Source: Armatimonadota bacterium (GTDB lineage Bacteria > Armatimonadota > Fimbriimonadia > Fimbriimonadales > GBS-DC). Taken from it: a stretch of 33,264 bases of DNA. This document shows, in pieces, positions 1 through 33,264 of the stretch. Position 1 is the stretch's first letter; the number at the start of each line of letters is the position of its first letter. The stretch covers positions 1 to 33,264 of the forward strand of contig JBBIML010000032.1 of NCBI GenBank assembly GCA_037444405.1, read 5' to 3'. Made by a program: the position numbers and the translations under genes. A model generated the notes under the pieces. It ran no database searches. It saw only the letters and a list, made by a program, of their open reading frames with translations, and was not told the DNA's origin.

Positions 1-1
1 G

Positions 2-160
2 ACTTTTGGGATTTCCTGGGCACACGCTGCTGATCTCACAGGCGATGGAGACTTCTCCTACGGCGTCCAGGCGGTTCCTGAGCCGGCGAGCATGATTGCG
101 CTGGGCGCGGGTCTGGCGGGTCTGCTGGGGCTGCGCCGCCGCAAGGCTCACACCGCGTAA
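2..160 (+). CDS. PEP-CTERM sorting-domain protein, C-terminal fragment (5' truncated by window)
   Basis: Manual translation of frame +2: ...DFSYGVQA-VPEPASMIALGAGLAGLLGL-RRRKAHTA*. This is VPEP + TM helix + basic tail. Absent from the ORF track. Overlaps the dnaE 3' end by 13 nt. Confidence 0.93.
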   Translation, partial: TFGISWAHAADLTGDGDFSYGVQAVPEPASMIALGAGLAGLLGLRRRKAHTA

Positions 161-3100
161 ATCTCGGCGTCGGGTAGCATCTGCCGCAGGGCGTCCAGCA
201 CCTGCGGCGTGAGGGCGACGCGCTGGGGCACCTGCACCCAGCGCGTCGCGCCATTTGCGCCCACACCGAAGCGCACAATCGCCTCCCCCGGATGGCGCTC
301 CAGCAGCTGGCGCAGGCGGCTCAACTGGTCAGGCGGGCAGCGGCGCAGGCGAATCTGCAGGCAGGAACCGTTATCCTGTTGCGCCTCACCTTCATCGGCG
401 GGCGGTTCGAACAGCTCCACATGCTCGGCAATCAGCTCCAGTCCATTTCCCTCGCCGTTGCCGTTTCGGTCGCCATTCTCGCGCGATTGGAGCCTGCCGC
501 GAACCAGCACCACGCGGTCTTTGATGAGGGCGCCTTTGCACGCCTCATAGGTTTGCGGGAACACCGTGACGGGGATGCTGCCGGTGAGATCTTCCAGCAC
601 GAACGCCGCCATGCGGGCACCGCTCTGGCGCGTGGTGCGCGTGCGCAGGCTGGTGATGATGCCGCCGATGGTGACGGAGGCGCCTGCTTCGCGTTCGCGG
701 GCGCGGGCGATGGGCGTGGCGACCTTCGCCAGCGCGCGGGCGTAAGGGCGCACCGGATGCGCGGACAGGTAGACCCCCAGCAGCTCCCGCTCCAGCGCCA
801 GCTTTTCGGGCGTGCCCAGATCGTCGATGGCAGGCAGAGCGGGCTTCGGGATATGCACTTCCTGCCCGCCCTCAAACAGCGAGTTTTGCCCCGCCGCGCG
901 CGCCCGTGCCACCGATTGTGCATAGTTGAGGATCGTGTCCAGCCCGGCGAGCAGCTGGGCGCGATTGGGGTGGAGCGATTCGAACGCGCCCGCCTGAATG
1001 AGCGCTTCTAAGGTGGCGCGGTTCAGCCCGCCCCGCTCGTGCAGCCGCACAGCGAAGTCGAACACATCGTCGAACGCGCCTCCATCCGCCCGCGCCTGCA
1101 GAATCGCCTCCAGCGCCGACTCGCCCACATTCTTAATCGCGCCCAGCCCGAAACGAATCGCGTAGGCGTGGCGAGAGGCAGGCTCGCGCGACCGTGTTGA
1201 TGGGGGCGCACCGCCCTGTGCCCCTGCTGGCTCCACCGTGAAACCCGCCTCACTGCGGTTGATATCCGGCGGCAGCACCGCAATCCCCAGCGACTGGCAC
1301 TCCTCGATGCAGCTGGCAATCTTCTCGGTTTTCTCCTTATAGACCGCCATCAGCGCCGCCATATACTCCACGGGGTAGTTCGCCTTCAGATAGGCGGTCT
1401 GATAGGCGATGTGGGCGTAGCAGACAGCGTGCGCCTTGTTGAAGGCGTAGCCGGCGAACGGCTCGATCAGGTCGAACAGGCGGTTGGCTTCCGCTTCGTC
1501 GATGCCTCTTTCGGCGGCGCCTTTGACGAACTCGGAGCGCATGCGGCGCATCTCTTCGGGCTTCTTTTTGCCCATCGCGCGGCGCAGGATGTCCGCCTTG
1601 CCCAGCGAGAAGCCTGCCAGCGCCTGCACGCACTTCAGCACTTGATCTTGATACACAATCACGCCGTAGGTCTCCTTGAGAATCGGCTCCAGCAGGGGAT
1701 GTGGATAGGTAACGGGCTCGCGTCCGTGCTTGCGGGCGATGTAGGTGGGGATATGCTCCATCGGTCCGGGGCGATAGAGGGCGACCATCGCGGCGAGTTC
1801 GCGCACATTCTGGGGCTTCAGCTGCTGGATATAGCGGCGCATGCCCGCGCTCTCTAACTGGAACACGCCTGTGGTCTCGCCGCGCCCCAGCATCTCGTAA
1901 GTTTTTGCATCGTTGAGCGGTATCTCGCGCAGGTTGATGCGAACGCCGCGCGAGCGTTCGATGTTTTCTACGGCTTTTGCCAGCACGGAGAGGTTCATCA
2001 GCCCCAGAAAGTCCATCTTGAGCAGCCCAATCTGCTCCAGATTGCCCATATGGAACTGGGTGATGAGTTCGCCGTCGGCGCTGCGGGCGAGCGGCACGCG
2101 CTCCACCAGCGGCTCGCTGGCAATCACCACGCCCGCCGCATGCACGCTGGCGTTGCGCGTGATGCCCTCCAGCCGCCGCGCCAGATCGACCAGCCGTCGC
2201 ACTTCGGGCGTGCGCTCGTACTCCTGTCGGAACTCGGGCGATTCTCTCAGCGCGCGCTCGAGGGTCATTCCGGGCACGCTGGGGATGGCTCTGGTGATGC
2301 GGTCAATGAGGGCGCTGTTGATGTTCAGGGCGCGTCCCACATCGCGCAGGGCGGCTTTCGCTGCCAGCGTGCCGAAGGTGATAATCTGCGCTACGCGCTC
2401 CTCCCCATACTTCTGGCGCACATAGCGGATCACCAGATCGCGCCGCGCGTCCTCAAAGTCCATGTCGATATCGGGCATCTGGATGCGCTCGATGTTCAGG
2501 AAGCGTTCGAAGGTGAGGTCATATTCGATGGGGTCGATATCGGTGATGCCGAGGCAGTAGGAGACGAGGCTGCCGGCGGCGGAGCCGCGCACGCCGAAAT
2601 AGATGCCCTGCTGACGAGCGAACTGGGCGAAGTCGCGCACAATCAAAAAGTAGGGCGCGAAGCCCGTCTTATCGATGACCGACAGCTCGTACTCCAGCCG
2701 CTGGAGATAGGTGTCAGGCGTGTTGGGCACAAGGCGCGGCAGGGCATCGTAGCACAGGTCGCGCAGGTGCGCCATCGGTGTCTTGCCTTCCGGCAGGTCG
2801 GGCGCAGGCAGCTGAGCGCGACCAAACTCCAGAGCCAGATTGCAGCGTTCGGCGACCTCCAGCGTGTTCGCCAGCGCGCCGGGATGGTGGGCAAACAGCT
2901 CTGCCATCTCCTGCGGCGACTTGAGATAGAACTCCTGCGTGCCAAATCGGAGCCGTTTCGGGTCATCGATGCGCGAGTTGGTCTGCACGCACAGCAGCAC
3001 ATCGTGAATTTCGGCGTCCTCGCGATTAAGATAGTGCGCGTCGTTGGTGACCAGCAGGGGCAGGCGAAACTCCTCTGCCAGCTTCAGCAGCCCCTCGTTC

Positions 3101-3657
3101 ACCGTGCGCTGTTCAGGCAGACCGTGATCCTGCAGTTCGATATAGAAGTTCTCGCGTCCGAAAATCTCGCAATACTCCTGCACGAGGGCGCGGGCGCGTT
3201 CGTAGTTGCCCTTGAGCAGGGCGTCAGGGATCTCGCCTGCGAGGCAGGAGGAGGTGGCAATCAGCCCTTCGGCATGCTGGCGCAGCACCTCCTTGTCCAC
3301 GCGCGGCTTGTAGTAGAAGCCCTCCAGATGGGCAATCGTGCTGAGTCGCAGCAGGTTGCGATAGCCGCGTTCATCTTTTGCCAGCATTAGTAGGTGGTAG
3401 CTGGTCTGATCCTGACGGGTGCGGTCGCGCATGCGGCGCGGCGCCAGATACAGCTCGCAGCCGATAATCGGTTTGATGCCCGCCTCTGTGCAGGCGTTGT
3501 AGAAGTCGATCACGCCGTACATCACGCCGTGGTCGGAGATTGCCACGGCGGGCATCTCATATTGCGCGACCGTTTTGACCAGTTCGGGGATTCGAATCGC
3601 CCCATCCAGCAGGCTGTACTCCGTGTGCAGATGCAGATGAACGAACCTGGCTTCCAT
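148..3657 (-). CDS. dnaE: DNA polymerase III alpha subunit
   Basis: PHP domain (FVHLHLHTEYSLLDG, DHG, GCE, NDAHY), RGSAAGS, catalytic PDIDMDF, YAFNKAH, OB fold. AGGAGG spacing favours ATG 3657 over 3663. Confidence 0.98.
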   Translation of the reverse strand: MEARFVHLHLHTEYSLLDGAIRIPELVKTVAQYEMPAVAISDHGVMYGVIDFYNACTEAGIKPIIGCELYLAPRRMRDRTRQDQTSYHLLMLAKDERGYRNLLRLSTIAHLEGFYYKPRVDKEVLRQHAEGLIATSSCLAGEIPDALLKGNYERARALVQEYCEIFGRENFYIELQDHGLPEQRTVNEGLLKLAEEFRLPLLVTNDAHYLNREDAEIHDVLLCVQTNSRIDDPKRLRFGTQEFYLKSPQEMAELFAHHPGALANTLEVAERCNLALEFGRAQLPAPDLPEGKTPMAHLRDLCYDALPRLVPNTPDTYLQRLEYELSVIDKTGFAPYFLIVRDFAQFARQQGIYFGVRGSAAGSLVSYCLGITDIDPIEYDLTFERFLNIERIQMPDIDMDFEDARRDLVIRYVRQKYGEERVAQIITFGTLAAKAALRDVGRALNINSALIDRITRAIPSVPGMTLERALRESPEFRQEYERTPEVRRLVDLARRLEGITRNASVHAAGVVIASEPLVERVPLARSADGELITQFHMGNLEQIGLLKMDFLGLMNLSVLAKAVENIERSRGVRINLREIPLNDAKTYEMLGRGETTGVFQLESAGMRRYIQQLKPQNVRELAAMVALYRPGPMEHIPTYIARKHGREPVTYPHPLLEPILKETYGVIVYQDQVLKCVQALAGFSLGKADILRRAMGKKKPEEMRRMRSEFVKGAAERGIDEAEANRLFDLIEPFAGYAFNKAHAVCYAHIAYQTAYLKANYPVEYMAALMAVYKEKTEKIASCIEECQSLGIAVLPPDINRSEAGFTVEPAGAQGGAPPSTRSREPASRHAYAIRFGLGAIKNVGESALEAILQARADGGAFDDVFDFAVRLHERGGLNRATLEALIQAGAFESLHPNRAQLLAGLDTILNYAQSVARARAAGQNSLFEGGQEVHIPKPALPAIDDLGTPEKLALERELLGVYLSAHPVRPYARALAKVATPIARAREREAGASVTIGGIITSLRTRTTRQSGARMAAFVLEDLTGSIPVTVFPQTYEACKGALIKDRVVLVRGRLQSRENGDRNGNGEGNGLELIAEHVELFEPPADEGEAQQDNGSCLQIRLRRCPPDQLSRLRQLLERHPGEAIVRFGVGANGATRWVQVPQRVALTPQVLDALRQMLPDAEIYAV
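1202..1227 (-). repeat. GTAG-type REP-like palindrome inside dnaE
   Basis: Minus strand GCAG-GGGCACA-GGGCGG-TGCGCCCCC, within a ~20 aa insertion between FTVE and AIRFGL. Confidence 0.5.
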
Positions 3658-3684
3658 GCCCATTCCTCCTGTGGCAGATGACCG

Positions 3685-3711
3685 ATTCGCCAGCAGAGAC
3701 GGGATTCCTGT
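3685..3711 (-). promoter_or_regulatory. Candidate sigmaH-like promoter upstream of dnaE
   Basis: Minus strand ACAGGAATC-N11-GGCGAAT resembles the Bacillus sigH consensus RNAGGAWWW-N11/12-RNNGAAT. Confidence 0.4.
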
Positions 3712-3794
3712 TAGCGGTGGGAAATCGATTTGCGAAAGTCAGGGGTTCCGAAGGGAGGCACTGGTCATAGATTGGGCATAATCGGGGTATGCCG

Positions 3795-4055
3795 TTAAAG
3801 GTTTGCCATCAGCTGTTCCAACAGTTCGCGGGGTACGGGTGCGCGGAGGGCTTTGTCCAGAGCGCGCTTTTTAAGCGCCTGATGGACGCATTCGCGCTGG
3901 GGGCACAGGTACGCGCCGCGTCCGGGCAGGTTCTGCGCCTGATCCAGCACGACGCGCCAGCCGCCGCGCTCTTTCAGGCGGGCGAAACGAAGCAGTTCCT
4001 TTTTGGGGGCAGTGCGCCGGCAGCTGGCGCACCGCCGGACGGGTTCATGCTTCAT
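3795..4055 (-). CDS. ylxR: YlxR (DUF448/RnpM) family RNA-binding protein
   Basis: MKHEPVRRCASCR...KKELLRF...GRGAYLC...C. ATG overlaps the nusA stop (ATGA). The longer ORF to 4382 lies inside nusA. Confidence 0.93.
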   Translation of the reverse strand: MKHEPVRRCASCRRTAPKKELLRFARLKERGGWRVVLDQAQNLPGRGAYLCPQRECVHQALKKRALDKALRAPVPRELLEQLMANL

Positions 4056-5167
4056 GGGCGTCGGGCGGAGGGGATACCGCCATTGACCTCGCCGCGTGCT
4101 ATCTCGCCTTCGGAGCGCACATCGAGCCGCCAGCCGGTGAGCTGTTCGGCGAGGCGCACATTCACGCCGCCGCGCCCCACCGCCTGACGCATCTGATGGT
4201 TCGGCACCACCACGAGCGCTTCGCGCTTTTCGGGGTTGAGAATCACGCGGTTCACACGGGCGGGACTGAGCGCTTCGCGAATGAACTGCTCCGGGTCGCG
4301 ACTCCATTTGACCACATCGATGGGTTCGTTGAACAGCTCGTTGCTGATTGCCTGAATGCGCATGCCACGCGAGCCGAGACACGCGCCCACAGGGTCAATC
4401 AGCGGGTTTTTGGAGGTGACGGCGATTTTAGTGCGTTCACCCGCCTCGCGAGCAATCGCTTTGATCTCCACATCGCCGCTGGCGACTTCGGGCACCTCCT
4501 GTTTGAGCAGGTGCGCGACCAGCATCGGGTCGGTGCGCGAGGCGATGACCTTCACATCGCGCAGGCGCGGCTCGCGCCCCGGCTCGGCGGGCGGCGTGCG
4601 CACCTCCAGCACATACACCCGAATGGTGTCGCCAATCTCGTACACATCGCGCGGGCTTTGATGCTTTTCAGGCAGTATCACCTCCAAGCGTCCGTAGGAG
4701 AGCAGCACCTTCGAACCGATAAATCGTTCCACTCGCGCGGGGATGACCTCTTTTTTGCGGGTGAGCAGATCTCTGACCGTATGCTCGCGTTCCAGTTCAC
4801 GCAGTCGCTGCACGAGGAGTTGAAACGCGTTCTGAACCGCCACACGCCCGAACTCTTCGACGGGCAGTTCCACCTGGATAATCTCGCCAACTTCGGCATC
4901 GGGTTTGATCTTGCGGGCATCTTCGACGCTGATCTGGGTGTGTTCGTCGGTTACGAGACCAACCACCTCTTTTTCTGCGATGACGCAGAAGCAGTGGGGG
5001 GCTGCGGGGTTGAACTTCGCGTGCACGCGCGCGCTGGAAGGCAGGTGCGTCTGCCGCCGATAGGCGTTCGCGAACGCCCCTTCAAGGGTCGCCATCAGCT
5101 CCTCAAACGGGATATGGCGCTCCCGCTCCAGTTGCTTTAAAGCCTCTATGATCTCCTCACAGTGCAT
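4052..5167 (-). CDS. nusA: Transcription termination/antitermination factor NusA
   Basis: N-domain, S1 and two KH domains (AREAGERTKIAV, DPVGACLGSRG, AVGRGGVNVRLA). No acidic-repeat tail. Confidence 0.97.
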   Translation of the reverse strand: MHCEEIIEALKQLERERHIPFEELMATLEGAFANAYRRQTHLPSSARVHAKFNPAAPHCFCVIAEKEVVGLVTDEHTQISVEDARKIKPDAEVGEIIQVELPVEEFGRVAVQNAFQLLVQRLRELEREHTVRDLLTRKKEVIPARVERFIGSKVLLSYGRLEVILPEKHQSPRDVYEIGDTIRVYVLEVRTPPAEPGREPRLRDVKVIASRTDPMLVAHLLKQEVPEVASGDVEIKAIAREAGERTKIAVTSKNPLIDPVGACLGSRGMRIQAISNELFNEPIDVVKWSRDPEQFIREALSPARVNRVILNPEKREALVVVPNHQMRQAVGRGGVNVRLAEQLTGWRLDVRSEGEIARGEVNGGIPSARRP

Positions 5168-5203
5168 TCAGATACCCCCTTCGGTGCAGCACGGGTTCGG
5201 TCT

Positions 5204-5241
5204 TTTTAAAGAAAAGAGTGGGGGTTATGGAACTCCCACTC
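5204..5241 (-). terminator. rimP-leader-like intrinsic terminator/attenuator in the nusA 5' leader
   Basis: Minus strand GAGTGGG-N12-CCCACTC-TTTTCTTT, between a candidate -10 (5269-5276) and the nusA start. Confidence 0.7.
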
Positions 5242-5268
5242 CGTGCCGACCCGCTGCAACCTGTCAGG

Positions 5269-5276
5269 AGTATACC
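5269..5276 (-). promoter_or_regulatory. Candidate -10 element for nusA (GGTATACT)
   Basis: Matches the recurrent GG-TAYNNT motif, ~100 nt upstream of nusA. Confidence 0.5.
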
Positions 5277-5288
5277 CGATTCTGTTGT

Positions 5289-7133
5289 TCAGGGTGCAGG
5301 GGGTTTCAGGATAGCGCTGGGCGCCATGCGCGGGCGCGGCGCGAGCGACGATTCGCGCCAGCCGAGCGCGTCGACGCGGGGCAGCTCATACACCAGCAGG
5401 CGATAGGGTCCCACGCGCCCGCGCAGCATCGGGTGCGCCGCCGGCTCCACCCGATCCGATACCGTGTACCAGCGGCTCAAATCGGCGCCCGATGTCCAGA
5501 ACCGAATCAGCGTCTCTTCGGAGCCGACCACCAGCAGGTGCGTGGCGCCCATCGCCTGCGGCGGCTGACGGTCGTTGCACAGCCCGCGAAACACGAAAAA
5601 GTAGCGGAACGGCGTCTCAAACGCCACGCCCACCAGCACCGACCCCTCCGGCAACGCGCGGGTCAACTGCTGATTGAACTCCCTGAGCTGATAGGTGCGC
5701 CCGGCAAAGTAGCTGATGTACCACGGCGTGTTGAGCAGTAGCCCGACCGCCGTCATGAGCGTGGCAAGGGCAGGTGAGGCGCGCAGGGCGAGGCGCCCTG
5801 CCACACGCGGCAGCAACCATGCGAGACAGCCTGCCGCCACAAACGCCACCATCAGCAATCGCGCACGCAGGCGATTGTCCAGCACAGGGAACTCCATCGT
5901 GCGCCACTCCACACCGGGCAACGCCAGCAACAGCAGAAAATAGACCACCCCCGCGCCGATTAGCAGCCGTGCCAGCCAGCTTTTGAAACCCGATTCAGTG
6001 AGCAGCCAGCGCAGATGCTCGAAGCGGGCAATCGCAATCCATAGCAAAGCAACCATTGCGGGTATGAACCCTGCCGTGTAGCGCGTGGGCGCAATCCGCA
6101 TCAGTGTCATCTGCAGCCAGCTCAGCGCGACCCAGCCAATCAGCACCCACTCGACCGGCGTCAGTGCGGCACGCAGGCGCGCGGAACGCACCACGCCCAC
6201 CAGCATGAGCAGGCTACCCAGCCACGCGAGCGGCGCATGCAGGAACAGGAACTGCATCAGCCCGTAGCGCTCGCCGATCAGCGCGGTCTGAACCGCCCGC
6301 CACGCCTCCGCCCAGCTGTGCGGGCGACCCTGCACGCGCAGATAGAACGCCTGCATGCGGCTCCATGTCTCCCAGTGGGGCATCAGCCACAGGAAGAGCC
6401 AGAGCGCGCCCACTATGAGCATGCCCATCAGCACCGCCAGCCCGATAGCGCGCGCCGACGCCACCGATTCGCGATCGAAAAGCGGTGCGAGCAGCCCCAC
6501 CGCCACCAGCGCCGCCACAAACGGCAGCGTGGTCAACTTGGTTGCCAGCGCCAGCAGCGCCGCCGCGCCCGACAGTCCGCCCCAGATGAGCGCGCCCCAC
6601 CGCCGCGGACAGACCGTCGCCTCCGCGAACAGCCAGAGGCTCAACAGACAGAAGAACGCGGCGGGCGTCTCCAGCAACGCGGTGCGGTTATACAGCAGAT
6701 AGAGATGCTCATACGCCAGCCATGCCGCACCCAGCCACGCCAGAACCGCTGCCGAGGGCACTGCCCGCTGCGCCACACCCGCACCCCGAAACGCAATCCA
6801 TAACAGGCGAGCTAACAGCACCACACCGAGCAGTCCCAGCGCCACCGACACCAGCCGACCCTGCACATAGCCCACCCCAAAATGCGAGAAAACCCACACA
6901 TGCAGCCCGTGAACCAGCGGACTCAGCACCGCATTATTGAACTCATCCAGATTCGCCTGCCCGAACAGCACCTGATTGCGGGCGTTGTGCATGTAGAACG
7001 CCTCATCGGTGAGCAGACCGGGGTTCCAGTCGAGCCGCCAGTCGGGGTCGGCATCGAGGCTATAGAGTCGCAGCCCTATCGCCAGCGCAAAGATGGGCAG
7101 CACAATCAGCCATCCGAAGGCGCTCCCTCTCAT
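5289..7133 (-). CDS. GT-C fold (ArnT/PMT, GT39/GT83-like) integral membrane glycosyltransferase
   Basis: N-terminal TM then 'TDEAFY..NA' acidic motif, 'GRLVSV..G', 'R.ALLETPAAFF', 'LATK', many TM helices. Confidence 0.75.
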   Translation of the reverse strand: MRGSAFGWLIVLPIFALAIGLRLYSLDADPDWRLDWNPGLLTDEAFYMHNARNQVLFGQANLDEFNNAVLSPLVHGLHVWVFSHFGVGYVQGRLVSVALGLLGVVLLARLLWIAFRGAGVAQRAVPSAAVLAWLGAAWLAYEHLYLLYNRTALLETPAAFFCLLSLWLFAEATVCPRRWGALIWGGLSGAAALLALATKLTTLPFVAALVAVGLLAPLFDRESVASARAIGLAVLMGMLIVGALWLFLWLMPHWETWSRMQAFYLRVQGRPHSWAEAWRAVQTALIGERYGLMQFLFLHAPLAWLGSLLMLVGVVRSARLRAALTPVEWVLIGWVALSWLQMTLMRIAPTRYTAGFIPAMVALLWIAIARFEHLRWLLTESGFKSWLARLLIGAGVVYFLLLLALPGVEWRTMEFPVLDNRLRARLLMVAFVAAGCLAWLLPRVAGRLALRASPALATLMTAVGLLLNTPWYISYFAGRTYQLREFNQQLTRALPEGSVLVGVAFETPFRYFFVFRGLCNDRQPPQAMGATHLLVVGSEETLIRFWTSGADLSRWYTVSDRVEPAAHPMLRGRVGPYRLLVYELPRVDALGWRESSLAPRPRMAPSAILKPPAP

Positions 7134-7139
7134 ACACGC

Positions 7140-8123
7140 TCACTCCCTCTCGTCGGGATAGATCAGCCCCCACCGGGCGCGAATGGTATCCAGCACGCGC
7201 AGGATGCGGAGCGTTTCGTCCAGAGGCATCCAGTCGCTCTCGGTGCGCCCTGCCCGCAGGCAGTCATGCACATGGCGGATTTCGAACTGCAGTCCGTCGC
7301 CCGTGTAGGGGTGGCGGATTGGCTCCTCGCTGCCGTCGGCGCGGGTGAGCGTTGCCTCCGACGGCTTCCACCACGGCGTGTGAATACGGATTCGCCCGTC
7401 TGTGCCGCAAATCGTTGCCTCTTTGGGCGTGTCGGTCTGGATGGCGGCGCCCAGTAGCGCGAGTGCGCCATCCGCATATTCGAACAGGATCGCGCACTGC
7501 TCGTCCACGCCTGTTGCGCCGATGGCGGCGGCAGAGTGGATGCGCACAGGCTCGCCCAGAAACAGGAACGCCAGCATGACGGGGTACACACCCACATCGA
7601 GCAGTGCGCCGCCGCCCAGCGCGGGGTTCAGCAGTCGCCCCGACGGGTTGAACGGCGCACGGAAGCCGAAGTCCGCCTGAATCATGCGGATAGTTCCAAT
7701 CTCGCCAGCCCCCACGCGAGCGACAATCTCGCGGATGAGCGGGAAGCAGCGCGTCCACATGCCCTCCATCAGGAACAGCCCCTTCTGGCGGGCGAGCGCG
7801 ACGAGCGGCTCCGCCTGACGCGCGTTCAGCGTGAACGGCTTCTCGCATAGCACATGCTTGCCCGCCTCCAGCGCGGCGCGCGTGTTCTCGGCGTGCAGGG
7901 TGTGCGGCGTGGCAATATACACAATCTCCACTTCGGGGTCATTCAGCAGGGCGTCGTAGGAGGCGTATCGGCGCGGGATGCGATAATGTTCCCCAAACGC
8001 CTCGGCGGTTGCGGCAGCGCGGGAGCCGACCGCCACCACCTGCGCTTCGGGCACCAGCGCCGCCGCCTGCATGAAGCGATGCGCAATCTTACCCGTGCCC
8101 AACACACCCCAGCGATAGCTCAT
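7140..8123 (-). CDS. Gfo/Idh/MocA family oxidoreductase
   Basis: WGVLGTGKIA Rossmann fold, YIATPH..H, GKHVLCEKP, GGGALLDVGVY. GGAGG precedes ATG 8123. Confidence 0.93.
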   Translation of the reverse strand: MSYRWGVLGTGKIAHRFMQAAALVPEAQVVAVGSRAAATAEAFGEHYRIPRRYASYDALLNDPEVEIVYIATPHTLHAENTRAALEAGKHVLCEKPFTLNARQAEPLVALARQKGLFLMEGMWTRCFPLIREIVARVGAGEIGTIRMIQADFGFRAPFNPSGRLLNPALGGGALLDVGVYPVMLAFLFLGEPVRIHSAAAIGATGVDEQCAILFEYADGALALLGAAIQTDTPKEATICGTDGRIRIHTPWWKPSEATLTRADGSEEPIRHPYTGDGLQFEIRHVHDCLRAGRTESDWMPLDETLRILRVLDTIRARWGLIYPDERE

Positions 8124-8147
8124 CGTGGCTCCTCCCCACAACGAGCC

Positions 8148-8169
8148 ATTATACCTGCAGAGGTATAAT
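8148..8169. promoter_or_regulatory. Symmetric bidirectional -10 site
   Basis: ATTATACCT-GCAG-AGGTATAAT: 9-bp perfect inverted repeat giving GGTATAAT on both strands between divergent genes. Confidence 0.65.
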
Positions 8170-8178
8170 CGCGCCGGG

Positions 8179-10254
8179 ATGAAGGAGTTGTCGGTGGTGC
8201 GGGTGCGGATTTCCGCGCCCGCGATGCGCCTTTTACATCATGCGCAGGTGCTGGCGCAGTCGATCCGCGCCGACGCCCGCCACCTGTTGCTGGCGCTGAT
8301 TCAGCATCACCGCAACACGCTCCACCAGCTGGCGCCGGAGCTGGACATCGATGCGCTTCAGCAGGCGCTCCAGCAGGAGCTGAGCGGCGGCGATGAATCG
8401 TTCGCCTTCTCGCTCGATCAGGTGGTTCAGCTGGCGGCGGAGCAGGCGGTGCGCGAGGGCAAGCAATGGATCTCTGTGCGGCACCTGGGTCAGTCGCTGC
8501 TGTTATTGCGCCAGCATCGGGCGTCGGCTTCCGGGTCGGGCTTCCGCATATTAAGCGCGGGGCTGAATCTGACCGAGCAGGCGAAGGCGGGCGCACTGCC
8601 GCAGGTGGTGGGGCGCGACGCGGAGATCGAGTGCCTGATGGAGGTGCTGTGCCGCCCGATCAATCCCTACGCGGTGCTGGTGGGGCTGGAGGGCGTCGGG
8701 CGACGTGCCGTCGTGCAGGGGCTGGCACAGCGCATCGCGGCAGGCACCGTGCCCCCAACGCTCCAGAACCGACCCGTGATCCTGTTCCCGCAGCTCATCG
8801 ACGCGCCCGATTTCTATATTCAGCTGGTGGAGGAGGCGAGCGCGGCGAACGCGATTCTCTATCTGGAGCCGTTCGAGATTTTCCTGAACGCGCCCGCGCC
8901 GCCGCTGGAAGCGCTGCGCCTGCAGTTCTTGAGCGATCTGGTGACCCGCCGCATCCCCGTTATCGGCGCGGTGAGCAGCCTTGAAAACCTGCAGCGTCAG
9001 GTCGGGCACGCACCCGACCTGCTCAAGCGGTTCCAGCCCATCCCCGTGCATCCGCTGGACGCGCAGGAGACACTGATTGTGCTGCAGCAGTTGCGCGACC
9101 ATTTCCGTACGCAGCTGGGCATCGACATCAGCGACGGGACGCTGCAGCTGATGGTGCAGGTCGCTGACGAGAATATCCGCCATCGCCCCTTCCCCGACAA
9201 GGCGATTATGATTCTGGATCAGGCGGTCGGTCGCGCCCGCATGCTGGGGCTGAACCAGATCGAGCCGCGCCTCGTGTGGGAGGTCACGGAGCGCATCACG
9301 GGTCTGCCGATAGGCGCGGGCGAACGGTCGCTGATGGAGCGCCTGCAGGGGCTGGAGGCTTATCTGAAAAGCTGCATCGTTGGTCAGGACGCCGCCATCG
9401 AAACGCTGGTGCGGGTGTTCAGCCTCAAGATTCGGCGGCTGGACCTGCGCCCGGAGCGACCGAACGGGGTGTTCCTGTTTGTCGGACCGACGGGCGTGGG
9501 CAAGACGGAGATGGCGCGTGCCCTCGCCGAATACTTCTTCGGCTCGCGCGACCGACTGCTCCGCCTCGATATGAACCAGTTCTTTGAGGCGCACACGGTC
9601 GCCCGATTGCTGGGCGCGGAACCCGGCTATGTGGGCTTTGAAATGGGCAGCCCCCTGCTCGATTTCGTCGCCGAGAACCCCTTCTGCGTCGTGCTGTTAG
9701 ACGAGATCGAGAAGGCGCACGCGGAGGTGCATAAGGTCTTCCTGCAGATTTTTGATGATGGCTATATCATCGACACGCAGGGGCGGCGCATCTCGTTCGC
9801 CGACACGATTATCGTGATGACCTCCAACCTGCACCCAGAGACAGCCGTTGGTTTCCTGCGCGAGAAGCATTCGCCCGAGGATTGGCGCCGGCTGTTCGCC
9901 GAGAGCTTCTCGCCAGAGTTTGTGAACCGAATCGATGCGCTGTGCGTCTTTCAGCCGCTGGAGAAGGCGCATATGCGACAGATTATCGAGACGCGCTTCC
10001 TGCCGCGCCTGCAGGAGATGTATCGGCGGCGCGGGCTGGAGGTGGCGGTAGACGACGCCGTTATCGACTGGTTGGCGGAGCAGGGCTATCATGAGCATTA
10101 CGGCGCCCGCGAGCTGGAGCGGGCGGTGGAACGCGAGCTGCTGATGCTGATTGCGCCCTATGTGCCCACCGCTGTCGACAGCGCAGGTCAGCCGCCCCGC
10201 GCCCTTCGCGTTGAGCTGCTCGGCGGTCAGCTCCGCGTGCAGGAAGCGAGTTAG
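8179..10254 (+). CDS. ClpA/ClpC-type AAA+ ATPase with degenerate first ATPase module
   Basis: Clp N-like region, VVGRDAEI, FPDKA, IVGQD, GPTGVGKTE, GYVG, LLDEIEKAH, MTSN, VGF loop, PEFVNRID, GARELER. Start is 8179 (ATG) or 8194 (GTG after AAGGAG). Confidence 0.9.
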   Translation: MKELSVVRVRISAPAMRLLHHAQVLAQSIRADARHLLLALIQHHRNTLHQLAPELDIDALQQALQQELSGGDESFAFSLDQVVQLAAEQAVREGKQWISVRHLGQSLLLLRQHRASASGSGFRILSAGLNLTEQAKAGALPQVVGRDAEIECLMEVLCRPINPYAVLVGLEGVGRRAVVQGLAQRIAAGTVPPTLQNRPVILFPQLIDAPDFYIQLVEEASAANAILYLEPFEIFLNAPAPPLEALRLQFLSDLVTRRIPVIGAVSSLENLQRQVGHAPDLLKRFQPIPVHPLDAQETLIVLQQLRDHFRTQLGIDISDGTLQLMVQVADENIRHRPFPDKAIMILDQAVGRARMLGLNQIEPRLVWEVTERITGLPIGAGERSLMERLQGLEAYLKSCIVGQDAAIETLVRVFSLKIRRLDLRPERPNGVFLFVGPTGVGKTEMARALAEYFFGSRDRLLRLDMNQFFEAHTVARLLGAEPGYVGFEMGSPLLDFVAENPFCVVLLDEIEKAHAEVHKVFLQIFDDGYIIDTQGRRISFADTIIVMTSNLHPETAVGFLREKHSPEDWRRLFAESFSPEFVNRIDALCVFQPLEKAHMRQIIETRFLPRLQEMYRRRGLEVAVDDAVIDWLAEQGYHEHYGARELERAVERELLMLIAPYVPTAVDSAGQPPRALRVELLGGQLRVQEAS

Positions 10255-10272
10255 CCGTGAGGGAGGTTGCCG

Positions 10273-10842
10273 ATGCGCGTGCTGGTGATCGATAACTACG
10301 ATAGCTTCACCTACAATCTGGTTCAGTATCTGGGCGAGCTGGGCGCGACGGTGCAGGTGGTGCGCAACGACGCGCTGACCGTCGACGCGGTGCTGGCGCT
10401 GGTACCCGATTGCCTTGTGATCTCGCCTGGACCCTGCACGCCGAATGAAGCGGGCATCTGCGTGCCGCTCATTCGCGCGGCGGCGGGCAAAATCCCTCTG
10501 CTGGGCGTGTGTCTGGGTCATCAGGCGATTGGCGCGGCGTTCGGCGGCGAGATTGTGCGCGCCCTGCGCCCGATGCACGGCAAGACCTCGCTCGTGCGCC
10601 ATACCGATCAGGGCGTGTTTCGCGGCTTGCCGAACCCGCTCAGGGTCATCCGCTACCATTCGCTGGTCATCCGCCGCGAGAGCCTGCCCGCCGAGCTGGA
10701 AATCACCGCCGAGACCGACGAGGGCGAGATTATGGGCGTCCGCCATCGACGCTACCCCATCGAAGGCGTGCAGTTCCATCCCGAATCGATCATGAGCGAG
10801 GCAGGCAAGGAGCTGCTGAAGAACTTTTTGACCCGCCCGTAG
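10273..10842 (+). CDS. trpG: Anthranilate/aminodeoxychorismate synthase glutamine amidotransferase component II (TrpG/PabA)
   Basis: [43 protein letters not shown] before 10273. Confidence 0.95.
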
Positions 10843-10854
10843 CCTGCGAGAAAG

Positions 10855-10963
10855 CCCTCACCCCCAGCCCCTCTCCCACGCTGTGGGAGAGGGGAGTCTA
10901 ATCCCTCTCCCCATGAAGGGGGAGAGGGCGTGGTGATGAAGGGCAGAGGGCGTGGTGATGAAG
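10855..10963. repeat. Inverted pair of CCCTCTCCC/GGGAGAGGG palindromic units plus a 19-bp tandem duplication
   Basis: Stems at 10868-10894 (12 bp perfect) and 10903-10928 (10 bp). AGAGGGCGTGGTGATGAAG at 10923 and 10945. Confidence 0.8.
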
Positions 10964-11035
10964 AGTAGGAGCGTGGTTCCCGCGCCCTTCTTCAGGCGAT
11001 TCAGGCAGTGGGGCGTGGGAACCATGCCCCACTCT
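10962..11035. repeat. GTAG-type REP doublet (REPIN-like) overlapping the scpB 3' end
   Basis: AGAGTAGGAGCGTGGTTCCCGCGCCC (10962-10987) is an imperfect inverted copy of GGGCGTGGGAACCATGCCCCACTCT (11011-11035). Confidence 0.65.
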
Positions 11036-11531
11036 CTTCAGGCGGTTCGGGCAGCTCGTCCAGGCTGTTCAGCCCGAAGTAGTGCAGGAACTGCGCCGTT
11101 GTGCCGTACAGCACGGGTCGACCGGGCGCCTCTTTGCGCCCCACTTCGGCGATCAGTCCTCTTGCCACCAGCTGGCGCACGGTGTGGCTGCTGTCCACGC
11201 CGCGCAGGGCGTCGATCTGCGCCTGGGTGACGGGCTGCTCGTAGGCGACAATCGCCAGCACCTCCAGCGCGGCGCGCGAGAGCTTCTTCGGGGGTGGGTT
11301 CAGCAGGCGGGCGATATAGGGCGCATATTCGGGCTTCGTCGCGAGCTGATAGCCGCCCGCGACGCGCAGGAGCTGAATCGGTCCCTGCGCCGTTAGTTCG
11401 CGCTCCAGCTGGTTCAGCGCAGCCTCCACCCCATCGGGCGGCTGACCCAGCGCCTCGCTCAGCGTCTCGATGGTCAGCGGCGAATCCGCCACGAACAGCA
11501 GCGCAAACAGTGCATCCCGTATCGTTTCCAT
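11001..11531 (-). CDS. scpB: SMC-Scp complex subunit ScpB
   Basis: ALLFVA..PL, VAGGYQL.TKPE, LSRAALEVLAIVAYEQPVT..IDALRGVDS, GRKEAPGRP.LYGTT..FL.YFGL..L.ELP. Confidence 0.96.
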   Translation of the reverse strand: METIRDALFALLFVADSPLTIETLSEALGQPPDGVEAALNQLERELTAQGPIQLLRVAGGYQLATKPEYAPYIARLLNPPPKKLSRAALEVLAIVAYEQPVTQAQIDALRGVDSSHTVRQLVARGLIAEVGRKEAPGRPVLYGTTAQFLHYFGLNSLDELPEPPEESGAWFPRPTA

Positions 11532-11532
11532 C

Positions 11533-12435
11533 TCAGAATCGCCAGAGCAGATAGAGCAGCAGCGCGGCGGTCGGCAGCAGCACGAGCAGGCTCGCCCACT
11601 TCTCCTGACGGGAGAGCTGGAACGCCCGCCAGTTGACCGCGAGGATGACGACCGCCATCGGCACGAGCGCGGGCAGCGCGGGTGTGACGCCCACCATCAC
11701 CAGCACCAGATACGCCCACAGCGTTAGAAATAGCCCGACCGCTGTGGCGAAGGGACGCAGCCCGAACCGATAGAGGCACGCCGCGTAGAGCGCCAGAAAC
11801 ACGAAATCGCCCGCGCCCACCAGCGCAATCGGCACCACACGCTTGACCGCGGGCGTCGCCAGACCGGGCGACGCCAGAATCGCGACCGCTGCCCGCTCCA
11901 GCACCGCCGGTGCCGTCTCCATCACCCGCTTCACAAAGCCCACAGGCGTCAGCACCGTGAGCGCGTCGATCAGCGCCGCGAACGGCACCACCGGCACCAG
12001 CAGGTTCCTTTCACGGATGATTCGGGAGAGCAGGCAGCCCAGCCCGATCGCGGACAGCATCAGCAGATAGCCGTGCAGGGCGCGATAGGGCACGGCGATC
12101 AGGGGCGACACCCGCTGGTGAGCCGACAGTCCCAGCAGGGTGGGCAGTAGCAGCCACAGGGCGAACGCGCTCGCGCCCCCCATCAGCAGCGCGAGCGCCA
12201 GCCAGCGATGCACTTCGCACAATCGGGCAAGCGCGAAGACCAGCCCCAGCAGCGTTGCCATCAGCGCCAGCGTGCTGATCAGCGTGCCGACCCACACCCA
12301 GCCCAGCGGCACCACCACGAACGGTGTCGCTGTCTGCAGCGCCAGATAGGCGACGCTCCAGCCCAGCCACGCCCGATCCCGCTCGCCTGCGCCCTGCCCT
12401 TCACGCCATGCAAGCCCCTTCAGCATTCCGATCAA
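11533..12435 (-). CDS. Polytopic membrane protein, putative presenilin/SPP-like GxGD intramembrane aspartyl protease
   Basis: About 9 hydrophobic segments. ALID(157)AL, VGAGD(210)FVF and LP(255)ALVPM occur in presenilin order. Start is TTG 12435 or ATG 12426. Confidence 0.7.
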   Translation of the reverse strand: MIGMLKGLAWREGQGAGERDRAWLGWSVAYLALQTATPFVVVPLGWVWVGTLISTLALMATLLGLVFALARLCEVHRWLALALLMGGASAFALWLLLPTLLGLSAHQRVSPLIAVPYRALHGYLLMLSAIGLGCLLSRIIRERNLLVPVVPFAALIDALTVLTPVGFVKRVMETAPAVLERAAVAILASPGLATPAVKRVVPIALVGAGDFVFLALYAACLYRFGLRPFATAVGLFLTLWAYLVLVMVGVTPALPALVPMAVVILAVNWRAFQLSRQEKWASLLVLLPTAALLLYLLWRF

Positions 12436-12481
12436 CCCTTCTACTATACCCCTTCTGACCCATGACGGGTATACTTCTTAT

Positions 12482-12578
12482 CAGCCGCGGGGGGTGCTGC
12501 CGTCAGGCGGCTGAGATCCCCTTTGGGGGAAACCCCTGGAACCTGATCCGGGTAATACCGGCGGAGGGAACGCGGTCA
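12482..12578 (+). ncRNA. TPP riboswitch
   Basis: P1 CCGCG/CGCGG, GGGGTGC..GCTGAGA, ACCC..GAACCTGATCCGGGTAATACCGGCGGAGGGA. Directly upstream of thiC, with -10 GGTATACT at 12468-12475. Confidence 0.96.
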
Positions 12579-12598
12579 GTGGCATCAGCGTCGCGCGT

Positions 12599-12621
12599 CA
12601 GGGGCAAGATGCCCCTGCTAC
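12599..12621 (-). repeat. GTAG-type REP in the thiC leader
   Basis: Minus strand GTAG-CAGGGGCA-TCT-TGCCCCTG (8-bp perfect stem). Confidence 0.55.
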
Positions 12622-12629
12622 TACGGTGA

Positions 12630-14030
<1,401 letters not shown>

Positions 14031-14080
14031 AAATCAAAAGAGCCGACCCGAACCGGGCAAACGCTGGTATACTATTGCTG

Positions 14081-14120
14081 GCAACAGGGTTGGATGGCGA
14101 AAGCCATCAAACCCTGTCGC
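14081..14120 (+). other. Long GAAA-capped hairpin in the 5' region of the vWA lipoprotein gene
   Basis: GCAACAGGGTTGGATGGC-GAAA-GCCATCAAACCCTGTCGC, 16/18 pairs, just after GGTATACT at 14066-14073. Confidence 0.5.
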
Positions 14121-14161
14121 TCCTCTGTCAACAGGGAGCAGGGTGAGGAGTTGATGCAGAG

Positions 14162-15187
14162 ATGGGACGGGTCTGGTTCGCTCTGGTGGGTTTAGCGTTG
14201 CTCATAGGGGGCTGTGCGGGCAGGCGGCAGATCGAGCGGCTCACGGCGCAGGCGTTGCCCGCCAATAGCGTTGTTTTCACGCTGGAGCATCTGACCACCG
14301 ACTGCCGGGGTCTGCAGGGTGATGAGCCGACCCAGTTCATCGTGCGCTGTTCCGACCCGAAGGTTCAGGTGCGGGTTCAGGCGGTCAAGCGGTCGCGCTG
14401 CCCGCGCCCGCAGGATGCGCGGCGCAAGCTGAGCGTGGCGATGGCGATGGATCAGTCGGCGTCGCTGTTTGGCACGGGTGGACGGTTCGGCTCCGACCCC
14501 GATAAACAGCGCTTTCCTGCCGCCCGACGCTTCATCGAAGCTTTGCCCGCCGATACTCGCCTGACGCTCTGTTGCTTCGCCTCGCTGAACCCCATTCAAT
14601 ATGGCGACTTCGACCTGCTGGTGCCGATGGGCGAAGGCAATCGGCAGGCAGCTGTTCGCGCGCTGGACTTTCTGGAGCAGCAGGGTCCGAGCATGCACGG
14701 CACACCGCTCTGGAACACACTGATAGCCCAGCTTAACACCCTGCGGGGTGAGCCGCCCAACCGCGAGCGGTGGCTGGTCTGCTTCACCGACGGTGCGAAC
14801 GAGGTGCCCGCCGAGGTTGTCAGTCGCACTGACGCAGAGGTGGAGGCTGCCGCCCGTCAAACAGGCACACGCCTGTTCTTTGTGTTTCTGGGCGATGAGC
14901 AATCGATCCCTGACTACCCGGCTGTGCGCGCCACGCTTCAGCGATTAGCCGATGCGACCGATGGCACGCTGGTCGCGGTGCGCGAGGCGCGCGATCTGCA
15001 GGCGGCATTCGCGGATGTGATGGGCAGCGCGAGCTATGTGCCCTGCTACAGGCTGCAGTGCGTGTTGAAGCGTGAGGGCGGCTTTCGGCGTGGCGAGAAG
15101 GTTCGCCTGACCGTGCGCGGCGGCGCCGACGGAATCGAACGCACCTTCGAACTGACCATCGGGGAGCCGACCGCCCGCCGCCTGTGA
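14162..15187 (+). CDS. vWA-domain lipoprotein
   Basis: Lipobox-like LLIGG|C, MIDAS DQSAS, GTPLW, VCFTDG. Confidence 0.8.
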   Translation: MGRVWFALVGLALLIGGCAGRRQIERLTAQALPANSVVFTLEHLTTDCRGLQGDEPTQFIVRCSDPKVQVRVQAVKRSRCPRPQDARRKLSVAMAMDQSASLFGTGGRFGSDPDKQRFPAARRFIEALPADTRLTLCCFASLNPIQYGDFDLLVPMGEGNRQAAVRALDFLEQQGPSMHGTPLWNTLIAQLNTLRGEPPNRERWLVCFTDGANEVPAEVVSRTDAEVEAAARQTGTRLFFVFLGDEQSIPDYPAVRATLQRLADATDGTLVAVREARDLQAAFADVMGSASYVPCYRLQCVLKREGGFRRGEKVRLTVRGGADGIERTFELTIGEPTARRL

Positions 15188-15221
15188 GAGGTACTGCCGG
15201 GTGGGACCCAGCTGCTGGGAA

Positions 15222-15275
15222 GGGCGCGGGGACCGCGTCCGTACGGTGTGTTCCTGGGCGGGACGCCCAGGCCAC
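15222..15275 (-). repeat. Two GTAG-type REP-like units
   Basis: Minus strand GTAC-GGACGCGGTCCCCGCGCCC (15222-15244, like the 10965 unit) and GTGG-CCTGGGCG-TCC-CGCCCAGG (15253-15275, same architecture as the 12599 unit). Confidence 0.55.
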
Positions 15276-15316
15276 GCAGGGTACACTTGCAACAAAGGGC
15301 ACATGGAGGTGAGATG

Positions 15317-16402
15317 ATGCGTGGTGTGATTATTGCTGGCGGGTTCGGCACGCGCCTGCGACCGCTGACCCTGCGCCGCCCGAAACCGCTGATCCCAGTG
15401 GCGAACCGCCCCTTTCTGGAGTATCAGGTGGCGCAGTTAAAAGCCGCAGGCGCCGAAGAGATTGTGTTCGCCACCAACTATCTGGCAGATCGGATTGAGG
15501 CGCACTTTGGCGACGGCTCGCGGTTCGGCGTGCGCATGCGTTACGCGATGGAGCAGGAGCCGCTGGGCACGGCGGGCGCCATTCGCAACGCCGTCGAGGG
15601 GCTACCGCCGATGCGCTGTATCGTGTTCAACGGCGACATTTTGACCGATTTCGACATCGGCGCGATTGTGCAGGCGCATCAGGAGCGTGGGGCACAGGCG
15701 ACGCTCACGCTCTATCGCGTGCAACGCCCGCATCCCTACGGCGTGATCGAGGTGGCGGACGACGGGCGTGTGCAGGCGTTCCTTGAGCCGAGCGAGGAGC
15801 AGAAACGCGCTGCCGACTGCGGCGAGCCGATGGAAGGCACCGATTTTATCAACGCGGGCATCTACATTCTGGAGCCGGAGCTGATTGAGCGCATCCCGCT
15901 GCGCCCCTGCTCGATCGAGCGCGAGTTCTATCCGCAGATTTTGCGCGAGGGCGTGCCCGTGTATGGTTATGAGGGGCGCGGCTTCTGGCTCGATATCGGG
16001 CGCCCGTCGCAATACATGCGGGCGACCCGCGCGCTGCTCAGCGGCGAGGTTCGCGCCGCGCTCGCGCCGCCGGGCACCCGCACGCCCGACGGCTACTGGC
16101 TGATGCACGAGGCGGAGGTGGAACCCGACGCCGAGATCGAGCCCGGCTGCCATATCGGGGCGTCCGCCCGAATCGAATCACGCGTGCGGCTCAGCGGCTA
16201 CACGGTGGTGGGCGCAGGCAGCACCGTCGGCAGCGGCAGCACCCTGCACGGCTGTATCCTGGGCACCCATGTGTCCATCGGCGACGGCTGCCACCTCGAA
16301 GATTGCATTCTGGACGACGAGGTGGTCATCGAATCGCATGTGCGCATGCGCGGGGCGGTGCTGGGCGCGGGCAGCCTCGTTCGCGCCTACAGCACGCTCT
16401 AA
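15317..16402 (+). CDS. NDP-sugar pyrophosphorylase (mannose-1-phosphate guanylyltransferase-like) with C-terminal hexapeptide repeats
   Basis: IIAGGFGTRLRPLT..PKPL, EPLGTAGAI, FNGD, INAGIY, WLDIG, LbH tail. GGAGGT RBS. Confidence 0.92.
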   Translation: MRGVIIAGGFGTRLRPLTLRRPKPLIPVANRPFLEYQVAQLKAAGAEEIVFATNYLADRIEAHFGDGSRFGVRMRYAMEQEPLGTAGAIRNAVEGLPPMRCIVFNGDILTDFDIGAIVQAHQERGAQATLTLYRVQRPHPYGVIEVADDGRVQAFLEPSEEQKRAADCGEPMEGTDFINAGIYILEPELIERIPLRPCSIEREFYPQILREGVPVYGYEGRGFWLDIGRPSQYMRATRALLSGEVRAALAPPGTRTPDGYWLMHEAEVEPDAEIEPGCHIGASARIESRVRLSGYTVVGAGSTVGSGSTLHGCILGTHVSIGDGCHLEDCILDDEVVIESHVRMRGAVLGAGSLVRAYSTL

Positions 16403-17559
16403 AGCAGCTGCGCCTTGTGCGCCGCCTGCTGAAGGTCACGGATCAAATCATCGGGATGCTCCAGCCCGACATAGAGGCGGAAGAACCACGGGCGCATGCC
16501 CTGTTCACCGGGTTCGCCCTCTGCCCAGCCAATCATGAGGCTCTCGTGCCCGCCCCAGCTGGGACCGAATCGAAACAGGCGCAGGTGGTCGGTGAAGGTG
16601 TAGGCTTGTTCGTCGGTGATAGGAACCGTGCGCAGGCTGAACAGGCTGCCGTAGCCGCGCATCTGGCGCTGTGCCAGCGCGTGCTGGGGATGGGTGGGCA
16701 GCCCCGGATGGTTCACCTGCGCCACGAATGGCTGCCCGGCGAGCCAGCGAGCGACCTGCAGACCGCTCTGCTGGAGACGCTCCATGCGAACGGCGAGCGT
16801 GCGCAAGCCACGAATCAGCAACCACGCGCCGAACGGCTCCAGTATGCTGCCGATCAGCTCGCGCGTGCGGGCGACCGCCTGCAGCAGTTCCGCGCGACCT
16901 GCCACCGCACCCGCAATTAAGTCGCTATGCCCACCCAGATATTTGCTGGCGCTGTGCAACACGATGTCGACGCCCAGCGCGTGTGGGTTCTGGAAGAGAG
17001 GCGTTGCCCAGCTGTTATCGCACAGCGTCAGGATGCCATGCTCCCGCGCCCAGCTCGCCACTGCCTGCAAATCCTGCAACTGAAACACGAGGCTGGTGGG
17101 GCTTTCCAGATAGACCAGTCGCGTGTTCGGGCGCCGTGCCGATTCAAACGCCCCCAGCTCAGTGCCGTCCACAAAGCTTGTCTCGATGCCGAAGCGGGTG
17201 AGCCACTCAGCCAGCAGTGTGCGCGTGGGCGGATAGACGCTCTCCACGCAGATGACATGCTCGCCCGCCCGCACAAAGGTGAGGATTGCGGCGGAGATAG
17301 CTCCCATGCCAGAGGCGAACAGCAGGGCGCATTCCGTTCCCTCTAAGGCAGCGATTTTGCGCTCCGCCAGCTCCACCGTTGGGTTCGACACGCGCGAGTA
17401 GAAGTAGACGCCCTCCTGCTGGGCGCTGGTGTGGCGTTCACGCAGCGTGCGTGCCGTGAAGAGCGAAGTTTGAACCAGTGGGGGCACGACCGCACCGTAG
17501 GGGAACGGCTCCTCCTCGCCCAGATGCTGAATCAGCGTCGCCGGATTCTCCTCATGCAT
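16399..17559 (-). CDS. Cys/Met metabolism PLP-dependent enzyme (cystathionine gamma-synthase/lyase family)
   Basis: YSRVSNPT, ASGMGAI, YLESPT, DNSWATP, HSASKYLGGHSD, SWGG.ESL, GLEHPDDLI.DL. Confidence 0.92.
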   Translation of the reverse strand: MHEENPATLIQHLGEEEPFPYGAVVPPLVQTSLFTARTLRERHTSAQQEGVYFYSRVSNPTVELAERKIAALEGTECALLFASGMGAISAAILTFVRAGEHVICVESVYPPTRTLLAEWLTRFGIETSFVDGTELGAFESARRPNTRLVYLESPTSLVFQLQDLQAVASWAREHGILTLCDNSWATPLFQNPHALGVDIVLHSASKYLGGHSDLIAGAVAGRAELLQAVARTRELIGSILEPFGAWLLIRGLRTLAVRMERLQQSGLQVARWLAGQPFVAQVNHPGLPTHPQHALAQRQMRGYGSLFSLRTVPITDEQAYTFTDHLRLFRFGPSWGGHESLMIGWAEGEPGEQGMRPWFFRLYVGLEHPDDLIRDLQQAAHKAQLL

Positions 17560-18493
17560 AGTGCGAGTGTACCTGACCGACCAGCACCTGCCAGAAGGTG
17601 CGGGCGTAGCGGCGGTATCGGGGCACGCGTCCCAGCGTGAGCAATACCAGCGCCGCTCCCGTGAGCCAGCGCAGGAACGCGCCGAGCCGATCGAGCAAAG
17701 CGCACATCAGCCCCGCCCACCAGCCGTGATGCGTGCGGAAGAACCGCTCCTTACCCCGATTGTAATACAGCACCATTCGGGCGCGGTTCGGCTCGCCGCT
17801 GGCGCCCAGATGGTGGATGAACACGGCATCATGCACATAGAAGATTCGCCCGCCATTCCGCCGCAGCCGATAGCACAGGTCGGTGTCCTCGCAGTAGAGG
17901 AAGTAGCCCTCATCGAACAGGGGTGGGCTGCCATCAGGCTGGCGACGCAGCAGCATGCATGCGCCCATCACCTGCTCCACCTCGATGGTCGCGTTGAAAT
18001 CCCAATCGGTGCGCCAGTAGCCGCCGAACAGGCGGGTGCGTGGGAACAGCTTCGCCAGCCCTGTCTGCTCGCAGAAGACCGCCCACAGGGTCAGCTCGCG
18101 AGCGCACGAGGGCTGGATGCGCCCATCCGGATAGCGCAGTTGACCTCCGCAGGCGGACGCTTCGGGATGCGCCTCCATAAACGCCACCAATCGCTCCAGT
18201 GCGCCGGGTGTCGCCCGCACATCGGCGTTCAAAATCAGCAGGTAGCGTCCCTGCGCTGCCTGCAAGCCCTGATTGCACGCCGCGCCGAAGCCCCGATTCT
18301 CCGCGTTGGCAATCAGGCGCACAGTTGGGAACTCGCGCTGAACCATCTCCGCGCTGCCATCAGCCGAGGCGTTATCGACCACGATCCGTTCGCACCGAAT
18401 GCCCTCGCACTGCAGCGATTGCAGGCACTCGCGCAGCAGCTCGCGCGTGTTGTAGCTCACGATAATGATGGAGAGGTCGGGCACAGGCTCCAT
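17552..18493 (-). CDS. GT2 family glycosyltransferase (rhamnosyltransferase-like)
   Basis: SIIIVSYNT, VVDNASADGS, NRGFGAACNQG, LNAD, GACMLL, FDEGYFLYCEDTDLC. Confidence 0.92.
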   Translation of the reverse strand: MEPVPDLSIIIVSYNTRELLRECLQSLQCEGIRCERIVVDNASADGSAEMVQREFPTVRLIANAENRGFGAACNQGLQAAQGRYLLILNADVRATPGALERLVAFMEAHPEASACGGQLRYPDGRIQPSCARELTLWAVFCEQTGLAKLFPRTRLFGGYWRTDWDFNATIEVEQVMGACMLLRRQPDGSPPLFDEGYFLYCEDTDLCYRLRRNGGRIFYVHDAVFIHHLGASGEPNRARMVLYYNRGKERFFRTHHGWWAGLMCALLDRLGAFLRWLTGAALVLLTLGRVPRYRRYARTFWQVLVGQVHSHYA

Positions 18494-18501
18494 GCTCGCG
18501 T

Positions 18502-20055
18502 TCAGTCGCTGAGGGATTGCTCGCTCAGGCGCAGCGCTTCGTCCAGTTCGCGCATCGCTTCCGCGCGCAGCAGGGTCGCGTTCTCCATGTCTTCCGCTTT
18601 GCGGAACAGCAGGTAGCGTGCCATCTGCTGCGCCGCCTGAGCCATCAGATGCGCTCCGAACTGCAGGTGAGCGAGCGCGTCGCGGCTCCCTTCATCGGGC
18701 TGGAGTCGCGCCAGCCATGCGCCGCTATCCAGCGCGCGCACGACGATGCGCTCGCCCCGCTCCCGCAGCGCTTTCCAGTCGGGCGCAGGGTCGCTTGCCA
18801 GCCGCCGCAGGTCTAACAGCTCGCTGGAGAGGTCGTTCAGGATGCCTTTTGCCACGAACAGCAGCAGGGGCAGCTGGTCATGGCTGAGCGGGATGGGCGT
18901 TCGGTCAGGCTCAAACTGGCGGCGGACGCCCTGCAGCAGATAGAGTCGCCAGCGCAGCCCCTCACCCGCACCCTCTCCCCAGAGGGGAGAGGGGGTTCGC
19001 TCAGAGTGCAGCAGGCTTTTGAGGGTTTCTTCCGCGCCGTCGAAGTCGCCCGTTAGCAGCTGGAAATCGAACAGGGTGAGCGCGAGCGTGAGCGCGGCGC
19101 GGGCGTCCTGAACGCTCTGACGCGCCTGCTGCAGCACGCGAATGGCGTCGTCGAGCCGACCCTGCTCGCGCATCAGCCGCGCCCATATCAGCAGGAGCGC
19201 CTGTTCATGGGGCATCAGCTGCATCGCGCGCTCGCACTCTTCCAGCGCGGCGTTGTTCAGTCCCAACCGCTGATAGAGTTCGATCAGGCGCAGGCGAGCA
19301 TCGACATCGAGCGGGTTCTGATTGACCCGCGCACGCAGCAGGGGCAGCGCCTCGCTCAATCGCCCTTCCCGAATCAGCTGCTCCACCGAAGTAGCAGGCG
19401 CATCCTGCGCCTGAACTGACTCCCGACGGCGCTCCACCGGAAGCGGGCTTTCTGGCAGGGTCGGCAGGTTCTGCCACACCTCGCTGTTGAGGCGCAGGAC
19501 AAGCGTGCGAGCCAGCGAGCGCAGCGCCGGGTCAGAATCCATCACCTGCTGATTGCCCGACACCCGCCACAGCGGCGTGCGCCGACCTGTCTGCCACACC
19601 TCCACCGAGTAGGTGACGGTGAGGGCAGCCACAGGGGGGAAAGATTTTTCGCCACTGCCCGCTTTCGGGCGCACACAGCGAACAATCAGCAGGTATGAAG
19701 CCTCCCACGCGCTGGCGATGCGCAACAGCAATCCACTATCGGGCGCATTAAGCAACTTCGGATCGACCCCGTTCTCGTTGGCAAACCGCTGAACGGTTGG
19801 GTGATTCGGGGCGTAGACGACCACTTCAAACTTGCGCAGATCTTTCAGTTCCGCTGTGAGCGCCGGTATCAGGTCAATGTTGGGGTTGTAGCCTTCCTGT
19901 GGGGGGTCCTGCAGCTGGGCAATCAGCAGGAGTGGGCGTGGCGTCTGGGCGCCCTCGGGAGTGCTGAAGCCAGGCTCCAGCAATAGCGCTATTGCCATCA
20001 GCCACAGGGACAATGCCCGAGCGAGACGCCCAAGCCGCAGGGCAATCATTCGCAT
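18502..20055 (-). CDS. Exported TPR-repeat protein
   Basis: N-terminal signal peptide and TPR-like helices. Alternative start 20049 gives an ATGA overlap. Contains an in-frame palindromic repeat. Confidence 0.75.
   Translation of the reverse strand: MRMIALRLGRLARALSLWLMAIALLLEPGFSTPEGAQTPRPLLLIAQLQDPPQEGYNPNIDLIPALTAELKDLRKFEVVVYAPNHPTVQRFANENGVDPKLLNAPDSGLLLRIASAWEASYLLIVRCVRPKAGSGEKSFPPVAALTVTYSVEVWQTGRRTPLWRVSGNQQVMDSDPALRSLARTLVLRLNSEVWQNLPTLPESPLPVERRRESVQAQDAPATSVEQLIREGRLSEALPLLRARVNQNPLDVDARLRLIELYQRLGLNNAALEECERAMQLMPHEQALLLIWARLMREQGRLDDAIRVLQQARQSVQDARAALTLALTLFDFQLLTGDFDGAEETLKSLLHSERTPSPLWGEGAGEGLRWRLYLLQGVRRQFEPDRTPIPLSHDQLPLLLFVAKGILNDLSSELLDLRRLASDPAPDWKALRERGERIVVRALDSGAWLARLQPDEGSRDALAHLQFGAHLMAQAAQQMARYLLFRKAEDMENATLLRAEAMRELDEALRLSEQSLSD
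18958..18995. repeat. CCCTCTCCC/GGGAGAGGG palindromic unit in frame within the TPR gene
   Basis: CCCCTCACCCGCA-CCCTCTCCCC-AGA-GGGGAGAGGG, encoding TPSPLWGEGAGEG. Same architecture as 10855-10894, and 19-bp core identical to the 29556 copy. Confidence 0.8.
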
Positions 20056-21242
20056 AGTTTCAGCCCCTGCTCGCAGGCACGAATGCCCTCGCGCGCGGCG
20101 TCCACATTCGTCCCGCGCTGAATCTCCTGCTGATAGGCTTGAATCGCCAGCTGGAAGTGGGCGCGGGCATTCGCCTTATCATCCAGTCGCAGGTAGCAGA
20201 TGGCAATCTGCTGATGCACCTCGCCCTGCGAGGGCGCGGTCGGCAGTGCCTGCTCGTAGTATCGGATGGCTTCGCGGTAGTTGCCCGCCATCTGGTGGCG
20301 GCGTGCGACCTCCAGCGGGTTTTCACCCGACGGGTTCGACGGCTGAGTGGGCGGCGCACCCTTCTGCACGCGGATGTCGTACACGCCCTGATCGGCGTTT
20401 TCGCGCACTTCGACATCGGGCATGATGTTGTCGCCCTGTGCGCCGGGCGCGGCGGCTGAGTTGCTATTTTGTGGCGGGTTTGCTGGGGAGGGGGGACTGG
20501 TGTTGCTGGGTGCGGGCAGGGTCGGAATGGCACCGCGCGGTGCGGGGCGAGTCTCTTCAGGCGCAGGCGCGATCGCTAATCGGGACGGGTCCACCATCAC
20601 GGGCGGCACGCCCCCTGCGCTCGTCGATTCCGATGGCGCAGGCGGTGGGGGTGAAGCAACGGCAGCAGATGAATTCGCCGCTGGCTCCGTCGGGGATGGA
20701 GCCGATGCAACGGGTGTCGGCGGGGCAGGCGCAGGGTGAGGCGCGCTGAGGCGCAGGATCATCATCAGCCCGATCAGCAGCACCACGCCCGCACCGATGA
20801 ACGCGAACAGCGTCGGCAGTATCTCCACCCACAGCGGGCGGGCGCTGACGGGCGCGTAGCGCACTGCTGCGCGGGGCTGACGCCGCAGAGTGTCGAGCTT
20901 CAGGCGCTCCGACACGCTCAGCGGGTTCAGCTGCACCACCCGCTCATAGGTCTCGATCGCCTGTTCGAGCTGTCCGCGCTTCTCGTGCAGGAGCGCCTTG
21001 AGCGAGAGCGCAGGCAGCAGTTGCGGGTCGAACGCGAGTGCGCCCTCACACGCCAGCAGCGCCTCTTCATAGCGCCCCTGCTCATGCAGGCTCATCGCCT
21101 CGCGCAATAACCGCTCCGCCTGCAACCGCTTCCAGCCGGGCGTTTCGCCCTGCTCCACCGGAGCGCCGCAATACGGGCAGTAGCGCGCACCTTCCTCTAC
21201 CGGATGCTCACAGCGCATGCACACCATCGCCCCGATCCCCAT
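20046..21242 (-). CDS. Zinc-ribbon + TPR membrane protein with Pro-rich linker and C-terminal TPRs
   Basis: CMRC..YCPYCG, TPRs, one TM (ILPTLFAFIGAGVVLLIGLMMIL), Pro/Ser-rich stretch, further TPRs. Confidence 0.8.
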   Translation of the reverse strand: MGIGAMVCMRCEHPVEEGARYCPYCGAPVEQGETPGWKRLQAERLLREAMSLHEQGRYEEALLACEGALAFDPQLLPALSLKALLHEKRGQLEQAIETYERVVQLNPLSVSERLKLDTLRRQPRAAVRYAPVSARPLWVEILPTLFAFIGAGVVLLIGLMMILRLSAPHPAPAPPTPVASAPSPTEPAANSSAAVASPPPPAPSESTSAGGVPPVMVDPSRLAIAPAPEETRPAPRGAIPTLPAPSNTSPPSPANPPQNSNSAAAPGAQGDNIMPDVEVRENADQGVYDIRVQKGAPPTQPSNPSGENPLEVARRHQMAGNYREAIRYYEQALPTAPSQGEVHQQIAICYLRLDDKANARAHFQLAIQAYQQEIQRGTNVDAAREGIRACEQGLKLCE

Positions 21243-21335
21243 CGCCCCTATTGTACCTGCATTTTGGACTGCTTCTGCAGGGCATGGGTTTCGGTCGCCG
21301 TTGGGTACAATCGCTTATACGGGAGGTGAATCACA

Positions 21336-22040
21336 GTGGCAACGCGCATCAAATGGTTCGGACACGCGACCTTTCTGGTGGAATCGCCTCAGGGCAAGCA
21401 TATTCTAATTGACCCGTGGGTGTACGGCAACCCCGCCTGCCCCGAAAGCGAGAAAACGCTCCCGAAAGTGGATTTGATGCTCATCACGCACGGGCACTCG
21501 GACCACTTCGGGGACGCGGTGCGCATCGCGAAGCAGTTCTCGCCCACCATCATGTGCATCTACGAAATCTATCTGCATCTCAGTCGGCATGGGGTGCAGT
21601 CGGTGCAGCCGATGAACAAGGGCGGCACGGCGTACTATGAGGGGATTGCCGTCACGATGGTGAACGCCTTCCACAGCAGCGGGCTGGACGAGGGCGGTCA
21701 ACTGCACTATGCGGGCGATCCTGTCGGCTTCGTCATTCGGCTCGAAGATGGGCTGACCCTCTATCACGCGGGCGACACCTGTCTGTTCGGCGATATGCGC
21801 CTGATTGGCGAGCTGTATCGCCCCGATATCGCCATGTTGCCGATTGGCGACCTGTTCACGATGGGTCCGCGCGAAGCCGCCTACGCCATTCGGCTGCTGG
21901 GCGTGAAGCGGGTCATCCCGATGCACTGGGGCACTTTTCCGTTGCTCACGGGCACGCCGGAGCAGCTGCGTGAGTTGACCCGCGATATTGAAGGGCTGGA
22001 GATTCTCACGCTGCGTCCGGGCGAGACCATCGCCGTCTGA
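21336..22040 (+). CDS. Metallo-beta-lactamase fold hydrolase (UPF0173-like)
   Basis: WFGHATF, ILIDPW, THGHSDH, AFHSS, YHAGDT, LPIG..FTMGP, IPMHWGTF. GGAGGT RBS. Confidence 0.93.
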   Translation: MATRIKWFGHATFLVESPQGKHILIDPWVYGNPACPESEKTLPKVDLMLITHGHSDHFGDAVRIAKQFSPTIMCIYEIYLHLSRHGVQSVQPMNKGGTAYYEGIAVTMVNAFHSSGLDEGGQLHYAGDPVGFVIRLEDGLTLYHAGDTCLFGDMRLIGELYRPDIAMLPIGDLFTMGPREAAYAIRLLGVKRVIPMHWGTFPLLTGTPEQLRELTRDIEGLEILTLRPGETIAV

Positions 22041-22479
22041 TGAGCCATGCGGCGGTCAGCACGCCGAGCGCGTCGATCAGCACATCCGCCCCATTCGCGG
22101 TGCGACCGGGCACGAAATACTGGTGAGTCTCATCGACAATCGCGTAGAGGAGGCTCGTGACGATTGCCCAGCGCAGCGCGGGCTGGCGTGCGCAGCCCAG
22201 CCCGCGCCCGAACGCCCAGTAGCCCAGCAGCATCAGGATGGCATACTCGGTGAAATGCGCCAGCTTGCGCACCGCGAAGTTCAGTGCCTCCATCTGGCTC
22301 TCGGTGAGCCGTTGTGCCAGCGCGGGGAACCAGTGCATCAGTACCGCCTCCAGCAGCGACGCCGTGCGCTGACCGCTCCAGTCGACGGATGAGAAGTGAA
22401 AAATCAGCCCCATCCAGAGCAGGTAGCAGACGATGGGGATCAGTCGCCTGCGCCGAACAGTGGAGGGGCTGACCGTCAT
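22006..22479 (-). CDS. VanZ family membrane protein
   Basis: WMGLIFHFSS, VRKLAHFTEYAIL, YAIVDETHQYFVPGR, DVLID. ATGA overlap with the upstream permease. Confidence 0.88.
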   Translation of the reverse strand: MTVSPSTVRRRRLIPIVCYLLWMGLIFHFSSVDWSGQRTASLLEAVLMHWFPALAQRLTESQMEALNFAVRKLAHFTEYAILMLLGYWAFGRGLGCARQPALRWAIVTSLLYAIVDETHQYFVPGRTANGADVLIDALGVLTAAWLIRRRWSRPDAA

Positions 22480-23294
22480 CGGGCGAACTCCTTCCGCATG
22501 GGCGATATACCAGCCACCAGCCCAAACAGCAGGGCAGCTGTTAGCGCGACCGCTGCGCCGGGCGGGATCGGCAGCCATAGGGCTGTCCCGAAACCCGCTA
22601 ACAGACAGATTCCGCCGATGAGGGCGCTGGTCACCAGCATGGCGCGAAAGCTCCGACAGAGCGTGCGGGCGGTCGCCGCTGGCAGGATTAGCAGCGCGCT
22701 AATCGGCAGGATGCCCACCGCCCGAATGCCGACCGCCACCATCAGCGCCAGCCCCACCAGAAAGAGCGTCTCCACCGTCTGCACGGGCACGCCCTGCGCC
22801 TGCGCCAGCTCGCGATGGAAGCCAATCCGTATCAGCGGGCGTGTGAACCAGAGCAGCATCGCCGCGCCGATGCAATCTGCGCCGAGCAGTCGCCACAGAT
22901 CGCCCCGCTCAATCGCTAACAAATCGCCGAACAGCAATGCGCTTAGCGGCAGCGGCATCTCTAACAGGCTGACCAGCACGATGCCCGCCGCCGACACGCT
23001 CGTGACGGCGACCACCAGCACCACATCGGGCGGTAGAGCCGTGCGCTGTTGAAACCAGGCAATCAACAGGGCGAACAGGGGCGCCACGAGCAGGAGCGCC
23101 GCGCCCATCTGCCAGCCCAGCCATGCCGCCAGCGCCGCGCCCAGAAACGCCGAGTGCGCAATCGCGTCCCCAAAATAAGCCACCCGCTGAGCCACCACAT
23201 ACACGCCCAGCACGGGATACACCGCCGTTAGCAAAACCATCGCCAGCAGTGCATTCCGTACAAAATCGAACGCCAGCCACTCTGTCCAGCCCAT
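22476..23294 (-). CDS. znuB: Zn/Mn ABC transporter permease (ZnuB/ABC-3)
   Basis: FVRNALLA, LGVYVV..R.AYFGDAIAHSAFLG, LLFGDLLAI, VGILPISALLILPAATA. Confidence 0.88.
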   Translation of the reverse strand: MGWTEWLAFDFVRNALLAMVLLTAVYPVLGVYVVAQRVAYFGDAIAHSAFLGAALAAWLGWQMGAALLLVAPLFALLIAWFQQRTALPPDVVLVVAVTSVSAAGIVLVSLLEMPLPLSALLFGDLLAIERGDLWRLLGADCIGAAMLLWFTRPLIRIGFHRELAQAQGVPVQTVETLFLVGLALMVAVGIRAVGILPISALLILPAATARTLCRSFRAMLVTSALIGGICLLAGFGTALWLPIPPGAAVALTAALLFGLVAGISPMRKEFAR

Positions 23295-23296
23295 CG

Positions 23297-24016
23297 CTAA
23301 CGCTCCTGATGCTCGTACACCGACACGGGATGCCCGTACAGCTCGTCCAGAATGGGCATCTGCAGCACTTCCTGCGGTGTGCCCGTGCAGAGAACGCGAT
23401 GATGAATGCACACCACGCGCGTGGCGTAGCGGCTCACGATGCTCAGATCGTGCGACACGATCAGCGCGCCCACCTGTCGCTGTGCCCGCTGCTGCTCGAT
23501 CAGGTCATAAAACCGCAGGCGCACACCCACATCGATGCCGGTGGCGGGTTCGTCTAAGAGCAGCAGGCGCGGCTGACGGGCGATGGCGGCGGCTATCACC
23601 ACCCGTTGCAGCTCGCCGCCTGAGAGCGCGCGCACCTCGCGATGGAGCAGATGCTCCGCATCCACCGCCTGCAGCACCGCCGTCAGCTCGGGGACACGCC
23701 TGTCAAGCATCGCCTGCAGCAGTTCCGATACCAGCAGGGGCATCGTGCGGTCGAACTGGAGCGCCTGCGGCACATAGCCAATCAGGGCACGGTCGGCGGG
23801 CGTCAGCTGCGCGGGCGGTTTGCCCAGCACGCGCACCTCACCGCGCTGATAGGGAAGCAGTCCCAGCGCCACGCGCAACAGCGTTGTCTTGCCCGCGCCG
23901 TTGGGACCAATCAGGGCGACCAGCTCGCCTGCCGCCACCTGCAGCGAGACGCGCTCCAGCACCCATCGCCCGCCGAGCGCCACGCTCAGGTCGGAAACCT
24001 CCAGAAGGTTCTCCAT
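23297..24016 (-). CDS. znuC: Zn/Mn ABC transporter ATPase (ZnuC)
   Basis: GPNGAGKT, IGYVPQ, LSGGELQR, LLLDEP, VSHD, C-terminal YGH..YEH. Confidence 0.88.
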   Translation of the reverse strand: MENLLEVSDLSVALGGRWVLERVSLQVAAGELVALIGPNGAGKTTLLRVALGLLPYQRGEVRVLGKPPAQLTPADRALIGYVPQALQFDRTMPLLVSELLQAMLDRRVPELTAVLQAVDAEHLLHREVRALSGGELQRVVIAAAIARQPRLLLLDEPATGIDVGVRLRFYDLIEQQRAQRQVGALIVSHDLSIVSRYATRVVCIHHRVLCTGTPQEVLQMPILDELYGHPVSVYEHQER

Positions 24017-24031
24017 CGGCTGTTATGAGAC

Positions 24032-24838
24032 CTATTTCGGACGCGGCTCCTCGTACATCGCAAAGGCATTATGGTTATGAATCGACTCAATCGATTCGCA
24101 CTCGGCACGAAACCAGCGCAGTTCGTCCCGCGCCTGCAGGCGCAGCACCAGCTCGCGCACCACATCCTCCACGAAGCGCGGCGTCTGATAGCTCCGCTCC
24201 GTGACGAACTTCTCATCCGGTCGCTTCAGCACGGGGTAGACCAGCGCGCTGACCGATTCGGCAATCAGTGGCAGGTACTCATCGGGTAGTAAGAGCGTGC
24301 GCTCCTTCGTCTGCAGCCACAGGCGCACGATGGCACGCTGATTGTGCGCCCCGAAATCGGCAATCGCTTTACTGCAGGGGCAGAGCGTCATCACGGGCAC
24401 TTCAAAGAAGCTGGTGCTGCACGAGGCGCCATTATTGAGTTGCGCGTCCCATTCCACCGTGATGTCGAGCCAGCCTGCGACGCCCGTAACGGGGGCAGGC
24501 AGCGGCAGAAAGTAGGGGAACCGCAGGCGCAGGTGCGCCCGACGGCTTTTCAGTCGCTCCTGGGTCAGCTGCAGCAGTTCGCGTACACCGCTGGGCGCCT
24601 GCGGTTGCGCCGTCCACTCATAGAGGGTTTCCATCAGGCGGCTCATGTGCGTGCCGCGCTGGCTTGCGTCGATATCGACGCTCAGTTCAGCGGTGGCAAC
24701 CACGGGTTGCTCTGCGCCAGTGGGCGTGATCAGGCGGATGGGCAGGCGCAACTCCCGAATGCCCACACATGGTAGCGCGACGCCACGCGCATCGATCTCC
24801 ATCGCCACATCGGGCAACTGCTCAAATGCCGATTGCAT
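24032..24838 (-). CDS. folE2: GTP cyclohydrolase IB
   Basis: RGTHMSR, MTLCPCSK, GAHNQR, LKRPDEK.VTE, PRFVEDVVR, ESIHNHNA. Confidence 0.95.
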   Translation of the reverse strand: MQSAFEQLPDVAMEIDARGVALPCVGIRELRLPIRLITPTGAEQPVVATAELSVDIDASQRGTHMSRLMETLYEWTAQPQAPSGVRELLQLTQERLKSRRAHLRLRFPYFLPLPAPVTGVAGWLDITVEWDAQLNNGASCSTSFFEVPVMTLCPCSKAIADFGAHNQRAIVRLWLQTKERTLLLPDEYLPLIAESVSALVYPVLKRPDEKFVTERSYQTPRFVEDVVRELVLRLQARDELRWFRAECESIESIHNHNAFAMYEEPRPK

Positions 24839-24866
24839 CTCATCTTTATCATACCCCACGCCCGGG

Positions 24867-26147
24867 TCAGCTCTCCAGATTCACCGCGGCGAAGGGCTGG
24901 ACGCGCTCGATGCGGGCGCCCAGCGCCTTCAGCTTCTCTTCGAGGCGTTCGTAGCCCCGATCGATGTGGTACACCTCTTCGACGGTAGAGGTGCCCTCGG
25001 CGGCGAGCGCAGCCAGCACGAGCGCGGCGCCACCGCGCAGGTCGGTCGCCCGCACGCGCGCCCCATGCAACCGCGCCACGCCCCGAATCACGATGGTGCG
25101 CCCCTCCACCATCATGTCGGCGCCCATCCGCTGCAGTTCAGGCACATGCTGCACGCGATTCTCATAGATGGTCTCATGCACCACCGACGCGCCCTGCGTC
25201 AGGGTCAAATAGGCACACATCGGCTGCTGTAAATCGGTCGGGAAGCCCGGGTAGGGCAGGGTGCGGATGTCCACCGCACGGAGCGGGTCGTGTGCCTGCA
25301 CGCGGATAGTGCTTTCGGTCTCCTGAACCTGCACGCCCGATTCGCTCAGTTTCGCCAGCACCGAGTGCAGATGTTCGGGAATGACGCGCTCGATGGTGAC
25401 CGCGCCGCGCGTGATGGCGGCGGCAATCGCGAAGGTGCCCGCTTCGAGCCGGTCAGGGATAACGGCATACTCGATGGTGCGTCGCAGTTCGCGCACGCCT
25501 TCGATATAGAGCGTGCTGGTGCCCGCGCCCTCGATTCGTGCCCCTGCCGCGTTCAGAAAGTTCGCCAGGTTCACCACTTCAGGCTCCATCGCGGCGTTTT
25601 CGATGATGGTCAGCCCATCGGCGTAGACCGCAGCGGTCATCAGCTGCTGGGTGGCGCCCGCGCTGGGTACATCGAGATAGATGCGCGCCCCTTTCAAGCG
25701 GCTGGCATGGGCAATATAGAGCGTCTCCTGCTCCTGAATCGTGGCGCCGAGCGCGCGCAAGCCGTTCAGATGAAAGTTTACAGGGCGACTGCCAATCTGG
25801 CAGCCGCCAGGGTGAGGCATGTGGGCATAGCCCATTCGCGCCAGCAGCGGTCCGAAAATATAGAACGATGCTCGCATGCGGTTCACCAGTTTCGGGTCTG
25901 GCTCCGCGCTGGTGAGCGCGCTGGTGTCCAGCCGCAGGCTACTTCCCTCCCGCTCCCATCGCACGCCCAGCCCCTCCAGCAGGGTGAGCATCGTCGCCAC
26001 ATCCTCAATCTGGGGCACATTATGCAGAATAACCTCCCCCTCAATCAGCAGGGAACCCGCCATTAGAGCCAGCGCTGCGTTCTTGCTGCCGCTAATCTCC
26101 ACCGTCCCGCGAAGCGGGGTACCGCCTGTGATAGTGTAGCTCTCCAA
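24867..26147 (-). CDS. murA: UDP-N-acetylglucosamine 1-carboxyvinyltransferase
   Basis: SGSKNAAL, MRASF, PGGCQIGSRP (active-site Cys present), PDRLEAGT, PGFPTDLQ, DLRGGAAL, HIDRGYE. TTG start after AGGAGG. Confidence 0.97.
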   Translation of the reverse strand: MESYTITGGTPLRGTVEISGSKNAALALMAGSLLIEGEVILHNVPQIEDVATMLTLLEGLGVRWEREGSSLRLDTSALTSAEPDPKLVNRMRASFYIFGPLLARMGYAHMPHPGGCQIGSRPVNFHLNGLRALGATIQEQETLYIAHASRLKGARIYLDVPSAGATQQLMTAAVYADGLTIIENAAMEPEVVNLANFLNAAGARIEGAGTSTLYIEGVRELRRTIEYAVIPDRLEAGTFAIAAAITRGAVTIERVIPEHLHSVLAKLSESGVQVQETESTIRVQAHDPLRAVDIRTLPYPGFPTDLQQPMCAYLTLTQGASVVHETIYENRVQHVPELQRMGADMMVEGRTIVIRGVARLHGARVRATDLRGGAALVLAALAAEGTSTVEEVYHIDRGYERLEEKLKALGARIERVQPFAAVNLES

Positions 26148-26325
26148 AGTCGTCTCCTCCTTGCCAGAGTGTGCGCGTCCTGCGCCCGTATTTCTATTAT
26201 ACCCGCATCGTGACGGTCGACATTCGGGTATCATGGTGTCGTGCGCCTATACAGGCAGCTGGCAAATAAGCCGATAATCTACAGGGGTTTCCAGCCCCAT
26301 TAGAGGCGCACAGGAGCGACGACTA

Positions 26326-26341
26326 TGGCACGAAAGTTGCT
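26326..26341 (+). promoter_or_regulatory. Sigma54 (-24/-12) promoter of the EPS/exosortase operon
   Basis: TGGCACGAAAGTTGCT matches TGGCACG-N4-TTGC(A/T), 40 nt before the first gene. Confidence 0.8.
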
Positions 26342-26380
26342 GCACCACCGAGTGGACTCGGTTCGATGGGAGGGAGCATC

Positions 26381-27286
26381 ATGAGAGGGCTGTTAATCGG
26401 GTTGACCCTTGCGATTGCGGGGGGTCTTTTTGCACAGCGTGTGGAAGGACTCTACCGCATTCAACCGGAGGATGTGCTGGCGATTCGGATTGATCCTGCC
26501 AATATTGTGCATGAGGCGAGCGTTGGGCGGGATGGGCTGATCTCCGTGCCGCAGATAGGGGTCGTGCGCGCGGCTGGGTTAACCATTTCGGAGCTGGAAC
26601 AGGCGATTGCCAACCGATTTATTCAACTGGATCTGCTGCGCAACCCGCGCGTGTCGGTTTCGATTCGGTATCTGCATCGTCCGAAGGTCTCGGTGCTGGG
26701 GATGGTGAACCGCCCTGGCAGCTTTGAGTTCAAGGATGGCGATCGGGTGCTGGACGCCTTATCGCTGGCAGGCAACTACATCCCGGAGCGCGCCAAGCTC
26801 GAAGAAGCCTGGCTGCAGCGAATCGACGGCACGGTTATCCCGCTGAACCTGCGTCGCCTGCTGGAGCAGGGCGACCTGAGCCTGAACTATCCCCTGCAGG
26901 ATGGCGACACCATCTTCATTCCCGAAGATGTGCTGAATCGCTACTTTGTGGGCGGGAGCGTGAAGCGTCCTGGGCTCTATACCTGGCGCCCTGGGCTGAC
27001 CGTGCTGGACGCGCTGGGGCAGGCTGCATGGGAAACCGAGCGCGGCACGCTCAGCCAGACCTTCGTTGTACGCCAGAAACCCGACGGCACGACCGAACGC
27101 ATTAAAGTGGACATGATCAAACTGCTCCGCAAAGCCGATATGTCGCAAAATGTGGCGCTCCAGCCAGGCGATGTGGTGTTTGTCTCCGAGACCCGAACGC
27201 CCGACCTTGACCAGATCTATCGGGTGCTGTCGGTCTTCTGGCTGATGCGCCAGCTGCGAATCGGCAGCTCGCTGTGGCGACCCTGA
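26381..27286 (+). CDS. Polysaccharide export protein (Wza-like, Poly_export + SLBB domains)
   Basis: YRIQPEDVL, DGLISVPQIG..RAAGLT..EL, VLGMVNRPG, LQDGDTIFIP, LQPGDVVFV. Signal peptide has no lipoprotein Cys. Confidence 0.9.
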   Translation: MRGLLIGLTLAIAGGLFAQRVEGLYRIQPEDVLAIRIDPANIVHEASVGRDGLISVPQIGVVRAAGLTISELEQAIANRFIQLDLLRNPRVSVSIRYLHRPKVSVLGMVNRPGSFEFKDGDRVLDALSLAGNYIPERAKLEEAWLQRIDGTVIPLNLRRLLEQGDLSLNYPLQDGDTIFIPEDVLNRYFVGGSVKRPGLYTWRPGLTVLDALGQAAWETERGTLSQTFVVRQKPDGTTERIKVDMIKLLRKADMSQNVALQPGDVVFVSETRTPDLDQIYRVLSVFWLMRQLRIGSSLWRP

Positions 27287-27304
27287 GGAGGGAGGTTTAC
27301 GCTT

Positions 27305-29539
27305 ATGACACTGTGGCAAGCAATTAAGATTCTCAAGCGGCGCTGGTGGCTGATTGGACTCGTCACGGGTGTGGTCACCGGGGCGGTCTTCGCCTACTAC
27401 TGGTCGCAGCCGCGCGAGTTTGAGGGCTTTATGACGGTGGCGGAGTTCCGCTCGATCATCGCCAATCGCACGGTCATCTATCCCGATCCCTACACCCTGC
27501 AGGTCGACCTCATCACGCGCCTGCAGAATGTCGCCAATGTGATTGGCAGCTACACCGTGCTGATGAGTACATGGCGCGAGCTGAAAGATAGCGGGCAGTG
27601 GGACCCCGCCGAACGCATCAAGGAACAGTACCCGCTGAACGAACAGGACTATGCGGGCGTGATCGATCTGGCGAGCCGTCTGGAGATTAAGCCGCTGCCT
27701 AACACCGAATATTTGCGGGTCACGCTGCGGGTGCCCGGCGACATCGATCGTGCGCCTGCGCAGGCGCAGTACGCGATGGAGGTGCTGCTGCGCAAGTTTC
27801 AGGAGCATTATCAGGCGTTGAACGAGCAGACCGCCCGCCCCTCCCGCGAGTTCATTCAGCGACAGTATGAAGATGCCCAGCGCGAATATGAGCGCGCTTC
27901 CCGCCGACTCAGCGAGTACCTGAACCAGAACAAAGATGTGATTCAGGCGGATAACCAGACCAATATCCTGCTGCAGAACATCGCACGCGCCGAGACGCAG
28001 CTGTTCGACGCGGAGCGAACCCAGAAGGAGGCTTACGCCCGCCTGGCGCAGGTGCACCAGCAGCTCAAACAGGAGGCGAACAACCCCGAAGGGGGCGCCT
28101 ACAAGGAGCTGAGCCGGGTCGTGCGATACAATCCGATTCTCCAGCAGCTGCAATCGGATCTGGCTCGTGCCGAGAACGAACTGCAAGGGTTGCAGCTGCA
28201 GGGTTTTGGCGACAACTGGCCTGATGTGCAACGGCTCAAAGGGCGAATCGAAGACATCAAAGCCAAAATCCGTACCGAGCAGAAAACGATTCTGGACGCG
28301 CGAACCACGGGCGTTAACACACTTTACGAGACCCTCAAGCGCGATTATCTGCAGGCGATTGTGGACGCGCAGACCGCTGATAAGCGGGTGGCGGAGCTGC
28401 GAACCCAGGTCCAGCAGTTGAGAAGCCGGCTCGAAGGTTTGCCTGACCGCCAGCGCACCTATGAGCAATTACGCCTCGATGTGGCGCTGGCGCAGCAGAA
28501 GGTTCAGCTGCTGAAGACCAAGCTGGATGAGGCATTAGCCCGCGAAGCCGAAACGCAGTCGGCGGGGCTGATCAAGCTCATCGATGCGCCGGGCGCCCAG
28601 CCAGTGGACAAGCAGATCCCTCTGCGCGTGGCGCTGGCATTTGTGTTGAGCCTGTTGCTGTCCACAGGGCTGGTGCTGCTGCTGGGTCAGGTGGATCAGT
28701 CGATCTACACGCCGTCGCAGGCAGAGGCGCTGTTCGGGATTCCCGTGGTTGCCGCGTTGCCGCGCATGCGCCGTGCCCTGCTGGCTCGTGACCGTGCGGA
28801 GCAGACGCCGCTCAGCGCCTCCTATCAGCTGCTCTCCACCAGCCTGATGGACGCGAACGGGCGTCTGAAGGGACCCGCGGTCGCCATCACGGGCGCGGAC
28901 CCCGATGTGGGGCGCAGCACCGTCGCCTATAACCTCGCGCTGACGCTCGCACGCGACGGCGCCCGCGTGGTGCTGATCGACGCCGACATGCGCCAGCCGT
29001 CCCTCCACCGCCTGCTGCGCACCGACGCCAGCCACCCCGGACTGAGCGAACTGCTGCAGGGGCAGGTCAGCCTGGAGCAGGCGGTTCAGCAGACACCCAT
29101 CGAGGGGCTGGTGTTCATCGGCGCCGGACTGCCACCCGATAATCCAATTCGGCTATTGCGCTCGCCTCAGTGCCAGGAGCTGCTGAACACGCTGTCGAAA
29201 GTGGCGGACTTCATCGTGGTGGACACGCCCGCGGGTGCCACCTTCGCCGACGGCACGATTATCGGGCTGGCGACAGGCAATGTGCTGATTGTGCATGCGG
29301 CGGGCAACCCGATCACCGACTCGACGCGCGAGATGCTCGCCCGATTCAATCAGGCGGGTCTCAACCTGGTAGGCGTGGTACTGAACAAGGTGCGGCTGGA
29401 CGACAGCACGGTCTATCGCCACTTCCAGCGCGCCTATCGGCAGGCGATTGAGACGCGCAACGGTCTGGCGCGCGCCGCGCTTCCACCCAGCAGCCGCAGC
29501 GAGGAAGCCGAATCGGAGCAGACCGCGCCACGCGACTGA
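27305..29539 (+). CDS. Wzc/GumC-like chain-length determinant with BY-kinase-like domain
   Basis: TM, coiled coil, TM, then P-loop-like GADPDVGRST, LIDADMRQP, VVDTP, GVVLNK. Confidence 0.88.
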   Translation: MTLWQAIKILKRRWWLIGLVTGVVTGAVFAYYWSQPREFEGFMTVAEFRSIIANRTVIYPDPYTLQVDLITRLQNVANVIGSYTVLMSTWRELKDSGQWDPAERIKEQYPLNEQDYAGVIDLASRLEIKPLPNTEYLRVTLRVPGDIDRAPAQAQYAMEVLLRKFQEHYQALNEQTARPSREFIQRQYEDAQREYERASRRLSEYLNQNKDVIQADNQTNILLQNIARAETQLFDAERTQKEAYARLAQVHQQLKQEANNPEGGAYKELSRVVRYNPILQQLQSDLARAENELQGLQLQGFGDNWPDVQRLKGRIEDIKAKIRTEQKTILDARTTGVNTLYETLKRDYLQAIVDAQTADKRVAELRTQVQQLRSRLEGLPDRQRTYEQLRLDVALAQQKVQLLKTKLDEALAREAETQSAGLIKLIDAPGAQPVDKQIPLRVALAFVLSLLLSTGLVLLLGQVDQSIYTPSQAEALFGIPVVAALPRMRRALLARDRAEQTPLSASYQLLSTSLMDANGRLKGPAVAITGADPDVGRSTVAYNLALTLARDGARVVLIDADMRQPSLHRLLRTDASHPGLSELLQGQVSLEQAVQQTPIEGLVFIGAGLPPDNPIRLLRSPQCQELLNTLSKVADFIVVDTPAGATFADGTIIGLATGNVLIVHAAGNPITDSTREMLARFNQAGLNLVGVVLNKVRLDDSTVYRHFQRAYRQAIETRNGLARAALPPSSRSEEAESEQTAPRD

Positions 29540-29555
29540 TACCACTCCAGGACAA

Positions 29556-29620
29556 CCTCCTCTCCCCAGAGGGGAGAGGAGGGATAAGGGGCTACCCCTT
29601 CCACCCTCACAGAGAGGGTG
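29556..29620. repeat. CCCTCTCCC-family palindrome plus degenerate partner in the wzc-sugar transferase spacer
   Basis: CCTCCTCTCCCC-AGA-GGGGAGAGGAGG (12-bp perfect stem) and CACCCTC-ACAGA-GAGGGTG. Confidence 0.7.
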
Positions 29621-29650
29621 AGAAAGGGACATACAGCAGGAGAAAGGAGC

Positions 29651-30364
29651 ATGGCTATAATATCGAGCCGACCGACGATAACGGAGACGGCGACGAAGGA
29701 GCAGAGTGCGCATGCGCCTGCCCTCTCGCCCTTTGCCGAATATGTGCCCGAAGTGCGAATCCCGCACTACTGGGCGAAACGCGCGCTCGATATCGTCGTC
29801 TCCGCGCTTGCGCTGCTCATCCTGGCGCCCCTCATGCTGCTGATCGCCCTGCTCATCCGCCTCGAATCACCTGGACCCGTGCTGTTCCGCCAGATTCGGC
29901 TCGGGCGCTACGGCAAGCCATTCATCATGTATAAATTCCGTTCCATGCGCTGCAATGCGCAGGAACTGCAACCCCTGCTGATGCATATGAACGAGAAGCA
30001 GGGTGGCGCGTTCAAGATTCGGCACGACCCGCGCATGACGCGCGTCGGGCGATTCATCCGCAAATACAGCCTCGACGAGCTGCCCCAGCTGTTTAATGTT
30101 CTCAAAGGCGATCTGAGCCTGGTGGGTCCCCGCGCGATGGCGCCCTACGATGTGAACCGCTTCGACGATGTGAGCTACTATCGTCGCTTCGCCGTGCCGC
30201 AGGGCTGCACAGGGCTGTGGCAGGTAAGCGGGCGCAGCAACCTCACCTTCGAAGAGTGGATGCGCCTCGACCTCTACTATGTGGACAACATCTCCTTCTG
30301 GCTGGACCTCAAAATCCTGCTGAAGACGATCCCGGCGATCCTTAAGGGTGATGGAGCGTACTGA
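29651..30364 (+). CDS. Priming polyprenyl-phosphate sugar phosphotransferase (Bac_transf)
   Basis: [68 protein letters not shown]. Confidence 0.94.
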
Positions 30365-31304
30365 ACGGGTCTATCTGGTGACGGGGGGCGCAGGGTTCAT
30401 CGGTTCGCACCTGGTGCGGTTCCTGCTCGCGCGTGGCGCGGTGCGCGTGCTGGACGACTTCTCCACAGGCACGCTGGACAATCTCGCCGAGGTGCTGGAT
30501 TCGGTTGAACTCTTTCGCGGCAGTGTTACGGATGCCGCGCTGGTACAGAAGGCAGTGGAGGGCTGCGAGATTATTTTTCATTTAGCGGCGCAGGTGTCGG
30601 TGCCGCTCTCGCTGGAGCAGCCGGTGGAAACTTTTGAGGTAAACCTGTACGGCACACAGTTGCTGCTGGAGGCGGCGCGTCAGGCAGGCGTGCGCCGATT
30701 CGTGTTCGCCTCGTCAGCAGCGGTGTATGGCGATTCGCCGCGCCTGCCCAAACGCGAGACGATGCAACCGCGCCCCATCTCGCCCTATGCATGGAGCAAA
30801 TGGTATGGTGAGCTGCTCTGCCACGACTATGGGCGCGTCTACGGCGTGCCGACAGTCAGCCTGCGCTTCTTCAATGTGTACGGACCGCGCCAGAACCCGC
30901 GCTCGCAGTACGCGGCTGTCGTGCCGCGCTGGATCACCGCCGCGCTCACCGACCGCAAGCCTATCATCTACGGCGACGGCAAACAGATGCGCGACTTCGT
31001 GTATATTGATGACCTACTGCAGGGCATCTGGCTGGCAGCCACCCATCCGGATGCGGTTGGGCGCGTGTTCAATCTTGCCAGCGGGCGCGCCTATACGCTG
31101 CTGGAGCTGCTGCAGGCGGTCGAGCAGGCGGCGGGCTATCCGCTGGAACCCCAGTTCGCGCCACCCCGACCGGGCGACATCCGACGCTCCTGGGCGGATA
31201 TCCGCGCCGCGCGTGGAATATTAGGCTATGAACCCAGAATCTCACTGCAGGAAGGCATTCAGCGGACGCTGAACGCCTATCGGGAGGCATTAAGCGCATC
31301 ATGA
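30351..31304 (+). CDS. NAD-dependent NDP-sugar epimerase/dehydratase (GalE/WbpP-like SDR)
   Basis: TGGAGFIGSH, FASSAAVYG, SPYAWSK (YxxxK), RFFNVYGPRQ, GDGKQMRDF. Confidence 0.93.
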   Translation: MERTERVYLVTGGAGFIGSHLVRFLLARGAVRVLDDFSTGTLDNLAEVLDSVELFRGSVTDAALVQKAVEGCEIIFHLAAQVSVPLSLEQPVETFEVNLYGTQLLLEAARQAGVRRFVFASSAAVYGDSPRLPKRETMQPRPISPYAWSKWYGELLCHDYGRVYGVPTVSLRFFNVYGPRQNPRSQYAAVVPRWITAALTDRKPIIYGDGKQMRDFVYIDDLLQGIWLAATHPDAVGRVFNLASGRAYTLLELLQAVEQAAGYPLEPQFAPPRPGDIRRSWADIRAARGILGYEPRISLQEGIQRTLNAYREALSAS

Positions 31305-32239
31305 AGACGGAACTGGCACATGGGCAACCGTCGGAACGGGTTGAGGGGGTCAGCCGCGCTCACCCGCTGGCGATGGTGGTCGCGCTGGTACAGGCGATGC
31401 GCCCGCATCAGTGGATAAAAAACACGCTGGTGTTCGCTGCGCTGCTGTTCACCGCGCGGTTTATGCAGGTGGAGCTGGTATGGCTGAGCCTGCTCGGTTT
31501 CACCGCGCTCTGCATGGTGTCCGGTGGCTTGTATCTGCTGAACGACCTGCGTGATCGGGAACGCGACCGTCATCATCCTGTGAAGTTGCAGCGCCCGATC
31601 GCGTCGGGGCGATTGCCCGTGCCGGTGGCATGGGTGGCGGCACTAACGCTGCTGACGGCTGGGCTGACGCTGGCGTTCGCCCTGCGCACCCCGTTCGGCG
31701 CCGTGGTGCTGACCTACGCCGTGCTGACCAACCTCTACACGCTCTATCTGAAGCAGTTCCCGATTCTGGATGTGGCGGTGATCGCGCTCGGCTTCCTGCT
31801 GCGGGCGGTTTCGGGCGCCGTGCTGATCGAGGTGACGATCTCCCCATGGCTGATTATCTGCACCTTCTTCCTCGCGCTCTTTCTGGGCTTTGCGAAGCGT
31901 CGCCATGAGCTGATTGCGCTCGGCACGGACGCCACGCAGCACCGCAACACGCTCGGCGAATACTCCACCACCATCCTCGAACACCTGCTGACGATGTGCA
32001 TGGTGTTCGCCATCCAGTCCTATGCCATCTATGTGATTCTATCGGATACGGCGAAACACCATCCCGGACTCTGGTATACTTTGCCTGTGGTGACTTACGG
32101 GCTGTTTCGGTACTTTTATCTGGTTCACCGCTACGATGCGGGCGGCAGCCCGGAGCGCTTGATTGTGAGCGACCGCCATATCGCACTGTCGGTGCTGGTC
32201 TGGCTGGGCATCGTGCTATGGGTGATGATGAGGAGTTAG
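31301..32239 (+). CDS. UbiA-family decaprenyl-phosphate phosphoribosyltransferase-like protein
   Basis: MRPHQWIKN.LVF, YLLND..D...DR.HPVK..RPIASG, GFLLRA, LFLGFAKRRHEL, YG.FRY, GGSPE. Confidence 0.88.
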   Translation: MKTELAHGQPSERVEGVSRAHPLAMVVALVQAMRPHQWIKNTLVFAALLFTARFMQVELVWLSLLGFTALCMVSGGLYLLNDLRDRERDRHHPVKLQRPIASGRLPVPVAWVAALTLLTAGLTLAFALRTPFGAVVLTYAVLTNLYTLYLKQFPILDVAVIALGFLLRAVSGAVLIEVTISPWLIICTFFLALFLGFAKRRHELIALGTDATQHRNTLGEYSTTILEHLLTMCMVFAIQSYAIYVILSDTAKHHPGLWYTLPVVTYGLFRYFYLVHRYDAGGSPERLIVSDRHIALSVLVWLGIVLWVMMRS

Positions 32240-32242
32240 GCG

Positions 32243-32770
32243 ATGTTGACGAGCGCACGCACACTGATGAACAGCCTGCCCCCTGGGGTTCGGCAATTTT
32301 TGAAGTTTTGCACGGTGGGCGCGTTCAACACCGCGCTGGACTGGGGGCTGGCGTTCGTGCTGACCTACTTTACGCCGATTCCGCGCCTGCTGGGTGGCTG
32401 GCTGGCAAACGGGCTGAACACGCTCGGCTTTGCGCTGCGCCCCGAATCCCTCGCGGTGTTCGTCACCAAAGTCATCTCGTCGGGCACGGCGACCTGCAAC
32501 AGCTTCATCTGGAACCGTCGCTGGACTTTCCGCATTCAGGGTCGCCATGCGCGCACGCGCCAGTTCGCCCGCTTCGTGACGGTAAATGTGATTGGGATGC
32601 TGCTGAACTCCACTATCACCACGCTGATTGTGCGCCCTTTCCTGCCCCCACCGCCGCACAAGCCGCACCCGCTGCTGTTTATGGGCGCGCAGGCGGTCGC
32701 CACGCTGATCGTGCTGTTCTGGAACTTCTTCGCGAACAAATACTGGACCTTCAAAGACGCCATGCCTTAA
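32243..32770 (+). CDS. GtrA family flippase-like membrane protein
   Basis: QFLKFCTVGAFNT..D, NSFIWNRRWTF, FWNFFANKYWTF. Confidence 0.9.
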   Translation: MLTSARTLMNSLPPGVRQFLKFCTVGAFNTALDWGLAFVLTYFTPIPRLLGGWLANGLNTLGFALRPESLAVFVTKVISSGTATCNSFIWNRRWTFRIQGRHARTRQFARFVTVNVIGMLLNSTITTLIVRPFLPPPPHKPHPLLFMGAQAVATLIVLFWNFFANKYWTFKDAMP

Positions 32771-32785
32771 CGGGAGGCTAAGACG

Positions 32786-33264
32786 ATGCTGGATCAGTTC
32801 TTATTAGAGTTGAAGCGGCTGCCGCGCCCCCACCCTGTGTGGGCGGTGTTTGTGGTGGCGTTTATCGGCGCGTTGCTGTATGCCTATCGCGAGGTGATTG
32901 AGTGGTACTGGCTCCCGCGTTGGGGCGACCCCAACGGCTACTATTCGTATGCCTATCTGGTGCCGCCGCTGGCGATTGTGATGATCTGGATGCGGCGGGA
33001 GCAGCTGCTGCAACTGCAGGCTCAACCCTCGTGGTGGGGCATCCCTGTGCTGCTGTGGGGCGCAGGACTGCACCTGCTGGGGCACTGGGGCTGGTCCAGC
33101 TGGCTCTCCAGCATGGGCTTTCCGCTCTTTCTGATTGGGGGTAGCCTGCTGCTGTTCGGCATGCGCATCACGCGCGTGCTGCTCTACCCGTTGCTCTTCC
33201 TCTACCTGATGATGCCGATGCCCTCCGTCGTGTTCGATGAAATCACCAACCCTATCAAGGTATG
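32786..33264 (+). CDS. Exosortase family protein, N-terminal part (3' truncated by window)
   Basis: Manual translation MLDQFLLELK...W.DPNGYYSYAYLVPPLA...QPSWWG...YPLLFLYLMMPMP, after GGAGG. Matches the exosortase N-terminal pattern. Catalytic Cys/Arg/His lie beyond the window. Not in the ORF track. Confidence 0.82.
   Translation, partial: MLDQFLLELKRLPRPHPVWAVFVVAFIGALLYAYREVIEWYWLPRWGDPNGYYSYAYLVPPLAIVMIWMRREQLLQLQAQPSWWGIPVLLWGAGLHLLGHWGWSSWLSSMGFPLFLIGGSLLLFGMRITRVLLYPLLFLYLMMPMPSVVFDEITNPIKV

Follow-up and report, generated by a model that had tools for sequence, protein, structure and literature searches.

We found that a stretch of 33,264 nucleotides of Armatimonadota DNA (the window) carries a gene for a membrane protein which is probably a divergent bacterial member of the presenilin/SPP superfamily, that is, an A22-like intramembrane aspartyl protease of the GxGD type, whose catalytic activity we infer. 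Presenilin and SPP occupy a central place in research on Alzheimer's disease, in Notch signalling and in immune regulation. To our knowledge, the relatives described so far come from eukaryotes and archaea, and the GxGD proteases described in bacteria are the A24 prepilin peptidases. A sequence-only reading of the window had proposed a bacterial A22-like di-aspartyl protease; the fold search, a bridge of sequence to presenilin and the invariance of two aspartates, all described below, support this proposal at the level of fold and superfamily. In the strict sense the protein is not a member of A22: the curated models, the YD motif and the number of helices all speak against it. The features are located in Table 1.

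Table 1. Features of the presenilin-like gene and its downstream neighbor, in positions of the window
Feature	Positions	Strand	Remarks
Presenilin-like membrane protein gene	11533..12435	(-)	ORF translation, 300 aa from TTG 12435; stop TGA 11533-11535
D157 codon, first candidate catalytic Asp	11965..11967	(-)	Predicted helix 5 (143-162); 142/142; aligns to D178 of the sister family
G207-A-G-D210, second candidate catalytic Asp	11806..11817	(-)	Start of helix 208-223; aligns to GLGD(385) of presenilin-1
Predicted beta-hairpin, strands 183-187 and 202-207	11815..11889	(-)	Model from 142 sequences; leads into the GxGD motif
P255-A-L, PAL motif	11665..11673	(-)	Start of helix 257-267; aligns to LPALP of presenilin-1/2
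N268 to E278, family-specific invariant pair	11602..11634	(-)	K/R-rich loop after the PAL helix; 142/142 each
Extra C-terminal transmembrane helix, residues 276-299	11539..11610	(-)	Model; outside the part aligned to A22 structures
scpB	11001..11531	(-)	PF04079, E 1.3e-56; downstream of the presenilin-like gene, 1 nt gap

Translation bears out the ORF of 300 aa that had been proposed. The true start is probably M4 (ATG 12426), three codons inside the ORF, which gives 297 aa: this ATG is preceded by GAAGGG, and an identical database protein (P0002) has 297 aa. We nevertheless count residues from the TTG, so that the annotated numbering would run 3 lower. When recounted from the sequence, the coordinates reported earlier for D157, GAGD210 and PAL were all correct, the roughly nine hydrophobic segments seen by eye correspond to nine long helices of the AlphaFold model, and the gene does end 1 nt before the scpB start (its stop codon is followed by one base and then by the ATG at 11531).

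We built this model from an alignment, A2, of 142 diverse members of the family (the most distant at about 23% identity; the columns are on average 19% identical). It reaches a pLDDT of 90.4 and a pTM of 0.88. The nine long helices span residues 19-39, 44-75, 77-100, 111-139, 143-162 (containing D157), 208-223 (D210), 228-248, 257-267 (after PAL) and 276-299; in addition, the model contains two short helices within 167-181 and a beta-hairpin, 183-187/202-207, running into G207. An earlier model from 22 sequences (pLDDT 81.5) gave weaker scores and the identical top four families. We compared the model, by a search independent of Foldseek, with 48,161 PDB representatives. Only four chains reached a Z of at least 8, and all four are A22: SPPL2a (9K93, Z 11.1, rmsd 3.9 Å, 195 residues aligned), PS2 (7Y5Z, Z 9.6), PSH (4HYC, Z 8.3) and PS1 (4UIS, Z 8.1); the next chain scored 6.7. 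Foldseek itself returned A22 chains in its first 13 rows (E 6e-3 to 0.2), with low TM-scores of 0.32-0.38 and a large global rmsd, which indicate a weak global superposition. After rescoring of the Foldseek list, the first 23 rows were all A22 (Z 8.3-13.8), and row 24, a nitrate transporter with Z 5.0, was the best fold outside A22. The best match of all was PS1 with substrate (Z 13.8, rmsd 3.2 Å, 193 residues aligned). Substrate- or inhibitor-bound PS1 chains gave Z 13.1-13.8 and rmsd 3.0-3.4 Å over 185-194 residues, placing residues 47-274 of the model on 73-452 of PS1, while SPPL2a reached up to Z 12.0 and PSH up to Z 10.0. A comparison with PSH and presenilin structures had been suggested as a check by the sequence-only reading; A22 chains rank first in it, and neither an A24 enzyme nor a non-protease comes out on top. 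As far as the model goes, the fold is that of presenilin.

The predicted topology departs from that of A22. Of the nine predicted helices, the fifth and the sixth bear the aspartates, against 6 and 7 in A22, and the ninth follows the PAL helix, so that the nine-helix A22 arrangement with the aspartates on TM6 and TM7 is not the one found in the model. The structural alignments cover model residues 47-276 and end at 272-276, just where this last helix begins. An extra C-terminal helix had been noticed from the sequence, and it is real: the A22 alignments stop before most of it, and the relatives from Thermoleophilia described below end just after the equivalent of N268.

The motifs were examined in alignment A2. 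P148, D157, G207, D210, N268 and E278 are each present in 142/142 sequences, so that the expected invariance of both aspartates is found in full. That of PAL is found in part: the motif is near-invariant (P255 in 128/142, A256 in 126/142, L257 in 132/142, followed by P259 in 135/142) and not strictly invariant. The two invariant aspartates sit on consecutive helices of the model, 143-162 and 208-223, and PAL precedes the last core helix, both as in A22; PAL keeps this place among the 142 relatives, and PALP is invariant in the sister family. The Tyr of the YD motif was said to be replaced, and it is. The window protein has I before D157, and the four commonest residues at this position, together 126/142, are F (48), V (38), I (23) and L (17), Tyr not being among them. 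At position 209, the third of the GxGD-type motif, Ala occurs in 96/142 and Gly in 46/142, and the window protein itself reads GAGD. The consensus of the family can be written phi-D ... G-P-[AG]-D-F-x-F ... L-P-A-L-V-P ... N-x-R-x-F ... E. The conserved Asn extends to the sister family from Thermoleophilia, where its counterpart, N277, is also invariant. Judged from these alignments, the conservation of the motifs exceeds what chance produces.

The presenilin fold could have been retained by a protein which is not a protease and serves instead as a channel, a scaffold or in some other function of the membrane. Similarity of fold does not by itself show function, the Tyr of YD is lost, GxGD has mostly become GxAD, and no substrate or partner is evident from the gene context. 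We nevertheless hold this explanation to be unlikely. Over 142 sequences whose columns are on average only 19% identical, both aspartates and the Gly of GxGD never change and PAL hardly does, and the same motifs are kept in the sister family, which is the pattern that a catalytic site gives. Moreover, the best structural matches are presenilin in its substrate- or inhibitor-bound states. The reading as an intramembrane aspartyl protease is the one we retain.

The link to presenilin is direct by structure; by sequence, it passes through one intermediate family. Searches of the PDB sequences with the window protein and with the Armatimonadota profiles A1 and A2 returned no A22 chain, so that the sister family is needed to make the link by sequence. 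We came to this family with the A2 profile, which matches 6/201 sampled genomes of Actinomycetota at E <= 1e-9 and 9/201 at E <= 1e-3. The distant ORFs found there have 251-333 aa, carry the same motifs and end just after the conserved Asn. They have 74 relatives, all annotated as "hypothetical", and those with a named source belong to Thermoleophilia or Gaiellales. From this sister group we prepared a 51-sequence alignment, A3, and from both families together a joint profile, A4. When A2 and A3 are aligned by hhalign (probability 99.1%, E 1.3e-18), D157 falls on D178, GxxD on GxxD, PAL on PAL and N268 on N277; the sister family has V-D at its first aspartate.

With the A3 profile, six of the 177,635 distinct PDB sequences are matched at E <= 10, and all six are presenilin-1/2 (E 2.1e-4 for the PS1 C-terminal fragment, 4e-4 for PS2 and 2e-3 for PS1). 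The profile aligns LGvsDiiFfsLF to LGLGD(385)FIFYSVL and vPALP to LPALP. A second, weak stretch lays VDfySVfl..GPTkklves on YD(257)LVAVLCPKGPLRMLVETA of presenilin; this weak alignment puts D..V..GP...VE on YDLVAVLCPKGPLRMLVE of PS1/PS2, and at the place concerned the window protein reads D157-ALTVLTPVGFVKRVMETA. For the joint profile A4, too, the PDB sequence that matches best is the PS1 C-terminal fragment (E 0.0011); the second match, at E 0.04, is unrelated. Among Pfam families, Presenilin (PF01080) is weakly matched by 9/51 members of A3 at model positions of about 331-392, the next family by 2/51; the best member scores E 0.0021 and 15.8 bits, below the cut-off of 34.3.

These results bear on a second alternative, in which the protein is another membrane enzyme with a conserved pair of aspartates, for instance a transferase or a lipid-modifying enzyme, and resembles A22 through convergence of helical bundles. 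Middling Z scores are common among helical bundles of the membrane, the Foldseek TM-scores are below 0.4, and the Armatimonadota family by itself is weakly linked to A22 in sequence. Against convergence, presenilins are all that the sister-family profile finds in the whole set of PDB sequences, two of its motifs stand in register with those of presenilin and with the same spacing, and the drop from Z 13.8 to 5.0 at the next fold is a wide gap. We consider that this alternative is quite improbable.

The usual GxGD enzymes of bacteria have also to be considered. A24 prepilin peptidases and FlaK are likewise GxGD-type di-aspartyl proteases of the membrane, bacterial or archaeal, and a paralogue of them would naturally be bacterial, with two aspartates and a GxGD-like motif; in addition, among the relatives, L002 adjoins an A24 gene and L012 has a pilin-like gene nearby. 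Such an origin is very unlikely. The genome that contains the window has a separate, canonical A24 gene elsewhere (PF01478, 63.7 bits), the window protein matches neither of the A24 Pfam models (PF01478 and PF06750), and by hhalign the family profile has no similarity to the protein of this A24 gene (probability 0.67%, a weak test with a single sequence as template). The PAL motif is conserved in our family, and A24 enzymes, as far as we know, are without it.

The family is spread over a whole phylum. A word-indexed search gave 54 relatives, all "hypothetical" and, where named, from Fimbriimonadales or Armatimonadota. A profile of 22 sequences, run in an exhaustive HMM search, gave 683 representative clusters at E <= 1e-3, of which 203 at E <= 1e-30. 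Our genome surveys covered Armatimonadota and Actinomycetota as phyla. The A2 profile matches 287/301 sampled Armatimonadota genomes, mostly once per genome; the count is 229/238 for high-quality genomes and 156/159 by genus, and one family of Armatimonadota is without the gene (0/5 genomes). The mapping of taxonomy and neighborhoods proposed by the sequence-only reading thus places the family in Armatimonadota, with a sister family in Thermoleophilia, and shows that the neighborhood with scpB is not conserved. That the gene is a chance ORF, a hydrophobic artefact of reading frame, is next to impossible: spurious long ORFs are plentiful in GC-rich DNA, and the interval 9000-15500 is overlapped by 40 ORFs of 60 aa or more, but this reading is refuted by conservation, since 683 clusters match, the gene is kept in nearly all of the Armatimonadota genomes and the structure model is confident.

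Curated families do not recognize the protein. The window protein has no match in Pfam at E <= 1 and none in NCBIfam at E <= 10, and a scan of 138 representatives against Pfam (E <= 0.1) gave nothing above the cut-off in the membrane core, with a weak match to PF01080 (Presenilin) in 1/138 (E 0.094). Among 22 close relatives, one scores E 0.015 with PF04258 and one E 0.22 with PF01080. None of the curated A22 HMMs (PF01080, PF04258, PF06550) is matched above its cut-off by the window protein or by the relatives scanned. The PF06550 profile was found neither in the same genome nor in 151 Armatimonadota, and the control was detected in two archaea. In 301 Actinomycetota genomes it gave one sub-threshold match, in an ORF which by its motifs we take to resemble a CPBP-type protease. 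The PF04258 profile matched 0/401 Actinomycetota genomes, a count that carries no weight, since its control was detected nowhere either. Some bacterial members of PF06550 are listed in Pfam or InterPro. A cluster labelled "SPP domain" appears in the Atlas search at rank 23, with a score of 0.89. Two relatives carry additions to the common architecture. One (P0104) has an insert in the loop after helix 3 which looks FHA-like by eye and has no Pfam match at E <= 10; the other (P0148) has an F5/8 type C domain after the last helix, a single case which hints at a C-terminus on the outside.

With the SPP family (A22B, including human SPP/HM13 and SPPL2a) the bacterial proteins have in common a pair of aspartates carried by neighbouring helices, a motif of the GxGD type (mostly GxAD in the bacterial family), PAL and a beta-hairpin leading up to the second aspartate, and the structural match to SPPL2a (9K92/9K93) amounts to Z 11.1-12.0 over 192-195 residues. 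They differ from SPP in having no PF04258 match above the cut-off and no Tyr in YD, in the four helices predicted before the helix of the first aspartate (five in SPP) and the extra C-terminal one, and in the absence of a PA domain and of ER signals. Presenilin-1/2 (A22A, the catalytic subunit of gamma-secretase) is the best structural match and the only PDB family found by sequence, by way of the sister profile, where GxxDFIF lies on GLGDFIFY and PALP on PALP. Compared with presenilin, the identity is 14-16% over the aligned part, the loop between the aspartates is short (about 40 residues) and bears no sign of endoproteolysis, the membrane orientation would be the opposite one, and partners such as nicastrin, APH-1 and PEN-2 are not expected.

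Archaeal PSH (MCMJR1; 4HYC, 4HYG, 4Y6K) is likewise prokaryotic, stand-alone and of about 300 aa, with two catalytic aspartates, and matches the model with Z 8.3-10.0 and 18-21% identity over 150-168 residues. PSH is reported to have YD162 and GXGD220, and "no obvious" PAL, with PPL in its place (PMC2947513). The two differ in these motifs: PSH keeps YD and has PPL, and the bacterial family keeps PAL and not YD. The sequence-only reading had counted PAL among the features shared with PSH, and in this it was mistaken.

The distribution of charges suggests how the protein may be placed in the membrane. K/R are unevenly spread over the short loops of A2: those on the side of the N-terminus (b-c, d-e, f-g and h-i) contain 1.2-3.1 each, those on the opposite side (a-b, c-d and g-h) 0.3-0.4 each, and in 112/142 sequences the N-terminal side is the one richer in K/R. 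This points to an orientation like that of SPP, in which the loop between the aspartates and the PAL turn would face outwards. In the sister family eight helices are predicted; the tail before them is long and highly charged, and the C-terminal tail behind them is charged as well, which is compatible with both termini inside. A structural study of SPPL2a reports that SPP is oriented opposite to presenilin, with its inter-aspartate loop outside, that this orientation is tied to type II substrates, and that the active site of SPPL2a contains a preformed antiparallel beta-hairpin (PMC12745688).

A mechanism can be proposed along these lines. Within the membrane, water would be activated by a pair of aspartates: D157 of predicted helix 5 and D210 of the Gx[A/G]D with which helix 6 opens. 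The beta-hairpin that precedes D210 would, with the PAL helix, give the substrate site its shape, in the manner of presenilin and SPPL2a. Since the inter-aspartate loop is placed outside by the charges, as in SPP, the substrates would likely be N-in (type II) transmembrane segments, for example remnants of signal peptides or membrane-anchored regulators. The protein would act alone. Its near-universal and mostly single-copy presence, with no conserved operon in Armatimonadota, makes it probably a stand-alone housekeeping enzyme; that it clears signal-peptide remnants or membrane stubs is a guess.

We also looked at the other membrane proteases. In the genome of the window (98.9% complete), S2P and rhomboid have two matches each, and no S49 SppA scores over the cut-off. 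S49 SppA is present in 149/301 of the same Armatimonadota genomes, and in 3/33 of the window's order; the family of Armatimonadota without the presenilin-like gene (0/5) is also without S49. A replacement of SppA by the presenilin-like protein is thus unsupported, there being no complementary pattern across the 301 genomes: the two are not mutual replacements, since S49 occurs in about half of the very genomes that were surveyed for the presenilin-like gene.

The family is a bacterial one, core to a whole phylum, of about 300 aa, apparently stand-alone and partly from thermophiles. If the protease reading is right, it would broaden the evolutionary picture of intramembrane aspartyl proteases and would be a fifth kind of bacterial intramembrane protease, beside S2P, rhomboid, A24 and the Rce1/CPBP type; it could also offer an easy system for work on structure and mechanism. 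More tentatively, and with doubts that outweigh our confidence, we put forward that the proteins of Armatimonadota and Thermoleophilia form an ancient branch of the presenilin/SPP superfamily, confined to bacteria, which would work as a stand-alone housekeeping peptidase of signal peptides and type II anchors in the orientation of SPP. Were this true, archaea and eukaryotes would not have invented the presenilin fold: it would predate the split of bacteria and archaea, or would have crossed between domains early. The family would then also provide a small, thermostable and cofactor-free model enzyme for catalysis of the gamma-secretase type. A full-text search, with subscription journals and the MEROPS and InterPro listings outside its scope, found no paper describing bacterial homologues of presenilin or SPP. 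We take the "bacterial presenilin homologue" of one lipid review to mean the archaeal PSH. The phrase stands in the passage where that review cites a native-MS study (PMC8396450).

Lastly, the surroundings of the gene vary. The spacing of 1 nt suggests that the presenilin-like gene is probably co-transcribed with scpB here. This adjacency is found in 1/37 loci, that of a 97%-identical relative (L001), and the other 36 are without scpB in the flanks fetched; scpA is located on another contig. We therefore rejected a functional link to scpB and regard the adjacency as incidental. Among these loci no conserved operon was found, the neighbors changing with the lineage (an M23 peptidase, an MqnC/CofH-like radical SAM enzyme, PriA, PBP2 and others), and a scan of 10800-12700 for promoters and terminators found nothing. 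Upstream, and divergent from the presenilin-like gene, lie a TPP riboswitch (12480-12587, 81.6 bits) and thiC, and the remainder of the window consists of housekeeping genes.

A sister family of the Armatimonadota presenilin-like proteins is present in Thermoleophilia/Gaiellales (Actinomycetota), at loci L039-L042 of genomes G301, G494, G468 and G376. Its members are unannotated, have eight helices, the last helix being absent, and are nearer to presenilin in sequence than the Armatimonadota family is. Locus L036 lies at a contig end in a Thermoleophilia metagenome-assembled genome and encodes a 40-residue fragment with 80% identity to the window protein. This contig, binned as Thermoleophilia, is possibly a mis-binned contig of Armatimonadota. 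The same genome also carries a true sister-family gene (L039). Within Armatimonadota, family f18 (G016, G030, G044, G057 and G070; small genomes of 2.2-2.7 Mb, 96-97% complete) has the presenilin-like gene in none of its five genomes, and S49 SppA in none of them either.

Some relatives, among them P0104 and P0074 (see the table), carry a soluble insert of about 70-125 residues within the loop which follows the third helix; the insert of P0104 has no Pfam match (E <= 10). In one relative, P0148, an F5/8 type C (discoidin-like) domain (residues 288-384, E 2e-7) is fused beyond the last helix. This fusion hints at a C-terminus outside the cell.

Features of the window and soluble inserts of two relatives
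Feature	Position	Strand	Remark
614-aa ORF	window 5292-7133	-	no Pfam match at thresholds used
scpB	window 11001-11531	-	
TPP riboswitch	window 12480-12587	+	RF00059, 81.6 bits
thiC	window 12687-14030		TPP riboswitch directly upstream
341-aa ORF	window 14162-15187	+	no Pfam match at thresholds used
Soluble insert	P0104 residues ~100-226		
Soluble insert	P0074 residues ~108-180		

In the window's own genome scpA does not adjoin scpB: the sole ScpA match is on another contig (C7:198587-198841) and is weak, with 22.5 bits, or 30.9 bits when in-frame neighbours are added. The presenilin-like gene is divergent from the TPP riboswitch and thiC, its start being separated from the riboswitch by about 44 nt. 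One can also notice a lipoprotein-like signal sequence at the start of the 341-aa ORF.
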